Of a DNA stretch of 64,000 nucleotides, positions 1 through 64,000 are shown piece by piece; position 1 is the stretch's first letter, and every line of letters begins with the position of its first letter. Origin of the DNA: a virus; IMG/VR virus record IMGVR_UViG_3300012001_000006, positions 17,266 through 81,265 of that record. One strand, written 5' to 3'. The translations under genes were made by a program, and so were the position numbers. The notes under the pieces were generated by a model. It did no database searches, was not told where the DNA came from, and was given only the letters and a program-made list of their open reading frames with translations.

Positions 1-393
1 AATCTCCGCCTTGAACTCGTCCATGTCGATGTAGAAGTTGAGCGCTGGCGGCCCTTTCTTCGGTGCGGGGTTCGGCTCCGCTTCAGTCGCGGCTGCTGCT
101 ACCGTCGCCTTGTGATCAGCCTCGATCTGTTTGAGCTTCGCGGCCAACGCTTCCTTCTTGTCAGCTTCGGCTGCTGCCGCCTTCAACTGCTCGGCGGCCT
201 CGTCCGGCTCATCAGCCAGCGTCGGCTTAACGACCGGCTCCGGCTCTGGTGTTGGCTCCGGTTCGGGGTCAGGCACCACTACCGCCGCCACGATCGCCGG
301 CTTCACCACCATGTCTGCGGTTTCTGCGTCCAGTTCTGCCATCAGTGCGTCGAGTTCATCGTCGCCAATCAATACTTCTTTTGCTGCTGCCAT
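1..393 (-). CDS. Hypothetical protein, runs off the window edge (acidic, Pro/Glu-rich N-terminus)
   Basis: ATG at 393 with GGGAG RBS; reads MAAAKEVLIGDDELDALMAEL...PEPEPTPEPEP...FYIDMDEFKAEI, open to base 1; not in the ORF track. Confidence 0.75.
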   Translation of the reverse strand, partial: MAAAKEVLIGDDELDALMAELDAETADMVVKPAIVAAVVVPDPEPEPTPEPEPVVKPTLADEPDEAAEQLKAAAAEADKKEALAAKLKQIEADHKATVAAAATEAEPNPAPKKGPPALNFYIDMDEFKAEI

Positions 394-473
394 TTCGTTC
401 TCCCTGTTTGTGTACTTCAATCGATATGATGCTGCTTAATGCTTGGATTTGCTACTCAATACTGACTGACTTG

Positions 474-3400
474 TCAGCTCAAAATCTCACTAACTTTTTC
501 GAACACCGCCATCAACACCTCACCCTTCGTTGGATCGAACGTAATCTGCTGCGCGTTCAAGCCGCACACGATCGAGGCGTCGAGCTTCGGGTCGTAGATG
601 ACCTTGCCCGCCAACTCGGCCGTGCCGCCCTTCAACCCTGGCACGAAATGCTTGATTGCGGCCGAGCCAAGCGCGACGATGATTGCCGGCTTGATCAGTT
701 CAATCTCGCGCTCAAGGTACTTCGCGCAGCCATTGATCTGTGCGTTGGTCAGAAACTTCTCAGACTTTTTGGCCTTGACCAGCGTCGTGTAATAACCGTC
801 TGCCGGTAGCAGGCCCGCGTCTTTGATCGCTTGCTTGATGTAACCCGCAGCGTCGCCCTCCAACAGCTTGCCGACCTTCTCTTCCTGCCACGACGGACAG
901 TCCGAGACAACCATGAATTTGACCGTACTCTTCATCCTCACGGTCGGGTGTGGCTGATCGTGCAGGTCGCAGCCGGTGCAGGTTCGATAGTCCTGAACGA
1001 CGTGAATGATCTTGGCGCGCAAGAACTTCTCCGTCACGTCGGTCTGGCGATCTGCTTTCACCGAGTCCACGATCAGACCAGGCAGAAGCTCCATCTGGTC
1101 TTTGCGGCGGTCAGGGTGACGCGCAGCCTTCTCTGTCGAATCGATCGCCGCGTATGCGCCAACCAGCCCTAAGTTATCGACCACCCGCGCATTGACCTTG
1201 GAACCCTTTTGCGCTGCCGACGTTCTGAACTCCTCGATAGTATCGAAGCGACCCTTGACGGCACCCCATACCGGCTTGCCTTTTGCGTCAAAAGTCAGTT
1301 CCCGCGCAGCCTCGCGCAGTTCGACGATGCGCTTGGCGGCGTTGTCCGAGCAGCCTTTCATCTTCGAGAATGGCATCAGCAGGTGCTTGTTGTCCGGTAT
1401 CGTGAAATACTCGGTGGACTTGTTGATGTCAGGCGGCAGCAACTCGATGCCGTAGCCCCTGGCGTCATTGACCAAGCTCGTCAGTTTGTCGTCGCCAACC
1501 ACCGACAGACAAGCGGCGAAGTATTCAGCGGGATAGCGCACCCGCACCCACATCGTCCAATAGCTGATGACCGAGTATTCAACGGCGTGCGACTTGTTGA
1601 AGCCGTAACCGGCGAAGGCTTCGATCTTATCGAATAGCTCACCCGACTCGTATGCCGCCATGCCCGACTTGCTCAAGCACCCGTCGATCCATTGTTGACG
1701 CATCGACGCCATCTTGTCTTTGTCCTTCTTACCCATCGCCTTACGCAAGTGATCTGCTTCGGTGCGGGTAAAGCCGGCAAGGTCGACCGCCAGTTGCATG
1801 ACCTGTTCCTGGTACACGATGACGCTGTACGTTGGACTCAGCGACGCCTCCATGTTCGGATGCTCGTAATACGGCACCTTCGTACCCTGCTTGATCTGCA
1901 CGAAGTCAGCCATCAGGCCCGACTCCATTGGCCCTGGACGGTACAGTGCGGTCGCCGCGGTGATGTCCTCGAACGTCAGCAAGCCACCCATCGCGAGGTC
2001 GCGCAGCAACTTTTTCATGCCTGGCGATTCGAACTGAAACACGCCCGTCGTGTCGCCACGCCCGAACGATTCCATGATGTCGGTCTCTTCGAGCGGCAGA
2101 TCGATGTAGCTGAACGCGTAACCGTGCCGGTCTTTGATGTAGCGGCGGGCCAGCTCAAGCACATCGAGCGTGGACAGGCCCAAGATATCCATCTTGACCA
2201 GCCCGAAGTCCTCGACGACGCGCTTGTCCCAACAGACCACCGGCACGCCATCATCGCTCTCGCGGGTCTCGACAACGGCACGGTTGATCAGCGGCTCACC
2301 GGCGACCACGACACCTGCGGCGTGCTTACCGAACGAGCGCATGACCCCTTCCAGCTTCAGGGCGTGGCCCCAAATGTCTTCGTGCGTATTCTTGAACTTC
2401 TCCAGCTCCGGTACGGCTCTGGCTGCGTCGGTCAACGAGCAGGACTGACCGTGTTCTTTCGGCACCAGCTTGGTCGCCATCAGATCCAGGTTCGACAAGT
2501 CATGCACCCGACCGGCGTCACGCAGGGCAGATGCCGACGCCAACGTCGAGAAGTTGCTGATACCCGCTACGCGATCGGCGCCATACTTGCCCGCCAGATA
2601 GCCGACGACCATGTGGCGCTTCGAACTCATGAAGTCAAGATCGGCGTCAGGTAAGTCGAGGCGGTCAGGGTTGATGAACCGCTCGAACAGGAGGTTGAAG
2701 CGGATTGGATCGACATCGGTGATGCCGAGCAGGTACGCAACCAGTGAGCCGCCGACCGAACCGCGTCCAGGGCCGACGATGATTTCGTTCTGCTTGGCCC
2801 AGACGACCAGATCCTCAACCAGCAAGAAGTAGCCGGCGAATCCCATCTTTTTCAGGACGCTTAGTTCGAACGCCAGACGTGCGCGGTATGCTGGCAACTC
2901 TGTCGCGGTCGGCATGTGACCGAGTACCGGCTGCACGAAGCGGCGCTTCCAACCCTCGATGCATTTCTTACCGAGCGTTTCGAACTCGTTGACCGCCATG
3001 ACCGGCAGCGAGACGGGCATTTTCTTGAACTCGTACTCGCACAGGTTCGCCAGCTTTTCGATGCCGCCCATCGCTGTGCGCCACATCATTGGCTCGTTGA
3101 CGCCGTTCCATTGCTTGACGCGGGCCGCAGCGCCGGTGACTCGACGCGCCAGATCAATCGGCGGACGAAAGCCAAAATCCTTGACGTGCTGCTTGACGCG
3201 GAACGTGGTGGACATCTTCGATTGCGACGTGATGACACCGAGAACGTCCAAGGTGGACGCATCAGCGTCGTCGCGGTACAGGAATGGGTAAGTGGCGACT
3301 GTCGCATAGCCACCCTTCGCCGCCTCGATCGCTTTCGCATTCAGGGTGTCAAACAGCGGCGTGTCGATCGGCACCAGCTCCACGAAGGTCGGGAATTTCT

Positions 3401-3887
3401 CCGCCAGGTCTTCGAGAATCCCTTTTGCCTCTTTGTGGTGAAACAACCCGTTAAAGTCGCCGGTCGATACCGCAACGCCCTCCAGCCCCATTACGTCCTG
3501 CCAGCCGCAGCGCGAATGGTAATAGAAGTATTCCTTCGAGTTCGCTTTCGACAGCAGCTTCAACAAGGATGAAATGCCGGCGTCGTTGATGGCGTAGACC
3601 TTGATCGTCACCATCTGATTCGGCACTTCCTTGATGCCGCTTGCCTTCGCCGGCTTGTGATAGGTCGGGTCGTCATAGACGCGCAGCCGGCAGCCGATGA
3701 TCGACTTCAGGCCCGCCTTCTTGGCGCGGCTGGCGAAGTCAACCATGTTGTGAATGGACATCGAGTCGCACAGCGCGACCGATTCGTAGCCATGCTTTTT
3801 GGCCTCCTCAATTATGTGATCGACTTGCAGTAGTGATTGACCGATGGAAAAATCAGACATCACATTGAGCGCATGATTGATATTCAT
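474..3887 (-). CDS. dnaE: DNA polymerase III alpha subunit with C-terminal uracil-DNA-glycosylase family 4-like domain
   Basis: N-terminal PHP-like domain; GPGRGSVGGSLVAYLLGITDVDP; catalytic PDADLDF; KMDILGL; GVFQFES; FAGYGFNKSHA. C-terminus has CTGCDL...LEREIELIKPAIIVALG, typical of the UDG-4 fold. Confidence 0.95.
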   Translation of the reverse strand: MNINHALNVMSDFSIGQSLLQVDHIIEEAKKHGYESVALCDSMSIHNMVDFASRAKKAGLKSIIGCRLRVYDDPTYHKPAKASGIKEVPNQMVTIKVYAINDAGISSLLKLLSKANSKEYFYYHSRCGWQDVMGLEGVAVSTGDFNGLFHHKEAKGILEDLAEKFPTFVELVPIDTPLFDTLNAKAIEAAKGGYATVATYPFLYRDDADASTLDVLGVITSQSKMSTTFRVKQHVKDFGFRPPIDLARRVTGAAARVKQWNGVNEPMMWRTAMGGIEKLANLCEYEFKKMPVSLPVMAVNEFETLGKKCIEGWKRRFVQPVLGHMPTATELPAYRARLAFELSVLKKMGFAGYFLLVEDLVVWAKQNEIIVGPGRGSVGGSLVAYLLGITDVDPIRFNLLFERFINPDRLDLPDADLDFMSSKRHMVVGYLAGKYGADRVAGISNFSTLASASALRDAGRVHDLSNLDLMATKLVPKEHGQSCSLTDAARAVPELEKFKNTHEDIWGHALKLEGVMRSFGKHAAGVVVAGEPLINRAVVETRESDDGVPVVCWDKRVVEDFGLVKMDILGLSTLDVLELARRYIKDRHGYAFSYIDLPLEETDIMESFGRGDTTGVFQFESPGMKKLLRDLAMGGLLTFEDITAATALYRPGPMESGLMADFVQIKQGTKVPYYEHPNMEASLSPTYSVIVYQEQVMQLAVDLAGFTRTEADHLRKAMGKKDKDKMASMRQQWIDGCLSKSGMAAYESGELFDKIEAFAGYGFNKSHAVEYSVISYWTMWVRVRYPAEYFAACLSVVGDDKLTSLVNDARGYGIELLPPDINKSTEYFTIPDNKHLLMPFSKMKGCSDNAAKRIVELREAARELTFDAKGKPVWGAVKGRFDTIEEFRTSAAQKGSKVNARVVDNLGLVGAYAAIDSTEKAARHPDRRKDQMELLPGLIVDSVKADRQTDVTEKFLRAKIIHVVQDYRTCTGCDLHDQPHPTVRMKSTVKFMVVSDCPSWQEEKVGKLLEGDAAGYIKQAIKDAGLLPADGYYTTLVKAKKSEKFLTNAQINGCAKYLEREIELIKPAIIVALGSAAIKHFVPGLKGGTAELAGKVIYDPKLDASIVCGLNAQQITFDPTKGEVLMAVFEKVSEILS

Positions 3888-4369
3888 ATCGCAGAACTCC
3901 TTCTATTATTAGCCTGCTCTTTGTACGTAGCCCACTTGCAATTACCTGGCCCGTACCCTTTGTCGTTGTTTTCACGCTCGATCGTTAAGCCATCCGGCTG
4001 CTCACCCATATCGGCAAGAAAATTGTCAAATGTCGTCCAGCGTTCGCAAACAGTAATGCCGCGACCTCCGTAGTCCGCATATTTTGGATACTTAGGATTC
4101 CCGCAGCGTTGCCTCATATTTGTCCAGCAGATATGGGTTGGCGTGCGTGTCAATCCGTGCTTCTTCTTTGCTCGACTTACCATCTCCTTATTGACGCAGC
4201 CGCACGACGTAGTGTTGCCGCGACGAAGATTTGATCCGACCGCTGTGGCGATTCCACCGCAGTCACAAACGCACTTCCATTTGACATTGCCGCACTTCGC
4301 AGAATCGGCGCGCTCAACCACTGTCAAGCGTCCAAATCTTTGTCCCGTAATGTCTGATAGCGCGCTCAT
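3884..4369 (-). CDS. Free-standing HNH homing-endonuclease-like protein
   Basis: DITGQRFGRLTV, WKCVCDCG, SCGC, YGGRGITVCERW, TIERENNDKGYGPGNCKWAT motifs. Confidence 0.85.
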   Translation of the reverse strand: MSALSDITGQRFGRLTVVERADSAKCGNVKWKCVCDCGGIATAVGSNLRRGNTTSCGCVNKEMVSRAKKKHGLTRTPTHICWTNMRQRCGNPKYPKYADYGGRGITVCERWTTFDNFLADMGEQPDGLTIERENNDKGYGPGNCKWATYKEQANNRRSSAI

Positions 4370-4401
4370 TTTTTCCCTTCGTTAATTCAGTACGTATTAT
4401 T

Positions 4402-5115
4402 TCAACCGAGGGCAGGATTTAAAACAAACATTTCGCCCTGGCTCACCATGATTCCAAAGTAGAAAAGCAGCGACGACATCGCCACATGGGAGCCTGCGGT
4501 GTTGTCTGTCCAACCGAACTCAGCCACGAACCGCGCTTTCAGTGTCGCTTTCGTGAAGCCGCCATTCATGAGCAGGTCACACGCGACCCGCAGAAAAGCT
4601 GGCCCTGTCTCAGCGAACGGGTTGACGCCCTTCGCGAGTCCTTCGCGACATTCGGTGATCTTGTTCTGTCTGCACAATATGACTGCCTGATCGTACGTTT
4701 TCACGTTGCCGATTCTGGCGAGTGCCGCCTGGTGTTCGGCGCTGATTTCAAACGTCACCTGCTCCACCGTCGTCTTGCGCTTGACCGGCTGCGTGATCGC
4801 GGCCGGCTGCGTGATCGCGGGAGTCTTCGCCTTCTCAACCGCGGCGGCCGCCTTCGCGAACTTGACCGGCGGCACCGATGCCGCTTGCCTGATGCGGTCA
4901 GCTTCCGCCTTCGCTTGCGCTTGCTGTCTGGCCCGAACATGCTTCGCCAGGATGTCCTTGACGTTGATGGTCGACTGAATCGCCTCAAGCGTCTTCATCG
5001 ACTCTGCGTTGCACGCCTCAAACGCCACGCATCCCTGACAGACCTTGCTGTCCATGCTGAATACGCTGGCCGCGCCGAAGCAGCCTGGCGCCTGTGATCG
5101 CTGTAGTTCTGTCAT
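4402..5115 (-). CDS. Hypothetical protein with N-terminal Cys cluster
   Basis: 237-aa ORF in operon; PGCFG...CQGC...C; internal 18-bp duplication (AITQP twice). Confidence 0.75.
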   Translation of the reverse strand: MTELQRSQAPGCFGAASVFSMDSKVCQGCVAFEACNAESMKTLEAIQSTINVKDILAKHVRARQQAQAKAEADRIRQAASVPPVKFAKAAAAVEKAKTPAITQPAAITQPVKRKTTVEQVTFEISAEHQAALARIGNVKTYDQAVILCRQNKITECREGLAKGVNPFAETGPAFLRVACDLLMNGGFTKATLKARFVAEFGWTDNTAGSHVAMSSLLFYFGIMVSQGEMFVLNPALG

Positions 5116-5879
5116 GCCATTGCCTTTCTTTCTTTGCGCAGGGCCGATTCGTACTTGCGGCGAATCGATGTCAGTTCCGAATCCACCTTCACGATGTCCG
5201 CATCGCTCAGATCGTCCGATATCAGCTTCAGGAACCGGCCAATGCTCTGCACCGTCACATCACCACCACAAGGCACCTCGTTCGTGCCAAGCACGTCATG
5301 GGACGCCTGACCCATCAATTCCTTCAGCAGCGCCTCTGGCGGGTCTTGCAGCCACTCCACGACCAGTTGCGACAGCGGCGACAGTCTGCGTAGCGCGACC
5401 TGCCGCTCTTGCGCTTCTTCCAGGATCTCTTCGGGTGTCGGTTCGTCCGACGCGATCCTCGCCTCGAAGCTCTCGCCGCCCTCCTCGCCCATCAGGGTCA
5501 GTTCCGAGAATCGCATCGGTTTCAAGCCATAGTTGTAGTCTGGTCGCGACTGCAATCCGGCCGCAGTCAGCGTCTTGTTTTCTTCCTTGCGGTCGGTGAT
5601 CTCCTGACGTTGGTGCCTGTTCAGGTTCTTGACGCCACTCATGACGCCAATCGTCTTTCGAAACTGCGAGAACGCCGCCATCGTGAAGTACGCCGAGAAT
5701 TTGATGCCCTTATCGGGATCGAAGCCGGCAGCGGCCTGCACGAACGCGACCGACGCTTCCTGAAACATATCGTCGTAGTCCATCGCAAGACCGACACCAT
5801 GCGCCCACCGCAAGCCAAACTTCGCTTGCATGTGGACGATGCCCTTGTGATCCTCGAACCGAATAGGTATCTGGTTCAT
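5112..5879 (-). CDS. Sigma70-family sigma factor-like protein
   Basis: Region 2 signature DDMFQEASVAFVQAAAGFDPDKGIKFSAY; TPEEILEE...RRLSP linker like alternative sigma factors; region 4 divergent. Confidence 0.7.
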   Translation of the reverse strand: MNQIPIRFEDHKGIVHMQAKFGLRWAHGVGLAMDYDDMFQEASVAFVQAAAGFDPDKGIKFSAYFTMAAFSQFRKTIGVMSGVKNLNRHQRQEITDRKEENKTLTAAGLQSRPDYNYGLKPMRFSELTLMGEEGGESFEARIASDEPTPEEILEEAQERQVALRRLSPLSQLVVEWLQDPPEALLKELMGQASHDVLGTNEVPCGGDVTVQSIGRFLKLISDDLSDADIVKVDSELTSIRRKYESALRKERKAMA

Positions 5880-5881
5880 GA

Positions 5882-7060
5882 TCAGCCAAAGATGCGCTGA
5901 GCAAGGCCGTCACAGACTTCACGGTCGATCCTGGACAGCTTGTTGATGAACGACAAGGTAAGACCCTGGCGGAACGACCCGCGCATCACGCCGATGGTGG
6001 ACGCGAAGATCAAGGTGCGTGGCGAAATCGTGTCGCTGATCTTGGCGCCGTCGTACGCTTGACGCACCAGACTGGCGAATTCGATCATCTTGTCGGCGTC
6101 TTCCTTCACCAGCTTGCAATGGTTCTGGAGAATCTGCGACTCTGCCTTCTTGTCCATATACTTCTTGTTGATGACCATGCCGAAGCGGTCGTAGTTGGCG
6201 CTGTTCTGAATCATGGTTCCCTGATACAGACCAGTTTCGTCGCCACTACCGTTCGTGTTACCGGTGCAGCAGAAGCGGAAGTTCGCATGTGGCTTGATGA
6301 TGCGCAGATGACGCGGCGCTTCCTTGATCACCAGCGACTTGCCTTCCAACACAGCCTGGTAATTCGCCAGCACTGACGGCAGACCGAAGTCGTATTCGTC
6401 GGCGATGTACGTCCAGCCGTTCATCATCGCCAAGGGAAGTGGCCCAAGCTCGAATTCGGTTTGACCGCCCTTGACCGTCCACTGACCGTTGATGTGGCTC
6501 TCTTCGGTGTTGACTGTGTGCTGAATGCGAATCGCAGGGCGGTTCGTCCGAGCGCAGATTTGCGACAGCAGTTCGGACTTGCCGGAACCTTTGTGGCCCC
6601 AGACGTAGCAGGGAATGTTGCGCTCGAAGGCGAGGATGACGTTCTTCAACTCGTCGATGTCATACACGTAGTTGTCGGACACGTCCGGCACCATGTCTTG
6701 CTGGTCGTGCGGCGACATCACCGAGATTGGAATTGGTTCACCGCGCGCAGACATTGCAGCCTTGACCTTGCCAAGCTCGAACACTTCATGAAGCATTTGC
6801 TTGACCATGTGGCCCTTCGGTATCAGCGTGGTCACGCTGGCGGCGGTGCCGGACATCTCCATCGTCGTACCGGAGGCTGCGGCAGCAGCGGCTTCGTCGC
6901 GCTTCTTGATCGCGGCGATTGCCGGATTCGACAGCAGAGGCGCGTCGGGAAACTTGGCGACGTACTCTTCGACCGTCATTTCCGGATGCATCTTCTGCAA
7001 GTGGAGTTTGATTGAATGCTCTTGCGCGCCGCACACTGCACAGGTAATTTTTCCGCTCAT
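5882..7060 (-). CDS. CobS/MoxR-like AAA+ ATPase with N-terminal C2H2-type zinc finger
   Basis: Walker A GHKGSGKS, Walker B YIADEYD, FRFCCTGNTNGSGD, DRF; N-terminal CAVC...H...H; GGAGAG RBS before ATG 7060. Confidence 0.9.
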   Translation of the reverse strand: MSGKITCAVCGAQEHSIKLHLQKMHPEMTVEEYVAKFPDAPLLSNPAIAAIKKRDEAAAAAASGTTMEMSGTAASVTTLIPKGHMVKQMLHEVFELGKVKAAMSARGEPIPISVMSPHDQQDMVPDVSDNYVYDIDELKNVILAFERNIPCYVWGHKGSGKSELLSQICARTNRPAIRIQHTVNTEESHINGQWTVKGGQTEFELGPLPLAMMNGWTYIADEYDFGLPSVLANYQAVLEGKSLVIKEAPRHLRIIKPHANFRFCCTGNTNGSGDETGLYQGTMIQNSANYDRFGMVINKKYMDKKAESQILQNHCKLVKEDADKMIEFASLVRQAYDGAKISDTISPRTLIFASTIGVMRGSFRQGLTLSFINKLSRIDREVCDGLAQRIFG

Positions 7061-7137
7061 TGTTCTCTCCAATGGTCATACGACCGTAAGTAAATAATTT
7101 GTTTTCGCAACAGAACCAATGTTACTCACTATTGACT

Positions 7138-7179
7138 GGATTCGCAAGTCAGTAGTGACTTATCCTGTCAGGTTGCCTA
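7138..7179. repeat. 42-bp composite regulatory repeat, copy 1
   Basis: GGATTCGCAAGTCAGTAGTGACTTATCCTGTCAGGTTGCCTA; 36/42 identical to 19862-19903. Confidence 0.8.
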
Positions 7180-7180
7180 A

Positions 7181-9331
7181 CTACTTCAAGATCAGGGCGC
7201 GAAGTTCCTTCATGACGACGCCAGGCAGGTCTTCCACGTTGTTCAACGTCAAGTGTTTCGGGTAGAAACGCCGCACTTCGTCGGACTGGATGCCGATACC
7301 GATCACGTTGACACCGGCCCTTGTGATGTCCGCGATCGTTTTCTTCAGGTGCGGCGCCAGGGTATGTGTTTCGCCGGCCGCGTGTGGGGCGCCATCCGAC
7401 AGCACCATCATGATCTTGCCTGTCTCGCGACGATTCATCAGGCGGCGGGCCGCAATCTCGACGCACTCGCCATCGACGTTGTTGTGCAAGATGTTCGAGT
7501 TGGGCAGCCAACCGAACCGCGCCTTCACGTCCGTCGTCATGCGCTCGTCGAAACCTTTCAGAATTGGCATATAGAGCGCTTCGACGCGGCTGAATCTGCG
7601 ACCGAGTTTGGCGGTCTCGGCCGACAGCGTGGCGTGATCAGCGCAGCCTTCGCCGGTCGTGAAGCAAATCACTTCGCACTTGATGCCAATCCGCTCCAGT
7701 ACGCTGGCTAACGCGTACGCCGCCTGGGTCGCGGTGTCGATCTTTTGACCATCCATCGAGCCGGACGCATCGACCACTAACTCGACCGCCACGTCCTTGC
7801 TGGTCGCTTCATGCTTGCGGCGAAACACCCGATCGTCACCGACTGCAAGGCGTGACAGGTTTGCAGCATGGATGCGACCGCTGCGATGCCCTGCCGAGTA
7901 CATCGACAGCGAACGGGCCGCGATGGCGCGCTCCAGGTCTTTCTGAAGTGGCGCAACCATGTGATCGACTTTCGACTGCAAGCGCGTCAGCATGGCAGAG
8001 TCGTATTCGCGACCGACCTTCAACGGCTCAACGACATCCTTGTCCTTCGTGTAAATCAGGTAGTCGGATTCTTTCGCCGCATCGCAAGCGGCAGACGAAA
8101 TCAACGTGGACATGGTTTCGTCAAAGTCGCGCTTAGTCTCCTTGTCGATCGCCGACCAGTTGATGCCGGCAGCTTTCGTGATGTCCGTTTCTGACTCGGC
8201 AGGCTTGCTGGCGCCGTCAGACGCTTCAGGCATACCGTCACCTTCTTCATCACCTTCGTCGTCACCGCCACCGCCAGACAGGTCGCCATCTTCTTCGTCA
8301 GGCATTGGTTCGTCGTCGCCTTCTTCACCCTCACCCTCTTCCTCTTCTTCGCCCTCTTCCTCATCGGCTTCAGGGTCAGCTTCGGGGTCAGCTTCATCCT
8401 CTTCAGGGTCGGCCGCTGGATCAGCTTCAGGGTCTTCCTCGTCGGTTGGTGCCGGCGTTGGGTCTGCCTCTGGATCTTCTTCGGGCGGTTCGGTTGCGGC
8501 AGGGTCTTTTTCGCCTGGTGTCGGTTCGCCCTCTTCTTCCTCTTCGTCGTCTTTAGGCTTCGGTTCGGCTTTCGCTTTCTTTGGCTTGGGCGACTTGGCG
8601 GGCTTCTCTTTCGACTTCTCACCCTTGCCACCGCCTTCACCTGCGTCACCCGATGGTGACGGCGGTGTCGGGGCCGGCGGTGCCGGTGGGGCTGGCTTAG
8701 CAGCCTTCAGGCGCTTCGTAACCTCTTCGGCGATCTCAAGGCAGTCACGCGTTGATGTCGCGCCCTCGATGCGATCCGCCAGGTCTTTGATTTGGTCATA
8801 GACTGGCGCGATGATGTGCATCTTGTCCTTCATGTATTCTTTGAACACTTGCTGACCCGCCATTGCGCGAATCAGCGGCACCATCAAGGCGCCGATCACC
8901 GTGTCGGTGTCGCCTTTAGCGACCGCTTCCGCAACGCGTGGCGTGGTGTATTTGTCGAGGAAGAACTTCCCCGTATTGGCAAGGTTCAGACCAGAACCTT
9001 GAAACCGCTGCGCCATGCAACGCTCGATGCGGCTGTCTTCAATCAGGTTGAGCATTTGGCCCGAACCCGATTTGATCGCTGCATCCATCACGTTGAATTC
9101 GGTGAAGAGTATGTGAGCAACTTCGTGATCCAAGAAACCTTGAATGGCGTCGATCAGTTCGTCGGTAGCGTTATCGGGTAGATACGGCAGGTTGACCAAG
9201 AAAGGACGACCAGCGCTGTCAGCTTTCACAAAGGCGCTTACTCCGCGCTGAGTGACTTGGATTCCCTTACCGGCGAGCATCTGCGTCAATTTGACGACTG
9301 ATTCACGCATTACATATACACGTTCGTTCAT
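7181..9331 (-). CDS. CobT-like protein: HExxH domain, long Pro-rich/acidic linker, VWA domain
   Basis: LDHEVAH, EDSRIE; Asp/Glu-rich linker; MIDAS VVDASGSM and MVLSDGAP; adjacent to CobS-like ATPase; GAGGAG RBS before ATG 9331. Confidence 0.88.
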   Translation of the reverse strand: MNERVYVMRESVVKLTQMLAGKGIQVTQRGVSAFVKADSAGRPFLVNLPYLPDNATDELIDAIQGFLDHEVAHILFTEFNVMDAAIKSGSGQMLNLIEDSRIERCMAQRFQGSGLNLANTGKFFLDKYTTPRVAEAVAKGDTDTVIGALMVPLIRAMAGQQVFKEYMKDKMHIIAPVYDQIKDLADRIEGATSTRDCLEIAEEVTKRLKAAKPAPPAPPAPTPPSPSGDAGEGGGKGEKSKEKPAKSPKPKKAKAEPKPKDDEEEEEGEPTPGEKDPAATEPPEEDPEADPTPAPTDEEDPEADPAADPEEDEADPEADPEADEEEGEEEEEGEGEEGDDEPMPDEEDGDLSGGGGDDEGDEEGDGMPEASDGASKPAESETDITKAAGINWSAIDKETKRDFDETMSTLISSAACDAAKESDYLIYTKDKDVVEPLKVGREYDSAMLTRLQSKVDHMVAPLQKDLERAIAARSLSMYSAGHRSGRIHAANLSRLAVGDDRVFRRKHEATSKDVAVELVVDASGSMDGQKIDTATQAAYALASVLERIGIKCEVICFTTGEGCADHATLSAETAKLGRRFSRVEALYMPILKGFDERMTTDVKARFGWLPNSNILHNNVDGECVEIAARRLMNRRETGKIMMVLSDGAPHAAGETHTLAPHLKKTIADITRAGVNVIGIGIQSDEVRRFYPKHLTLNNVEDLPGVVMKELRALILK

Positions 9332-9433
9332 AGCTTCTATCTCCTCGTTCATCACTCAGCATTGAGTGAACATTTACAATGATAGAGAAGCTCGTCAGGA
9401 AGCGCAACGACTATCTGAAAGAATCCTGAACGT

Positions 9434-9461
9434 AAAAAAAGCGGACGTTTATGTCCGCTTT
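9434..9461 (-). terminator. Rho-independent terminator
   Basis: A7-GCGGAC-loop-GTCCGC-TTT. Confidence 0.65.
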
Positions 9462-9480
9462 GTCGTTGGCGCTGACGCCC

Positions 9481-9666
9481 TCAAAGCCGGAGCAGCCCAT
9501 GTTTCGTTCCGGTCGTATTGACCAGGATGATGTTGCCTAATTTCGGATGATTAGCTCTATATACGAGGGACTCCCCCAAGTCTAACTGATCTTGAACTGT
9601 CGACTCCTCCAACGTGTCGACAAATGATTGCAGGCTAAGAACGGACGTTTTTGCTGAATGTGGCAT
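9481..9666 (-). CDS. Small hypothetical protein
   Basis: 61 aa, GGAGAG RBS, TATAAT upstream (9709-9714), terminator downstream. Confidence 0.6.
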   Translation of the reverse strand: MPHSAKTSVLSLQSFVDTLEESTVQDQLDLGESLVYRANHPKLGNIILVNTTGTKHGLLRL

Positions 9667-9919
9667 TTATTCTCTCCGAGTTGATTACTGTTATGTGCGC
9701 TACACCACATTATAGCTCACCGCTAACTTACTTTTATTGTGGAAATTGTTAATCTTCGTTTCTTCTTTACTGCATAAATCGGGACTGAATTGGGGCTGCT
9801 TTTTAAATCTTATTAAAACGATAACGGTAAGTCACTAAGAAGTAATAGTTTATGAACTATAATATAAACGTGAGATGAATCACTTACCTGCCGGTCGTCC
9901 GGCGCTGAATGGAGAAAAC

Positions 9920-10360
9920 ATGACTAAAGAACCCAAAGCCTCAAAGGCGACGAAGAGTCCGACCGTTGCCCAGTATCTTGAAATGCAATTCAATCTCTGC
10001 GGCAAGTCGCAGATAGAGATCGCCACCGAATGCGGCTTTCCAAAGCCAAACATTCTCTCGATGATCAAGCAGGGCAAAACAAAACTACCCATCTCGAAGA
10101 TCGCCGTAATGGCGAAATCGCTCGGTGTTGATCCGCTGCATCTGTTCAAATTATGTATGCAGGAATACGAGCCGGCGAATTGGGAGGCAATCCAAGAAAC
10201 AATCTTGAAGCAGCCCGTCATCACCGCTAACGAGATGGAGATCATTCGGGTGATTCGTAAATCAAACGTGATCAATCCGAAGCTGCGCACGAATGAGGAA
10301 CGCATTCGTTTGCTCGACGTGATTGCGACGTTGAAGCCTGAAAACGCCACCAACGACTGA
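9920..10360 (+). CDS. XRE/Cro-CI-type HTH transcriptional regulator (repressor candidate)
   Basis: KSQIEIATECGFPKPNILSMIKQGKTKLP HTH; GGAGA RBS before ATG 9920. Confidence 0.85.
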   Translation: MTKEPKASKATKSPTVAQYLEMQFNLCGKSQIEIATECGFPKPNILSMIKQGKTKLPISKIAVMAKSLGVDPLHLFKLCMQEYEPANWEAIQETILKQPVITANEMEIIRVIRKSNVINPKLRTNEERIRLLDVIATLKPENATND

Positions 10361-10375
10361 TCCATTCTCACCCTC

Positions 10376-10402
10376 AAAAAAGGCACCTTCGGGTGCCTTT
10401 TT
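10376..10402. terminator. Bidirectional Rho-independent terminator
   Basis: AAAAAAGGCACC-TTCG-GGTGCCTTTTT. Confidence 0.85.
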
Positions 10403-10568
10403 ATTGTCGTTTTATTGGACGAGAACAACTATGCTCTTGTGTAACATTGTGCGCAAGTGTATAAAAATACACTTGACAGATTAAGTGCGAAGTGATTCGA
10501 CTACCTGTAATATATGACTTCATGCTGTCGCTACATGGTGAAAATGATATTTTGTACACTATGCGGCT

Positions 10569-10817
10569 ATGAAAAGTCCAAAGTCCGTGCGCCGGCAGGT
10601 TACAAATATCATTCCATTTGGCTTGCGTATGCAGCCCGATCTGAGAAAGTTGATTGAAAAGGCGAGTGAGGATACGGGTCGGTCGCTCAATGCGGAAATT
10701 TGCATCCGACTCCACCAAACCTTTATGGCAGACAACAAGGCCGATGAATTGCTGGCGGTGGCAAGGGCAATTCATGCGGATATCCAGACCCTAAAGACCG
10801 TGCGCGCGCCAAAGTAA
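10569..10817 (+). CDS. Arc-family ribbon-helix-helix DNA-binding protein
   Basis: PFGLRMQPDLRKLIEKASEDTGRSLNAEICIRL fits the Arc/Mnt pattern. Confidence 0.88.
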   Translation: MKSPKSVRRQVTNIIPFGLRMQPDLRKLIEKASEDTGRSLNAEICIRLHQTFMADNKADELLAVARAIHADIQTLKTVRAPK

Positions 10818-10889
10818 TCCGCTGAGCCTGGCGAGACACTCTCAAAACTGCTATTCTCTCGACGACTTCACCATGAAGCTATCGATGGA

Positions 10890-12011
10890 GTGAATCGCAT
10901 CGCGCGCGTCTCAAAAATAGCAGTAAGCAAAGACGGCTATATCCGAATGCGGAAAGCTGCATTCAAGAAGTTGGCATTTCAACAGTTGGTGGCGAATGCT
11001 GATCCGGAATTGCTTAGTGAATTGATCGGTCAGGCGATCCCGTCCCGCATTGCAGGTTTTTGCGAATGGGTGAGCGACACAGCGCCGGTGGTCAGCGTCG
11101 GTTTTGATTGGCACATCAATGACGAACCAAACCGCGTCGCCATCTTGTCTAATGCGCCTCGCACCAATCTGATGATGGTCAACGCGAAGGGCTACGATTA
11201 CGGGCCGCAGCGCACGTCGCGGTTCCTACTAACTTGGATTAATACCTTTCTCCGCCCGCGATTATCGCCTCTCGCGCGGCAAGATATTGTGTCGAACAGT
11301 AGCGGATGGCGCGGCGGCTACCTGTCCATTCTGGACAACTTGACGACAGAAATGGCGCTCTACAAACAGGTTGAGCGGCGGGTGCGCGCGCTTGGCTTTG
11401 ACTACACCGCGTACGGCATTCGGATGGCCTTCCCTATCATCCGGCCAACTGTGTGGACGCACAACAATTACCCCGAAGAGTGGCAGCGGCGTTACGCAGA
11501 AAAGGATTACGTCGATATCGACCCTACCGTTCAGCGCGCGATCGAGTCGCCGCTGCCGATGGTTTGGTCAGACGCATTATTTGAGGATCAGCCAGAATTC
11601 TGGCGTGATGCGCAAAGGCACGGCTTGCGCTTTGGGTGGGCGCAGTCGTCAAGGGATGCCACCGGCTCGGTCGGTCTTCTCAGCGTGGCGCGACGCGATG
11701 GACCGATCACGGACGCCGAACTGCAAGAAAAGCAGCACAAGTTGTCGATGCTCGTCCAAATCACACACGCCGGCATGTCCAGGATTATGGCGCCCGCACT
11801 TGCGCCAGGGCTGCGCGCGACCGTAACCTCTGGAGAGCGCGAGATTTTACGCTGGACGGCCGAGGGGAAAACATCAGCCGAGATTGCGAGCATTTTGGAA
11901 TTACCGGAGCGCACCGTCACGTTTCGACGCACCGCCGTAATTAGAAAGTTAGGCGCCGTGAATATCACCCAAGCGACGGTGATGGCGTTCTCTCTCGGGA
12001 TGATTTGCTAG
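10890..12011 (+). CDS. RsaM (DUF4902)-like domain fused to a CepR/SolR-type LuxR regulator (autoinducer-binding domain plus HTH)
   Basis: N-terminus SKDGYIR, DPELLSEL, AGFCEW, VSVGFDW, RTNLM (RsaM-like); then NYPEEWQRRY, IDPTV, MVW, FW, GLRFGW, EREILRWTAEGKTSAEIA (LuxR). Confidence 0.85.
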   Translation: MNRIARVSKIAVSKDGYIRMRKAAFKKLAFQQLVANADPELLSELIGQAIPSRIAGFCEWVSDTAPVVSVGFDWHINDEPNRVAILSNAPRTNLMMVNAKGYDYGPQRTSRFLLTWINTFLRPRLSPLARQDIVSNSSGWRGGYLSILDNLTTEMALYKQVERRVRALGFDYTAYGIRMAFPIIRPTVWTHNNYPEEWQRRYAEKDYVDIDPTVQRAIESPLPMVWSDALFEDQPEFWRDAQRHGLRFGWAQSSRDATGSVGLLSVARRDGPITDAELQEKQHKLSMLVQITHAGMSRIMAPALAPGLRATVTSGEREILRWTAEGKTSAEIASILELPERTVTFRRTAVIRKLGAVNITQATVMAFSLGMIC

Positions 12012-12019
12012 AAAAATAA

Positions 12020-12037
12020 TAAGTCATTGATGACTAT
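12020..12037. promoter_or_regulatory. 18-bp palindrome upstream of xis
   Basis: TAAGTCA-TTGA-TGACTAT. Confidence 0.7.
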
Positions 12038-12095
12038 CATTTGCGCCAATTATTGTATAAGATAATGCCATTACTTACCGAGTGGCGAGATAGCT

Positions 12096-12440
12096 GTGAG
12101 AACCCTAGACATTGATGAATGCGCCGAATTCCTGAAGGTTGATCGCTCGACCGCATTGCGACTGGCCGGCGGTGGCGAGCTACCTGGCGCCAAGATCGGA
12201 CGCGCGTGGGTGTTCCTGCTGGACGACTTGGTGGAGTATCTGCGCACACAGGTGCGCTCTCAGGCGCGGCAGCGTCAAGCGGAAGCCGACACCGATGGCG
12301 CGCTGAACAAGGCGGTCGTCAATAACGCCTCGTTCGTGATGTCACCCATGCGCCGGCGGCCGAAGAATGCGGCCCCCGACCTGTCAGGCTACCCTGACCT
12401 TACCAGAGCTTCCCCGCCAAATTTGAGCCGCGCAGGTTAG
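12096..12440 (+). CDS. xis: Excisionase-type HTH protein
   Basis: LDIDECAEFLKVDRSTALRLAGGGELPGAKIGRAWVF; convergent with the integrase. Confidence 0.8.
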   Translation: MRTLDIDECAEFLKVDRSTALRLAGGGELPGAKIGRAWVFLLDDLVEYLRTQVRSQARQRQAEADTDGALNKAVVNNASFVMSPMRRRPKNAAPDLSGYPDLTRASPPNLSRAG

Positions 12441-13563
12441 CGTAACGCGCCAACATTCTGGTCGAACTGTGGCCGGTGATCTTCATAATCTCTGTGTCCG
12501 ACAATGTGGTGCGTTCGAAGAAGCGGGATGTCGCCTCATGACGCAGATCGTGGAAGGTTAGATCGGGACAGCCCGCCGTCTCGAAGACGCGCGAATACTG
12601 CTGCGACATCGCCGCGCTCAATCGCTCCAACGTCTGCCGCTCCACGCCCCCATCCCACCAAGGGAACAGCCTCTCTTTGTTGAACTTGAAGTCTTCCATG
12701 CCGCGCGTGCCGGCGCCCACATGCTCCAGGTACTCGCGCAGTTTGGCAACCGCGACCGTCGACAACGGCACCTGTCGTTTGCTGCCGTTCTTTGTTTTCT
12801 CCAGGAAGATCGTACACAATTCAAAGTTCAGTTGATCGAGCGTGAGCGTGTACATTTCCCGCATTCTCATCGCCGTCTCCAGCGCCAGGTCAAACAGCAT
12901 CTCGATGGCCGCCTGGTAGCGCATCTCAAGCGCCCTCTGCTTGTCGGCCGACTTCGCGCCCGCCATCACCGCGCGAATCGCCGGCTCTTCCAGCACACCT
13001 ACGCGGCGATCGCGCGACACGTCTTCGCGCCTGGTGTGATGTGGGTTGTTCTTGGCCGCCTCGAACGATTCCTTGTCGGTGTATTGCGCGTAGCGTTTTG
13101 GCAGTTGACGAATTGGATTGAGCGCGAGCGCGACGATGTTTTTATTGGACGCCCAATCGAAGCATCGAGCGAGCGCGCCGACGTGATGTCGAATCGTTGA
13201 TGGCGCGATATTCAACTCGATCTTCATACTGCGAATCCACTTCTCAACCCACACGTAGTTGATCAACTTGATCGGCGTCGCGCCGATTCTGGCATACGCC
13301 ACGTTGAGCAGGTTCACGTCCGATTGCGGTATCGTGTTGTGCGCGAGATAGCCGCGAATCACTTCGGCCAAGATGGTGTAGACGGCGGTTCGGGTGTCCA
13401 GCTCCGGCGGCACGATGCCGTTATCGAGCAGCGCTTCGATCTTCGCGATGTAGGCGTCGCCTTCTTCTTCGTTGTTGGTGTAGTAGCGCCACGGCCGCGG
13501 CAGCAATTTTGCGCGCTTGACGACGTACTCCCACGAGTCGCCTTTCTTCCGTTTCATAGCCAT
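12400..13563 (-). CDS. int: Tyrosine recombinase / phage integrase
   Basis: ETAMRMRE (R), KTKNG (K), FHDLRHEA (HxxR), ITGH, RYAN (Y); GGGAGG RBS before ATG 13563. Confidence 0.95.
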   Translation of the reverse strand: MAMKRKKGDSWEYVVKRAKLLPRPWRYYTNNEEEGDAYIAKIEALLDNGIVPPELDTRTAVYTILAEVIRGYLAHNTIPQSDVNLLNVAYARIGATPIKLINYVWVEKWIRSMKIELNIAPSTIRHHVGALARCFDWASNKNIVALALNPIRQLPKRYAQYTDKESFEAAKNNPHHTRREDVSRDRRVGVLEEPAIRAVMAGAKSADKQRALEMRYQAAIEMLFDLALETAMRMREMYTLTLDQLNFELCTIFLEKTKNGSKRQVPLSTVAVAKLREYLEHVGAGTRGMEDFKFNKERLFPWWDGGVERQTLERLSAAMSQQYSRVFETAGCPDLTFHDLRHEATSRFFERTTLSDTEIMKITGHSSTRMLARYANLRGSNLAGKLW

Positions 13564-13680
13564 CTTTTTCCTCCCGTTGACGGCCAACAGGCCGAAGTGC
13601 GGGTGGACTGTCCACCCGCGATGGGTGGAATCATACCCTTTTAGGCACTTTTAGGCGACTCTACGTTGGCGACGGGCAAG

Positions 13681-13704
13681 AAAAAGCCCACTAGGAAGTG
13701 GGCT
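13681..13704 (-). terminator. Terminator hairpin downstream of the tRNA 3' fragment
   Basis: AAAAAGCCCACT-AGGA-AGTGGGCT. Confidence 0.65.
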
Positions 13705-13731
13705 AAGTCTTTGATTCTATTACCTAAAAAC

Positions 13732-13782
13732 TGGAGGCGGGGGTCGGGATCGAACCGGCGTAAACGGCTTTGCAGGCCGCTG
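13732..13782 (-). pseudogene. 3' fragment of tRNA-Cys(GCA), serving as att core
   Basis: Minus strand CAGCGGCCTGCAAAGCCGTTTACGCCGGTTCGATCCCGACCCCCGCCTCCA: GCA anticodon loop, GTTCGA T-loop, U discriminator and CCA; 5' acceptor strand and D-arm absent. Confidence 0.9.
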
Positions 13783-13850
13783 TCGTTTGTTTAGAATCAA
13801 AGACTTGCGTGAGTCGTCCACCTTATCGTCCACCCGACACTTTTTCAACT

Positions 13851-14498
13851 TCAGCGCGACAGGTAGGTCTCGATGGACTTGCGATCCGCCTCTTCGTCGA
13901 TGCGAATCAGGTTCGCGTAGCCATTTTCCAGTTCGGCCCACACCATCCCGAACGCCTCGAAGATTGTGAAGTCGAGGCCGGTCAGTCGGGCCAGACGCCC
14001 ACCTTCGTTTTGCCAGAACACGTACGGGAAGCGAAGCTGCTGCGGACAGGCCAGGATGCACTTCTTAGCCAGCGCTGAGAGCGCCTTGGTGCGCTCCATG
14101 CGGGAGACCATCGTCCAGGTCACGCTGGCGACCTCTGACGCGTCCATGCCGGTCTCCAGGGCGAACAGAATCGCCGCAGCTTTCGGTTGCTGCGCGTGTC
14201 GCAGTCCATTACGCAGCTCACCCGCTGTCAGGTAGACGCGCGATGGCGAGCGGTAGGTCAGCATGGGAGGGCTGGCAAATTCGTTGCGCGCGACCGCCGC
14301 TTGTACTTCTCGCATTGCGAGGTCGATGGCTGATTCTGCTTGATCGCGCTGGCCGGCTTCTGACATGCGGGCCACGAACGCGTAGATGGATGCGGTGCTG
14401 ATCTTGTCGGCCGGTCGAGACCAGAGCGGCGACTGTGAGAGCGGCGATACGCCGAGAATTGTGGAAATCTTACCGATGTCCTTGAGCGCTGGTGTCAT
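13851..14498 (-). CDS. Degenerate tyrosine-recombinase-like protein, catalytic residues apparently missing
   Basis: ILFALETGMDASEVASVTW resembles recombinase box I (TGMRxxE) with R replaced by D; no HxxR. Confidence 0.55.
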   Translation of the reverse strand: MTPALKDIGKISTILGVSPLSQSPLWSRPADKISTASIYAFVARMSEAGQRDQAESAIDLAMREVQAAVARNEFASPPMLTYRSPSRVYLTAGELRNGLRHAQQPKAAAILFALETGMDASEVASVTWTMVSRMERTKALSALAKKCILACPQQLRFPYVFWQNEGGRLARLTGLDFTIFEAFGMVWAELENGYANLIRIDEEADRKSIETYLSR

Positions 14499-14534
14499 GT
14501 TCCCTCCAACGCTCAAGGATACCGCATTGCTAAA

Positions 14535-15158
14535 TTACGCGATAGCGAAATCCAGCGCCAGCATATCGGCGATTTCGACGCAATTCGTTATGTCGATCCG
14601 CTGCAAATCCAGATCGTACGCATGCGCCTCAAGTCGCCAAGCCTGCTCGGTCGTCATCATCACTTCCATGCGCTTCGCTGCCGTCTTGATAACTCTGTTG
14701 TGACTGTTGCTCCCTATCGCCGCCGCTGCCGTCGCATCATTGATCGTACGCTGTAAAAATCGCTCATTGATGACTGACTGCGGATTGTCGACGAAAACCT
14801 GGCGCAACTGAATTTCGTCGCGGTGGCTTTTGCACCACAACGCGATCTGTTTCGCGCCGACCGGCTCACACACCAGAACGATATGGTCGCCATGCATGAA
14901 CAGTCGATTCAGTTCCGCCGTTGACAGTCCGTAGAAGTTGTCGCCGAACTGGATGCACTCGATGAACATGCCGCAGTCTTTCATCGTCTTGAACTTGTCT
15001 GCGCCGATGAAATAGTAATCGACGCCATCGACTTCGCCGGCGCGTGGCAGCCGCGTGGTGGTTGATACCGCTTTCATGCAGCCGCGTTCGACCATCATAC
15101 TTTCGAGCGTGGATTTACCGGCGCAGGATGGGCCGGTCAGTGTGGTGAGTTGTTTCAC
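14535..15158 (-). CDS. Guanylate kinase-like nucleoside monophosphate kinase
   Basis: GPSCAGKST P-loop; VSTTTRLPRAGEVDGVDYYF; NFYG. Confidence 0.9.
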   Translation of the reverse strand: MKQLTTLTGPSCAGKSTLESMMVERGCMKAVSTTTRLPRAGEVDGVDYYFIGADKFKTMKDCGMFIECIQFGDNFYGLSTAELNRLFMHGDHIVLVCEPVGAKQIALWCKSHRDEIQLRQVFVDNPQSVINERFLQRTINDATAAAAIGSNSHNRVIKTAAKRMEVMMTTEQAWRLEAHAYDLDLQRIDITNCVEIADMLALDFAIA

Positions 15159-15865
15159 AGAATGATCTCCAAAGGGGGTAGAGTTTGTTGAGTCAGCCCG
15201 ATTGCCGCAGCGGCGTCCAGACCGAGCTTTCGGACTTGATGGTTGATGTACGCCTCGACATCGATCTTGGCGGCTGTGGTGGCCTTTGCAAGCGCCTCTT
15301 CCGCCTGCCCCACGACGAAGCTGACTGAGCCTGGCAGGTACTCGGCTTCGCGACCCAAGTTCTTGTGGATCTCGCGCAATTCACCCTTCGGCAGTTTGCC
15401 CGACTCAATCAGGTCGCCGAGCTTGCGGATTTCAGCTTGCATAGCTTCCATGCGCCTTCTTCCAGACGCTTCGATTTCGCGCTTGAAGATTTCCATCTTC
15501 GACTCGTTCATGACGATGTACGGCATCGGCTCGCCGTTCACGTATGCGAGAGTGCATGGAACGCCGTCGCCACGTCCAGGCGATGTGATGAATTCGGCAA
15601 ACTGCGAATGGCTCATTTCGAACTCAACGAGCGTCGTGCCAACGCTGTGATTCCAGTCATTCGACAGGTTGCGCGCCAGCTCTGCGCGCTTGACCCGAAT
15701 GCAAATCCGATGGTCGTGCTTAACGTCCGAGCCAAAGAGCGTCTTGTCGCCGCCCGTCACGACCGACATCGTGACGACGCCAAAAGCGGGATGGTCGAAG
15801 ACTTCGTGCGGCTCGCACTTTCCCGTTCTCTCCTCGCGCTTAGTTGGCCGCTGATGCTTTCTCAT
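15155..15865 (-). CDS. Hypothetical phage protein
   Basis: 236-aa ORF overlapping neighbours in operon. Confidence 0.75.
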   Translation of the reverse strand: MRKHQRPTKREERTGKCEPHEVFDHPAFGVVTMSVVTGGDKTLFGSDVKHDHRICIRVKRAELARNLSNDWNHSVGTTLVEFEMSHSQFAEFITSPGRGDGVPCTLAYVNGEPMPYIVMNESKMEIFKREIEASGRRRMEAMQAEIRKLGDLIESGKLPKGELREIHKNLGREAEYLPGSVSFVVGQAEEALAKATTAAKIDVEAYINHQVRKLGLDAAAAIGLTQQTLPPLEIIL

Positions 15866-16061
15866 TTTCCGGCTCCTTTTCTGTTGCGGCTCCGCGAGCC
15901 AGTTTGTCGGTGATCATCACAAGGAAACGCGTCATGGTGAAGATCGGTACTTCGTTGCCGGCGTTGTCGATGATCTGGACGAGACCGCCTTTGTTCGTGT
16001 TGAACACGCGTTCCGTCCAGGGCATCGTCGCCTTCAGCGCTTTGAATTCTTGCTCGTTCAC
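15840..16061 (-). CDS. Hypothetical protein
   Basis: 73 aa, start overlaps the upstream stop (GTGA). Confidence 0.6.
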   Translation of the reverse strand: MNEQEFKALKATMPWTERVFNTNKGGLVQIIDNAGNEVPIFTMTRFLVMITDKLARGAATEKEPENEKASAAN

Positions 16062-16378
16062 GACGCACCTACCTTTCGTTTGCCAACTTCCTTCTTCAAG
16101 AGGATCTTCATCATCAGCACCGAGCCTTCAGTGGTGGCGAAAATGTAGATGATGCCGACCGCGACGATGTTCCACCAGTTGCCGGTCTTGATCGCTTGCC
16201 ATACCTGCAAGGTGATCAGAATGTTCGTGGCGAACCAGACGCCGTTGGAGCAGAGCGCAGCCCAACGGTGATAGTTTGGATCGCCGCTGTTGCGGCTGCG
16301 GCTGACCCATGTGAATGCCATGTTCTGTACGAAGGCGATCAGCGCGAGCGTGGCGAGGTCGAGAATTGAAATGTTCAT
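16058..16378 (-). CDS. Small membrane protein (about 3 TM)
   Basis: MNISILDLATLALIAFVQN... with hydrophobic segments; AGGGG RBS. Confidence 0.7.
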   Translation of the reverse strand: MNISILDLATLALIAFVQNMAFTWVSRSRNSGDPNYHRWAALCSNGVWFATNILITLQVWQAIKTGNWWNIVAVGIIYIFATTEGSVLMMKILLKKEVGKRKVGAS

Positions 16379-16386
16379 GAAGCCCC

Positions 16387-16767
16387 TTAAAAGGTTGAGT
16401 GTTGTTGCGGTTGATCGGGTGAAAATGTCGGCATTGGAGGGAACGCGATCCTCCGCAGGTCGGCGATGTGTTCTTTCATCAGCGAGACGACTTGTTCGCC
16501 GGCGCCAGTTACCTGCTGCCCCGAACTCGGCCGAATGCCGGCCTCCCACAGCGCATCGAGCAACGCCTGGGCCGACTGTTCGTCGAGTTGAAATGCCGGA
16601 TTGGGCGCGCTGTAGACGCCATACGCGCTCGTTGACACGGCCAGTGGCGGGAAAGGCATGAGCGTCTCCACTCCAGTCGGCGTCTGGCGGGCAAGCACAT
16701 GCACGTCGTACGCGTTGCACGCCAGGTTGCGCTCAAGCCGCGCTTTGCAGATCGGTATCAGGTTCAC
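16387..16767 (-). CDS. Hypothetical protein
   Basis: GTG start coupled to upstream stop, AAGGAG RBS; MNLIPICKARLERN...AQALLDALWEAGIRPS. Confidence 0.6.
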   Translation of the reverse strand: MNLIPICKARLERNLACNAYDVHVLARQTPTGVETLMPFPPLAVSTSAYGVYSAPNPAFQLDEQSAQALLDALWEAGIRPSSGQQVTGAGEQVVSLMKEHIADLRRIAFPPMPTFSPDQPQQHSTF

Positions 16768-17069
16768 GTAGTCTCCTTCGGAATCCACACCCAAGCGGCG
16801 ACCCACGTTCCGCGCTCAGTTTTCGCCAGCATCGGCTTGTCGTCGATTTCGATGTCGTCGTCGGACGGCAATGCGTACTGTTCGCGCGCCAGGGCGACAA
16901 TCGCGCCCTCCTCGCCAGACAGCTCCGGCTCCAGCACCGTATTGACCGCATTGACGATCTTTTCCAGATCGATGCTGCCGATCGTTGTGATCGGGTGCGG
17001 AGGGAACTGCTGCATCCCAAGCCTGGCCCGTCTGAAGTCGGCCTTCAGGTCGTCGATGTCGATTTTCAC
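16764..17069 (-). CDS. Hypothetical protein
   Basis: 101 aa, GGAGG RBS; ends GTWVAAWVWI. Confidence 0.7.
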   Translation of the reverse strand: MKIDIDDLKADFRRARLGMQQFPPHPITTIGSIDLEKIVNAVNTVLEPELSGEEGAIVALAREQYALPSDDDIEIDDKPMLAKTERGTWVAAWVWIPKETT

Positions 17070-17227
17070 GCCGCCTCCTCCACGTCGCCAACCATCACGT
17101 CGGTCGTGCTGTCAAACACATTCGAGTCGCGCGCATCCTCAAGACTTTGCGCCATCTCGTCACGCGCTTTCTCAGCCTCCCCCTGGCTCTTTGCGCAGAT
17201 CGTCACCAGAATCGTGAAGTTCTTCAT
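17066..17227 (-). CDS. Small hypothetical protein (53 aa)
   Basis: MKNFTILVTICAKSQ...EEAA; 4-bp overlaps with both neighbours; below the ORF-track cutoff. Confidence 0.6.
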   Translation of the reverse strand: MKNFTILVTICAKSQGEAEKARDEMAQSLEDARDSNVFDSTTDVMVGDVEEAA

Positions 17228-18618
17228 GCTGCCGCCTTCAGGATTGCCGCGCCCCGCTTTGCAGCCTCTTCTTGAGCGAAGACTTGCGCCAGTGTGTCCG
17301 CGACCGTTTTATCCTTGCGCAATTCAACGTAGCGCGGAAGGAAGAGCGAGTGCAGATCGCCTTCTTTCGACGGCCGCATGACACCGGTCGCCTTGACAGC
17401 CATGATGGTGCCGAGCAGCGCTGCGCGGTTGTCACTTATCTCCTTACGCTTCGCATCCTTGAAGCCGGACACGGACACGCGCAGTTGACCGCAGGACGTT
17501 TCAGTGATGACCGACCCGAAGGTGGCCGCGTTCTTGCCGTTGCCTGGTTCGAAGCCGACGATTTTCAGATCGACGACGAACTCCAGCTTCAGCTTGACCT
17601 GATCCTTTGATGTCGCGTCGCGCCAAATCGCCGTCATCTTTTTAAGGACGACGCCCTCTTTGCCGAGCGCCAGCAGTTCGGCATAGTATTCGTACGCCGC
17701 AGCCAGGCTCTTGACGATGCGCGTCGGGATGAGGCGTACCAGCGACGCAGGGCCGATCGCCGCTTCGCGTATTTGCGTGATGAGGCCCGTCAGGCGATTC
17801 TTGTACGGATCGAGGTACTGGCCCTTCGGTTTGACCGATGTCAGCGGAATCTGATCCCACACCAGCAGCACCGGCTTTTCGCCAGGGCCGAAGTCGCCGC
17901 CCTTGAGGACGCTGTTCAGAATGCCGTTGCCGATTTCACGCGCCAGGACAACGCCGTCGCGCTCGACGACCACTTCGCCATGACTTTGCGTGGAGCGTGG
18001 GAAGGTGAGCTGAATGTCGCCAATCATTTCGTCGAACTTTTCAGTCGGGAACTGGCTGCCTGCGCGCGACGACAGAAACACTTCGCCGTCGTCTTCGTGA
18101 TCGACGTTGAAGAACATGCCGTCCGCCTTCTCTTGCGCGATAACGCCGCCAGCAAAATCCCACTTGCTCAGATCGGTGTCGGTCGGCAGGCAGCAGCGCA
18201 TGTACGGGAAGTCCGGCACCAGGCCAGGAAACGCCTTGTTCGTGGTGTTCTCGCCAAAGCCGGCGCGCAAGTCTTTCAACAGGATGCGCTTGAACAGCTC
18301 CGCAGACTCTTCGCCGAGACGGTTGATTTCGTCCAGAATCGCCGCCTGCATTGCGGTGCCGGTCAGGGCGCGGACACGCATCTGGTCAAGGATCTCCCAC
18401 GTCTTCGCGTCGAACTGACCGGCGCCAGGTGCGGTGCGTTCCGGTATCTTCTTGACGCCGTAGGTGATCGTCGTGTCGCAGGCGGCCTTCAGCACTTTGC
18501 GCAGGAGGTCGCTGGTGTCGCACTTCTTGAGCATCGCCTCTTTGTCGTTCTTGCCAGGTGTGGCGGCGATCGATTCAATTAAGCCAAAAACCTCGTCGCT
18601 ATTCATAAGTAAGATCAT
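17224..18618 (-). CDS. ATP-dependent DNA ligase (T4-like)
   Basis: Motif I QEKADG, HGEV, EGVVLK, KLK, OB domain SLFLPRYVELRKDK. Confidence 0.93.
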   Translation of the reverse strand: MILLMNSDEVFGLIESIAATPGKNDKEAMLKKCDTSDLLRKVLKAACDTTITYGVKKIPERTAPGAGQFDAKTWEILDQMRVRALTGTAMQAAILDEINRLGEESAELFKRILLKDLRAGFGENTTNKAFPGLVPDFPYMRCCLPTDTDLSKWDFAGGVIAQEKADGMFFNVDHEDDGEVFLSSRAGSQFPTEKFDEMIGDIQLTFPRSTQSHGEVVVERDGVVLAREIGNGILNSVLKGGDFGPGEKPVLLVWDQIPLTSVKPKGQYLDPYKNRLTGLITQIREAAIGPASLVRLIPTRIVKSLAAAYEYYAELLALGKEGVVLKKMTAIWRDATSKDQVKLKLEFVVDLKIVGFEPGNGKNAATFGSVITETSCGQLRVSVSGFKDAKRKEISDNRAALLGTIMAVKATGVMRPSKEGDLHSLFLPRYVELRKDKTVADTLAQVFAQEEAAKRGAAILKAAA

Positions 18619-18629
18619 GTTTCCTCCGG

Positions 18630-19319
18630 TTATCGTGATGCGGCAACACGCCGCGCGTACTGCAATGGGGATTCGTTCGGCAGCATCATTACTACCGGAC
18701 GTGACGCGATGAGCGTCTTCAATTCGGGTGGCGTCGCGTTGACGGCCAGCGCAGCGACAACCTTCGGCGCTGGTGCCGGTGCGACAACCTTCGGTGCCAG
18801 TGCGGCGGGCGTCTCCGCCAGCTTCTTCATTTCGGCGTTGATCGCTGCGGCGTAGCTGTCTTCTTCCGGCGCCGGCGTGTCGAACTCGCGATCAGCCGCG
18901 GTCGGCGCTTCCTTCGGGGCCGACTTCGTGACGACATCGATCACGCGCCGCTTGCCTGGCATACGCGGGATTTCATCCGGCAGCGTCAAGTTCGTGATGA
19001 TTTGGTTCTGAATGAACTGGCGCGGAAAGTAGAACAGCGCCTCGCCCTTCAACAGCTCCTCGTTACGCATATGAATCGCCGCACAAGTCTTGTTGGCGAT
19101 CGAAGGGATGCAATCGGCGTGCAGCGGGTGCGTACGGCCCGCCTCATGCTCTGAAATCTTCCAGAGACACGACGAGTACGACGGACTGCGCTGCACGATG
19201 TCGCAGCCACGCAGATAGAACGCGTTGTCGCCGCCGGCCGAAGCCGATGGTGGGTAAATTTTCTTCGGCACTTCTGCCGGCTTCACTTCTTCAACTTTTG
19301 TTTCATCGGTCATCATCAT
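18630..19319 (-). CDS. Hypothetical protein
   Basis: 229 aa with N-terminal cysteines and Pro/Ala-rich C-terminus. Confidence 0.7.
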   Translation of the reverse strand: MMMTDETKVEEVKPAEVPKKIYPPSASAGGDNAFYLRGCDIVQRSPSYSSCLWKISEHEAGRTHPLHADCIPSIANKTCAAIHMRNEELLKGEALFYFPRQFIQNQIITNLTLPDEIPRMPGKRRVIDVVTKSAPKEAPTAADREFDTPAPEEDSYAAAINAEMKKLAETPAALAPKVVAPAPAPKVVAALAVNATPPELKTLIASRPVVMMLPNESPLQYARRVAASR

Positions 19320-19325
19320 CTCCAG

Positions 19326-19799
19326 TTACCAGCTACCCCAATTGCCATCGCGAACGATCGGCGGCTCTTCAATTTTTGTCGTGTCAACTATGTCAACCGC
19401 CGGCACGCCAGGCGTCATCGCAAAGTAGTCAAAATACTCAGAGACAGCCTCGCGATCCGTTGTCTCGTTGTAATGCTTCATCGTCGTCTCGCGCAGGCCC
19501 GTTTGGCTCAGTGACTTAGGGCCGACGATGTGGAAGCCAAACTTCGCCTCCGCGAATTTGTACACGCCCTTGCCAGGTCGCGGCGCCGACTTTTGGTTCA
19601 GAATTTCGCGCTGTGCCGACTTGGCCGCCCCTTCGCTTGCGTAGTATTCGATCTTCGTTTGGCCGCCACCGAGCCTCTTGCCGATCGGGCCGTATCGCTT
19701 GATCAAGATCGACTTACCACCGTCGCCGACGATCCGCACCGTTTCGTAGAACTTGGTGCCTCCGTCATGCTCCAGATATTTTGCCTCGACTTGATACAT
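19326..19799 (-). CDS. WGR-domain-like protein
   Basis: TKFYE...KRYGPIG...GQTKIEYYASEGAA...K..GVY pattern of WGR domains. Confidence 0.6.
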   Translation of the reverse strand: MYQVEAKYLEHDGGTKFYETVRIVGDGGKSILIKRYGPIGKRLGGGQTKIEYYASEGAAKSAQREILNQKSAPRPGKGVYKFAEAKFGFHIVGPKSLSQTGLRETTMKHYNETTDREAVSEYFDYFAMTPGVPAVDIVDTTKIEEPPIVRDGNWGSW

Positions 19800-19861
19800 A
19801 TTCAGCTCTCCCGCGCATTTGACGCTTCACTCGATAAGTCATATGTTACTTATCTATCTCA

Positions 19862-19903
19862 GGATTCACAAGTCATTAATGACTTATCCGTACAGGTTGC
19901 CTA
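19862..19903. repeat. 42-bp composite regulatory repeat, copy 2
   Basis: GGATTCACAAGTCATTAATGACTTATCCGTACAGGTTGCCTA. Confidence 0.8.
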
Positions 19904-20116
19904 TGGCATCACTTTGAAGTTTTCATCGAACAGCGAATGGATCCAACGTGAGGTCTCGCTCTCTTGTGGCAAGTCCGCCGGCACCACTAGAAGCCAGGGG
20001 CCGCGCTTATCCGAAAACAACACGCTGTCTCGCTTCGTCAGCACACGCCAGCGCGCGCCACGCTCTTTGATAACCTGTCTCCCGCGCTTCGAGAGTCCGG
20101 CCAGTTCTATGTTCAC
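19901..20116 (-). CDS. Small hypothetical protein
   Basis: GTG start just after the primase stop; MNIELAGLSKRGRQVIKERG. Confidence 0.5.
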   Translation of the reverse strand: MNIELAGLSKRGRQVIKERGARWRVLTKRDSVLFSDKRGPWLLVVPADLPQESETSRWIHSLFDENFKVMP

Positions 20117-20117
20117 G

Positions 20118-21203
20118 TCACGCCCTCTTGCGCAGTCGCAGCCGCGTCGCCACACCCGCGTTGATCACTTCCGCTTTCCAGAATGCAGCGCAGACTTCGG
20201 ACGCGGGGATTTCGTTCGGGTCTTTGTCCTTCGGCAGTATCGCGATGCGCGCCTGGATGCCGCAGCCGTTCAGCATCAGCCCCGCCTCGATCGCATCGTC
20301 GATGGCGCGATCCTCGCCGTCCCACATGAAGGTTGCCTGTTTCAGCCCCTTCTCCTTCAAGCGCATGACCTTGGCGAGCTGGCTATGCTCGTCGCCGCGC
20401 GACAGGTGCTTGCCGAACGTACCAATCGGCACCACGTCACGCAGGGCCATATCGCCGTCCAGAGCGATTTTCATGGCAGCCACGTCGAATACCCCCTCAC
20501 CGATGGCGATACGCGCAGCACCGACCGCATTGTGGCCGTTGTACAGGTGTGTACCGGTCGAGGAAAAGCCAGGCGGGAATAGATATTTCTTATCTGCCGT
20601 GTCAGTGATGTCTCGCCCCTGGAAGCTGACCAGTTCGCCTTCCAGATCGAATACAGGAATGATGATCCGGTTGGTGTAATCCTGAAACAAAGGTCGCCCA
20701 CGCTCGTCCTCATAATTGAACTTCCCTCTCTGTGAAAAGCGCAGCGAGAAATACTTGGCGATGTCCGCGGTGATGTTGCGGCTGTCCAGGTACTTCAGGT
20801 TGCGCCCGTTGTGCGGCAGCGCGATCGATGCCGGCAGCTTCAGTTCCTCGCCGGTTAGACTGACCGCCACGCTGATCTTGCGCGCCGGCCGCCAGCCCTG
20901 ATCACGCGCGAACGTCTTGATGTGGTCAACCGTCGCCTTGTTCGTTCCGCCGATCGATGCGTGGATGAAGCTCCACTTGTTGTATTTCGTTTCGCAGTCG
21001 CCGGCGAAGCAGTTGCCGAGACCGCTGTCGGCGTTCAGAAACACCTTCCAGTTCGAGTTACCGCAGCAAGGGCATTCCTTGACGTTAAGCTGCTGGCCGG
21101 ATGCGCCGCGCGCCCGTTTGTAGCGGACACCTTCCTGATCCAGCCAGGACTCGATGTCGAGCGTATCGATGGCCTCGCGCAGCTCCTCGTTGCGGTCGGT
21201 CAT
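20118..21203 (-). CDS. DNA primase (zinc finger plus Toprim)
   Basis: ECPCC...NCF..C, RIIIPV, FQGR, KKYLFP, IGEGVFD, WDGED, KDPNE. Confidence 0.9.
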   Translation of the reverse strand: MTDRNEELREAIDTLDIESWLDQEGVRYKRARGASGQQLNVKECPCCGNSNWKVFLNADSGLGNCFAGDCETKYNKWSFIHASIGGTNKATVDHIKTFARDQGWRPARKISVAVSLTGEELKLPASIALPHNGRNLKYLDSRNITADIAKYFSLRFSQRGKFNYEDERGRPLFQDYTNRIIIPVFDLEGELVSFQGRDITDTADKKYLFPPGFSSTGTHLYNGHNAVGAARIAIGEGVFDVAAMKIALDGDMALRDVVPIGTFGKHLSRGDEHSQLAKVMRLKEKGLKQATFMWDGEDRAIDDAIEAGLMLNGCGIQARIAILPKDKDPNEIPASEVCAAFWKAEVINAGVATRLRLRKRA

Positions 21204-21299
21204 TTAGGCATCCAGCCAGAGGCACAAGAAGCCGATAACGAACGCATACCACGGTGCGTCATAGTGAATACAGGCGAAAAAAGCGAAGATAGCAGTCAT
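21204..21299 (-). CDS. 31-aa hydrophobic peptide
   Basis: MTAIFAFFACIHYDAPWYAFVIGFLCLWLDA exactly fills the helicase-primase gap (TAATG and TAAATG couplings). Confidence 0.55.
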   Translation of the reverse strand: MTAIFAFFACIHYDAPWYAFVIGFLCLWLDA

Positions 21300-22750
21300 T
21301 ATTCGATCTTTATGATGGAACTTATGAATTTCATCTTCGCCAATTCTTGCTTGATGAAAATCGTAAAGCCGGATTCTTGGTTTCGGGATGCGGCAAAGAA
21401 TAGTCGCGCCTCATTAGCCGCTCGCTCCTCGTCGGTGACGTTGATCGATATCATCAAGTCAACCGTCCGCACCTTGTTGAAGTCGTCCGCGACGTGTTCC
21501 GCTTTCGCTACGGCCGCCTGGTATCCCACGCGGTTCGTCTGCGTTGCGGTGAGCATGGCGACGTTCTCTTCGAACGCAATGGCGCGCAGTCCGAGCCAGA
21601 TGTTCTTGGAGTTCTCAATCGCGTCGTTGCAGCGGTGATCCGGCGCCATGATGTCGCCGTAATCGACCACCACCAAGTCGAAAATGATGGCCGGTCGGAC
21701 GGTGCCGTCCGACTTCAACTTTGGCGTCTTGTAGCGCTGAATCAGCGCACTCAGCATGGATGGCGTCAGGGTGCCGCTTGGGTATTCGTGAATCATCAAC
21801 GCGCCGGTGTTCTTTTGCAGCGCCTCGACCTTCGCACGGACATCGTGGATCTTGATACCTAGCTCCTTGACATAGGTGTCGGTGATCGACGCATCCAGGC
21901 GCTCGGCGAGAATCCGACCCGCAACCTCGCATGTCACGTACAGCACATTCTTTTTTGCCAGCGATGCGAACTTGGCGAAGTTGATCAGCGCCGTTGTTTT
22001 GCCCGCCTTCGCGCCGCCCACGATGCAAGACAGCTCCTTCTTGCCCCACCCCCTGTGGTAGAGCAGGTTATCCATCTGCAACAAACCGGTCGTGACGCCG
22101 GTTGGCGGCATCAACCCTGCCGCGCGATCCGTGCGCTCGTTGGTGCGCTCGGTGATCCGATCGTAATAGTCGTATTCGTCGCCATCGGTATTGACGCCGA
22201 CCTCGACCGCCATCTTGATTGCCGTCTCGATCTTATCGAACTGCTTTTTCTCCAGCAGATCGACCGACTTGAGGATCGCGGCCGAGACCGCCTGGTGGCG
22301 CGCAAAGACCGCAACGTCTTCCGCCATCGCATCGCTGTTGCTCAGATCGGCGGTCGATTTGAAGATCGCGCCGAATGCTTCTTTCGCCACATCGAGGATG
22401 TCGCTACGAATTGTCTTTTCTTCTTTGGCGGTCTTGAACAGCTTGATCGCCACGGTCAAGCCTGGCAGGTCGTTGTACTTCTCGTAGAAGCGCAACGCCA
22501 TGTTGACGATCGCCGCCTCGCCCACGTTGTCGAAATACTCCGGCTTGATCAGGTGGCCGACCTTGCGCATGAAGCTGATATCACGCATGGCGTGAGTGGC
22601 GATCTTGGTTTGAAAGGCGGGGTCATCTTCAAACTTCGACACTTCAGCCGTATCGATCGTTACGTCGGCGGCCGACACTGGTGTAGCAATGCCCGAATAC
22701 GCTTTGCCGACCATTGCAGCGACGGACTCTTCTGCGGTTGCAACGGTCAT
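21299..22750 (-). CDS. DnaB-like replicative helicase
   Basis: Walker A GGAKAGKTT, VTCE, VVVDYGD, TATQTNR, ASRN. Confidence 0.92.
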   Translation of the reverse strand: MTVATAEESVAAMVGKAYSGIATPVSAADVTIDTAEVSKFEDDPAFQTKIATHAMRDISFMRKVGHLIKPEYFDNVGEAAIVNMALRFYEKYNDLPGLTVAIKLFKTAKEEKTIRSDILDVAKEAFGAIFKSTADLSNSDAMAEDVAVFARHQAVSAAILKSVDLLEKKQFDKIETAIKMAVEVGVNTDGDEYDYYDRITERTNERTDRAAGLMPPTGVTTGLLQMDNLLYHRGWGKKELSCIVGGAKAGKTTALINFAKFASLAKKNVLYVTCEVAGRILAERLDASITDTYVKELGIKIHDVRAKVEALQKNTGALMIHEYPSGTLTPSMLSALIQRYKTPKLKSDGTVRPAIIFDLVVVDYGDIMAPDHRCNDAIENSKNIWLGLRAIAFEENVAMLTATQTNRVGYQAAVAKAEHVADDFNKVRTVDLMISINVTDEERAANEARLFFAASRNQESGFTIFIKQELAKMKFISSIIKIE

Positions 22751-22752
22751 GC

Positions 22753-23172
22753 TTATACCTGCTCGGCTGGCGCGGCCGACTCAACAGGGCGCGGGGTGAT
22801 GGCTGAGAACTCGCTGATATCGTGTTTGAATATCACACGGTCGCGGAATGTTTCGCCGGCCCCTTCAGAAAAGGAAGCGACGCGAACCGAAACGGTGAAT
22901 TTGTCGGAATGCTTGATGGTGCCAACGACAATCGTCCCGTCGCGCTTTTGAATCGTGACCATTGCGCCCGATGTCTCCAGCGCCTTCAGGAAGAGTTCGT
23001 GACCCTTCAAGACTTCCTTCTTTGGCGCCGCCGCTGTGGTGCGCGCCGTGTATGGCCGAGTTGCTTTGATGATTGGGCGACGAATTGAACCGTCTTCGCG
23101 AGCTAAGCGGGCGCCTTCTTCGATTTGCTGTGTACGTTCTTTGGCGTCGAATGCCTGCTGTGCGTGTAACAT
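22753..23172 (-). CDS. Hfq/Sm-like RNA-binding protein
   Basis: HELFLKAL helix; Sm1 VTIQKRDGTIVVGTIKHSDKFTV; Sm2 VIFKHDISEF, compare Hfq MVYKHAISTV. Confidence 0.75.
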   Translation of the reverse strand: MLHAQQAFDAKERTQQIEEGARLAREDGSIRRPIIKATRPYTARTTAAAPKKEVLKGHELFLKALETSGAMVTIQKRDGTIVVGTIKHSDKFTVSVRVASFSEGAGETFRDRVIFKHDISEFSAITPRPVESAAPAEQV

Positions 23173-23243
23173 TGAATCTCCTGTAGGTTGATGAAAAATG
23201 CTGATTCACTCGAATGACTACATTATAGCTCAGTATTGACTGA

Positions 23244-23966
23244 CTATTGCAAGCCGGCGATCAGGCAATGATCAATTGCGTCGGCAACATTTTGACCAGA
23301 GAAGCGCCGCAACACGGTCTCGATGCGAATCGCGTCATGTACATATAGCGATGCGTGAATCCCGAAACGTGGATGGGGGCGCTGCGCGATTTCACCGACC
23401 AGATAGTCTTCATAGGCGAGCTGGTCAGGGCCACCGACGAACGCTGACGTGACGTATCGCGGCGACTTCGCGTATTGAATCTTGGCCTTGCGTTCGAGCG
23501 CCCACGCGTTTGCAATCTCCACCAGCATGTCGCTATTGGTCGTGATGTGGCAAGGGCGTGGCGGCTGTCTCCAGCCGGCCGTAATGCACCAATCCATCGC
23601 CTTGCGCATGAAGAAGTCGTACCGCACTCCCATTTCGTCGATCTTCTGCCGCAACAGCCAGAACGAGCGCTTCTCCCGCGCATTCATCACGTCCTTGCCG
23701 GTGAAGCCCGCCATGAAGCCGCCGCCCTTTCCATACGCTGTCAGCATGAAGGTGCCGTAAGCGCGGTTGAAGTGATGGGCAAACAGGTACGTCGCCTGGG
23801 TTGGATGCAGTGGACGGTAATCGAACCATTTGTCCTGGTACAGCTTTGCCTCGCCGGCCAGGACTTTACGATCGATGTTCGCAATCGCCAGTATTTCGCA
23901 TTCGTTGAATGTCAGCGCCGACCCAAAATAGGGGCCGTGTGTTTCGCTTGGGGATACTTCGCTCAT
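23244..23966 (-). CDS. Hypothetical phage protein
   Basis: 240 aa, GAGG RBS; KWFDYRPLHP motif. Confidence 0.75.
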   Translation of the reverse strand: MSEVSPSETHGPYFGSALTFNECEILAIANIDRKVLAGEAKLYQDKWFDYRPLHPTQATYLFAHHFNRAYGTFMLTAYGKGGGFMAGFTGKDVMNAREKRSFWLLRQKIDEMGVRYDFFMRKAMDWCITAGWRQPPRPCHITTNSDMLVEIANAWALERKAKIQYAKSPRYVTSAFVGGPDQLAYEDYLVGEIAQRPHPRFGIHASLYVHDAIRIETVLRRFSGQNVADAIDHCLIAGLQ

Positions 23967-24129
23967 CTTGGGTACGCCTCTCTCCGCGGTTAATCTTCAA
24001 TTCTGTATTTCTGCATTTCAGTATTATAGTAAGTCTTTACCTAAGACCGTGGCGGCCCCAAGCAACCTGCCCCCAACTGGATCTGAGATTCAAGAAGGCG
24101 AGGCACCGGCCCCACCTTCCCGTTGTTCC

Positions 24130-24906
24130 TTATCGCTGTAGTGCCGGATTGATGCGACTCGGTGCCGGTGATTCGTACGCTTCCACGACCTCCTGACAGA
24201 ACCCTGACCGCACGATGTCCTTCTTCTCGAACATCACGACTTTCACGGACGAAATGTGCATCAGACGGTTCGCGGCGTCGACAAAACCGCTTTGCCCTTT
24301 GATATCGACCTGCGACTCGTCGCCATTGATGACCACGGTAGCGTTCTCACCGACGCGCGTCAGGAACAGCTTGAACTGGTCGGCGGTCGCGTTCTGACCT
24401 TCATCCAGGATCACGAAGCAATTCTTAAATGTCTTGCCGCGCATGTAGGCGAACGGCTCGCACTTGATGCGGCCTTCCTTGATCAGATACTCGACGAAGG
24501 ACTTGCCCAAGCGCTCCTCGAATACGTCGCGCACTGGATCGAAGTAGGCGTCGAATTTCTCGTCTGCCGTGCCAGGTAGAAAGCCCAAGTTCTCACCGCC
24601 CGCCTCGACTGCCGGCCGCGTCAGAATGATCTTCTCGACCCGCTTGTCCATCAGCGCTTCGCACGCCATAGTGCCGGCGATATAAGTCTTGCCTGTACCT
24701 GCCGGCCCCAGACCAAACACAACCCCGCCATCATTGCGCATGGCACTGGCGTATTTGCGTTGCTTGTCGTTCTTGGGTTCGAAGGCTGCGGCGCGCACCG
24801 GTTTGGCCGGCGGCATGTGTTCTGCGTACTGCTGTTCTGGGAGTGAGCCTGCTCGTTTCGATTGGCGCTTGTTACTTCTGTCCGACTGCTTGCTGCTTCG
24901 CGGCAT
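24130..24906 (-). CDS. phoH: PhoH-family ATPase
   Basis: GPAGTGKT, IILTRPAVEAG, LGFLPG, YMRGKTF, ILDEGQN, GDESQVD, DIVRS. Confidence 0.95.
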   Translation of the reverse strand: MPRSSKQSDRSNKRQSKRAGSLPEQQYAEHMPPAKPVRAAAFEPKNDKQRKYASAMRNDGGVVFGLGPAGTGKTYIAGTMACEALMDKRVEKIILTRPAVEAGGENLGFLPGTADEKFDAYFDPVRDVFEERLGKSFVEYLIKEGRIKCEPFAYMRGKTFKNCFVILDEGQNATADQFKLFLTRVGENATVVINGDESQVDIKGQSGFVDAANRLMHISSVKVVMFEKKDIVRSGFCQEVVEAYESPAPSRINPALQR

Positions 24907-24997
24907 GAGTGTCCCTCTTCCAGATTGGTTGGTTGGTCAAGTCCTTACTATACCTCACTGGTGACTGACTAAACAATATGAAAGAGGGAATATATTT

Positions 24998-26329
24998 TCA
25001 GTGCATGAGTAGCGGTTTGATAACGTGATGATCAACCTCGATCGGCTCGCGTACGTACATCTTGCCGCCCGCCACGCAGAAGTCCGTGATCGACACGTAG
25101 TCATGCACCGTGGAGCGCGTGTGCGTGTCGATGTGGGCGATATCGAACCCGTTGTGCCACTTCTCACCCTCGCAGTACGATGCGCTGCGCTTGTGGCCGC
25201 TGCCGAGCTGATGCCACTCAAACGCGCCGTAGATCGGCGTGAAGTCCGACCAGACGACGTGCTTGTGGTGATGTCCGTTCACGCCAGGCATTTTCCAATC
25301 GCGTGCGAATGGGAAGTGATGGCAGACGAAGGTGTCGTAATAGATTTTGTAGTTCTGGGCCAGCTCCTTCTCGAAGTCGCGCTTGGTGAAGGCGGCCAGG
25401 TCGGCTTTCGCGATGTAGTTGATTTCGAACTTGTCCAGGCCCAACAGCTTGGCGATCGTCCAGCCGTGGAGGTCTGCCAGCACCGCCCTGATCGCTGGTG
25501 ATTCGTCCGCCAGGTGCCGCAGCATCCGTGCTTCGTGGTTGCCTTCAATGAAGTCGATCTGCGCGTCCGGTGCGGCAGCGCGTGTCGGCCCGAGGATGCG
25601 TTCGTGGGCAAACTTGATGCGCTGCACGACCCCCCACTCCCGCGGATCGACGCCGTAGCGCCCGAATTCCGGCAAATCAAAAATGTCTCCATTGAAAACG
25701 ATGATGTCTGGCTGCACGCGGGCCACCGTATCGAGCCATACGCGCAGGTAGAATTCATCGACCTCGACATCGTGGAGATCCGAACAGATCATGATCGTCT
25801 TGAAGCGGCCGGTGCCGTCCTTTAGGTACTTGGTCGCATAGTCCATACGATCGACGGTCATCTGCCGATAGTGGTCTACCGATGCGTGCTTGGCGATGTG
25901 GCGCTCAAGTTGGTGCTGCTGGCGCGAGAGTTTGAGACCGGCCTGGCGCTTGAACTCTTCGAACGTGCCAAAGAAGCGGTTCCAGGTCGATTCCGAGATG
26001 GCGCTGTGATTGCGGAAGTAGTTGCGGCTGATGACTTGCTCGGTGTCGATCTTGGCGATGCGGCGCAGTTCCTCGATACAGTCTTCTGCCGTCCAGTCCG
26101 CCATGAACTTCGATGTGTCTTCCGACATCGGCACTTCTGATGTCGGAGCGCGCAAGATCATTTTCTGCGCTGCCGGATCACTCTTGGCTAAATTGCGCAG
26201 GAATCCCGCCTTGTTGCGCACCGTCTTGATTGAGATGTCCAGCTCGTTCGATACGTCTGCGAGTGTGTGGAAGGATTCGAGGTCGTTGTAGACTTCGACA
26301 AAGCGCTGTAAGTCGGTCAATTTGGGCAT
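24998..26329 (-). CDS. Calcineurin-like metallophosphoesterase with N-terminal HTH-like region
   Basis: SDLHD, NGDIFD, EGNHE, NGHHH motifs; N-terminal LADVSNELDISIKTVRN. Confidence 0.85.
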   Translation of the reverse strand: MPKLTDLQRFVEVYNDLESFHTLADVSNELDISIKTVRNKAGFLRNLAKSDPAAQKMILRAPTSEVPMSEDTSKFMADWTAEDCIEELRRIAKIDTEQVISRNYFRNHSAISESTWNRFFGTFEEFKRQAGLKLSRQQHQLERHIAKHASVDHYRQMTVDRMDYATKYLKDGTGRFKTIMICSDLHDVEVDEFYLRVWLDTVARVQPDIIVFNGDIFDLPEFGRYGVDPREWGVVQRIKFAHERILGPTRAAAPDAQIDFIEGNHEARMLRHLADESPAIRAVLADLHGWTIAKLLGLDKFEINYIAKADLAAFTKRDFEKELAQNYKIYYDTFVCHHFPFARDWKMPGVNGHHHKHVVWSDFTPIYGAFEWHQLGSGHKRSASYCEGEKWHNGFDIAHIDTHTRSTVHDYVSITDFCVAGGKMYVREPIEVDHHVIKPLLMH

Positions 26330-26350
26330 ATTCGGGCGAGTAAGAGGATG

Positions 26351-26380
26351 AAAAAAGCAGGCCGTTTCGGGCCTGCTTGT
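26351..26380 (-). terminator. Rho-independent terminator closing the lysis cassette
   Basis: AAAAAAGCAGGCC-GTTTCG-GGCCTGCTT. Confidence 0.75.
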
Positions 26381-26406
26381 TTAGTACGTCACGTATGACT
26401 TACGCA

Positions 26407-26706
26407 TTAGACCGCGGCAGGAATCGCTTCGGGTGCAAAGAGCGCCGCAGCAGCCGCTATGCCTCCGTCTTTCTGATACGCCGCGAGCATGGCGGCAATG
26501 TGCGGCCAGACGTGTTCGAAGGCGACTTCGGCCGAACCGAATGCTGAGTAGAACGAAGTCAGACCAGCCTTAACCATTTCCATCTTTGCTTCTGCCGGAG
26601 CAGACGCGCCAACAGAGCCTTCCACCGCACCGATCAGCTTGACCGCGACAGGAATCAGGCCAGCTACGCCCTCGACGATTTGAACAGCTTGGAGTACGTT
26701 GAACAT
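26407..26706 (-). CDS. Hypothetical protein in the lysis cassette
   Basis: AAAGGA RBS; amphipathic 99 aa. Confidence 0.65.
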   Translation of the reverse strand: MFNVLQAVQIVEGVAGLIPVAVKLIGAVEGSVGASAPAEAKMEMVKAGLTSFYSAFGSAEVAFEHVWPHIAAMLAAYQKDGGIAAAAALFAPEAIPAAV

Positions 26707-26802
26707 GCAATTTCCTTTCAGTTGATACATTTGACTTCAAAAATGACCCCATCAATCGAGGCCAGGTAATTCTCTAAAGACCGCTGCGCCGACAGCGATT
26801 CG

Positions 26803-27222
26803 TCAGCCGAAATATGGCGGGAGACCTGCGTCTGCGGCCGAGCTGAAAGGCCGCACTTCGCTTTTGGGGTTAGGAGCTTCGTTAGCGACGGTAGGCTCAG
26901 CAGTTTCGGCTGACACTCGGTTGCTGACTGACGAATCAATTGCTCCAGGCGCGACGACGACTTTTGCCGGCAATAGCCCGCCGCGTTTGCTCGTAATGTT
27001 GTTGAGTACAAAATGAACAAGAGCAACAATGCCAGCAGCGATTGCAGCGGCGGTGGTGGTGTCCAATGTGATGCCAATGCCATAATCCCCCGCTACTTTG
27101 ACCGCCATCATGATTGCCGGAACCAAGACCGTTGCCGCGTTGCCGCCATCCTTCCAGGCTTCTGGGTTGGCGACCTCGTTACCCTTTCGGAATAACGAGA
27201 GTAAATCCATCAACTTTTCCAT
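26803..27222 (-). CDS. Putative holin / membrane protein
   Basis: Two hydrophobic segments; next to the endolysin. Confidence 0.55.
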   Translation of the reverse strand: MEKLMDLLSLFRKGNEVANPEAWKDGGNAATVLVPAIMMAVKVAGDYGIGITLDTTTAAAIAAGIVALVHFVLNNITSKRGGLLPAKVVVAPGAIDSSVSNRVSAETAEPTVANEAPNPKSEVRPFSSAADAGLPPYFG

Positions 27223-27277
27223 ACGTACCTCGATAAATGTTTGCCACCTTCGCCATTATAGCTCACTCAATACTGAC

Positions 27278-27796
27278 TTATGAATCCTGTGCGCCAAAAC
27301 GCAGATCGGCAGCGATACGCCGCGCCCATCCCTTGCCGGCAAACTCCCAATTCTTGCAGCCCGTCATGAAGATCAGGCGCTCAGCCAGAAACCTCATAAT
27401 CAGGTCGTGGGCCGCCATCGCCGCGATCGCCGCGACCGTTACAGGGCCAACGTGTCCGTCGTCTGCGCAGCTCACCGCGCGCTGGATGGCGCGAATCGCC
27501 GGGCTGATACCGGAGTTGACCGCAAAGTCCAGCATTTGATATGCGACGCCGAACGCTTGGCCGTCCAGGTGTGCCGCATCCCAGAAGTCGCGCTTGTACA
27601 GGGCGATCGCCTGGTCGCGCGTCAGCTCCTTGATGTTGACGGTTGGGTAGCTGCGCTTGCTGATACCCCAATTGGTTTCACCGCCTGGATCTTGAGGGTC
27701 GTTAACATAGCCGCCCTCATTGCCGAGCAAGCGGCCGATGGCAACGTAAAAGTCTGGCCGCTCTGCCGATACTACGTGTGTGGTTCCGAAGAACAT
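27278..27796 (-). CDS. Endolysin, glycoside hydrolase family 108
   Basis: NEGGYVNDPQDPGGETNWGIS, DFAVNSG, DGHVGPVT, FAGKGWARR. Confidence 0.93.
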   Translation of the reverse strand: MFFGTTHVVSAERPDFYVAIGRLLGNEGGYVNDPQDPGGETNWGISKRSYPTVNIKELTRDQAIALYKRDFWDAAHLDGQAFGVAYQMLDFAVNSGISPAIRAIQRAVSCADDGHVGPVTVAAIAAMAAHDLIMRFLAERLIFMTGCKNWEFAGKGWARRIAADLRFGAQDS

Positions 27797-27808
27797 AAAT
27801 GCTCCGTG

Positions 27809-28216
27809 TTAATGTAAGAGGCGAACGACGGGCGGAACGACGACCGATGCGACGTAGGTAAGAACGCCCCCAACTACCGTCCAGACGATCTTCATGGTTT
27901 TTTGCGCACCCACCTCCTTACCGTTGCTTGCCGCCTGCTTCAGCTCCGTGGTGCGCAGCTTGGTGTCTATCAAATCAACCCGCCCCTGCAAGTGCGCGAT
28001 TGACTCACCTGACACGTTTTGGGCGCGTTCGCGCTCTTCCAAGCGGTCGACCCTCTCACCGTAGTTACGAACGGTTGTGGCGGTATTCTGGTGTCTTTCT
28101 TCGAGAACCGCGAGACGAGTAATTGCCTCCGCGATCAGTTTCATGCTGCCGCGCATCTCACGCATGTCTTCCTGCATTTGCCCCATTTGCTGTTCCAGGG
28201 AGTGACTGAGAGGCAT
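27809..28216 (-). CDS. Coiled-coil protein with C-terminal TM (holin/XhlA-like)
   Basis: Coiled coil with AITRLAVLEER and C-terminal IVWTVVGGVLTYVASVVV; directly upstream of the endolysin. Confidence 0.6.
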   Translation of the reverse strand: MPLSHSLEQQMGQMQEDMREMRGSMKLIAEAITRLAVLEERHQNTATTVRNYGERVDRLEERERAQNVSGESIAHLQGRVDLIDTKLRTTELKQAASNGKEVGAQKTMKIVWTVVGGVLTYVASVVVPPVVRLLH

Positions 28217-28321
28217 TTTGATTCCTTCGAATTAAGGTAGTCCATGTCAATCCTTCGTCGCTCGCTTGCAAAGGGATAAGTGTGACTGGATTCTATCGCC
28301 TTTCAGCCATTTTGTAAATCA

Positions 28322-28849
28322 TTACTGACTTATTTCTTTGTCCGGCAAAATCTTACACAATTCGTGTCCAGCGTCCAGTACCGCCGCAACCACCGCGGCC
28401 GGCGTCGCTTTTGGGCCGAAGTCGAGACCGGACAGCCTGCGGGCGAGGATGAACAGTTCGGCGCATTCGAGCTTGCTACTGGCGCCAAGCGTCAGCAGGT
28501 TCAGTTGCGCCATCACGGCGTCGATCTTGGAGTACTCGGCTACCCCGATCACGGACTTCAGGTAAGCCGTCTCGGCAGGGGAAAAGTCGGTCTTGAGTGG
28601 CGCCCAATAGCAGCCGTGCGCGCTCAGAACCGCCGATAGCGGCACGCGGCGAACAACCGGCACAACCGACTCAATCACCCACACCACGCCATCCTGGTCG
28701 ACTTGCGCCAGGGCGACGTGGCAGTATTCCGACTCGGTGCCGATGCGTACCGCTTGAACTTGCAGGTCGTACCAAGTAGACCAGTCGTAATGAGACCAGG
28801 CGAGCATGTCGCCTGTCTGGATCTTCCTCTTTGCTTCGGAGAAATTCAT
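28322..28849 (-). CDS. Permuted papain-like (YiiX/NlpC-P60) enzyme
   Basis: IQTGDMLA, YCHVAL (His) precedes LECAEL (Cys), TP motif. Confidence 0.7.
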   Translation of the reverse strand: MNFSEAKRKIQTGDMLAWSHYDWSTWYDLQVQAVRIGTESEYCHVALAQVDQDGVVWVIESVVPVVRRVPLSAVLSAHGCYWAPLKTDFSPAETAYLKSVIGVAEYSKIDAVMAQLNLLTLGASSKLECAELFILARRLSGLDFGPKATPAAVVAAVLDAGHELCKILPDKEISQ

Positions 28850-28884
28850 CGCGTTCCTTGATTGACGTTGGCCGGCAGTGTCGT

Positions 28885-29397
28885 CTATTCGTACACCGTC
28901 AATTCGAACGGCACAGGCAGCGCGATATGCAATGGAAGATCACGGCTGTTGATACCCGCCTCGGTGACTTGGTAGTAGCCAGAGCGGTCGAATGTGATGC
29001 TGACATTCGCCACACCATTGACGAAGTTGACACCCTTGATACGCGACACGGCACCATTGCTTTCAATTGGCACCGCGAACGTCTGCGTGAGCGGTATGAC
29101 CACCCCATGCCCGTCCTTCAGCGTGGCTGAAAAGTTGACAGGCGCGCCAATGGCAGCGGTAAGAGAAGGTGCGGTAATCTCCAGGTGCGTCTCGGCGGAG
29201 AGTTTGTCGTGTTCAGCTTGTGCGGCCGCAGCATCACTGGCGGTTTGCGCGGCCGTGATCGCGGCAAGATAATTATCCTGCCAGGTCTGGGCAAGGGCTG
29301 CGGTAGTAAATGCCGAACCATCTGCCGGATCAATGTCCTGATACAGAAAGTGGTCCGGCAGACTTACGACGTAATTTCCATTTTTTTCGATAATCAT
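28885..29397 (-). CDS. Tail fibre-associated protein with Ig-like C-terminus
   Basis: Follows the fibre gene; beta-rich C-terminus. Confidence 0.55.
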   Translation of the reverse strand: MIIEKNGNYVVSLPDHFLYQDIDPADGSAFTTAALAQTWQDNYLAAITAAQTASDAAAAQAEHDKLSAETHLEITAPSLTAAIGAPVNFSATLKDGHGVVIPLTQTFAVPIESNGAVSRIKGVNFVNGVANVSITFDRSGYYQVTEAGINSRDLPLHIALPVPFELTVYE

Positions 29398-29406
29398 TTT
29401 TATTCC

Positions 29407-30891
29407 TTAGAATGTGAGATTCAGGGTCAGGGATTTCTTAAACAGGCCGTAGTAGTCTGTACTTATTGTTCCAGTGGTAGTACCCGTACCCTGTGCGATC
29501 CAGAGATCCAAGACGCCAGCTACCATGCGTGCGCCTACTACTTGCCCCCATTGCGTTGACGCGGCTGTAGCTGAAATTCCCTGTGCGCTATTACCTGTTA
29601 AGTAAAGACTGCCGATGTATCTGCTAACTCCTGTCGTCTTGTTAAGGATCGCCATTGCAATCTTTCGCGACCCCGCGTCAGGTCGCCGTACAGTGGATGC
29701 TTGCCCATTTATCTGCATGGAGATGGTATGCAGCATGTAGGTGCTGTCTAGCCGATGGAATTTATGACTGCCGTTACCCAATTGCTGAATATCGGAGTTT
29801 TGATTAAAACCATTACCTTGTGTGCATTCTGCAAGTAGATCCCAATTTATGTCACCGAGAGGTGCAATCTTCGTTCCACCCCCATTCGACATAGCAAATG
29901 GAGGCCAGTAACGCGTACCTGTTTGTTCGGGGGAACTAGCACCATACCCAGCTACCGCAGGGAGAATGCCAAAGTTTGTCCAGTAACCTGGAGAGGCCAG
30001 TAACGCGTAATTACCAACATTGTCATTATTACGGCAATAATTAGAGCTATACATCCAACCATAGCTAGAGGGATATGGGTCAGCAGTAGTTGTTGCTGTG
30101 CCTCCTGAAAGAATGTACCAACTTGCCCCATAAGTACGGTAGTAAATAACATCGTCCGAGCCGCGTGCAATCATCCCCTGATTAGTGTCCACAATTACTT
30201 GCGTCCATGCTGCCGTGCCGGTACGCTTCCAAAGACCGTAGTAACCGGCACTTGCACAGTTTGCCCAGACGGTGCCGCTGGCATCTTCGGTAATATAGAT
30301 AAAACATTTGGATTGAGAATCTACCGTACCGACCCCTGTTGTAAGGTCTACCGCCTGAACAGTGTATGGGTTGGCTTGCATGGCGATGAAGAGCAAGTTC
30401 TTCGAATCACTCCGCCAAGAACAGGAATATTGGGCGTATTGCGCCGCATACGCGTATGTTGAAACAGGCTCTGCGTTCGCTATATCACGGTGCAAACAGG
30501 TCATCGGAGTAGACGCAATGATCAAATCCCTCTTATTCGAGAGATCAGACCGTTCAGACATCAGGATATTGGTGCTGGCAGTAAATCCGGCGGCAGTATT
30601 CGTCATAGCCGTGCTGGCCGCGTTGACCGCCGTAACGGAATTAGTTTGCGCCGTCTGCAAAGCCGTGACCGCTGCCGCTTCCGACGCGGAATTCGCTGTC
30701 GTGGCGGCATTCAACGCCGTCACACTGTCACTCATCATCCCTGCTGCAACCGCCTGGAAGTCCGTACCGGCCTGAAGCAGTTGCAGACCTTTCGTGTAGA
30801 TTGCAATCTGCTCAGTGGTGGCCGTACCTGCCGTGATTAAATCGGCCAGTGCGTTGATAAGTTGTGCGCTGAGTTGAACTGAAGTCGTCAT
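29407..30891 (-). CDS. Putative tail fibre / receptor-binding protein
   Basis: Helical Ala/Thr N-terminus then Tyr/Trp/Gly-rich beta domain; AT-richer DNA; tail module position. Confidence 0.6.
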   Translation of the reverse strand: MTTSVQLSAQLINALADLITAGTATTEQIAIYTKGLQLLQAGTDFQAVAAGMMSDSVTALNAATTANSASEAAAVTALQTAQTNSVTAVNAASTAMTNTAAGFTASTNILMSERSDLSNKRDLIIASTPMTCLHRDIANAEPVSTYAYAAQYAQYSCSWRSDSKNLLFIAMQANPYTVQAVDLTTGVGTVDSQSKCFIYITEDASGTVWANCASAGYYGLWKRTGTAAWTQVIVDTNQGMIARGSDDVIYYRTYGASWYILSGGTATTTADPYPSSYGWMYSSNYCRNNDNVGNYALLASPGYWTNFGILPAVAGYGASSPEQTGTRYWPPFAMSNGGGTKIAPLGDINWDLLAECTQGNGFNQNSDIQQLGNGSHKFHRLDSTYMLHTISMQINGQASTVRRPDAGSRKIAMAILNKTTGVSRYIGSLYLTGNSAQGISATAASTQWGQVVGARMVAGVLDLWIAQGTGTTTGTISTDYYGLFKKSLTLNLTF

Positions 30892-30892
30892 G

Positions 30893-33001
30893 TTAGTAGC
30901 CTCTTGTCATAATTAAAATATCCTTTATGTCGCCCATATCCAGAAATCGATAGAGGGCGGCACTCTGTTCGCTTGCGAGTAATGAACTTGCGGTGACACT
31001 GTTTGCGGTGATGGCGGTAATTGCAGCCTGCGTTGCGGTCGATACCGGCTTGTTGAGGTCGCTGGTGTTGTCCACATTGTCGAGGCCCACATCGCCCTTT
31101 ACCAGCACCACTACGCCACCCTTGCCGGCGACCGAATCCACTGCACCGCTGGTGATGTAGATGTAGGCGGAACCCGACCAGCGGTAAGCCTTGTTGGTGT
31201 CCAGCGCCACGTAAATCTTGCCCGCCTCACCGATAGCCGGCATCGAGGCGAGGTTGGCGAATTCCAGTACGTCATCGACGTAACTTGGTAGGTAGGCCGC
31301 TGCGATCTTGCTGTCGGAACCGAGCGGCGCTACACCGCTTGCGGCGCCCTTTTGTGCTGCGTCGAGCGGCGTGAATGTCAGCGCCGTCGTAACGTTTAAT
31401 GCCGTCAGCTCGCTGCGAATCGTGGCCGAGGTTTTGTTCTCGACGTTGCCCAATCCAATCGCTGCCGCGGTGATGGTGGGCTTGTTTAGTATTTGCGCAA
31501 CGCCTGTTGTTGCGTTCCAGTCGGCGTTAATTTGCCCCGACGCCGCCTGGGCCGCCGACGCTGCTGACGCTGCTGCGCTGGCTGCGGCCGCCTCTGCTTG
31601 AGTAGTTGAGACGCCAGCCTGGGTTGTCGCCGTGGTTGCGCTACTTACTGCCGCCGCTGCCTGTGTAGTTGCGGCAGTTGCGCTGTCGGATGCTGATGTT
31701 GCGCTGGTGGCGGCGCTGGCGGCGCTGGTTGAGGCGGCCAAAGCACTTGCTGACGCGTCTGCCGCTTTAGTCGTTGCTGTCGTCACGCTGGTTGCCGCCG
31801 CAGCAGCACTACCCGCTGCTGCCGCTGCACTGCTTGCCGAACCTGTAGCTGAAGCAGACGCCGCTGTGGCACTGGATGCGGCCGTCGCGACAGAGCTGGC
31901 GGCGCTGGCGGCACTTGCTGCGGCGTCAGTCGCCTGCGCCGTTGCGAGCGTTACCTGGGCGGCGCCGTTTGTTGTCGCCGCGGTAGCTTGAGTCGTTGCA
32001 GTCACGGCGGAGTCTGCGGCGGAAGTAGCGCTAATTGAAGCTGCTGTGGCGCTTGCGGCCGATTCTGTGACGTGATCGCCAGCGGTGATTGCGGAAGCTG
32101 CTGATGCGGTTGCAGAAGCTGCGGAGTTGCCCGCCTGCGCGGTCGAGATACCCGCCTGCGCGGTCGAGATACCCGCCTGCGTGGTTGCTGTAGCAGCGCT
32201 GTCTGACGATGCTGTTGCGCTGGTGGCTGAAGCTGTCGCGCTTGTGGCGGCGCCGGATGCTGATCCTGCGGCTGCTGCGGCCGACAGGGCCGCGTTGACC
32301 GTTTCAATCTGAGCGTCAGCGTCGTAGTCGCCCCATGCGGTGCCGCTATAGACGCGCAGCTTGTGTTCTGTGGTGTTGAAGTACTCGGTGCCGGCGGTCA
32401 GTGCGGCGCCGTTGCCGTCAAGTGCTGGATCGGTAGCGAACGAGCCTAAATACTTTTCGCGAAATGATGCGAGTTGCGCTGCCAGGGCTGATGCGGAGCT
32501 GGCGGCGGCGGTCGCTTGCGTGGTTGCGGTAATTGCACTGTCCGCGGCGGCAGTAGCGTTAGTCGCCACACCGGCAGCCGTCGAGACCACGACGGCGGTG
32601 TCGGCAACGACGGTGTTGTATTGGGCCGCAACGACCGCAAAGCCAGACGGTGACGCTGCCGTCATCATCTCTTGCAATTTATACATTGTCGCCGTCCAGA
32701 TCGCTGCCGTACCAACGTCGCCTTGAGCGATCGTTGGCAGCATGTCTGGGTAGGTGTAATCCGCAACGAAAACGCCAGGCGCGGAAGAATTTGTGTCGCC
32801 GACATAGTTGCCGGTCAGCGTGACGTGGGTGTTGGTGCCGTCGAATGTAGCATCAGCGGCGACGGTATAAGGCACAAGCAGTGAGTCCACCATGAAGATG
32901 GAGTTCCGCTTGATTCGCAAGGTCAAGTCGATGCCCGCAAGGACAACCGCCTGGCTACCGTTCGTTACGCTGCACGTCTGTTTAACTTGTGACATTTTCA
33001 T
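30893..33001 (-). CDS. Side tail fibre protein with Ala/Ser/Thr-rich stalk
   Basis: Long ASAAAA repeats; QINADWNATTG..ILNKP; GLGNVEN; GVAPLGSDSKI..YLPSYVDDV; VDSVAGKGG; DVGLDNVDNTSD..KPVS. Confidence 0.85.
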   Translation of the reverse strand: MKMSQVKQTCSVTNGSQAVVLAGIDLTLRIKRNSIFMVDSLLVPYTVAADATFDGTNTHVTLTGNYVGDTNSSAPGVFVADYTYPDMLPTIAQGDVGTAAIWTATMYKLQEMMTAASPSGFAVVAAQYNTVVADTAVVVSTAAGVATNATAAADSAITATTQATAAASSASALAAQLASFREKYLGSFATDPALDGNGAALTAGTEYFNTTEHKLRVYSGTAWGDYDADAQIETVNAALSAAAAAGSASGAATSATASATSATASSDSAATATTQAGISTAQAGISTAQAGNSAASATASAASAITAGDHVTESAASATAASISATSAADSAVTATTQATAATTNGAAQVTLATAQATDAAASAASAASSVATAASSATAASASATGSASSAAAAAGSAAAAATSVTTATTKAADASASALAASTSAASAATSATSASDSATAATTQAAAAVSSATTATTQAGVSTTQAEAAAASAAASAASAAQAASGQINADWNATTGVAQILNKPTITAAAIGLGNVENKTSATIRSELTALNVTTALTFTPLDAAQKGAASGVAPLGSDSKIAAAYLPSYVDDVLEFANLASMPAIGEAGKIYVALDTNKAYRWSGSAYIYITSGAVDSVAGKGGVVVLVKGDVGLDNVDNTSDLNKPVSTATQAAITAITANSVTASSLLASEQSAALYRFLDMGDIKDILIMTRGY
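32130..32181. repeat. 21-bp tandem repeat within the tail fibre gene
   Basis: CCCGCCTGCGCGGTCGAGATA about 2.5 copies (TAQAGIS). Confidence 0.75.
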
Positions 33002-33031
33002 CCACCGATTCGACTTCTGGCGATTCTATCA

Positions 33032-33049
33032 TAAGTCATGACTGACTTA
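33032..33049. promoter_or_regulatory. Perfect 18-bp palindrome upstream of the tail fibre gene
   Basis: TAAGTCA-TGAC-TGACTTA; TAGAAT on the minus strand at 33028-33023. Confidence 0.75.
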
Positions 33050-33058
33050 TGCGAGAAA

Positions 33059-33469
33059 TTAAAAATTATTCAGCTTTGCAGTTACGGCGGCAACATGGGA
33101 GACGATCGTCGGCACCGTACTGATGCTCGTTAGAGTGTCCTTGCCGGCTATTCTGGCACCCTCAATGTTCGGCCCGATCACGTTATTCCAGGTGTCGCCG
33201 ATGGTCTTAATCCGGTCGGCGGTATCTTTGGGCGACATGCCGGTCTCTGTTGATTCAGCCCGAACCCACGGAAAGCCCGTCACGTCTTGCGGGTAGCCCG
33301 CCGTCACGTAGGCGCGCGCATCGTCGTACTTGGCCTTATAGGTGGCGTCCTGCCCCTGGACGGTCGTGATGTACCGCGCGCGGGCCTCGCCGGCGGCTGT
33401 ATCGATCTTGTCGCGACCCCAGACGCGAGCCTCCTCGTCGGTCTTGAACGGGTGAATGTCAAATCGCAT
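33059..33469 (-). CDS. Tail fibre assembly-like protein
   Basis: IDTAAGEARARYIT...YKAKYDDARAY; tail module position. Confidence 0.65.
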   Translation of the reverse strand: MRFDIHPFKTDEEARVWGRDKIDTAAGEARARYITTVQGQDATYKAKYDDARAYVTAGYPQDVTGFPWVRAESTETGMSPKDTADRIKTIGDTWNNVIGPNIEGARIAGKDTLTSISTVPTIVSHVAAVTAKLNNF

Positions 33470-33854
33470 GGATGGTTACTCGCTTGTCTTGATAGGGAAA
33501 GAGCGTCAGCAGCACCGTGTAGGTGCCGGCCAGCGCAAACGTCATCGTCACATCGACAGCCGCGTCGGTGACGCCAGACATCGCTGTCGGGCCAGTCACG
33601 TCGATCTTGGCGCCGACCGGTACGCCGCTAATCACCAGCTCGTCGGTGGAGTCGGCCGTCACGGTCATCTTCGAGAACATAGCGGGGCTTTCCGGTCGCG
33701 CCACCTTCTCCCCGCCGACGATATACTCGGTTTGCGGGTTAGCCTCATCGCCCATCCAGAGGTTGTCGCCTTGTAGTTCAATCATCCCCTCCGGCACGCT
33801 CCCCATGAAAAGGATTCGGCCGGCAGCATCGTACTTCGCATACTTCACATTCAT
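33459..33854 (-). CDS. Hypothetical tail-associated protein
   Basis: ATG overlaps the tip-protein stop; YDAAGRIL motif. Confidence 0.65.
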   Translation of the reverse strand: MNVKYAKYDAAGRILFMGSVPEGMIELQGDNLWMGDEANPQTEYIVGGEKVARPESPAMFSKMTVTADSTDELVISGVPVGAKIDVTGPTAMSGVTDAAVDVTMTFALAGTYTVLLTLFPYQDKRVTIHAI

Positions 33855-36800
33855 CGCATCACTCCAAGAAAAGTCACACCCCATGCCGCCAAGTCCCACG
33901 TACCGTCCGTCCAGTTATTGCCGACCCACATCGTAAAGGTATGAGTGCCGGCGCCAAGGAAGACTTTCGCGCTCGCGATGTGCGACTGCGTGACGCCACC
34001 GTATGCGGTGTCCGCCCAATCTAGGTAGGTGTTGCCATCTACCTTCACCATAAAGCGCGTGTTGCCGCCGGTGAACCCGCTGCCAGTCTGGCTGGCTTGC
34101 CAGTTGGCGACGGTCAGCACATTCACGGCGTCATTGAAGCTCAGCGTCAGCGATGCGATCTGCACCAGCGACCCCGCGACGAGACCGGACGCAGAATAGG
34201 CGCCGCTAACGTACGACGGCACAGTTACCGCGTTGCCTGCAATCTTTAAGGTGTTGATTTGCGCATCACCAATCTTGGCGGTGGCAATTGATGCGTCACC
34301 AATCAAGGCGGTGCTGATGATTACAGCCGGCGTGCCGCCGACCGCACCAATCGTGAACGGGTACACGTTTGGATAGCCTGGCATAACCACCGAGAAGCTG
34401 TCGGCCCGCACCATAAATTCAGAGACCGGCACGCCGTTGATGGTAGTGCTGGCGAGTCCATAGCCAGAGACGTAGCCGTTGTTGTCGATCTTGACGGTGT
34501 ACTGCGCCGCCAACCCGTTGATTGATGTCGCCTGAACGCCGATCGCCGTTGTGTGGTCTGCAACCGTGCTGGAGATGGTTGATATTGCCGCGGCACTCGC
34601 TGAGTCTGCGTTGGCACGTACCGTCGTTTCTGTAGCGATGGACGCCGTGTTGTCGTCAACCGTCGCCATCAACGCACTGATCGTTGTTGCGAGCGCTGAG
34701 TCCGCGGTCGTGCGTGCGGTCGTTTCCGTAACGATTGCCGCCGTGTTGGTGTCAGTACTCGCTGCCACAGCGTCGATGCGCGCACTGAGGGCGCTGTCCG
34801 CGGTGGTGCGCGCGGTTATTTCGGTGGAGATAACCGCCGTGTTGTTGTTTGTCACTGCCGACACCGAACTCAGTGTCGAAGAAATGGCATCAGTTGTCGT
34901 GTTGACGGAGTTGGCAAGATTGGTGATGGCCGTACCGCGCTCGGTCGCTTCGGCCAACACTCGCGCCGCCACGCTACCCAGCAGCCCGACAGGGCCGTCA
35001 ACAAGGTTGATGCGATCCTGCAAGGTCGTGATAAGTTGTGAGTCCTTCAGTACGCCACCCGCAATCGCGTCCACATCCATATAGGGCGTCTTGAAGTGCG
35101 TCACGGCGGAAGGCAGCAACTCGGTCTTGCCGAACGCGTCATAGGCGGCAATGCGGTAATAATAATCCGCATTGAACATCAGCTTCGACAGGGTGATCGC
35201 CTTGTCGGGGCCGTCAAATACCACGAATGTATCGCCGTAGGTGGCTATACCGGCGTCAGAAAGATCGTTGGCGTTTTGCGACAGCCAGATCGTCGCGCCG
35301 GCGAAGTCGGGGTCTTCTGAGTGGGCGTACGAAATCGCAGCGGAGTTATAGGTCGCTGTGGAATCTGTGCCAAGCACTATCGGCGGCGGATTGTACGCAT
35401 CGAGCGTGGTGATAGGCCCGAGATTGTTGGACTTATCGCGCATCCTGATCTGAAACTGAAGGTGACGTTCGATGCCATCTTCGAAGTTGTGTTCGTACGA
35501 GTAGGTGTAGTTGCTGGCGGTCACGTACTCGGTTCTACGCAGCGTCACGCCCGCTTTGTCGAATATCTTGATCTCGTAATCTTTGAATTGCGGGTCAAGC
35601 GCACCGGCATCAGCGCCGACCGGCTCAGATCCGAACTCGTACGAGTGCGTCAGCGAGTTGTAGCGCCAACTGATCTTGCAGTTCTTGCCAGACCAGATGA
35701 ATTCAGCGCCGGTGACGCTGCCAACATTCACCTTTGGCAGTTCGCCAATGACTGTGTAGGTGATGGATGGCGATATGGCGAGCGCGCAGCGTTTGCCGAA
35801 CGCGTCATAGGCGACGACCGTTACGGTCAGCACGTCGCCCTTGGCGGTGTCGATCGCGGTGTCGGTGCGATGCGGTACGGAGCCGATCTTGATTTGCGGG
35901 CCGTCATTCTTCTTCACATAGATGTCGGCGCCATCATACATACCGGTTTGCGGCAGCGCCCAGGAGGCAACCGCTTTGCTAACGATATTGCTGCCGGAGA
36001 CGTATGTCTCCTCGTACATGACCAGATCCATTACCGGCCCGATGATGGAATCTTCTGGGTGAATGACGGGCGGCGTGGTGGTGCCATACCGTCCGAAGTC
36101 ATAGACCAGCGGGTCATACTGAAGCGCCGTAATGTCGCGACGATACTCGTGCGAGCCGATGATTGAAGTGACGCGGAAAGCCTGTTTCACCTTACCGACT
36201 TCGCCGAACATCCAGTTGCCGTACAGGGCGGCAGTCTGGATCATTGGCGTCTGAAGTGTGATGACGGAGGTATCGCCAGGTACGTTGACGACGTTGACCT
36301 CCTCGACAACATCAGTATCCCAAAGTGTGTAGGCTGCGCCAACCACCAAGCCGGCCGGATCGTCAACGATGACGCCGTAGCTTCCACCGCCCTGATCAAA
36401 GGTGGCCGACGCGCGCACGTCGATCGTGCCGACCTTGAGACGCTTGACCGTCTTCATGCCGTTGTAACCGGTGAGGAAGATCGAGTCACCTGCGATGTTG
36501 TAGATGGCGCCGGCCGCTTGCTGTTGTGTGTCATGCAGCGCCAGCAGCATGTACTGCTTGCCGGCCTCCATCGTGACTGGCCGGTCGAGCTGAACAACGG
36601 ATGCGGTATTGTCGTCGTTAAACCGTCCCGCCTGCGCCCAATTCGGCATGTCGTGCTGAACGTAGATCAGACTACCTACCGTGCAGCTAATCGCTTCGAG
36701 CGGCGCGGAAAAGCTGACAGTTTTCAGAATATAGCGATTCAAGTTCATCATGAACTGCGCTTCCTTGAACGCTGTCTCCGCATTGTCCACGCCATACATC

Positions 36801-38869
36801 GTGATCGCCGAGTTGCGTGTTGGCGTGCCGTTCACCAGTACCGCCGGATCGTAAACCTTGACCGTCTTTTGCTTGTAACTGTCCGTCTTGTCGAAGTAGG
36901 TAACGTCAATACTATTGGCGCGATCGGCGGTGCCGAGCCAGGTTTCCTTGTATGTGTTTTCGATCATATTGGCGACCGAGAACATCATTACCGGCGTAGC
37001 GGGCGCCTCCGTGATGATTGAATACTTGGTGCCGATATTGACCATCTGCGCGTGACCGACGCGCAAAACAAGCTGCGCGGCGTCCCAGACGTTCGACACC
37101 GTGTCAAATGGGCCGTGCCAGGTGAGACCTTCGTCGTCGCAATAGACGGCCCAAGTTTTGAACGCTGAAAAATCGAGGCGGGCAGAGTTGACGCCGGCGC
37201 CATACCGCTTGTTCGTCAACATATCCCACAAGATCCATGCGGGGTTGCTGCTGGCGCTTGGATACCAATTCTCTATCGTCGCCCAACTGCCAGGCAAGCC
37301 GTAGGCGTTAATGATGCGGCCGCCGTTCATGAATGTCACGTTTGGAACGCCGCTAATTGTGTCATCCAGAACGATGCGCAGACCGAGCAGCGCTGTGTTT
37401 GGGTAGGACAGCGTATCGTTGACAATCTCATTAACGTCCGTAAGGTAGACGGTATCCATCACCGATGCGTCGGTCGACTTGGCGTTGGCACGCGAGACGC
37501 GAATGTCGTACTTTCCTTTTTCCAGAGGGCCGGTCTGATATGACCGGCGCACTGCCGACCGCATATTTGCCGTCATATCTGGCGTGTTGCCGTATAGTGG
37601 AACCGTCCCCGTTAAAACACTGCTGCCGCCGCCGTCATTACTGAAAGACGTGACAAGGGCGTTCGCGCTCAGGTACGTAAGCTCCGTTTGGTCGGTAATA
37701 GTTAAGCCAGTGTCGTCATAAGTCCACACATATGTTGGCGTAAGCAAACTGAATGCGCCTGTAACAGCATCCTGCACATAAATTTGACCGTCCTGGCCGG
37801 TCTGAATTACTTGGTCTGGGCCTGGCGCATTGGTGAGTGTAGCGGTGCAGTGGCGTTGACCGATAATGTGTGAGCCGATCGGGACGGGAGTCCAGCTTGA
37901 CGCGCCAACCAGGCGGTAGTCCATATTCAACACGACCGTCTGTTCCGAGGTCGATCCGTCGTTCAAGTCAGTCCTGCTCAAACCATACGGTGCGGTGAAG
38001 TCGAGGCGAAACGCATCCACGATCGCTTGAGTCGTGTAGTGGATATAGTCCTGTGATGTTTCCAGCCCCAAGCTGTGTGAGGTTGTAACGCCGCTAAACC
38101 AAGGTATTGGCGTTTGGTTCTGGTTGCCGAGTCGGATGTCTGTTTGAACTTGCTTATAGTCCGTGATTGGGTTGTTGTTGATTTGAATGTCGGTAATGCC
38201 CGCGATCGGGCCTTCGCCGGCATTGATCAGCATGTACAGGTCTTGCGTATCACCGTCGTTCACGACGAACATATCAATTACGTTCCCGGCGGTACGAAAC
38301 TTGCCGTATGAAACTGGCACCGGCGCCCCCTCAACGGAGGTAAGTTTTGCGCCATCAATGCCGTACGTTGTCGAGCTGGTGCTTGAATTGGTTGGCTTGC
38401 TTGGCGCGAGGATGCCTTGAATCAGCATCGATCCCGCCACCATAACGATGCCTTGGGCTAATCCAACACTCACGCCCATATCACCGGCAAAGGCGGCAAA
38501 GCCAGCGCCGCCCGTCATGACGCCAAGCGCGATAATCGCAATGATCGCCACAATTTGCTTCGCGCCGTTACTGCCTGCCGGTACAGGGCAGACAACCAAA
38601 TTGTCCGTCCTGTCCAAATACGTTACCGCAAACTTGTCGCTTTCAACAATCTTCCCATTGACCGACACGACGACCAGATCAGCAACGATTGGGAAGTAGT
38701 CTTGAAGGGTTTTTTTAGCGCCCCAAAGCACTGTCTCGCGCACGAACTCACGCGGGTTGAATGGATTGGTAACGCGAATGACGGGAATCTCGACAGGCTG
38801 AGCAAGCTCGCTCGTCTTGGATCTGCGTACGCGTTTTTTAAGCGATTTTTTAGTGACCGACGTATTCAT
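33851..38869 (-). CDS. Tail tip attachment / host-specificity protein (lambda J-like)
   Basis: PVPVSYGK, AGEGPI, YPNTALLG, SSNPAWILWDML..RYG, coiled coil, QYTVKID..GY..G. Confidence 0.9.
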   Translation of the reverse strand: MNTSVTKKSLKKRVRRSKTSELAQPVEIPVIRVTNPFNPREFVRETVLWGAKKTLQDYFPIVADLVVVSVNGKIVESDKFAVTYLDRTDNLVVCPVPAGSNGAKQIVAIIAIIALGVMTGGAGFAAFAGDMGVSVGLAQGIVMVAGSMLIQGILAPSKPTNSSTSSTTYGIDGAKLTSVEGAPVPVSYGKFRTAGNVIDMFVVNDGDTQDLYMLINAGEGPIAGITDIQINNNPITDYKQVQTDIRLGNQNQTPIPWFSGVTTSHSLGLETSQDYIHYTTQAIVDAFRLDFTAPYGLSRTDLNDGSTSEQTVVLNMDYRLVGASSWTPVPIGSHIIGQRHCTATLTNAPGPDQVIQTGQDGQIYVQDAVTGAFSLLTPTYVWTYDDTGLTITDQTELTYLSANALVTSFSNDGGGSSVLTGTVPLYGNTPDMTANMRSAVRRSYQTGPLEKGKYDIRVSRANAKSTDASVMDTVYLTDVNEIVNDTLSYPNTALLGLRIVLDDTISGVPNVTFMNGGRIINAYGLPGSWATIENWYPSASSNPAWILWDMLTNKRYGAGVNSARLDFSAFKTWAVYCDDEGLTWHGPFDTVSNVWDAAQLVLRVGHAQMVNIGTKYSIITEAPATPVMMFSVANMIENTYKETWLGTADRANSIDVTYFDKTDSYKQKTVKVYDPAVLVNGTPTRNSAITMYGVDNAETAFKEAQFMMNLNRYILKTVSFSAPLEAISCTVGSLIYVQHDMPNWAQAGRFNDDNTASVVQLDRPVTMEAGKQYMLLALHDTQQQAAGAIYNIAGDSIFLTGYNGMKTVKRLKVGTIDVRASATFDQGGGSYGVIVDDPAGLVVGAAYTLWDTDVVEEVNVVNVPGDTSVITLQTPMIQTAALYGNWMFGEVGKVKQAFRVTSIIGSHEYRRDITALQYDPLVYDFGRYGTTTPPVIHPEDSIIGPVMDLVMYEETYVSGSNIVSKAVASWALPQTGMYDGADIYVKKNDGPQIKIGSVPHRTDTAIDTAKGDVLTVTVVAYDAFGKRCALAISPSITYTVIGELPKVNVGSVTGAEFIWSGKNCKISWRYNSLTHSYEFGSEPVGADAGALDPQFKDYEIKIFDKAGVTLRRTEYVTASNYTYSYEHNFEDGIERHLQFQIRMRDKSNNLGPITTLDAYNPPPIVLGTDSTATYNSAAISYAHSEDPDFAGATIWLSQNANDLSDAGIATYGDTFVVFDGPDKAITLSKLMFNADYYYRIAAYDAFGKTELLPSAVTHFKTPYMDVDAIAGGVLKDSQLITTLQDRINLVDGPVGLLGSVAARVLAEATERGTAITNLANSVNTTTDAISSTLSSVSAVTNNNTAVISTEITARTTADSALSARIDAVAASTDTNTAAIVTETTARTTADSALATTISALMATVDDNTASIATETTVRANADSASAAAISTISSTVADHTTAIGVQATSINGLAAQYTVKIDNNGYVSGYGLASTTINGVPVSEFMVRADSFSVVMPGYPNVYPFTIGAVGGTPAVIISTALIGDASIATAKIGDAQINTLKIAGNAVTVPSYVSGAYSASGLVAGSLVQIASLTLSFNDAVNVLTVANWQASQTGSGFTGGNTRFMVKVDGNTYLDWADTAYGGVTQSHIASAKVFLGAGTHTFTMWVGNNWTDGTWDLAAWGVTFLGVMR

Positions 38870-39242
38870 AGAATCCCACAATTCTTTGCTTCCAACTTTC
38901 AACTTGAACAATCGACACGCCGCCTGAGTGTTCCCACGTATGAATCATTTGGTACTGGTTAATCATGTAGCCGACATGTGCGACGTACCGCCCTACCCGA
39001 ATCAGCACCACGGCGCCTGGCCGCTGCTTAACTTCTTTCCATTGCGGCAGGGTCGCGCCCATCATTGCCGCGACAAGTGCTTGGTCGCTGGCGAATCCGA
39101 AGTCAGGTAATGACTTACCTTGGCGCCGATGCAAATCCATGATCAAGCCGTAGCAGTCGAACCTTGCAGGGCCGCGGCCGCCGTATTGGAATGGGACACC
39201 AATCAGGTCTGCGAAGTCGATCGGCACTTCCTGATTAGCCAT
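38850..39242 (-). CDS. NlpC/P60 tail assembly peptidase (lambda K-like)
   Basis: IGVPFQYGGRG..FDCYGL, HVG, IH. Confidence 0.88.
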   Translation of the reverse strand: MANQEVPIDFADLIGVPFQYGGRGPARFDCYGLIMDLHRRQGKSLPDFGFASDQALVAAMMGATLPQWKEVKQRPGAVVLIRVGRYVAHVGYMINQYQMIHTWEHSGGVSIVQVESWKQRIVGFYEYVGH

Positions 39243-39867
39243 ACGACACGTTCTGGTTGCTGATGCCGGGGAATGCGCCGAAGTTCGCCTGGTTGCCGTG
39301 CGCCTCGCAGCCATTGATGCCACGCAACGACAGGTCGCAGGAAGTCATCGCTCCCTGATACCCGCACTCGACCCCCTTGAAACGAAACTGACAGTAATCG
39401 CGCGTCTGGATACGCAACGGGAAGGTTTTTGTGATGATGTTTTCGGCGCCGAGCGTGAATGTGCAGGTGTAATTTGTTGAGGTCGCGCCGATCACGACGA
39501 AGTATTCGACGACTTCTGGCGGCTGTGCTAGGTTGCCGGCGTTCACAACCGAGATCGCCACATTGAAGCCGACACCGCCCCCGTAAAGCTGCATTTGAGA
39601 TTGCACCGCCAGCGAGTGGTCGTTCATCGTGAGATTCACAGACGACTGCTTGCCAGACTCCTCCCGCAGCTCGATATCGAAGCTGGCCGGCAGGTAGGTA
39701 TGACCGTTAAAGACGATCTCTTCCGTGTTGCGGACTAGGTTCATCGTCTGCACGACGGCGCCTGTGATCGGATTGACGACATCGATATCCAGGCAGATTA
39801 GCCAGGGAACGTCGGAAGAAAGCCGGTTCTTCTCAATAATGCTGGCGACGGAAAGTGATTTACTCAT
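39235..39867 (-). CDS. Minor tail protein (lambda L-like)
   Basis: C-terminal CQFRFKGVECGY...CD....GCEAHGN..NFGAFPG. Confidence 0.85.
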   Translation of the reverse strand: MSKSLSVASIIEKNRLSSDVPWLICLDIDVVNPITGAVVQTMNLVRNTEEIVFNGHTYLPASFDIELREESGKQSSVNLTMNDHSLAVQSQMQLYGGGVGFNVAISVVNAGNLAQPPEVVEYFVVIGATSTNYTCTFTLGAENIITKTFPLRIQTRDYCQFRFKGVECGYQGAMTSCDLSLRGINGCEAHGNQANFGAFPGISNQNVSYG

Positions 39868-39873
39868 GCCGGC

Positions 39874-39903
39874 ATTATATATCAGTCAGTTGTGACTTAT
39901 CAA
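39874..39903 (-). promoter_or_regulatory. Sigma70-like promoter with palindrome in the spacer, upstream of the L-like gene
   Basis: TTGATA - N18 - TATAAT; TCAGTCA-GTTG-TGACTTA at 39882-39899. Confidence 0.7.
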
Positions 39904-39907
39904 GTGA

Positions 39908-40273
39908 TTACGCCTGTTGCAAGGAAAACTGAACATCCCAACGCTGCGCGGTGCCGATGCCGGTGTACTTAAAGTTTAGCTTCTTATCCATAAATCGCAC
40001 CTGAAAGACCGCCTTGTCGATCGGATCAGTCCAGGCAAAAATCACCGAGCCGCCCTTCACGGTGTCGTAAAACGCCTGAAGTGCGCCGCGATCCGCGTTC
40101 GACAGGTTCGTGAAGCCGGACGTGAAGGAGCGGCGTGGCGCGCGGGTCGTCTTGGCGCGCGAGACAACGTAGCCGCCATCCATCTTCGACTGCATCGATA
40201 CGTCTTCCTGCTCGACGGAGTAGAATTTGGAATCCTGACCTGTTGAAAGCGTTGGGAAGATAGGGGTGGTCAT
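39908..40273 (-). CDS. Distal / minor tail protein (lambda M-like)
   Basis: Follows tape measure; MDGGY, FAWTDP. Confidence 0.75.
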   Translation of the reverse strand: MTTPIFPTLSTGQDSKFYSVEQEDVSMQSKMDGGYVVSRAKTTRAPRRSFTSGFTNLSNADRGALQAFYDTVKGGSVIFAWTDPIDKAVFQVRFMDKKLNFKYTGIGTAQRWDVQFSLQQA

Positions 40274-40283
40274 TTACATATCC

Positions 40284-43200
40284 TTATTTTAGCGCCGACT
40301 TCATACCGGAGCGGAAGCCGCCGGCCTGGTTCGCCGCGGTTAGAACGACATCTAAAATCATTTGGGCGCCATCCATGCGCGGCTGACCCTGCTGAGCGCT
40401 AACAGGCTGGCCGCTTTGGTTAATAACGTTGACGGTTACGTTTGGCGCCGAATTTCCCTGCTGGCTGCCCTTCATTGTTACAGGGATGCTGCGACCGTCT
40501 GGAAGCGGCACGTATGCTTCGGGGCCAGCCTCGCCGTAGATCGCGACCTGCGGGCTGTTCGCGATGCCGCCGGAGGCGTATTTGCGCAACTCCATCGACC
40601 CCATGCTTGTCATGACGCCGCCGTTCGCAAAGGCGGTCGCGTAATCTGCGTACGTTAAGCCGTCGATGTTCTGGCCGTAAAAGTTCGAGCCGCCTAATCC
40701 ACCGCCTAATCCACCGCCTAATCCACCGCCAGAGGCGCCTGCGCGAAGATTATTCATAAACGTGGTCAAGGCGGCGTTAGTGCTGCCAACCGTAGTCGTC
40801 ATACTCGCTAGAGCCGTTGTATTTGCGGTGGTCGCTGATGTCTCGGCGGACTTGCTTGCCGTCTTTGTCACGCCGCCACCCAATGACGAACCACCACCGA
40901 ACAGACCGCTAAGAAAGTTCGTGCCGGCGCTGACGACGCTCTTCAATGAATCACCAATCGCCTTTTTAATCGCCACGTCCGCTATGCTTGTCAAAACCGA
41001 CTGCATGTAGCCGAGGATGTTATCCTTGAACTGCTTCATGCGGCTTTCGCCTTTCGTCATCGACTTTTCAAGCAGCGAAACGAAGCCTGATGCCCATTGA
41101 TCTTGCAGGCTATTAAGCTGTTGCGTCGTATCTTGCCATTGACGATTTAAGCTAACAATAGGCTGTTCCAGAGCGTGCGCAAGCTCCTGGGCCTGCCTCG
41201 TCATGGTCAAGTTGTGCTGCGCCTGTTCTTTCTCAATCAGCGCGTCGGATTTAGCATTGATGCCGACAATTTCGTCCGCGGTTGAGGAGGCGATTTCCGT
41301 TTCGCGCCGCTTGTTAAACTCGAATACGCGTTGCGCCGTTTCGTCATTTTCCTTCTTGTTTGCCTCGCTGAACTGCTGACGGATCGCGTCATCGTGGGTT
41401 ATATCCCACTTCGGAATCTTGTTCTTCTGCGTGACATCGGCGGTATTGTTCGCCAAGTCTGCGCCGGCCTGATTGAAGAGCGCCTTATTCTTCGCCCTCT
41501 CCCATTCTGCAAACCCCACCGTGCCGGCTTTCAGACTCTCCCCCGTACGGGCGAACTCCCTGTCCAGCGCGCGAAGTGCGTCCGACTGCTTGGTCAAGCT
41601 GCCGCCGTTCATACGCTCCATCGCGGCGTCAAACTCGCCCGACGTTGCGGCCGCGCGCTCATTTGCGTAGACGACCGCCTTGGTCTGCGCAGCCAGCAGC
41701 ATTTCTTGTGCTGTTTTCGCTTTTAGCCTATTGATTTCGTCGGAGTCGGCGGCGGGTCGTACCTTGATTGGCTTGCCGTTCTTGTCTTTCGCATCCTTGT
41801 CGTACTTTCCGGCGGCCCGATTGCCCTCGATGATCGACGCAGCTTCATCTTTCAAGGTTGCGAGCTTTTCGCCACCCGAGATGAGCGCCTTGAGCTTTGC
41901 TTCCTGTGCGCCAAGTTTGCCGTCAGCTTCCGCGAGCGCAGCCGTCAGTGGATCTTCGCGATTAGCGCGACCACCATGTCCGCCAGTGACGTTTGCGGCG
42001 TCAATGACCCGCTGCGCGGCTGCGTCAGCGCCCGTTTTCGCAACCGGCTTCGCCACTACTGGCGCGACCGGCGGCAACCCTAGCCCTGCCGCTTCGCGAT
42101 CAGCTTGACGCTGCGCCGCCTGACGCTCCTCCCATGTGCCTTTTTTACGATCTGCCTTCTCTTTTTCCGTCAGCGTGCCGGACGCAAGGCGTCCGTTGTA
42201 TGACTCGCCGTTCCGATCGTCTCTTTCGGCCGCCAGGCGCATCTTGCCGGCTTCGTCGGTGAAGAATGCGCGCGTCTTGGATACCGCGTCCGCGATTGTG
42301 TCGTAAAACCGCGCGCCGAACGAAATAGCCCAATCGATCACCTTCGCACCACCAACCTCCAGGTTGGCAACCCAATCGGTCAACTGGTACAGCATCGCCA
42401 GTTCGCCGATGATCGGAATCATCTTGAGGAATGCGGAGCCAATCTTACCGGCGATACCGATCATCTTGGCGCCGGCGCCCAATACCATTTCGCCGGCACT
42501 TACCGCACCCGCGCCGAACTTACCGAGCGACGGAACTGCCGTTGCGATCTTCTCGCCGACGCCGCCGATCGCGTTACCCATCCCTGCGTAACCTGGAATG
42601 GAGGCGGCGACCTTGCTGGCTGATTCACCGATATTCACGTTCCACTTCGCGCTTTCAACATTCCCCAGGCCGAACATGCGCGTCAAGAGCGAGCCGGAGT
42701 TGGTGACTGTGCCAAATGCGCTGGATGCCGCGGTTGCGCCGCCGGCCATGTTGCGCAAGATACTCACGAACGAGCCGGCCATACCGAACATACTGGCGAA
42801 GCCTTTGAACGCCAGTACCGCACCACCAATTGACGCTGCGATCGCGCCAAACTGAACCACCATCGGGTTCGCTGTTGCAAACTCTTTGGCTTTCTGCACG
42901 ATGCTTGAAAACGCAGTCAAAAGCTCTTTCAAGACCGGCAATAGCTGCGTACCGACCAGCATCGCAACGTCGGTCGCTTGCGCCTTGAAGTCCTTCATCT
43001 GGCGGTCGTACGTTTGCTGCAAATCCTTGTCAACCCCGTCAATTCCCTTCGAGCCTGTAATCGTCTTGCTCTGCTCGGCCAAACGCTTCTGTGAGCGTGG
43101 GTCGCCGGCGGTCATCAGCGCTTGCGCGGCGGTCGTGGTGATCCCCAGATGGGCCAGGTACATCGACACGGCAGTCATCTGGTTCTCGGCAGAGTTGACA

Positions 43201-45092
43201 TCCTTGCCTTGGTAGAACTTCGCGACGTTGCCTTGCTTCTGCGTGTACGCGATGATGTCCGGCATGATCGACTGCACCGCGGCGACCGGATTTTTCAGCC
43301 ACAGGTCGGCATTCTTGAAGCCGCCATGCTTGGCATCCTTCAAGACGCCGGCGTTGTCTTTCGACATATCGAGACCGGAGGTATTCATCACGCCGGCGCC
43401 CGCGAATTCCTTAACTGCTTCGCTGCTCAAGCCTTTACCGAGCGCGTAGGACTGCATCATCTTGAACGCGGTGCCGACCGTAGACACGCCGCCGGCCGAA
43501 CCACCGCCGTCGCCGCCGCCTGCAACCTTGAATTGATCAACCACGCCTGCAAGGTTGATCAGGCCCGCGTCGCTCAACTGACCGGCGCCGACACCCAGGC
43601 GTCGCAGCACCGTTTCAATGTCTTGCGTCTGCACCTTGCCGGCCGTGCCGATCGAAATCTTCTGCAAGGTCTCGAACGTGCGCTTTGTGGCTTCAGGATC
43701 AGCCGTTTGTTGCCGCATTTCGGCCACGCCGTACATATTGCGAATGGTCGATTGCGTGTCGCCATGCACCAAATCGAGCGACTTCAGATTGTTCGAAGCC
43801 TTGACCGCGGACTCAAGCGTCTTGTTGATGATGTCCGCGTTGTTCGAGCCGATCGAGGCGATCGCCGACATGCGCGACTTGATCGCGTCCAGTGTCGAGA
43901 GGAACTTCAGATTGTTGCTCATCGCTTCCGAATCGGCATAGATGCCGGCTTCTTCCGCTTTTGGCAGGTTCAACGCGCCGACGATCACCTTCTGGCGCTG
44001 CATCTCGTCAGCCGCGCCGATCGATGCGCCGATACCCTTTTCAATCTTGGCGCCGGCGTACATCTGCGCCATGCCCTTCCACATCTGGCCCATCGAGGCG
44101 ACTTGCGCGCGCTGCTCCTCGAAGCGCTGCCGTTCGGACAGTTGGAAGTTGCGAATTTGTGCGGCCGACTCATCGGCGTTCGCGCGACGTTCAGCGAAGG
44201 CGGCCTTGTCAGCCTCGCGACGCATCTTGGTCAGGCGAATGATCTCTTCCGCGTTTGACTGCTCAACGTGAGCTAGAACGCCTGCCGCGCCTGCCTGTTG
44301 CGTGGTGAGCTGGATCGACTTCTCGATCTCGGCATTCTTCCACTTCATCTCATTGATGGTGGCCTGAACGTGAGCGGCTTCAGCCTGTGCCTCTGCTGCG
44401 CCGGCCGCGAACGGTGCGGCGTCCTTTCGAATCTGCGCGCCGGTGGCGGCATTCTTGCCGAAGTAATTCTTTGCCGGCGCGACGTTCGCGTCGTACAGGT
44501 GATCCAGCTTGCGCTGAAGCGCGGTTAGTTCCGCAACCGCCCTCTCGCGCTCGGCGATGATTTTGACGTTACCCTGGCGCTCTACCTCCAGCGCCTTGAT
44601 CTTGTTTGCCGCTGTGCCTTCGATCGCGCGCTTGCCGCTGGCGACGCTGTTCGTGTTGGCCTCATCGAGCTGGAGAATACTGGCAACCGTCTTGCGAATA
44701 GCGGGGCCGAGCGAGTCGAGACTTTCGCTATACAGCTTTGTCCACTTGTCGGCGCCGGTCGAGGTCGCTCGTTTGTTTGCGTCCGCAAGCGCATCAACGC
44801 CCTGCGCGGCAGCTTTTGATTTGGAGCCGATCGCGTCGAGCTTCGTGACGGTCTCTGCCATTTGGCTGACCATCGCCTGAAGCGTCTTGCCGACTGCGCC
44901 GAAGCCGCCAGCAAAGGCGGCGATCTCTTTGGTGAGGCCGGAGACTGAACCCTCGATCGAGTCGGCCACCTTGCCGAAGCTCTTCAGCCCTGCCTCGAAT
45001 ACCTTGACGACCTCGCCGGCACTTTTGGTCTTGACGCTGAATCCAGCGTCTTCGAGAGTTAATACGACCTTGATGTCTTTGCTAATCGTCAT
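40284..45092 (-). CDS. Tail tape measure protein
   Basis: 1602 aa, Ala-rich and helical; C-terminal FANGG, YASGG, GEAGPEAYVPL. Confidence 0.92.
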   Translation of the reverse strand: MTISKDIKVVLTLEDAGFSVKTKSAGEVVKVFEAGLKSFGKVADSIEGSVSGLTKEIAAFAGGFGAVGKTLQAMVSQMAETVTKLDAIGSKSKAAAQGVDALADANKRATSTGADKWTKLYSESLDSLGPAIRKTVASILQLDEANTNSVASGKRAIEGTAANKIKALEVERQGNVKIIAERERAVAELTALQRKLDHLYDANVAPAKNYFGKNAATGAQIRKDAAPFAAGAAEAQAEAAHVQATINEMKWKNAEIEKSIQLTTQQAGAAGVLAHVEQSNAEEIIRLTKMRREADKAAFAERRANADESAAQIRNFQLSERQRFEEQRAQVASMGQMWKGMAQMYAGAKIEKGIGASIGAADEMQRQKVIVGALNLPKAEEAGIYADSEAMSNNLKFLSTLDAIKSRMSAIASIGSNNADIINKTLESAVKASNNLKSLDLVHGDTQSTIRNMYGVAEMRQQTADPEATKRTFETLQKISIGTAGKVQTQDIETVLRRLGVGAGQLSDAGLINLAGVVDQFKVAGGGDGGGSAGGVSTVGTAFKMMQSYALGKGLSSEAVKEFAGAGVMNTSGLDMSKDNAGVLKDAKHGGFKNADLWLKNPVAAVQSIMPDIIAYTQKQGNVAKFYQGKDVNSAENQMTAVSMYLAHLGITTTAAQALMTAGDPRSQKRLAEQSKTITGSKGIDGVDKDLQQTYDRQMKDFKAQATDVAMLVGTQLLPVLKELLTAFSSIVQKAKEFATANPMVVQFGAIAASIGGAVLAFKGFASMFGMAGSFVSILRNMAGGATAASSAFGTVTNSGSLLTRMFGLGNVESAKWNVNIGESASKVAASIPGYAGMGNAIGGVGEKIATAVPSLGKFGAGAVSAGEMVLGAGAKMIGIAGKIGSAFLKMIPIIGELAMLYQLTDWVANLEVGGAKVIDWAISFGARFYDTIADAVSKTRAFFTDEAGKMRLAAERDDRNGESYNGRLASGTLTEKEKADRKKGTWEERQAAQRQADREAAGLGLPPVAPVVAKPVAKTGADAAAQRVIDAANVTGGHGGRANREDPLTAALAEADGKLGAQEAKLKALISGGEKLATLKDEAASIIEGNRAAGKYDKDAKDKNGKPIKVRPAADSDEINRLKAKTAQEMLLAAQTKAVVYANERAAATSGEFDAAMERMNGGSLTKQSDALRALDREFARTGESLKAGTVGFAEWERAKNKALFNQAGADLANNTADVTQKNKIPKWDITHDDAIRQQFSEANKKENDETAQRVFEFNKRRETEIASSTADEIVGINAKSDALIEKEQAQHNLTMTRQAQELAHALEQPIVSLNRQWQDTTQQLNSLQDQWASGFVSLLEKSMTKGESRMKQFKDNILGYMQSVLTSIADVAIKKAIGDSLKSVVSAGTNFLSGLFGGGSSLGGGVTKTASKSAETSATTANTTALASMTTTVGSTNAALTTFMNNLRAGASGGGLGGGLGGGLGGSNFYGQNIDGLTYADYATAFANGGVMTSMGSMELRKYASGGIANSPQVAIYGEAGPEAYVPLPDGRSIPVTMKGSQQGNSAPNVTVNVINQSGQPVSAQQGQPRMDGAQMILDVVLTAANQAGGFRSGMKSALK
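40690..40730. repeat. 12-bp tandem repeat in the tape measure gene (GGGL x3)
   Basis: CCGCCTAATCCA x3 plus a partial copy. Confidence 0.85.
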
Positions 45093-45121
45093 GCTGCCCT
45101 CAAGCTATTAAATTTCAGTAA

Positions 45122-45457
45122 TTACGAAAGCCCCTTCAATTCTGCGAAGCCCACCTCGTCTCTTTCATCTATCAACTGCGCCGGTGGCTGGTCTTCCAAC
45201 TTAACCAAGGTGCCTGCCTCGACGACCAAACGCTGTCTGTATGTGGCGGCTCCTTCAGCGCTCTCGCTGCAAACCGCAACCGTCAGCGAGCGCATATCCT
45301 TTTGGGCTTGAATTCGATCGACGTTTCTGCTCATTAGCCAGAACGTCTTCAATGGAAGCGTCATCACTTCCGCGTAGCTCTGGGCGTAAAAGTGCATGAC
45401 TCGACAGAAGAAGAAACCGAAATCGATCTCCTCTATCTGTGCGCCTTTTAGTTTCCC
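45122..45457 (-). CDS. Tail assembly chaperone, -1 frameshifted extension (GT-like)
   Basis: The -1 frame from GGGAAAC reads KLKGAQIEEIDFGFFFCRV without a stop into MHFYAQSY. Confidence 0.8.
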   Translation of the reverse strand, partial: GKLKGAQIEEIDFGFFFCRVMHFYAQSYAEVMTLPLKTFWLMSRNVDRIQAQKDMRSLTVAVCSESAEGAATYRQRLVVEAGTLVKLEDQPPAQLIDERDEVGFAELKGLS

Positions 45458-45789
45458 GCTGGTGTGCCGTCCTCTGCTTTGTCGGCTGGAACGGTGTCGG
45501 CCTGCTCGTTATCGCCGCGTACGAATGCGGTAATCGAGCGCAGCTTTTCCAGCGTGAGACCGCCGAGCGCTTCGCGCGGCAGCGTTGGGACACAGCGAAT
45601 GATCATGTCGATGGTTGCTTCGATCTGGTCAACGATGCTGGCAGCGTCCGAGAGCTTTTCAGCAGCGCGGGTTGTTTCGATGAAGTTGGCAACACTCATC
45701 TCGATCACCGGATAGGTGACGCCTTTGATTACCAATTCGCGTGCTTCTTCGTTGGCGCTCAAAGCGTCCAGGTTCAGGATTTTTGCCAT
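45448..45789 (-). CDS. Tail assembly chaperone (G-like)
   Basis: Between major tail and tape measure; ends G GGA AAC TAA. Confidence 0.85.
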   Translation of the reverse strand: MAKILNLDALSANEEARELVIKGVTYPVIEMSVANFIETTRAAEKLSDAASIVDQIEATIDMIIRCVPTLPREALGGLTLEKLRSITAFVRGDNEQADTVPADKAEDGTPAGN

Positions 45790-45808
45790 TTCAGTATTTC
45801 CTTGTAAG

Positions 45809-45836
45809 GAAGCCCCACCGTATAGGTGGGGCTTCG
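45809..45836 (-). terminator. Hairpin after the major tail gene (possible terminator)
   Basis: GAAGCCCCACC-GTATA-GGTGGGGCTTC; weak U tract. Confidence 0.55.
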
Positions 45837-45848
45837 TTGGTTGGTGAA

Positions 45849-45866
45849 TAAGTCAGGTCTGACTTA
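45849..45866. promoter_or_regulatory. Perfect 18-bp palindrome
   Basis: TAAGTCA-GGTC-TGACTTA between major tail and chaperone genes. Confidence 0.75.
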
Positions 45867-45867
45867 G

Positions 45868-46710
45868 TTAGCTGCCGACAGAAAAGAGCTTGCCGGTGTT
45901 TGGGTCTGGATAGCCGGTGAAATCACAGTTGTACACGCGCTCATTTTCGAGCTTGTATGCAAAGGTCAATCCACCTGCTGTGCCGGCCAGCGGGATCACG
46001 AAATCTTCCGACTGGTCGTTGTCGGGCCGCGACTTCGGATGCAGACGAAGTTCCTTGGCTGTCGACAACAGATCGACACCAACGCCGTTGGTCACATCGA
46101 CGCGAGCGACAGTTCCGTCAACACCGCCGGTCAGGGTTGCGCCGGACACGGTAACGGAGGCGCCGGCAGTGCCGCTCGCCAGCGTGAAGGCGTTGCCGAT
46201 GACGCCGCGCATACCGTACGCGACGTTCACAATCGCGCCGACAGCCGAGTAGGATGCGACGTTGAGGGCGGGAGCGACCGAGCTGTTCAGCACGGCAGCC
46301 AAAGCTGCGGCCGAAGCGGCAGCGGTGGCGCCGATGGTAACTTCATTCACTGCGGCGGCCAGCGTCTTGAAGGTCAGAGTTTGACCATTCACGACGACCG
46401 TTTGACCGGTGGTTGGCTGAACGGCGACAGTCATCTGGCCGGCTGCGGCAACGGCATCCGTTACCAGCGTTGCGCCTGGCATAACCTTCACCAGATTGTC
46501 CAGCGTGGTTTCGGCCATAGGCACCTTGACCGTCACTTCGCGGCCCATGATGTATTCGTTGATGGAGGTTTTGCCGAATTGATCGACTGTGACCTTGTGG
46601 GTGTCCGTCTTTACGGCCACTTCAACGCCGCCTTGGGTGTAACCCAAGTCACCGCCGCCGAAGAAGACCTTACAAACGCCCAACTTGACGTTTCTTGTAT
46701 CACTTGCCAT
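45868..46710 (-). CDS. Major tail (tube) protein
   Basis: VKLGVCKV..DLGYTQGGVEV; AGGAG RBS; position. Confidence 0.85.
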   Translation of the reverse strand: MASDTRNVKLGVCKVFFGGGDLGYTQGGVEVAVKTDTHKVTVDQFGKTSINEYIMGREVTVKVPMAETTLDNLVKVMPGATLVTDAVAAAGQMTVAVQPTTGQTVVVNGQTLTFKTLAAAVNEVTIGATAAASAAALAAVLNSSVAPALNVASYSAVGAIVNVAYGMRGVIGNAFTLASGTAGASVTVSGATLTGGVDGTVARVDVTNGVGVDLLSTAKELRLHPKSRPDNDQSEDFVIPLAGTAGGLTFAYKLENERVYNCDFTGYPDPNTGKLFSVGS

Positions 46711-46792
46711 TTTAAAACTCCTTTGCAAAGGAAAACCGGATGAGATAAGTCAGTACTGACTGCTTGACTATACCACAAAAGAGGCTAAACGC

Positions 46793-47290
46793 CTAGCTGA
46801 GAGACTGCATGATTTCGCCCAAGGCAACCATCAGCATTTCGTCCATTTCTTTTTCCATCACCTGCTCGGCCGCGCGCTCCAGAAAGGCGCCACCGACAAG
46901 TTCCGGCTGACCAGATTGCTTCGCCTGCGACTCAGGGCCAGGCATCATGAAGCCGACCGGATACATATGCTCATTGACCTCGTACGCATAGTCGCCGACC
47001 GTCTTGCCTGGTCGATCCGGCACCGGCATATCGGTATCGACATACACAGCGACCTCTACCTTGCCATACGAGCCAAACTGTCCCGTGGCGCTGCGAGGCT
47101 GCTGTATGTCCCTGTCCGGCACCATCTTGATCGCCTCCTCCAAAAGACCGTGATCTCTTGGCGCCATCTTGACGGCTAAATCCTGGATCTTCGCGCCGGC
47201 GTCGACCATTTGGCGCACGACTGCTTTTTTGGCGGTCGATTCGAGCGTCAGAAACAACTCCCCATGCGTGCCGATAACCTCGACGCCCAT
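46793..47290 (-). CDS. Neck / tail completion protein (HK97 gp10-like)
   Basis: AVKMAPRDHGLL, YAYEVNE, FLERA. Confidence 0.7.
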   Translation of the reverse strand: MGVEVIGTHGELFLTLESTAKKAVVRQMVDAGAKIQDLAVKMAPRDHGLLEEAIKMVPDRDIQQPRSATGQFGSYGKVEVAVYVDTDMPVPDRPGKTVGDYAYEVNEHMYPVGFMMPGPESQAKQSGQPELVGGAFLERAAEQVMEKEMDEMLMVALGEIMQSLS

Positions 47291-47673
47291 TATGGCGCCT
47301 TGACGTAGGTAACTTCGAACATGGCGTTGAATTCGATCAGGTTGCCTTTCGACAGCGGGTATGCGACAGGCTCCGTTTTCGGCCGGCTGAATTTGAAATA
47401 AGCGTCCTCGACCTGCGTTTCGTTGAGCGTCAGGATAGCGATCACCCGATTCATCAAGGTCTCTGTCTCAGCGTACGAATGACCGCGGACGATGAGCTGG
47501 AACTCCGTGCGGAAGTAGCCAGGCATCTCGTAGTTGATCCTGGCGCCTGAAAGCGGATTGCGCAGCAAAATGGCTGATTCGGCTTCGGCCGGCATCATGT
47601 TCAGAAAGATGGACTCCCCGCGGACGCCAACACTTTCGCCTTCAAGAAGGTCAGCCAGCGGCATTAGGTTCAT
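47290..47673 (-). CDS. Tail terminator / completion protein
   Basis: FQLIVRG motif; position before the major tail gene. Confidence 0.65.
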   Translation of the reverse strand: MNLMPLADLLEGESVGVRGESIFLNMMPAEAESAILLRNPLSGARINYEMPGYFRTEFQLIVRGHSYAETETLMNRVIAILTLNETQVEDAYFKFSRPKTEPVAYPLSKGNLIEFNAMFEVTYVKAP

Positions 47674-48020
47674 TTCGCGCTCCACATTGATACGTCAACT
47701 TGATAGTGGTCGAGCTTGCCTTGCAGGTCGAACCGAGGGAACATGCCGCGAATGCGCAGGCTGTATCCGTTCAGCTTCACAATGTCGTCGATGCGGCCGC
47801 GGGTGGCCGCGGTCAGCAAAATAGTTGACATCGTTTCCAGCTCCAGAGCGCTGCCGCGCGAGGCTGAGCTGTCCGCGCGTACCGAGGACTTTTCGTTCTC
47901 GATCATCAGCTTGATGATAGAGCAGCGTTCCTTCACCAATTTGCCAGGGATCGGCTGACTGTAGATGTCGGTCTTGCCGGAAGTAAGCTGAATGAGGCAG
48001 TCGAGGTTCGGGCTAAACAT
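47670..48020 (-). CDS. Head closure / head-tail connector
   Basis: Position; beta-rich, GKLDHYQV. Confidence 0.65.
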   Translation of the reverse strand: MFSPNLDCLIQLTSGKTDIYSQPIPGKLVKERCSIIKLMIENEKSSVRADSSASRGSALELETMSTILLTAATRGRIDDIVKLNGYSLRIRGMFPRFDLQGKLDHYQVDVSMWSAK

Positions 48021-48681
48021 GAGATGGCATCCCCACCAGTTGCGCGCTGGCGTTCGGGTGAAAGATCGCGCTGCGCACCGAAGCGAGCGACGGGTATTCC
48101 GGCGTGCCGGTGAACGAGATCACCAAGCCGTTATAGACGTGCGTGGCGTCAGGGTAAGACACGACAGCGAGGTCGCCAATGGCGGCAAGGGTCGCCGCTT
48201 GCATGTCGATGAGGGTCTGGTAGGCAAAGTCGCGCGTAAGTGCCTTGACGAGCTTGCTGGCGTGCCAGACGCGGCCGGCGGAGTCGACCGCCTTGAAGTC
48301 TTGTTTATCCTGGGCCTGCTTCATCAGCGCGTCCATTGCGGCCGAGCCGCCATACAGCATCGACTTTGGTGCGCTGCCATTCTTGACGCGCAAAACTGAA
48401 TCGGTGAGGTTTTTGGTCGCGATGATGCGCAAAGCGGTCAGCAAGCGCCCTTGACGGTCGCGCTGGTCGCGCGAGACGACGCCATCGTCAAGGGTGATGA
48501 GGTAGTAGTCGGCCGCGTCACTGGCGGTCTTGACGAACGAGTTGACCGCGCGGTGGCCCTCAACCTGAAGCTGCGCGATCGACTGCGGCGTGACTGCCGT
48601 GCGCAGGCAGAGACCGGATAGCGCCAGGGTGAAAAGCGCGTAGTCGTTGCTGACCTGATTGGAAAATTGATCGAAGCGCAT
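48013..48681 (-). CDS. Putative head morphogenesis / minor capsid protein
   Basis: VDSAGRVW and IFHPNA motifs resemble minor capsid proteins. Confidence 0.55.
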   Translation of the reverse strand: MRFDQFSNQVSNDYALFTLALSGLCLRTAVTPQSIAQLQVEGHRAVNSFVKTASDAADYYLITLDDGVVSRDQRDRQGRLLTALRIIATKNLTDSVLRVKNGSAPKSMLYGGSAAMDALMKQAQDKQDFKAVDSAGRVWHASKLVKALTRDFAYQTLIDMQAATLAAIGDLAVVSYPDATHVYNGLVISFTGTPEYPSLASVRSAIFHPNASAQLVGMPSHV

Positions 48682-49523
48682 TATCGGCGTGAAATCGTTT
48701 TGGAGAACGTGACGAAATAGGACAGGTAGCTCAACGCGCGGCGCGAGACCGGCAGTTGCAGCGGCTTGCCTTGTCTGAACATCTGCTTCACTTCGCCGAT
48801 CGTCTCCAGCATCAGCCCTTGCTGGCGCTTCTGCTCAACTGGATCTCCGCCGAGAATGTTGTCGGCTTCGGCAAGTTGCGCCAGGTAGAGCGCGTTCAAG
48901 AACCTTGCCGGCAGTTTGACGAATTGCTCCGGCGTCAGGAATGCGATGTTGCCGTTAAACAGGAACATGCCGCCCTGCGTCGCGTATTGCGTCATGTAGA
49001 CGCCATCAGGGACGAAGGACAGGCTGTCCTGACCCCAAAACATATTCGAGTTCGTTTGCGTGAAGTTCAACTGGCAGATGCGAGAGCGGGCCTCAATCAG
49101 CGCCGTGATCCGGTCGGTGTCGTTGGCGGCGTCCCATCCAGGCGTATTGGGAACCGCCAGACTGGTGAACTCGGCCATCGAGTAGCTTTGAAAGGTGTTG
49201 ATGCCAACCTGCATCGGGTCGGTCAGTGCGACTGCGTAGGCGGCGCTGAGCGCGACGGTGTTGCCGAGAGCGTTCACGCATAGCAGCGACACCATACGCA
49301 TGTCGCGCGTGCTGCCGGCGGTCAGAGCGTTGGAGACCGCAGGGACGGTGACGCTTGCGTCCGTGTCGCCTGGGGTGTAGGTGAGCGCCTGCGAGGGTAC
49401 GAGTACCGTGCCGGCTTGATCCGTGACGCTGTACGTGATCGTCGAGACGCTGAGAGCGTTGCCGTTCTTATCGACCAGCGGCACCTTCAGCGTTACGTCC
49501 GTCCCTTGCAGGAAAACTTCCAT
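48681..49523 (-). CDS. Head-tail adaptor-like protein
   Basis: N-terminal Ig-like part, NTFQS..A, ETIGE; position after capsid. Confidence 0.6.
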   Translation of the reverse strand: MEVFLQGTDVTLKVPLVDKNGNALSVSTITYSVTDQAGTVLVPSQALTYTPGDTDASVTVPAVSNALTAGSTRDMRMVSLLCVNALGNTVALSAAYAVALTDPMQVGINTFQSYSMAEFTSLAVPNTPGWDAANDTDRITALIEARSRICQLNFTQTNSNMFWGQDSLSFVPDGVYMTQYATQGGMFLFNGNIAFLTPEQFVKLPARFLNALYLAQLAEADNILGGDPVEQKRQQGLMLETIGEVKQMFRQGKPLQLPVSRRALSYLSYFVTFSKTISRR

Positions 49524-49526
49524 TCT

Positions 49527-49982
49527 TTACCCCTTTGGCGCCTGTGACGCTTGCATGATGGCGGTGATCATCTCCGCGATTGAATTGCTCTTGACGCCCA
49601 ACGGGTCGGCAATCAGGCGCAAACCTTTGATGCCGTCAGCGTCGGCGACCGCGCTCAACTCCTCGACCGTGTAGCCTGACTTGGCCGGCGCCGACAAGAC
49701 CGCCGGTTCCGATGAGGGCGCTTGTGCGGAAGCTGCCGCTTCAATGTCGTGCTGCCCTTCCGCGCCCGATACGAACATTGGCGCCGATGTCTCAGCGTTA
49801 TCCAGAATCGCCTGGGCGACGGACGGGGAGCCGCCGTTTTCCCATTCGCACAACATGACCGCGGCCATGCGTACGGCATCAACCGGCAACACGTCGGCGA
49901 TAGAGAGGCCGTTTTCAAAATTGATGACGCCCATTTGGCCGTTATAGGTATTGAAACCTGCCTGCGTTATGCGGAGCTTCAT
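49527..49982 (-). CDS. Hypothetical virion-associated protein
   Basis: MKLRITQAGFNTYNGQMG.. paralogous to the neighbouring ORF; helical C-terminus. Confidence 0.7.
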   Translation of the reverse strand: MKLRITQAGFNTYNGQMGVINFENGLSIADVLPVDAVRMAAVMLCEWENGGSPSVAQAILDNAETSAPMFVSGAEGQHDIEAAASAQAPSSEPAVLSAPAKSGYTVEELSAVADADGIKGLRLIADPLGVKSNSIAEMITAIMQASQAPKG

Positions 49983-49991
49983 GGCGATTCC

Positions 49992-50243
49992 TTATACGGT
50001 TGGGGCTGGATTTGTGGCAGCATTAAAGTCGCCAGTATTGTCTTCAACATTAAGCTCGACGTTCGTCGTATTCAGTACGCCCGTATCGACGCCGGCGACA
50101 ACCTGGTCTACCAGATAGACCGCCGCAATGCCTGCCGCGCTCTGTTCGCTGACCTCGCCATCGGAGGTGCCATCGGTGAATGTCACGTTGCCAAGTTGGC
50201 CGGTGAAGTTTTCATAGCCAGGTTGCGTTAATTTAATTTTCAT
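49992..50243 (-). CDS. Hypothetical virion-associated protein
   Basis: MKIKLTQPGYENFTGQLG.. similar N-terminus to 49527-49982. Confidence 0.65.
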   Translation of the reverse strand: MKIKLTQPGYENFTGQLGNVTFTDGTSDGEVSEQSAAGIAAVYLVDQVVAGVDTGVLNTTNVELNVEDNTGDFNAATNPAPTV

Positions 50244-50261
50244 ACGTTTCTTTCAGATGTG

Positions 50262-50290
50262 AAAAAGGCAGGTCTTTTGAACCTGCCTTC
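50262..50290 (-). terminator. Rho-independent terminator after the major capsid gene
   Basis: AAAAAGGCAGGT-CTTTTGA-ACCTGCCTT. Confidence 0.75.
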
Positions 50291-50323
50291 TATTCTACGT
50301 CAGTACTGACTGATCAGCAAGAC

Positions 50324-51235
50324 TTAGATGTTGGTGACGCCTTTGCAGACGGCCAACGACCGTGTGGACTTCAGCGCGAGGCCGGTGTACCACTTGAGAC
50401 GGATGCGGGTAGCATCCTTGTTCTGCACGGTGCCGATGTTCTCGACCACGATACCGGCGTTTTCACCGCCCCACAGACCATGCAGACCGTCGAGTTCGTT
50501 CATGCGGACAGCGAACACGGAACAGGTTGCAACGTTGGTGCCTTGCGTTTCATCGCCAGGCAGGAACTCGTTCATGAGAATAGGAATGCCGTTGTGAGTC
50601 AACATCGGGCGACCGAAGTTTTCCATCATCTGCATGATGGCGTCGGTGCCGTAGGTGGCGCGCAGCAAAGCGCGATACGCACGGATGGTGCCGCGGCGCA
50701 TGACCAGTACATCGGCGCCGTTTGGAATTGCATCACACAGCTCGTCCATCATCGTCAGGGTCAGGGCATTGCCGTTGACGCCGGCCGAAGTGTGCTGCGA
50801 CGCTTCCAGGGTCGAAGCGATCTTCACGATGCCGTCGAACTGCTTGGTATTGACAGCGGAGTCGCCGTTTGCCAGCGCGCGGTGGAACTCGCGGCCAACA
50901 GTCTTTGCCTTCTTCGCGATCTGGATCGCAACTTGGTCGTTCGAGTCGCTCATCGTGGACGACAGGAATTTGTCGATATCAACGTCGCCAGCCAGGATCT
51001 TCAGCGAAGCGACGACTTCGGTGAAATTCGCAGACGATTCGTTCACAGCGTCGTTCGGGGAAAGCCAGTCGGCAGAACCGATGGAGTTTTCGCGGTTATA
51101 CACGTACGCTTTGCCGACCGTTTTCACGAAAGGCAGAACGGCGAACATATCGTCGCGGTCGATGATTTCGTCGATGACGCCCGAAATCAGTTGGTTGTTA
51201 CTCAGCAATGCGGCTTCAGTAGCTAACAGTGGCAT
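50324..51235 (-). CDS. Major capsid protein
   Basis: 303 aa after the scaffold; AYVYNRE, GDVDIDKF, FDG, GIPILMN, RLKWY; AAAGGA RBS. Confidence 0.88.
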   Translation of the reverse strand: MPLLATEAALLSNNQLISGVIDEIIDRDDMFAVLPFVKTVGKAYVYNRENSIGSADWLSPNDAVNESSANFTEVVASLKILAGDVDIDKFLSSTMSDSNDQVAIQIAKKAKTVGREFHRALANGDSAVNTKQFDGIVKIASTLEASQHTSAGVNGNALTLTMMDELCDAIPNGADVLVMRRGTIRAYRALLRATYGTDAIMQMMENFGRPMLTHNGIPILMNEFLPGDETQGTNVATCSVFAVRMNELDGLHGLWGGENAGIVVENIGTVQNKDATRIRLKWYTGLALKSTRSLAVCKGVTNI

Positions 51236-51354
51236 GACACGTCCTTTAAAAAGAATATAAAAAGAGTTTTCGGGGCCAAAGTCGCTCTCAGTCACCAATG
51301 GCTGAACAATACTCCATAATGGCAGAAAAGTCAATCACTGGTGACTTACTTAAT

Positions 51355-52236
51355 TTAGCGAACGACAGCTCCCAAAATGTTCAACGACGCCAGCCCTGCA
51401 CCAATCTTGCCCACAGTGTCACCGGCAAAGTCTTTCTTGCCGGTTGTCGTGGTGGCCTTCTTGGTTTCGGAGCCGGAGCCAGGCTTCACTTTGCTTTTCA
51501 GCAGGTGATCTTTGTCGGGGTCAGCCTCGATAATCTTGCGCATCGCGACTTCGAACCCTACGGCGTTGCCGAATTGGTCGACGAGTTCGGTGCGACCGGC
51601 TTCACCGCGCGGCTTATCGAAGGGAACCACCTTGCCGTCCACGACATCGAAGTGATCGCCATAAACCTTGCGAGCCTTGGATGGTGTCAGGGTTGATTCG
51701 GTGGCGATGAATTCGCTCTGGCTGAACTGCGAGCCAATCGACAGTTCGTCGATCGTGCCGGTGCTGGTCTTCAACTGTGCCTGGAGCGCGTCGATCCGTT
51801 CTTGCAGCGACTTGGTTTGCACCGTATGCTCTTCAGCCATGCGCGTGCGCAAACGCTCGAAATCGCCCTTCGCGAGAAGCTGCGCTTCCTCTGCGGTGCG
51901 TGCGTCTGCCAGCAACTTCTTGATGGCGGCCGGATCGACGCCTTCGAATTCTTTCAAACGATCCTGAGCTGCTGTGAGGTCGGTCTGAGTTTTCTTCAGC
52001 GCTTCCTTCTTCTGCATGACCTCCTTGAGCAAGGCAGCTTCGGCGTCGGTAGGTTTCGTGCCGGCTGCTTTTGCCGCCTCGGCTGCTGCGGCGGCTTCTG
52101 CTGCGGCTGTTGCGGCGGCTGCATCTGCGGCGGCTTTCGCTGCTGCTTCACCACCATCGCCACCGCCTTCAGGGACGACGCCCATCGACAGTGTTAAGCC
52201 AAACATCAGCATTTTCAGGAGTTTATTGATCTTCAT
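51355..52236 (-). CDS. Capsid scaffolding protein
   Basis: Ala-rich N-terminus, coiled coil, PGSGS; between portal and capsid. Confidence 0.8.
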   Translation of the reverse strand: MKINKLLKMLMFGLTLSMGVVPEGGGDGGEAAAKAAADAAAATAAAEAAAAAEAAKAAGTKPTDAEAALLKEVMQKKEALKKTQTDLTAAQDRLKEFEGVDPAAIKKLLADARTAEEAQLLAKGDFERLRTRMAEEHTVQTKSLQERIDALQAQLKTSTGTIDELSIGSQFSQSEFIATESTLTPSKARKVYGDHFDVVDGKVVPFDKPRGEAGRTELVDQFGNAVGFEVAMRKIIEADPDKDHLLKSKVKPGSGSETKKATTTTGKKDFAGDTVGKIGAGLASLNILGAVVR

Positions 52237-52312
52237 CGGTAGTGCCTTTCTCGACCAGTCTCTAGGTCAATGGTTAAAAAGCGAGTCATTCTCTAGGCTC
52301 GCGGTGGTGGAA

Positions 52313-53932
52313 TTAGACGTTAGCCAAGGTCTCTTTGGCCGTTTCTTTGTTTGCCGTCTTGGTGAGGGCTTGCTGATCGAGCGCCGGCTGAGCAGTTGCG
52401 GCGGCCATGTCGCCCGCCAGTTCTACCGGATCGATCGGCCAGTTCTTCAGTTCGGCCAACATTTTTGCTTTCAAATCTTTTGCCAGTTGTGGGAACAGCT
52501 TGTCGATGACGGTTTCCATTTGCTGCTGACGCACAGTGTCAGGCGCCGTGATCAGCATCAGACGGGCCGCGATATCGAACTCGTCATACAGGCCGCGCGT
52601 GTCGAAGTTGTCTGGGTACGAAACCAGATCGTCCTTCACGGCAGCTTCCTCGCCGTTCCACTTCGCGACCAGTCGGGCGAGCTTGTTTTCGAAGACCTCA
52701 AGGCTGTCCGCTTTCGCTTGCAAGAGAGCATTGACGCGATCGAAATCGTAGGCTTTGGCAACGCCGGAGCTGTTGTCAATGCCCATCGCGTTGTCCTGCT
52801 TGGTGCGTTCACCAGCTAGGCCAACGGTGTGATAAATCTCAGAAATAATCTTGTTGACGACGTTGAGGATCATCGCCGCCTGTTTCGGATCGGGCGACAG
52901 GTACATCGGAGCCGCACCGCCTTCGCCGTCGTACAGAAAGACGCGCTTGGTTCCCATGTCCACCATCTTGGTGTAGCTGTCTTCGCCAGGCAGCACGTTT
53001 TGTGCCGGCATCGCCAACTGCGAGAAGGTTTGATCCTGGATGATGGCGTCCAGGTTCGACAGGTAGTTTGCGGTCGCGCGATCCAGGTAAGCGATGTCAC
53101 TGATGAGCGACGGCGCCACGAAATCCTCGTCCGTGATCATGTGGTCGTGCAGGATGACCGGCACTTCGCCCAAGTTATGCGCGCCGTTACCGATCTCAAC
53201 CACCCGCTGCTTATTGCCCCTGCCCTGCAACTCGAACAGGCGCCAATCAGTTTTCGTCCAGAGGCGCCAGCGCGGGCTTTCCACACCGGTCGAATTGAGC
53301 GGATCAACGTCGTCGCGGCTCGACTCTTGGATCAAGATCCAGTTCAGTTCACCTTCGCTGTCGTAGGAATAGTCCAGCAGTTGTTCGGGACGCACCGCGT
53401 AAGCGTAGGTGCGAACACCCATCGCCTTTTCTTCTGCCTTGGAATTGACCTGCGTCGTTGCGGTGTTGTCCACCACGATGCCGATGCGACCGAAGACCGA
53501 CGCCTTCTTGCCGCACTGCCGCGCGAAGTCGCGAATCGACAGGCCGTTCTTGGTAGACTTCAACCAGAATGCTTTCACCGACTCTGGCGCGTCATCCGAG
53601 CGGACGATGTTTTGCTTGAAAAGGTATTTGTTCAGGAGATCCACAACCTCGCGGCTGTGGTTGAAGCGGTACGCGCGCTTGAGACGATCGGCATACTCGC
53701 CTGAACCTTCCTTGATGTATTGGAAGATATTCCCTTTGAACCACTCGCGACCACCCTCGTAGGTATCTTCCAGGAAGTCCCAATGCGCAAGGTTCTCCGC
53801 GTACTCAGGGTGCCGACGCGTGATCAACGCCTTCAGCTTCTTCTGATCGTCGGACATCGGCGCGATACCCGACGAAATGGCCGGATTGTTCGGGTCGATG
53901 GTCGCTGTACTGCCTGGTATAAGAATGTTCAT
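52313..53932 (-). CDS. Portal protein
   Basis: 539 aa after terminase; HNLGEVPV, SGVAKAYDF, VSYPDNF. Confidence 0.85.
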   Translation of the reverse strand: MNILIPGSTATIDPNNPAISSGIAPMSDDQKKLKALITRRHPEYAENLAHWDFLEDTYEGGREWFKGNIFQYIKEGSGEYADRLKRAYRFNHSREVVDLLNKYLFKQNIVRSDDAPESVKAFWLKSTKNGLSIRDFARQCGKKASVFGRIGIVVDNTATTQVNSKAEEKAMGVRTYAYAVRPEQLLDYSYDSEGELNWILIQESSRDDVDPLNSTGVESPRWRLWTKTDWRLFELQGRGNKQRVVEIGNGAHNLGEVPVILHDHMITDEDFVAPSLISDIAYLDRATANYLSNLDAIIQDQTFSQLAMPAQNVLPGEDSYTKMVDMGTKRVFLYDGEGGAAPMYLSPDPKQAAMILNVVNKIISEIYHTVGLAGERTKQDNAMGIDNSSGVAKAYDFDRVNALLQAKADSLEVFENKLARLVAKWNGEEAAVKDDLVSYPDNFDTRGLYDEFDIAARLMLITAPDTVRQQQMETVIDKLFPQLAKDLKAKMLAELKNWPIDPVELAGDMAAATAQPALDQQALTKTANKETAKETLANV

Positions 53933-53939
53933 TTTTTGG

Positions 53940-53969
53940 ATAATAACTCAGTAATGACTTAGTTGTCAA
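53940..53969 (-). promoter_or_regulatory. Sigma70-like promoter with palindrome in the spacer, upstream of portal
   Basis: TTGACA (53969-53964) - N18 - TATTAT; TAACTCA-GTAA-TGACTTA at 53944-53961. Confidence 0.7.
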
Positions 53970-53971
53970 GC

Positions 53972-55264
53972 CTATCGAGACAGGCCGCCAATATCAACCT
54001 TCCGCACCGGAAATTCCAGGTCGATGCAATATCCGCCAGCATCAGCGGAGTGTTCTACGCCGGCGGCTTTATCCACATCGCGCGAACCCTTTTTGTAGAT
54101 CGTTTGTTCCAGGGCGTTGATGAAGTGCTTGCACCGCTCATCGACGCGCATCCTGATGTTGCCATTGGCTGCACGCAACATCCGGTTCACGGCATTCACG
54201 CGGTCAGCGACGGCCGGATGCTTCCGGCGGTACTTGACGCGCTTGAAGCCCTTCTCGCGCAGGATGTCCACGTCGGTCTCGCCGCGGGCATGTTGTCGGG
54301 AGCCGCCGGCCGGATCGGGGTAGATGACGATCTGAAGCTGGTTGCGCCAGTAGCGCTTCTCCAGCTCCTCGCAAATCTCTTCAGTGTTGGATCCAAACAG
54401 CACGATTTCGTCGACCGCCCACAGTTCGCCGTTGTCCTGCGGCTGGAAGATCACGGTAGACATTGGGTCGATGTTGAAGTCCATCCCCACCCAGATCGGC
54501 AGCTTCGGGTTGAAGGCGTACTTGCCGACGTGTTCGCTGCGCTCGAACGGATAGTAGACGCGGCCGGACATGGTTTCGAAGCTGGCTTCGAACTCCTGCT
54601 TGAACGACTTCTCGTCCATGTCTTCGCGGGCCGCCTCGATTTCGGACAGCGGGATGAACGGCGACGTGATGGTCGGGAACTGCCAGGACTCCCACAGCTC
54701 CTTCTTGACGGCCATCGGATCTTGGCCGCGCTTGTACAGGTCGTAGAGGTAGTTGTATGCCTTCGGCGTGCCGATGAAGATGGCCTGGCCGCGGCGATCC
54801 GCCAGGGTCGGGCGCAAGACTTTCGTCCAGGTGTCTTCCGAGATGTCCTGAAACTCATCCAGCACAAGGAAGTCGACACCCACGCCGCGCAATGAGTCCG
54901 GCTTGTCGGCGCCCTTCAGCTCGATACGGGTGCCGTTGACCAGCGTGATCGCCAGGGTCGTTTCATTGATCTTGCGAATCCACTTCTTCGGAATGGCGTC
55001 CAGCAGGTCGATCCACATAATCTGCTTCGCCATCCGGTACGTTGGAGCGACGTACCAGATTTTGCGCTTCTTGACTTTGGCGCGCGTGATGATGAGGACG
55101 CGCGAGAGCGCGGTCTTGCCCCACCGGCGGCCAGCGACCACAACGCGAAAACGCGCTTTGGACTTGTAGACCTCCATCTGCTTCGTGTGCAGACTAAGCG
55201 TGCTGCGGGCCGCCACGTTATTCTTCGCCCTCGTTGACGATCCCGTCATCTGGATCGCCCTCAA
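53972..55264 (-). CDS. terL: Terminase large subunit
   Basis: AGRRWGKT, WYVAPTY, LRG, LVLDEF, FIGTP, FKQEFEASF, GMDFN, HSADA. Confidence 0.95.
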   Translation of the reverse strand: MRAIQMTGSSTRAKNNVAARSTLSLHTKQMEVYKSKARFRVVVAGRRWGKTALSRVLIITRAKVKKRKIWYVAPTYRMAKQIMWIDLLDAIPKKWIRKINETTLAITLVNGTRIELKGADKPDSLRGVGVDFLVLDEFQDISEDTWTKVLRPTLADRRGQAIFIGTPKAYNYLYDLYKRGQDPMAVKKELWESWQFPTITSPFIPLSEIEAAREDMDEKSFKQEFEASFETMSGRVYYPFERSEHVGKYAFNPKLPIWVGMDFNIDPMSTVIFQPQDNGELWAVDEIVLFGSNTEEICEELEKRYWRNQLQIVIYPDPAGGSRQHARGETDVDILREKGFKRVKYRRKHPAVADRVNAVNRMLRAANGNIRMRVDERCKHFINALEQTIYKKGSRDVDKAAGVEHSADAGGYCIDLEFPVRKVDIGGLSR

Positions 55265-55856
55265 GCCCGATTTGACCCACTGCTACGTCATCTAGGTCGC
55301 TGATGTCGCGGTCGCGCAGCTCTTTGATCTCTTCTGCGGTCAGTTCCGAGATAATCAGTTCTGGCAACTCGTCTGGATCCACCGCGTCCGGCCGGTCGAG
55401 ACCGAGAATGGCGAAGCGTTCGATTCGCATTCTTGCCAGGATGCTACCCGCCAGGTCGAGCGACTTCAGGGCCGGCTGGATCGACGCGAGCGGGGTGCCG
55501 GCCTTCTTCGCCGACAGGATCTCATTCCAGGTCAGGCGCGAGATCGCCGCGGCCATCTTGTAATGCTCTTCCTTCGTCTCGGTGATTCTGGCCACCAGGA
55601 TCGTCACCTCATTGACGGTCGTGCGCGCGATGGCCGCCGCGGCGCGCTTCTTGGCCGCATCGACGGTTGCGCCCTGCTTGACGCCGTGTTTGGTGAAGTA
55701 GCGCAAGAAGGTCGTTTCGCTCCGCGCGTACTTCTTGGCGAGACCTTCGAGCGTGGTGACGCCGCCTTCCCAAAGCGCGGTCGCTTCCGCCCACTGCTTC
55801 GGTGTCATGCGGGTCTTCGTCTTCGGTGTAGCTGCTGCTGGTTTCGGTGCTTTCAC
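55218..55856 (-). CDS. Terminase small subunit (putative)
   Basis: N-terminal HTH-like (WAEATALWEGG..LEGLAKKY); overlaps terL; GTG start after GAAAGG. Confidence 0.65.
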   Translation of the reverse strand: MKAPKPAAATPKTKTRMTPKQWAEATALWEGGVTTLEGLAKKYARSETTFLRYFTKHGVKQGATVDAAKKRAAAAIARTTVNEVTILVARITETKEEHYKMAAAISRLTWNEILSAKKAGTPLASIQPALKSLDLAGSILARMRIERFAILGLDRPDAVDPDELPELIISELTAEEIKELRDRDISDLDDVAVGQIGLEGDPDDGIVNEGEE

Positions 55857-55872
55857 AACATACCTTTCGGCC

Positions 55873-55898
55873 AAAAAAAAGGGCGCGGAGAGAGCGCC
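55873..55898 (-). terminator. Promoter-proximal terminator ahead of the packaging operon
   Basis: Minus strand GGGCGC-TCTCTCC-GCGCCC-T8. Confidence 0.7.
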
Positions 55899-55936
55899 CA
55901 TGTAGGAACGGTGATGTTGAATCCGCCCAGATGGTC

Positions 55937-55965
55937 ACTATAACTGAATTTACACATTTTATCAA
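55937..55965 (-). promoter_or_regulatory. Sigma70-like promoter with the 18-bp palindrome overlapping -35
   Basis: TTGATA (55965-55960) - N17 - TATAGT (55942-55937); palindrome at 55963-55980. Confidence 0.65.
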
Positions 55966-56279
55966 CTCATTACTGACTTACTCTCTGACAGCACAAAATG
56001 CAAGGCGCAGGCCAGCGCTTGGGAGCCTTTCTTGAACGACTTGGTGACGCACACTCCGCCTTTGTGATCGAAGATGCAGACGTGCCGGCGGTCTAGCGTT
56101 GGCTTCACATACGGGACGCGGTTCTCAAACTCCATGTACTCCGCGCTGATATCCGATCTGTTGCAAAAATCAGGAGCCGGTTGTTCTGTCAATTTCAACA
56201 TAGCCGCGATCTCAATGTTTGACTTGGGGCCAGGTATGAAGTCGGCCCCAACCTCCAAAATTTCTAAATTACTTTTCAT
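55962..56279 (-). CDS. Hypothetical protein
   Basis: 105 aa, AT-richer. Confidence 0.5.
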   Translation of the reverse strand: MKSNLEILEVGADFIPGPKSNIEIAAMLKLTEQPAPDFCNRSDISAEYMEFENRVPYVKPTLDRRHVCIFDHKGGVCVTKSFKKGSQALACALHFVLSESKSVMS

Positions 56280-56357
56280 ATTTAATAACTCATTACTTAG
56301 GTATTAAGGTTTATAGTATTTACGTAAGAGCTTGGGAGTCCCAAGTGGTTTTGAATG

Positions 56358-56711
56358 TTATTCGAGCAACTCCAAAACACCGGAAGTGAAATCATCAAAC
56401 ACAGCGGAATCCATTTCTGCGCCTTCGATAATCTCAGACACAGCGGCAGCGGAATCCTTTGCGACGCGCATGTGGGCATGTCCTTCGCCGGTCGCCTCGA
56501 TCACCTGACGCTGCCGGCCCCTCCTCTTCTCGATGCCTTTCTTGAAGATCAAGCCGTGCGCGATCAAGGCGCGGATCGAGAATTGCAGACTTTGCTTGGA
56601 GGTCTCGTAGCGCACGCGCTCCAGAATTTCATCCAGGTCGGCTGGCATATCGAGACCATTACCGGCGCTAATTACGCGCAGCAATTCAGACTGTTTGGTT
56701 GTCAGGTGCAT
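56358..56711 (-). CDS. Winged-helix DNA-binding protein
   Basis: LTTKQSELL, DLDEILE, SKQSLQFSIRALIAHGLI, RRGR wing. Confidence 0.75.
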   Translation of the reverse strand: MHLTTKQSELLRVISAGNGLDMPADLDEILERVRYETSKQSLQFSIRALIAHGLIFKKGIEKRRGRQRQVIEATGEGHAHMRVAKDSAAAVSEIIEGAEMDSAVFDDFTSGVLELLE

Positions 56712-57678
56712 CTTCTTCTTCCCAAGCGAGGGCAATAAGGGGTGTGAGTGCTTCAATTGCGGCTAGTTGGGCGCGTGTGGCCGCCAAATCAAGTCGCTCG
56801 TGGGTTGCCTGGTTGTCGAACGCAATTAGCGGCAGGCGGGCTGGTATCGCGTCTTCGCGACCGAAGTCGGGGTTGGTGAAAACGCCGTACAGCGGGCTGG
56901 CAAACACTAGCTGCTGCAACGATCGCAGGAGGTAGGGAACTTCCATCGCATCGACGCGTGACGTGCCGTTAGCGCGGTTGTCGCCCGACTTCTCCATCGA
57001 GGAGCATTTGTAATAGAACTTGCGCATGTCCGCGATGCACTTGTCGCGTGCGAATGGCGGCAACGCGTTCAGCTCTTCCAGCACACCCACGTAATCCGAT
57101 GGCGTACAGGTGAACCATCGCCGAAACCATTCCAGGCCGCTGATGTAGCTCGACGATCGCTTCGGCTTGGTGAACAGCATCCCTGCCTTGGAGGCGAACG
57201 GGTTGAACTTCGACATCGACGACTGGAATTCGACATAGCGGCAGCCAGTCATTCGCATCATGAGGTTCTGCATCCGGTACGCGATGCCGGCGCCGCGGAA
57301 GACCGTATCTAGCACCAGACGACTGTTCGTGCAGGAGAAGGCATTGATCCAGATCGCGCGGTGACGGTTGATCAGCTTCGTGTCGCGTCCATTCACGTTG
57401 GGGCGCAGGTTGGTGAACACCTCGTTGCGGCCCGACAGGAGCATCTTCGGTACGGTCATGACACCCACCCCGATCACCTGCCCGCGCAGCACGCAGCGGA
57501 AGATTTTCGGGCCGATCCCCAAGTTCTCCGCCTTGTAGTGCAGTTCGTGCAGAAGGTTCCAGTCATCCTTGGTGCCGCGCTCGACGTAAATCTCAGGCAG
57601 CAGCGAGAAGGTGTGATTCTTCGGCACTTCATGACGCGTGATGTGCCAGTCCGCGGTGTCGGCAACGAGATGACTCAC
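56686..57678 (-). CDS. GNAT/Mom-like acetyltransferase-fold protein
   Basis: ELHYK; SRLVLDTVFRGAGIAYR acyl-CoA-binding motif; SMSKFNPF..KAGM. Confidence 0.7.
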   Translation of the reverse strand: MSHLVADTADWHITRHEVPKNHTFSLLPEIYVERGTKDDWNLLHELHYKAENLGIGPKIFRCVLRGQVIGVGVMTVPKMLLSGRNEVFTNLRPNVNGRDTKLINRHRAIWINAFSCTNSRLVLDTVFRGAGIAYRMQNLMMRMTGCRYVEFQSSMSKFNPFASKAGMLFTKPKRSSSYISGLEWFRRWFTCTPSDYVGVLEELNALPPFARDKCIADMRKFYYKCSSMEKSGDNRANGTSRVDAMEVPYLLRSLQQLVFASPLYGVFTNPDFGREDAIPARLPLIAFDNQATHERLDLAATRAQLAAIEALTPLIALAWEEEDAPDNQTV

Positions 57679-58013
57679 GGCCGCTCGCCACTGATTGCTG
57701 CGCGCGTGCGTGGCCCGACTTTCATCTCGGCTAACGCTTGCGCGACAAACACCGGCGCGACGCCGGCGCCATTACACAAGATCGACGATTCGCCGACCAG
57801 ATACGGCCCGCCGCGCGTGACGAGACCGCCGCTTGCGTATATCTGGCCTGGCAGGCCGCCTGGGCGCGGAAGGATGTTGAACGGCGGGTTGATGGTGATC
57901 TTGCCGCGGGTCTGGTCGATCTTGTTCTGAATCGCCTTGCGGGCCTGGTCAGTGACGCCTGGTGCGGTCTGAATGAAGCCTTCGAGCCAGTAGGTGAATT
58001 GTTCCGGTGTCAT
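57675..58013 (-). CDS. Hypothetical protein
   Basis: MTPEQFTYWLEGF start, coupled by ATGA overlap. Confidence 0.65.
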   Translation of the reverse strand: MTPEQFTYWLEGFIQTAPGVTDQARKAIQNKIDQTRGKITINPPFNILPRPGGLPGQIYASGGLVTRGGPYLVGESSILCNGAGVAPVFVAQALAEMKVGPRTRAAISGERP

Positions 58014-58297
58014 GGTGAGCCTTCTGTAGTTTGAGGATCGCGACGCTTGGCCTCGATCACGTTGCTGTAGAACCAAATCGAAAACGCGATGCCGCACGCA
58101 CCGCCGGCGGCGCAGGTTGTGAAGACGGTCATGTCGCCGGACGCCGCGTACCGGATGAACAGGAAGTTCGCCATCGAGATGCCGAACGAGGTCAGAATGG
58201 CGGCCAGGTAGCGCCCTTGATTGACGTTCTTCGACTGCAAGCCAAGCAGAAAGACGACAAAGAAGTTACTGACGAACATCAGCAGGTAGTCGGTCAT
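58010..58297 (-). CDS. Small 3-TM membrane protein
   Basis: FFVVFLLGLQSKNVNQGRY..; three hydrophobic segments. Confidence 0.75.
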   Translation of the reverse strand: MTDYLLMFVSNFFVVFLLGLQSKNVNQGRYLAAILTSFGISMANFLFIRYAASGDMTVFTTCAAGGACGIAFSIWFYSNVIEAKRRDPQTTEGSP

Positions 58298-58407
58298 GCG
58301 AAATGTCTCCGGCCGCGACCGTCCCTGAAGTCGATCTGACGCTCCGCCACCAGTTTGGTGAGCGCGCGGCGGCAGTAGGTGTACGCGCTGAAGAAAAAGA
58401 TGCTCAT
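58294..58407 (-). CDS. Possible 37-aa peptide
   Basis: MSIFFFSAYTYCRR...RHFA; ATGA overlaps at both ends. Confidence 0.45.
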   Translation of the reverse strand: MSIFFFSAYTYCRRALTKLVAERQIDFRDGRGRRHFA

Positions 58408-58733
58408 CGGATGCCCAATATGGAGAGGTGATGTTTGATGTCGGTCATGGCGCCAACCTGGCACGTCAGCCCGACCTGCCGGCCCTTGCTGTAGACCAGA
58501 ATGCTTGGCACCGAGCGCACGGATTCCAAATTCGTCGTTCGGTAGTTCGCGCCGGCGTCGATGATGCAGAGCCGGAAGTCCAGCAATTGCGACAGCTCCT
58601 CAAGCAACGGCTTTACCCGCTGACATGGGGCGCAGGTCGGGCTGGAGAACAGCACAACGACCGGCTCCTTGTACGAAGCCATCAACACGTCATCCAGAAA
58701 GGTGGCGTCGGTAACTTGGACTACTTCTCGCAT
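58404..58733 (-). CDS. Thioredoxin-family protein
   Basis: VTDATF...PVVVLFSSPTCAPCQ (CxxC), VRSVPS. Confidence 0.85.
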   Translation of the reverse strand: MREVVQVTDATFLDDVLMASYKEPVVVLFSSPTCAPCQRVKPLLEELSQLLDFRLCIIDAGANYRTTNLESVRSVPSILVYSKGRQVGLTCQVGAMTDIKHHLSILGIR

Positions 58734-59380
58734 GATTTGAACCCCTCTGGCGTGCGGACGATTTGGACTTTCTCGCGGTACTTCTTGTTGATTTGCAGCG
58801 TAGGTGCCAGGTCAGCAACCATGTCCGAGTGGGTGGTCGCGACGATCAGCGTGGCGCCGACACTGCGCGCGATCTTCTGCATGTTGAAGGCGACGTTGAC
58901 CGCCACGGTGCGATCCAGCACCGCCAGGAACTCGTCAGCGAACCAGACCTTCGACTGCGACTCGATCGCTTTGGCGAGCCGGAACCGGTAGCGCTGGCCG
59001 TCCGACAGTTGGGCCGGCTTGCGCAGCCAGATATAGGCGTCGTTGATGCCGACCATGCCCATGATGTTGGTGCCTTCGTTGGTCGTTTTGCCGATCTGGT
59101 CGATCAGCGGCTTGTCCAGCAGTTCGATTTCGTCGATGCTGACCACATCGAGGCCGCCGGCTTCCATCTGGGCGCGCAGCTCGCGCAGCAGCAGCGACTT
59201 ACCTCCGCCGGACTCGCCGGTGATGTACACCACTTCGCCCTGCTCGATGTCCAGCTCAAGGTTGTCGAACACGACGAACTCTTTGCTGTCCAGGCCAAGC
59301 CCGAATGCTTCTGCGATCTCAAGGACGCGCGGCGTGCGCTCCACCCGCGTCTCGAAGCGTTTGTTGATTAGATATTTCAT
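58721..59380 (-). CDS. Stand-alone ABC-type ATPase
   Basis: GESGGGKS, signature LSDGQRYR, WFADEF..LD, ATTH. Confidence 0.9.
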   Translation of the reverse strand: MKYLINKRFETRVERTPRVLEIAEAFGLGLDSKEFVVFDNLELDIEQGEVVYITGESGGGKSLLLRELRAQMEAGGLDVVSIDEIELLDKPLIDQIGKTTNEGTNIMGMVGINDAYIWLRKPAQLSDGQRYRFRLAKAIESQSKVWFADEFLAVLDRTVAVNVAFNMQKIARSVGATLIVATTHSDMVADLAPTLQINKKYREKVQIVRTPEGFKSCEK

Positions 59381-60054
59381 GCAGTCACCACTGACTTATC
59401 AACAGGAGCAAAATGTTTCACGAATTCGACGAAGGCTTCGGCGCCGGTCTTGCCGGTCTCGCCTTCGAGCTGCGCCATGAAGATCGCCACAAACCGCTCG
59501 TCTTTACCCTTGATCGACTTGAAGCCGAGCGCCTTGGAGATCTGAACCTCTTTTTCGTCGACCGCGGCAAGGGTGGCGACAGTCTCGTCGGTCTGCCGGA
59601 CGACCGCGGCGTCCAGGTCGTCAACGAAGGCGCCGACGTTCATCTCGCCCATGTCGGCAACCATGAAGTCCAGCTCCTTCTTGTCGAAGATGCCGTCCAT
59701 GTCGAAGGACAGGTCGGCCAGTTCTTTCTGAAGGATGTCGGTGTCGATGTTGGAGATCGCGACGCGGTTGTCGGCCAGACGGTATGCCCGTTCCGCCTCC
59801 ACTGTCAGCCCACTGATGACCTCCACCGGCACCTGCCTCATTCCCATGCTGATTGCGGCAAGTCGGCGACCGTGACCGGCCAGGATGATGCCGGCGGCGT
59901 TGACCACGATCGGATTGCCCACCCATCCAAACCTGTTGATGGATTTGGCGATCTTCTCAACCTGCTTTTCGTCGTGGACTTTGGCGTTCAGTTCGTACGG
60001 GAAGATCGTATCGATGTCACGCAACTCGGTTTTTGCCTTTGTAATTTTGGTCAC
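59377..60054 (-). CDS. ParB/Srx N-terminal domain protein
   Basis: PYELNAKVH, SINRFGW..PIVV, AGHGRRLA, RLADNR. Confidence 0.88.
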   Translation of the reverse strand: MTKITKAKTELRDIDTIFPYELNAKVHDEKQVEKIAKSINRFGWVGNPIVVNAAGIILAGHGRRLAAISMGMRQVPVEVISGLTVEAERAYRLADNRVAISNIDTDILQKELADLSFDMDGIFDKKELDFMVADMGEMNVGAFVDDLDAAVVRQTDETVATLAAVDEKEVQISKALGFKSIKGKDERFVAIFMAQLEGETGKTGAEAFVEFVKHFAPVDKSVVTA

Positions 60055-60055
60055 G

Positions 60056-60232
60056 CTATGCCGCCTTTTTGAACATGATTGTCTTCAGGTCGTGAACGGT
60101 CAGCGCCTCGCTCTCGTCCTCCCCCTCGTAATTGCTACCGTTATCGCAGTCATCGCATTGGAACGGATCGAACTCCGCATTGATGCAGGAGTCGCAGTAG
60201 TCGTACCCCTTGCCGGCGCAGCGTTGTGCCAT
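60056..60232 (-). CDS. Small Cys-rich acidic protein (58 aa)
   Basis: MAQRCAGKGYDYCDSCINAEFDPFQCDDCDNG...; GGAGG RBS; fills the gap between the two ParB genes. Confidence 0.65.
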   Translation of the reverse strand: MAQRCAGKGYDYCDSCINAEFDPFQCDDCDNGSNYEGEDESEALTVHDLKTIMFKKAA

Positions 60233-60886
60233 TTATGCCTCTGCGTTACGAAGAAGGTGAACCAGCGCGTTGCCGGCATTGGTGAGCGAGTCCTCGTCCT
60301 GGAAGCGTTGCTGCTTCATGACTTTCTCGATCTGTTCGGTAATGACCGACACGTCGCCCGAAGGCACCTTGAAACGCATGATTTGGTGCGTCTGAATCAC
60401 GCGTTCGGTCGGCAATTTGCTTGGGGGTGTGCTGTCGTCGTCAAGATCGAGGTCATCGAGCGCTATATTCACACTTGAGAAGATCGACTGAAATTCAGAG
60501 TCGGAATAAGGCAAGAAAGAGCCTAGTTCTTCAACCCCGCCCAGACTTTCGAGGAGTTCAGCCAATTGAAGCGTGTCGTCGTTACCGTAGCGCCCGTTGT
60601 CCGCGATGCCGATCTCTTTGGCTTGCTTGTCGCTGATCCGGCCGAGGTTGATGATCGGTACGGGGTTGATCTTGAGGCGCAGCGCGGAGTCCCGACGATG
60701 TTCGCCGCCGACGATCTCCAACTGGCCGCTGGCAAGCTCGCGAACGATCACCGGCTTGAACATGCCGAAGCGTTTGATTGATTCGTCAATCTTGACTTCG
60801 TTCTCCGGCGCGACGCGGTTTGTGTTCCAAGGGTTCGGACACAACGACGCTGGATCGGCGGTGGTTTGTGTGTACTGTTGCTGCAT
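60233..60886 (-). CDS. ParB/Srx N-terminal domain protein with possible C-terminal RHH
   Basis: PNPWNTN, SIKRFGMFKPVIVR, GGEHRRD, ADN; C-terminal MRFKV strand followed by two helices. Confidence 0.88.
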   Translation of the reverse strand: MQQQYTQTTADPASLCPNPWNTNRVAPENEVKIDESIKRFGMFKPVIVRELASGQLEIVGGEHRRDSALRLKINPVPIINLGRISDKQAKEIGIADNGRYGNDDTLQLAELLESLGGVEELGSFLPYSDSEFQSIFSSVNIALDDLDLDDDSTPPSKLPTERVIQTHQIMRFKVPSGDVSVITEQIEKVMKQQRFQDEDSLTNAGNALVHLLRNAEA

Positions 60887-60909
60887 AGTGGTCGGCTTTA
60901 CCCTAGTGA

Positions 60910-60938
60910 TTGATAATAAGTCATTTGTGACTTATACT
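60910..60938 (+). promoter_or_regulatory. Sigma70-like promoter with a perfect palindrome across its spacer
   Basis: TTGATA (60910-60915) - N17 - TATACT (60933-60938); TAAGTCA-TTTG-TGACTTA at 60917-60934. Confidence 0.75.
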
Positions 60939-60967
60939 TTAGCATCCTTATACCGAATTGGCAACCC

Positions 60968-62704
60968 ATGACCGAAATAATCACAATTGCATCGAGCGCC
61001 GTCACCGCGAAGCTCCATAAACCGAGCCGCGAGGTGAAGCTGGAGGTGCAGGCGATCCTTTCGTACAACGTCGATGGGGCCGAACACTCGATCTCCTTCA
61101 AGCGCGGATCGTGGGATGGCCGAAGCAGCTTTTTCAACTTCAAGCTCGGCACCTTCCCCGCCGGCTTCATCCATTTCGTCGGTGCGAAGCTGCGCCAGAA
61201 GGGTTACACGGTCAATCAGGTCAGAAAGCCCTTACCGACCCCGCTTGGCCCTCTCAATCCCGTCGTAGACAGCTTCGGTAACGACCCGCGCTACGACTAT
61301 CAGCCCGAAGTGGTCGCCCGTCTGGTCAAACATGGTCAGATCATTGCGCAAGTGGCGACCGGTGGCGGCAAGTCCCGTATCGCGCGCATGGCGTACGCCA
61401 GGCTCGGTCTCCCTACCCTGTTCCTGACCACGCGCGGCATCCTGATGTACCAGATGAAGGACACGTTCGAGCGCGACCTTGGCGTGAAGGTGTCCGTGTT
61501 GGGTGACGGCCAGTTCGGTCACACGATCATCGAGAACGGCGTCGAGAAAACCGCCGTGCGCAAGATGTCGGTCGGCATGGTGCAGACCTTAGTCTCTCGA
61601 CTGGAAGAAAAGACAGTCGAGAGCGAACTCGATCGGATGATGGACGCGCTGATCAAACGCGAGCTGAAGCACTCCAACGCCCTACGAAAGACCCTCGAAG
61701 CAAAGGAAGTGCCGGAGCCTGATATTCGCGCGGCGCTTGTTGCGGCGGACAAAATAGTTGAGGCCGCTCGACCGACAGCGAAACAGATGACCGCGGCTGC
61801 GGCCGTCAAGGTTCACGCGCACATGGCCGATCGCGCCAAGACAATCAGCCTGCTCGGCATGTTCGGGCTGGTGATCCTGGAAGAAGCGCATGAGGCGGCT
61901 GGCAACAGCTACTACGAAATTCTTCAGCATTGCAAGAACGCCCACTACCGCCTGGCCCTGACCGCCACGCCGTTCATGAAGGACTCCGAAGAGTCGAACA
62001 TGCGCCTAATGGCTTGCTCCGGCCCGATCGCGATCAAAGTTACCGAGAAGATGCTGATCGACCGCGGTATCCTGGCACGGCCGCATTTTGAAATCATCCC
62101 GATGGGTATCAAGGCGGGCAAGCTGCACAAGCACACCGCCTGGGCCAGCGCGTACCGACTTGGCATCACCGAAAGCCTCCCGCGCAACACCGCTATCGTG
62201 AACAAGTGCGACCTCATGCGCCAGTACGGCCTGTCGTCAATGGTGCTGATCCAGCAAACCAAGCACGGCGAGATCCTGCTGGAGATGATGATCAGGCGCG
62301 GCTTGCGGGTCGAGTACATCCAGGGCGAGGATGACCAGGAGGGCCGGAAGGCCGCTTTGCGTCGTCTGGCCGCCGGCGAGATCGACGTGCTGATCGGCAC
62401 CACCATCCTCGATGTCGGTGTGGACGTGCCGGCGGTTGGTCATGTCTGCCTGGCCGGCGGTGGCAAAGCGGAAGTCGCGCTGCGTCAGCGCATCGGTCGC
62501 GGCTTGCGTGAAAAGAAGGTCGGCCCCAACCTGTGCTTCGTCACCGACTTCGACGATTCCTTCAATACCCACCTGCGCGACCACGCGAAGCAACGCCTGG
62601 CGATCATCAAAGGTACACCTGGCTTCGACGAGAGCGTGTTGGAGGGCGGCCGCACCTTTAACTTCGAAGCGCTCGGCTATTCCAAAGTCCGGCTGGCCGC
62701 CTAA
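60968..62704 (+). CDS. SF2 (UvsW/ResIII-like) DNA helicase
   Basis: YDYQ, ATGGGKS, ILEEAH, ALTATP, LDVGVDVP, QRIGRGLR. Confidence 0.92.
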   Translation: MTEIITIASSAVTAKLHKPSREVKLEVQAILSYNVDGAEHSISFKRGSWDGRSSFFNFKLGTFPAGFIHFVGAKLRQKGYTVNQVRKPLPTPLGPLNPVVDSFGNDPRYDYQPEVVARLVKHGQIIAQVATGGGKSRIARMAYARLGLPTLFLTTRGILMYQMKDTFERDLGVKVSVLGDGQFGHTIIENGVEKTAVRKMSVGMVQTLVSRLEEKTVESELDRMMDALIKRELKHSNALRKTLEAKEVPEPDIRAALVAADKIVEAARPTAKQMTAAAAVKVHAHMADRAKTISLLGMFGLVILEEAHEAAGNSYYEILQHCKNAHYRLALTATPFMKDSEESNMRLMACSGPIAIKVTEKMLIDRGILARPHFEIIPMGIKAGKLHKHTAWASAYRLGITESLPRNTAIVNKCDLMRQYGLSSMVLIQQTKHGEILLEMMIRRGLRVEYIQGEDDQEGRKAALRRLAAGEIDVLIGTTILDVGVDVPAVGHVCLAGGGKAEVALRQRIGRGLREKKVGPNLCFVTDFDDSFNTHLRDHAKQRLAIIKGTPGFDESVLEGGRTFNFEALGYSKVRLAA

Positions 62705-62771
62705 TCATATTGTATGTTGTCTGAAACCTGTGTATATTGAATCATTCACTTCTGACTTATAAAGGCGATCC

Positions 62772-62978
62772 ATGAATCAAGCGCTGTTGATGAACTTTGG
62801 AATTATGGTCGCGGCCGTGTTTGCGCTGTACCTGACGAAAGACCCGCTCGTTCTCCTGATCCCTGGCCTTCTGATGTCGCAACTGCCATTTGGCCTGCTC
62901 GCGCAAGGTCGCGACGGGAATGATGACGACGATGACGACGAGGCGCAACCGATGGGATTCACGCAGGACGTTCACTGA
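62772..62978 (+). CDS. Small membrane protein with acidic tail
   Basis: Two hydrophobic stretches then DDDDDDE; AAAGG RBS. Confidence 0.65.
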   Translation: MNQALLMNFGIMVAAVFALYLTKDPLVLLIPGLLMSQLPFGLLAQGRDGNDDDDDDEAQPMGFTQDVH

Positions 62979-62997
62979 CCGATCGCTTTGTTGCCTC

Positions 62998-63024
62998 AGC
63001 GCCTCACTTGGGGCGCTTTTTTTT
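62998..63024 (+). terminator. Rho-independent terminator
   Basis: GCGCCTC/GGGGCGC hairpin followed by T8. Confidence 0.75.
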
Positions 63025-63086
63025 GCGTGTTAATTTAAGTCGTGAGCTATAATTATCCTGCAACTTAAACACACGGAGACATTGCC

Positions 63087-63374
63087 ATGACAACCGAAGA
63101 GAATATCGCCCGATTCACCATCACGGTCAGCAAGCCGCATCAGCGCACGCTCGCCGAGTTGGCGAAGCAGTACAAGATCAGCCAAGGCGAAGTCGTTGAG
63201 GTCTTTCTCGACAGCGCAGACATGGAAGAATTCGCCACCTACTTCACCCGTAAGCGCGACGAGAAGGTCGATATGCGGGCTGGCGCCGATAAAGCGCTCC
63301 TGTCGAAGCTCAAGAAGCTCACGCCGGCTCAACTCGCCATGATCGAGAAGATGTCGGCAGAAAACGAATCATAA
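63087..63374 (+). CDS. Putative RHH-type DNA-binding protein
   Basis: RFTITVSKPHQRTLAELAKQYKISQGEVVE; TATAAT and GGAG upstream. Confidence 0.6.
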   Translation: MTTEENIARFTITVSKPHQRTLAELAKQYKISQGEVVEVFLDSADMEEFATYFTRKRDEKVDMRAGADKALLSKLKKLTPAQLAMIEKMSAENES

Positions 63375-63399
63375 CCGGCCCTGCGCCATGGAGAAATCA

Positions 63400-63729
63400 A
63401 TGAAAAAAGCAATCGTAATGGGTGTCCTGGTCTTTGCGGCGATGTCCGCTTCGGCCCTATCTCTCGGCTTCAACATGGCCGCGCTCGACCTTCAGCTCGA
63501 TACCTGTCATGCCAGTATCAGGAATGGCGACTATGATTTCTGCCGCAATGCGAAGAGTGAGGCGGTAGACTCATTCAAGCAAGATTATCGCCCCGCCGAC
63601 ATCGCCAACCCCAAGGTGAAGGCGATGTTCGCACAGTGGATGACCGCGATGGATACCGCTGGTACGCGTCAGGGGCAAGCCGAGGAAGCGAAGTTCCACA
63701 CTCTCATGAACGAGCTGAAGCTAGACTGA
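63400..63729 (+). CDS. Secreted hypothetical protein (signal peptide, two Cys)
   Basis: MKKAIVMGVLVFAAMSASA-L signal peptide; GGAGA RBS. Confidence 0.7.
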   Translation: MKKAIVMGVLVFAAMSASALSLGFNMAALDLQLDTCHASIRNGDYDFCRNAKSEAVDSFKQDYRPADIANPKVKAMFAQWMTAMDTAGTRQGQAEEAKFHTLMNELKLD

Positions 63730-63730
63730 C

Positions 63731-64000
63731 ATGAGCCGCTTCTTCACGTACCACACTGGTCACTTCCCGAACAACTCGGCTTATATCGAGGTAACGGACG
63801 ACGATCGGTGGTTCACGCACCTGGATGACGGCACCGCACGCGAAAACACAGATACGCGGGCGGTTGGTAAGTTGCCGCGCGTTCATGGCGCCCTTCTATA
63901 CGTTCAGAACGGGAACTGGATCGAGATCACGGACAGAATCGACGAGTTCAGGGCCGCGCTGGCTGCCAGGGACGCTCCAGCCACCGTCATGGCTGACCAC
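63731..64000 (+). CDS. Hypothetical protein, runs off the window edge
   Basis: ATG at 63731, MSRFFTYHTGHFPNNSAYIEV..., open to 64000. Confidence 0.55.
   Translation, partial: MSRFFTYHTGHFPNNSAYIEVTDDDRWFTHLDDGTARENTDTRAVGKLPRVHGALLYVQNGNWIEITDRIDEFRAALAARDAPATVMADH

Follow-up and report, generated by a model that had tools for sequence, protein, structure and literature searches.

We identified, in the lysogeny control region of a temperate phage, a gene that joins an RsaM-type quorum-sensing modulator to a LuxR-type receptor in a single chain; that phages carry this fusion in such a region is new, while the fusion type itself is known. The gene lies in an 81,265-base virus record (IMG/VR IMGVR_UViG_3300012001_000006; 77% complete according to CheckV), of which a stretch of 64,000 nucleotides (positions 17,266 to 81,265 of the record), referred to below as the window, supplies all coordinates given here. 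The virus comes from a soil metagenome and is a temperate, SSU5/RHEph10-like phage. We put at roughly 0.5 the probability of our preferred prediction, which is that the protein is a phage regulator that listens for acyl-homoserine lactone (AHL), carries RsaM as a tethered modulator and steers lysogeny.

Domains and conserved residues of the fused protein

The sequence-only reading had described one uninterrupted ORF of 373 amino acids with an RsaM/TofM-like (DUF4902) N-terminus and a full LuxR-type receptor behind it, and this description was borne out. The ORF has no internal stop (Table 1) and is part of an open frame of 397 codons. We place its start at the GTG at 10890 because the alternative ATG at residue 20, used in the 354-aa ENA call P0001, would remove the family-invariant residues D15, Y17 and R19. 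All of the motifs listed in that reading are present in the translation, namely S13-x-D15-G-Y17-x-R19, D38-P-x-L-L-x-E-L, A55-G-x-x-E-W60, V68-x-V-G-x-D-W74, R91-x-N-x-M95 and A99-K-G-x-D-x-G..R-T109 in the RsaM half, and EEWQRRY (196-202), EREILRWTAEGKT (316-328) and TVTFR (342-346) in the LuxR half. The Pfam check that it had proposed assigned the N-terminus to DUF4902 and the rest to Autoind_bind and GerE, the latter two above cut-off and in their usual order, so that all three domains follow one another in one chain.

Table 1. Features of the fusion gene and its surroundings, in window positions
Feature	Position	Strand	Evidence or remark
Terminator-like hairpin of candidate 61-aa ORF	9461-9438		Terminator scan
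Candidate 61-aa small ORF	9481..9666	-	Counter-oriented to XRE-like gene; ORF list
XRE-like HTH regulator, 161 aa	9875..10360	+	phrog_8 / phrog_2967 transcriptional regulator
Hairpin terminator 3' of XRE-like gene	10377-10402		Terminator scan and inverted repeat I2
Arc-like small DNA-binding protein, 82 aa	10569..10817	+	Pfam Arc, E 3e-6; phrog_228 Arc-like repressor, E 1.2e-7
RsaM-LuxR fusion ORF, 373 aa, GTG start	10890..12011	+	ORF list; three Pfam domains; 52%-identical full-length homologue P0002
RsaM / DUF4902 domain (aa 13-120)	10926..11249	+	Pfam PF16245, 93.3 bits, E 1.3e-26; 4o2h, E 4e-15; pLDDT about 85-95
Flexible linker (aa 125-137)	11262..11300	+	AlphaFold2 pLDDT below 50; 4 aa length difference from P0002
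Autoinducer-binding domain (aa 156-294)	11355..11771	+	Pfam PF03472, 126 bits, E 1.1e-36
GerE/LuxR-type HTH (aa 313-366), diverged recognition helix	11826..11987	+	Pfam PF00196, 53.7 bits, E 1.6e-14; C-termini alignment
18-bp palindrome copy, 2 mismatches	12020..12037		9 nt past the fusion stop
Excisionase-like HTH_17 protein, 114 aa	12096..12440	+	Pfam HTH_17, E 3.6e-12; phrog_66 / phrog_1840 excisionase
Tyrosine integrase	12400..13587	-	Pfam Phage_integrase, E 1.9e-20; phrog_1, E 3.6e-31

For the N-terminal half, the DUF4902 match of 93.3 bits, against a Pfam cut-off of 25 bits, covers profile positions 1-109 of 118, and a six-frame search of the virus record gave 96 bits. Residues 13-114 match the sequence of the RsaM structure 4o2h (BCAM1869) in a phmmer search of PDB sequences, and the E-value becomes 1.4e-34 with a profile of 17 RsaM rows that include the window protein. 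Every column invariant among these 17 rows (11 of 11: D15, Y17, R19, G56, E59, W74, N93, M95, G101, D103 and G105) is kept, and the tryptophans W60, W74 and W116 are present. By its Pfam and structure-sequence matches, the N-terminus is a true RsaM domain. Stand-alone RsaM, TofM and AbaM proteins (PF16245; 4o2h) share the domain family and all alignment-invariant residues, but they are 140-170 aa long and form their own transcription units beside luxI and/or luxR; in the nearest genomes the gene order is luxR(-), rsaM(+), luxI(+). They also possess a C-terminal WQ segment, which is absent from the fusion and has the linker in its place, and a first Trp in the GW(D/G)W motif, which the C-termini/motif alignment shows as Phe in the window protein, P0002, P0123, L017 and P0202. 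Because of these two differences, RsaM function may be altered in the fusion. The passages on RsaM in Venturi et al. 2023 (Microbiology 169:001417, PMC10710839) describe it as a negative regulator of LuxI/R circuits that crystallised as a dimer, binds neither DNA nor AHL and acts in a still unexplained way; likewise, the RsaM passage of a preprint (bioRxiv 10.64898/2026.07.23.740290) calls it a negative modulator of the LuxI/R circuit and names no partner there.

The remainder of the chain is a complete LuxR-type receptor. Residues 142-372 match RhlR by sequence among PDB entries (E 2.8e-50), and QscR is matched as well (E 7.5e-46); W198, Y202, D211, P212, W226 and G326 are invariant across 53 LuxR-type rows, E316 is found in at least 90% of them, and L320 is present in the window protein in the alignment of C-termini. 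We take the six invariant residues to be the equivalents of TraR W57, Y61, D70, P71, W85 and G188; the pocket and HTH residues have the same spacing as TraR W57/Y61/D70/P71/W85 and E178/L182/G188. The recognition helix differs, as had been remarked: the consensus of the 53 rows is ERTVNFH, with F345 and H346 conserved in 90% or more of them; at these two positions the window protein has F-R. TVNFH is invariant in the nearest stand-alone relatives (ERTVNFH), in contrast to the fused ones, which read ERTVTFRR, ERNISDRR, ERTTAHRW and ERSLKFSL. Compared with receptors of the SolR/RhlR/QscR type, the protein has the same fold and about 50% identity to SolR-named metagenome proteins; those receptors lack its additional N-terminal domain of about 137 residues.

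An AlphaFold2 model, folded from alignment A5 after A4 had been discarded for RsaM rows misaligned across the LuxR part, shows two confidently folded parts, with a mean pLDDT of 88.6, and between them a linker of low confidence. Foldseek found it to resemble full-length QscR, RhlR and SdiA (TM 0.79-0.87), and with the whole model only LuxR-type chains were among the matches listed. The pTM of 0.64 means that the model fixes no arrangement of the domains, and a complex prediction that paired the RsaM domain with the LuxR part, made without controls, scored 0.24 (mark 0.32), which speaks neither way on binding.

The phage control and integration module

The fusion gene sits in the control and integration module of the phage, where the order is XRE-like gene, terminator, Arc-like gene, RsaM-LuxR fusion, excisionase-like gene and integrase. 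The Arc-like gene ends 72 nt upstream of the fusion and the excisionase-like gene begins 85 nt downstream, both on the same strand, and the integrase is convergent with the latter. To the left lie genes for a DnaE-type polymerase, CobS/CobT-like proteins and a sigma-like protein, and to the right those for a ligase, primase, helicase, tail fibre and portal; the gene is thus part of a virus record and surrounded by phage genes, in agreement with the claim that the single chain is phage-encoded. The claimed absence of luxI was extended from the window to the whole 81,265-base record, in which PF00765 had no match at E<=1; since this record is 77% complete, a luxI gene may lie elsewhere in the phage.

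A candidate 61-aa ORF with no PHROG match faces the XRE-like gene and does not adjoin the Arc-LuxR pair. The palindrome TAAGTCA-N4-TGACTTA has 18 matches in the window versus 0.05 expected and, on the minus strand, mostly lies directly beside a TAtAAT-like hexamer where genes begin, throughout the genome, which gives it the appearance of a promoter or operator element in general use by the phage. We did not adopt it as the binding site of the fusion in view of this genome-wide gene-start context, the copy at 12020 being the sole tie between the two. A lux-box-like CTGT-N8-ACAG, with one mismatch allowed, was not enriched (21 matches versus 18.6 expected), and Rfam gave nothing above threshold in 9300-14000. 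The stretch is present in one soil-metagenome DNA run, possibly the source of this DNA, and no RNA data sets containing it were listed. Its unitigs are interrupted at 10915-10944, where one low-depth record of 48 nt has a loose end that resembles an adapter; this position is inside the RsaM domain and not at the junction of the halves.

A functional parallel is offered by the Aeromonas phages ARM81ld and Apop, which are described as encoding LuxR-type receptors, and in the accounts of phage XRE-LuxR operons C4-HSL is needed to switch on an antirepressor smORF (Silpe & Bassler 2019, PMC6456758; Silpe et al. 2023, PMC10432266). Shared with the window are a temperate phage that encodes a LuxR-type receptor, a small DNA-binding protein encoded upstream on the same strand, a small ORF nearby in the opposite orientation (a candidate ORF here) and, by analogy, a proposed coupling of host AHL to the lysis-lysogeny decision. 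On the other hand, the Aeromonas phage receptors are only 29% identical, over residues 144-372, and lack an RsaM domain; they are paired with an XRE protein, whereas the upstream partner of the fusion is Arc-like. Unlike this phage, with its integrase and excisionase-like gene, those phages are linear and plasmid-like.

Relatives and descent of the two halves

The sequence-only reading knew of no described RsaM-LuxR fusion, a statement that does not hold: Venturi et al. 2023 (PMC10710839) describe, under 'type 8', a LuxR solo fused to RsaM that two Massilia species carry with no luxI nearby, and read it as a hint that RsaM works via contact with LuxR. The window protein shares with it the domain order and the lack of a detected luxI (in a record that is 77% complete), but 'type 8' is a bacterial gene, its account in that paper leaving phages unmentioned, and the window protein is encoded by a phage. 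Three chimeras that we found in genomes of the Massilia family (L013, L014 and L015), which may or may not be the published proteins, are 20-24% identical to it; two of them (L013 and L014) have the same three-domain order, and the chimeras from this family form a separate long branch in the LuxR tree.

The full-length homologue P0002 is 58% identical to the window protein in the LuxR half (236 columns) and 44% in the RsaM half (124 columns). Both of our trees were 'quick' IQ-TREE runs with SH-aLRT support only and long-branch warnings. The RsaM tree joins the window protein with P0002, P0123 and L017 in a clade with support of 98; in the LuxR tree the window protein pairs with P0002 (99), P0202 is added at 93, and these three nest in a 99-supported clade with LuxRs of Noviherbaspirillum and Paucimonas. 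By sequence comparison, both halves thus place the window protein in a small fused clade, which is new here, and both descend from rsaM/luxR loci of Noviherbaspirillum/Paucimonas-type Burkholderiales. All eight fused rows group together with a support of only 82, and the LuxR tree requires two changes of the 'fusion' label, so that either one or two origins of the fusion are compatible with it.

Two members of the RsaM clade have a shorter architecture. In P0123 and the 199-aa protein of L017, DUF4902 is joined directly to GerE with no AHL-binding domain between them, which indicates that AHL sensing is dispensable in at least some members of the clade; the L017 protein, likewise new here, is encoded inside an unrelated prophage, beside a repressor-like gene. 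A more distant chimera, also new here, lies on an 87-kb contig (G276:C2) on which 4 of the 10 scanned ORFs, chosen among the large ones, had PHROG matches, three of them structural (tail fibre, internal virion protein and tail fibre). Around the chimera of G312 the corresponding number was 2 of 10, none structural. The HK97-capsid and Phage_portal Pfam families had no match on G276:C2, G334:C202 or G312:C82, and the portal and CobS-like proteins of the window had none in G276 or G334. We rejected one further candidate, a 515-codon open frame (L016, in G272), as an ordinary rsaM with an open frame upstream.

Searches of other collections mostly returned nothing of this architecture. IMG/VR scans with A1, P0002, P0202, P0123 and A3 gave no relative, a JGI metagenome scan with P0002 gave one distant LuxR only (L002, 24% identity), and a scan of genome contigs with A1 gave nothing. 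A search with residues 1-130 among proteins of 205-653 aa recovered only the protein itself, its word filter being too strict as it also missed P0002, and among the ESM Atlas matches listed there was no large cluster of the fused architecture. In INPHARED, no RsaM match was found beyond two records of 'Acinetobacter phage MD-2021a', which carry an RsaM-like gene and, about 0.8 kb away, a separate LuxR gene annotated sdiA.

Possible roles and wider meaning

In the reading that we prefer, the fusion would act as a LuxR 'solo' that binds AHL released by the host or its neighbours; once bound, it would attach to phage DNA, its recognition helix having presumably diverged from that of host proteins. 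Being tethered, the RsaM domain could serve as an in-cis brake or threshold-setter on the receptor, as free RsaM does for LuxI/R, and by analogy with the XRE-LuxR-smORF modules of Aeromonas phages the likely output would be a density-dependent choice between lysogeny and excision or lysis.

We consider it unlikely that the protein is instead a quorum-sensing jammer, whose RsaM domain would repress host AHL signalling while its LuxR part sequesters AHL or pairs with the host LuxR in inactive heterodimers. Such a role would suit the negative regulation of LuxI/R circuits ascribed to RsaM (PMC10710839), and the inhibition of LasR by the phage protein Aqs1, as described in PMC13043044, is a precedent. 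Both halves are closest to Noviherbaspirillum/Paucimonas-like host RsaM and LuxR proteins, which makes cross-talk with host LuxR plausible, and the diverged recognition helix fits a protein that no longer needs a lux box. However, the HTH is kept complete (E316, L320 and G326), and a pure sponge could do without it; the gene lies among phage regulators and excision genes rather than early host-takeover genes; and the relative without an AHL-binding domain retains RsaM and the HTH, suggesting that the output which is conserved is DNA binding. One use of such interference might be to keep density-controlled anti-phage defences off.

That same shortened architecture, found within the 98-supported clade of the window protein, favours an AHL-independent regulator in which RsaM would be an input or dimerisation module and the autoinducer-binding domain a structural leftover; the RsaM dimer seen in the crystal (PMC10710839) could supply dimerisation of the HTH. 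We nevertheless judge this rather improbable for the window protein, since it keeps every pocket residue that is invariant in the 53 LuxR-type rows, its Autoind_bind score is as high as those of stand-alone receptors, and its LuxR half is better conserved relative to P0002 than its RsaM half.

There is a small chance that the gene is a passenger, a host chimera picked up next to the attachment site, with no role in phage biology. It belongs to a plus-strand island beside the integrase in a genome that is otherwise mostly on the minus strand, and the GC content of region 8001-12000 (52-53%) is below the window average. Against this, phage genes lie on both flanks, so the fusion is not at a prophage edge, and the GC content of the gene itself (56.6%) matches that of the phage (56.9%), which speaks against a fresh capture. 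The clade member beside a repressor-like gene in an unrelated prophage and the distant chimera accompanied by phage structural genes also weigh against it, and the branches of fused proteins in the LuxR tree (0.5-0.66, compared with a median of 0.12 for stand-alone LuxRs) argue for a separate history.

An assembly or frameshift artefact joining two genes is extremely improbable, since no misassembly or frameshift was seen at the junction as far as the data allow, P0002 retains both halves (52% identity over 369 aligned residues), P0002/P0121 and P0202 have the same continuous three-domain architecture, a Logan contig runs from 10915 to 12500 at a depth of about 83 and shows 0 differences, an independent 57-kb ENA contig encodes the identical protein, and the open frame runs through without a stop.

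Beyond the window protein as the predicted AHL-listening regulator, we tentatively suggest a broader picture, which we regard as possible rather than probable. RsaM-LuxR and RsaM-HTH chimeras may be mostly phage and not bacterial regulators, formed when temperate phages or phage-plasmids captured and joined the rsaM and luxR of Oxalobacteraceae-like soil hosts; the tether would then show that RsaM acts by direct contact with LuxR, the form lacking the AHL-binding domain would show that RsaM alone can gate a GerE-type HTH, and the Massilia 'type 8' gene may itself sit on such an element. If this is true, the phage chimeras would be the first tractable handle on the mechanism of RsaM. A natural RsaM-LuxR fusion is classic 'Rosetta stone' evidence of direct partnership, and the phage fusions are small, self-contained systems for dissecting the relation between the two proteins, one of them being a prophage in a sequenced bacterial genome. 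Phage receptors that possibly sense the quorum signals of their hosts are few, and the window protein adds a new type to them; the set from phage regions includes a form that keeps only RsaM and the DNA-binding domain.

Architecture of the fusion and its place in the phage genome

The RsaM-LuxR protein is encoded by a single uninterrupted ORF of 373 aa with a GTG start, lying in a frame of 397 codons without a stop, and its translation contains every short motif quoted in the sequence-only reading. Pfam identified three domains, all with scores far exceeding the cut-offs (table), and a PDB sequence search matched aa 13-114 to the B. cenocepacia RsaM structure (4o2h, E 4e-15) and aa 142-372 to RhlR (E 2.8e-50), as well as to QscR and SdiA, confirming both the RsaM N-terminus and the full LuxR-type C-terminal part that had been claimed from the sequence alone. 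In an alignment of the window protein with 16 stand-alone RsaMs, all invariant columns (D15, Y17, R19, G56, E59, W74, N93, M95, G101, D103 and G105) are kept in the fusion. The same is true of W198, Y202, D211, P212, W226 and G326, invariant among 53 aligned LuxR-type rows, which by their spacing we take to be the classic LuxR pocket and HTH residues. AlphaFold2 (53 rows; mean pLDDT 88.6, pTM 0.64) resolved the chain into two confidently modelled parts, a beta-rich one with helices at aa 8-124 and another at aa 138-373, and Foldseek grouped it with the full-length receptors QscR, RhlR and SdiA (target TM 0.79-0.87). Because aa 125-137 between these parts fall below a pLDDT of 50, the model supports a flexible tether joining the RsaM domain to the receptor, with a packing of the two that the model does not fix.

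The ENA gene call for the window protein's own cluster (P0001, 354 aa) begins at the next start codon, an ATG at aa 20, which would lose the invariant DGYIR segment; the GTG must therefore be the start. Its first bases overlap the TGA of a six-codon upstream ORF (GTGA), whose ATG lies at 10873. No well-spaced Shine-Dalgarno sequence precedes the GTG, and translation of the fusion may thus need termination-reinitiation from this small ORF.

The window corresponds to bases 17,266-81,265 of its parent IMG/VR virus record (81,265 b), which has a CheckV completeness of 77%, in agreement with the 103-122 kb of RHEph10-, nickie- and SSU5-type phages. Closest to the window phage are Rhizobium phage RHEph10 and its relatives (portal 54% identity, DnaE 42-44%), followed by Pseudomonas phage nickie and the SSU5 group. 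The fusion sits in a plus-strand island, and the gene order of this island together with phage genes on both sides places it inside the phage's lysogeny/integration module rather than in host flank. The GC content of the gene (56.6%) equals that of the window (56.9%). Neither a luxI nor a second LuxR was found in the whole 81,265-b record, 77% complete, extending the earlier observation that the window lacks a luxI.

Features of the fusion locus and its surroundings (window numbering; domains in residues of the fusion)
Feature	Position	Strand	Remarks
DnaE-type polymerase with UDG-like end	474-3887	-	left of locus
HNH protein			left of locus
Sigma-like protein			left of locus
CobS-like and CobT-like proteins			left of locus
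61-aa ORF (putative gene)	9481-9666	-	faces XRE-like gene
XRE-like regulator	9875-10360	+	
Strong hairpin terminator	10377-10402		after XRE-like gene
Perfect 9-4-9 palindrome	10454-10475		candidate operator
Arc-like protein	10569-10817	+	
Six-codon upstream ORF	10873-10893		
RsaM-LuxR fusion	10890-12011	+	
DUF4902 domain (RsaM family, PF16245)	aa 13-120		93.3 bits, E 1.3e-26
Autoind_bind domain	aa 156-294		126 bits, E 1.1e-36
GerE domain	aa 313-366		53.7 bits, E 1.6e-14
Excisionase-like HTH_17 protein	12096-12440	+	
Tyrosine integrase	12400-13587	-	convergent with excisionase-like gene
tRNA 3'-end-like segment	13731-13781		likely attP core
TAAGTCA-N4-TGACTTA, example copies	12020-12037, 33032-33049, 45849-45866, 60917-60934		
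ATP-dependent ligase			right of locus
Primase			right of locus
DnaB-like helicase			right of locus
Tail-fibre-like protein			right of locus
Portal			right of locus

Beside the integrase, one segment resembles a tRNA 3' end in reverse complement, with a TGG start followed by T-arm-like GGGATCGAACC, and is likely the attP core; ARAGORN found no whole tRNA in the window. The final domain of the 1,137-aa DnaE-type polymerase belongs to the UDG superfamily (Pfam UDG, aa 988-1086, E 8.8e-9), and phages of the RHEph10-like and nickie-like types have the polymerase in the same full-length form, at 100% query cover.

Relatives, descent and precedent

A misassembled join is effectively ruled out by homologues with the same domains, the open frame and additional contigs. 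The database relative P0002 (373 aa) aligns with the fusion along both halves, over 369 residues at 52% identity and with a linker 4 residues longer, and the same three domains occur in P0121 and the more distant P0202. A 2,847-nt Logan contig covers 10915-12500 with no differences, and hence no stop or frameshift between the domains, at a depth of about 83; it derives from a soil-metagenome run that is possibly the source sample, making it a second assembly and not a second sample. A separate ENA contig (57,307 b) encodes an identical protein.

An exhaustive phmmer search with aa 1-135 against 1.84 billion representatives returned 343 DUF4902 proteins at E<=0.001, the best 150 of which included only P0001 and P0202 (375 aa) as full fusions; the top match after self among these 150, P0123 (199 aa, 43% identity), joins DUF4902 straight to GerE without an autoinducer-binding domain. 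In species genomes, the closest stand-alone RsaMs belong to Paucimonas, an uncultured Oxalobacteraceae bacterium and Noviherbaspirillum humi, where the gene order luxR(-), rsaM(+), luxI(+) means that a simple spacer deletion cannot have made the fusion. DUF4902 was detected in 38 of the 401 genomes drawn as a sample of the GTDB family to which N. humi belongs (one unpublished genome, G082, is counted in), and four of the 38 have it in fused form: G312, G276 and G334 encode full chimeras of 393, 389 and 388 aa (three Pfam domains confirmed in two), and G283 a 199-aa DUF4902-GerE protein.

In the RsaM-domain tree (100 rows), one clade (SH-aLRT 98) unites the window protein, P0002, P0123 and the G283 protein; a grouping of all eight fused rows received a support of 82, with long-branch warnings. 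In the LuxR-part tree (72 rows), the window protein and P0002 are sisters (99), joined by P0202 (93), and are nested in a 99-supported clade of 33 that includes LuxRs of N. humi and Paucimonas; the G312, G276 and G334 chimeras fall on a separate, very long branch. Terminal branches of the fused lineage are several times longer than those of stand-alone LuxRs. The agreement of both trees points to a small fused lineage that, leaving aside these three distant chimeras, derives on phylogenetic evidence from an Oxalobacteraceae-type rsaM and a solR-like luxR.

The fused proteins also depart from their stand-alone parents in sequence. Whereas the recognition helix of stand-alone LuxR relatives always reads ERTVNFH...SNKTQAA, the fused ones read ERTVTFRR (window), ERNISDRR (P0002), ERTTAHRW (P0123 and G283) and ERSLKFSL (P0202), which fits either new element-specific DNA targets or a relaxed DNA-binding constraint; a lux-box-like pattern showed no enrichment in the window. 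Relative to stand-alone RsaM, the GW(D/G)W motif of the fused clade has Phe in place of its first Trp, RTN replaces RSN, and the C-terminal WQ segment is lost to the linker.

The fusion as such is not new. The sequence-only reading knew of no described example, but the review of Venturi et al. 2023 (PMC10710839; Section 4, Table 1) lists a chimeric RsaM-LuxR solo from two Massilia species as 'type 8' and already draws the protein-protein-interaction inference from it. According to this review, pfam16245 occurs in no domain architecture besides that chimera. A full-text search on RsaM-LuxR and DUF4902 returned this review alone, and no phage-borne RsaM appeared among the matches listed for RsaM with prophage, which dealt with radical-SAM enzymes, unrelated RNAs or strains, or in the titles and abstracts of those listed for RsaM with LuxR and fusion. 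Phage carriage of the chimera, a fused clade defined by both halves and an RsaM-HTH form without the AHL-binding domain were not found in the literature searched.

Fused relatives on other phage-like elements

The G283 protein is encoded by a prophage, about 40 kb long, of a Noviherbaspirillum-family genome (G283:C11, about 381.7-422.1 kb; stretches L017, L019 and L020). Its gene (L017 9702-10301, minus strand) adjoins a repressor-like gene and other PHROG-matching genes, with terminase large subunit, portal, head morphogenesis, major head, minor tail and tape measure proteins some 16-29 kb to one side and an integrase about 10 kb to the other. The fusion is the only window ORF matching L017 at E<1e-5, so this prophage is unrelated to the window phage.

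The G276 chimera (L014 9375-10544, minus strand) adjoins a response-regulator-like gene on G276:C2 (L021-L025), a separate contig of 87,120 b alongside a chromosome contig of >7.4 Mb. Four of ten large ORFs scanned on it have PHROG matches, three to structural proteins (tail fibre twice, internal virion protein once at E 2.2e-77), and it also carries a 2,882-aa ORF. Since the HK97-capsid and Phage_portal Pfam models found no match there, we consider this contig only a likely phage-plasmid. A near-identical chimera lies on a 45.9-kb contig of G334. No further phage-borne RsaM-LuxR fusion was found in INPHARED or IMG/VR: the INPHARED RsaM matches were confined to two records named 'Acinetobacter phage MD-2021a', in which the RsaM-like gene is separate from the LuxR gene, and IMG/VR pattern scans gave no further relative.

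Possible function and regulatory sequences

Free RsaM negatively modulates LuxI/R circuits and binds neither DNA nor AHL, and no partner has been named for it (PMC10710839; bioRxiv 10.64898/2026.07.23.740290). Aeromonas phage LuxRs bind host C4-HSL and act jointly with an XRE protein, whose gene lies immediately upstream, to turn on a small ORF of opposite orientation that inactivates cI (PMC10432266). Going beyond the observed architecture, its conservation, phage context and descent, we infer by analogy, with a probability of about one half, that the fusion would sense AHL and act as a transcription factor of the phage, with the tethered RsaM domain setting its sensitivity. Excision or induction would then be the output, proposed because the gene sits between an Arc-like regulator and an excisionase-like gene. 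A 61-aa ORF facing the XRE-like gene, with its own terminator-like hairpin and no relatives in PHROGs, is a candidate small effector. Among rival readings, the relatives without an AHL-binding domain suggest an AHL-independent factor with RsaM as the real input; the fusion, for its part, keeps the presumed pocket residues. It might otherwise jam host quorum sensing, or be a passenger gene.

The spacer that separates the terminator of the XRE-like gene from the Arc-like gene contains the perfect palindrome CAAGTGTAT-N4-ATACACTTG, a candidate operator for the Arc-RsaM-LuxR unit. A second, 18-bp palindrome, TAAGTCA-N4-TGACTTA, has 18 matches in the window with <=2 mismatches versus 0.05 expected, nearly all of them intergenic. 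Many copies, read on the minus strand, directly adjoin a TAtAAT-like hexamer before minus-strand genes; the element looks like a phage-wide promoter/operator and may serve the phage's sigma-like protein or another regulator.
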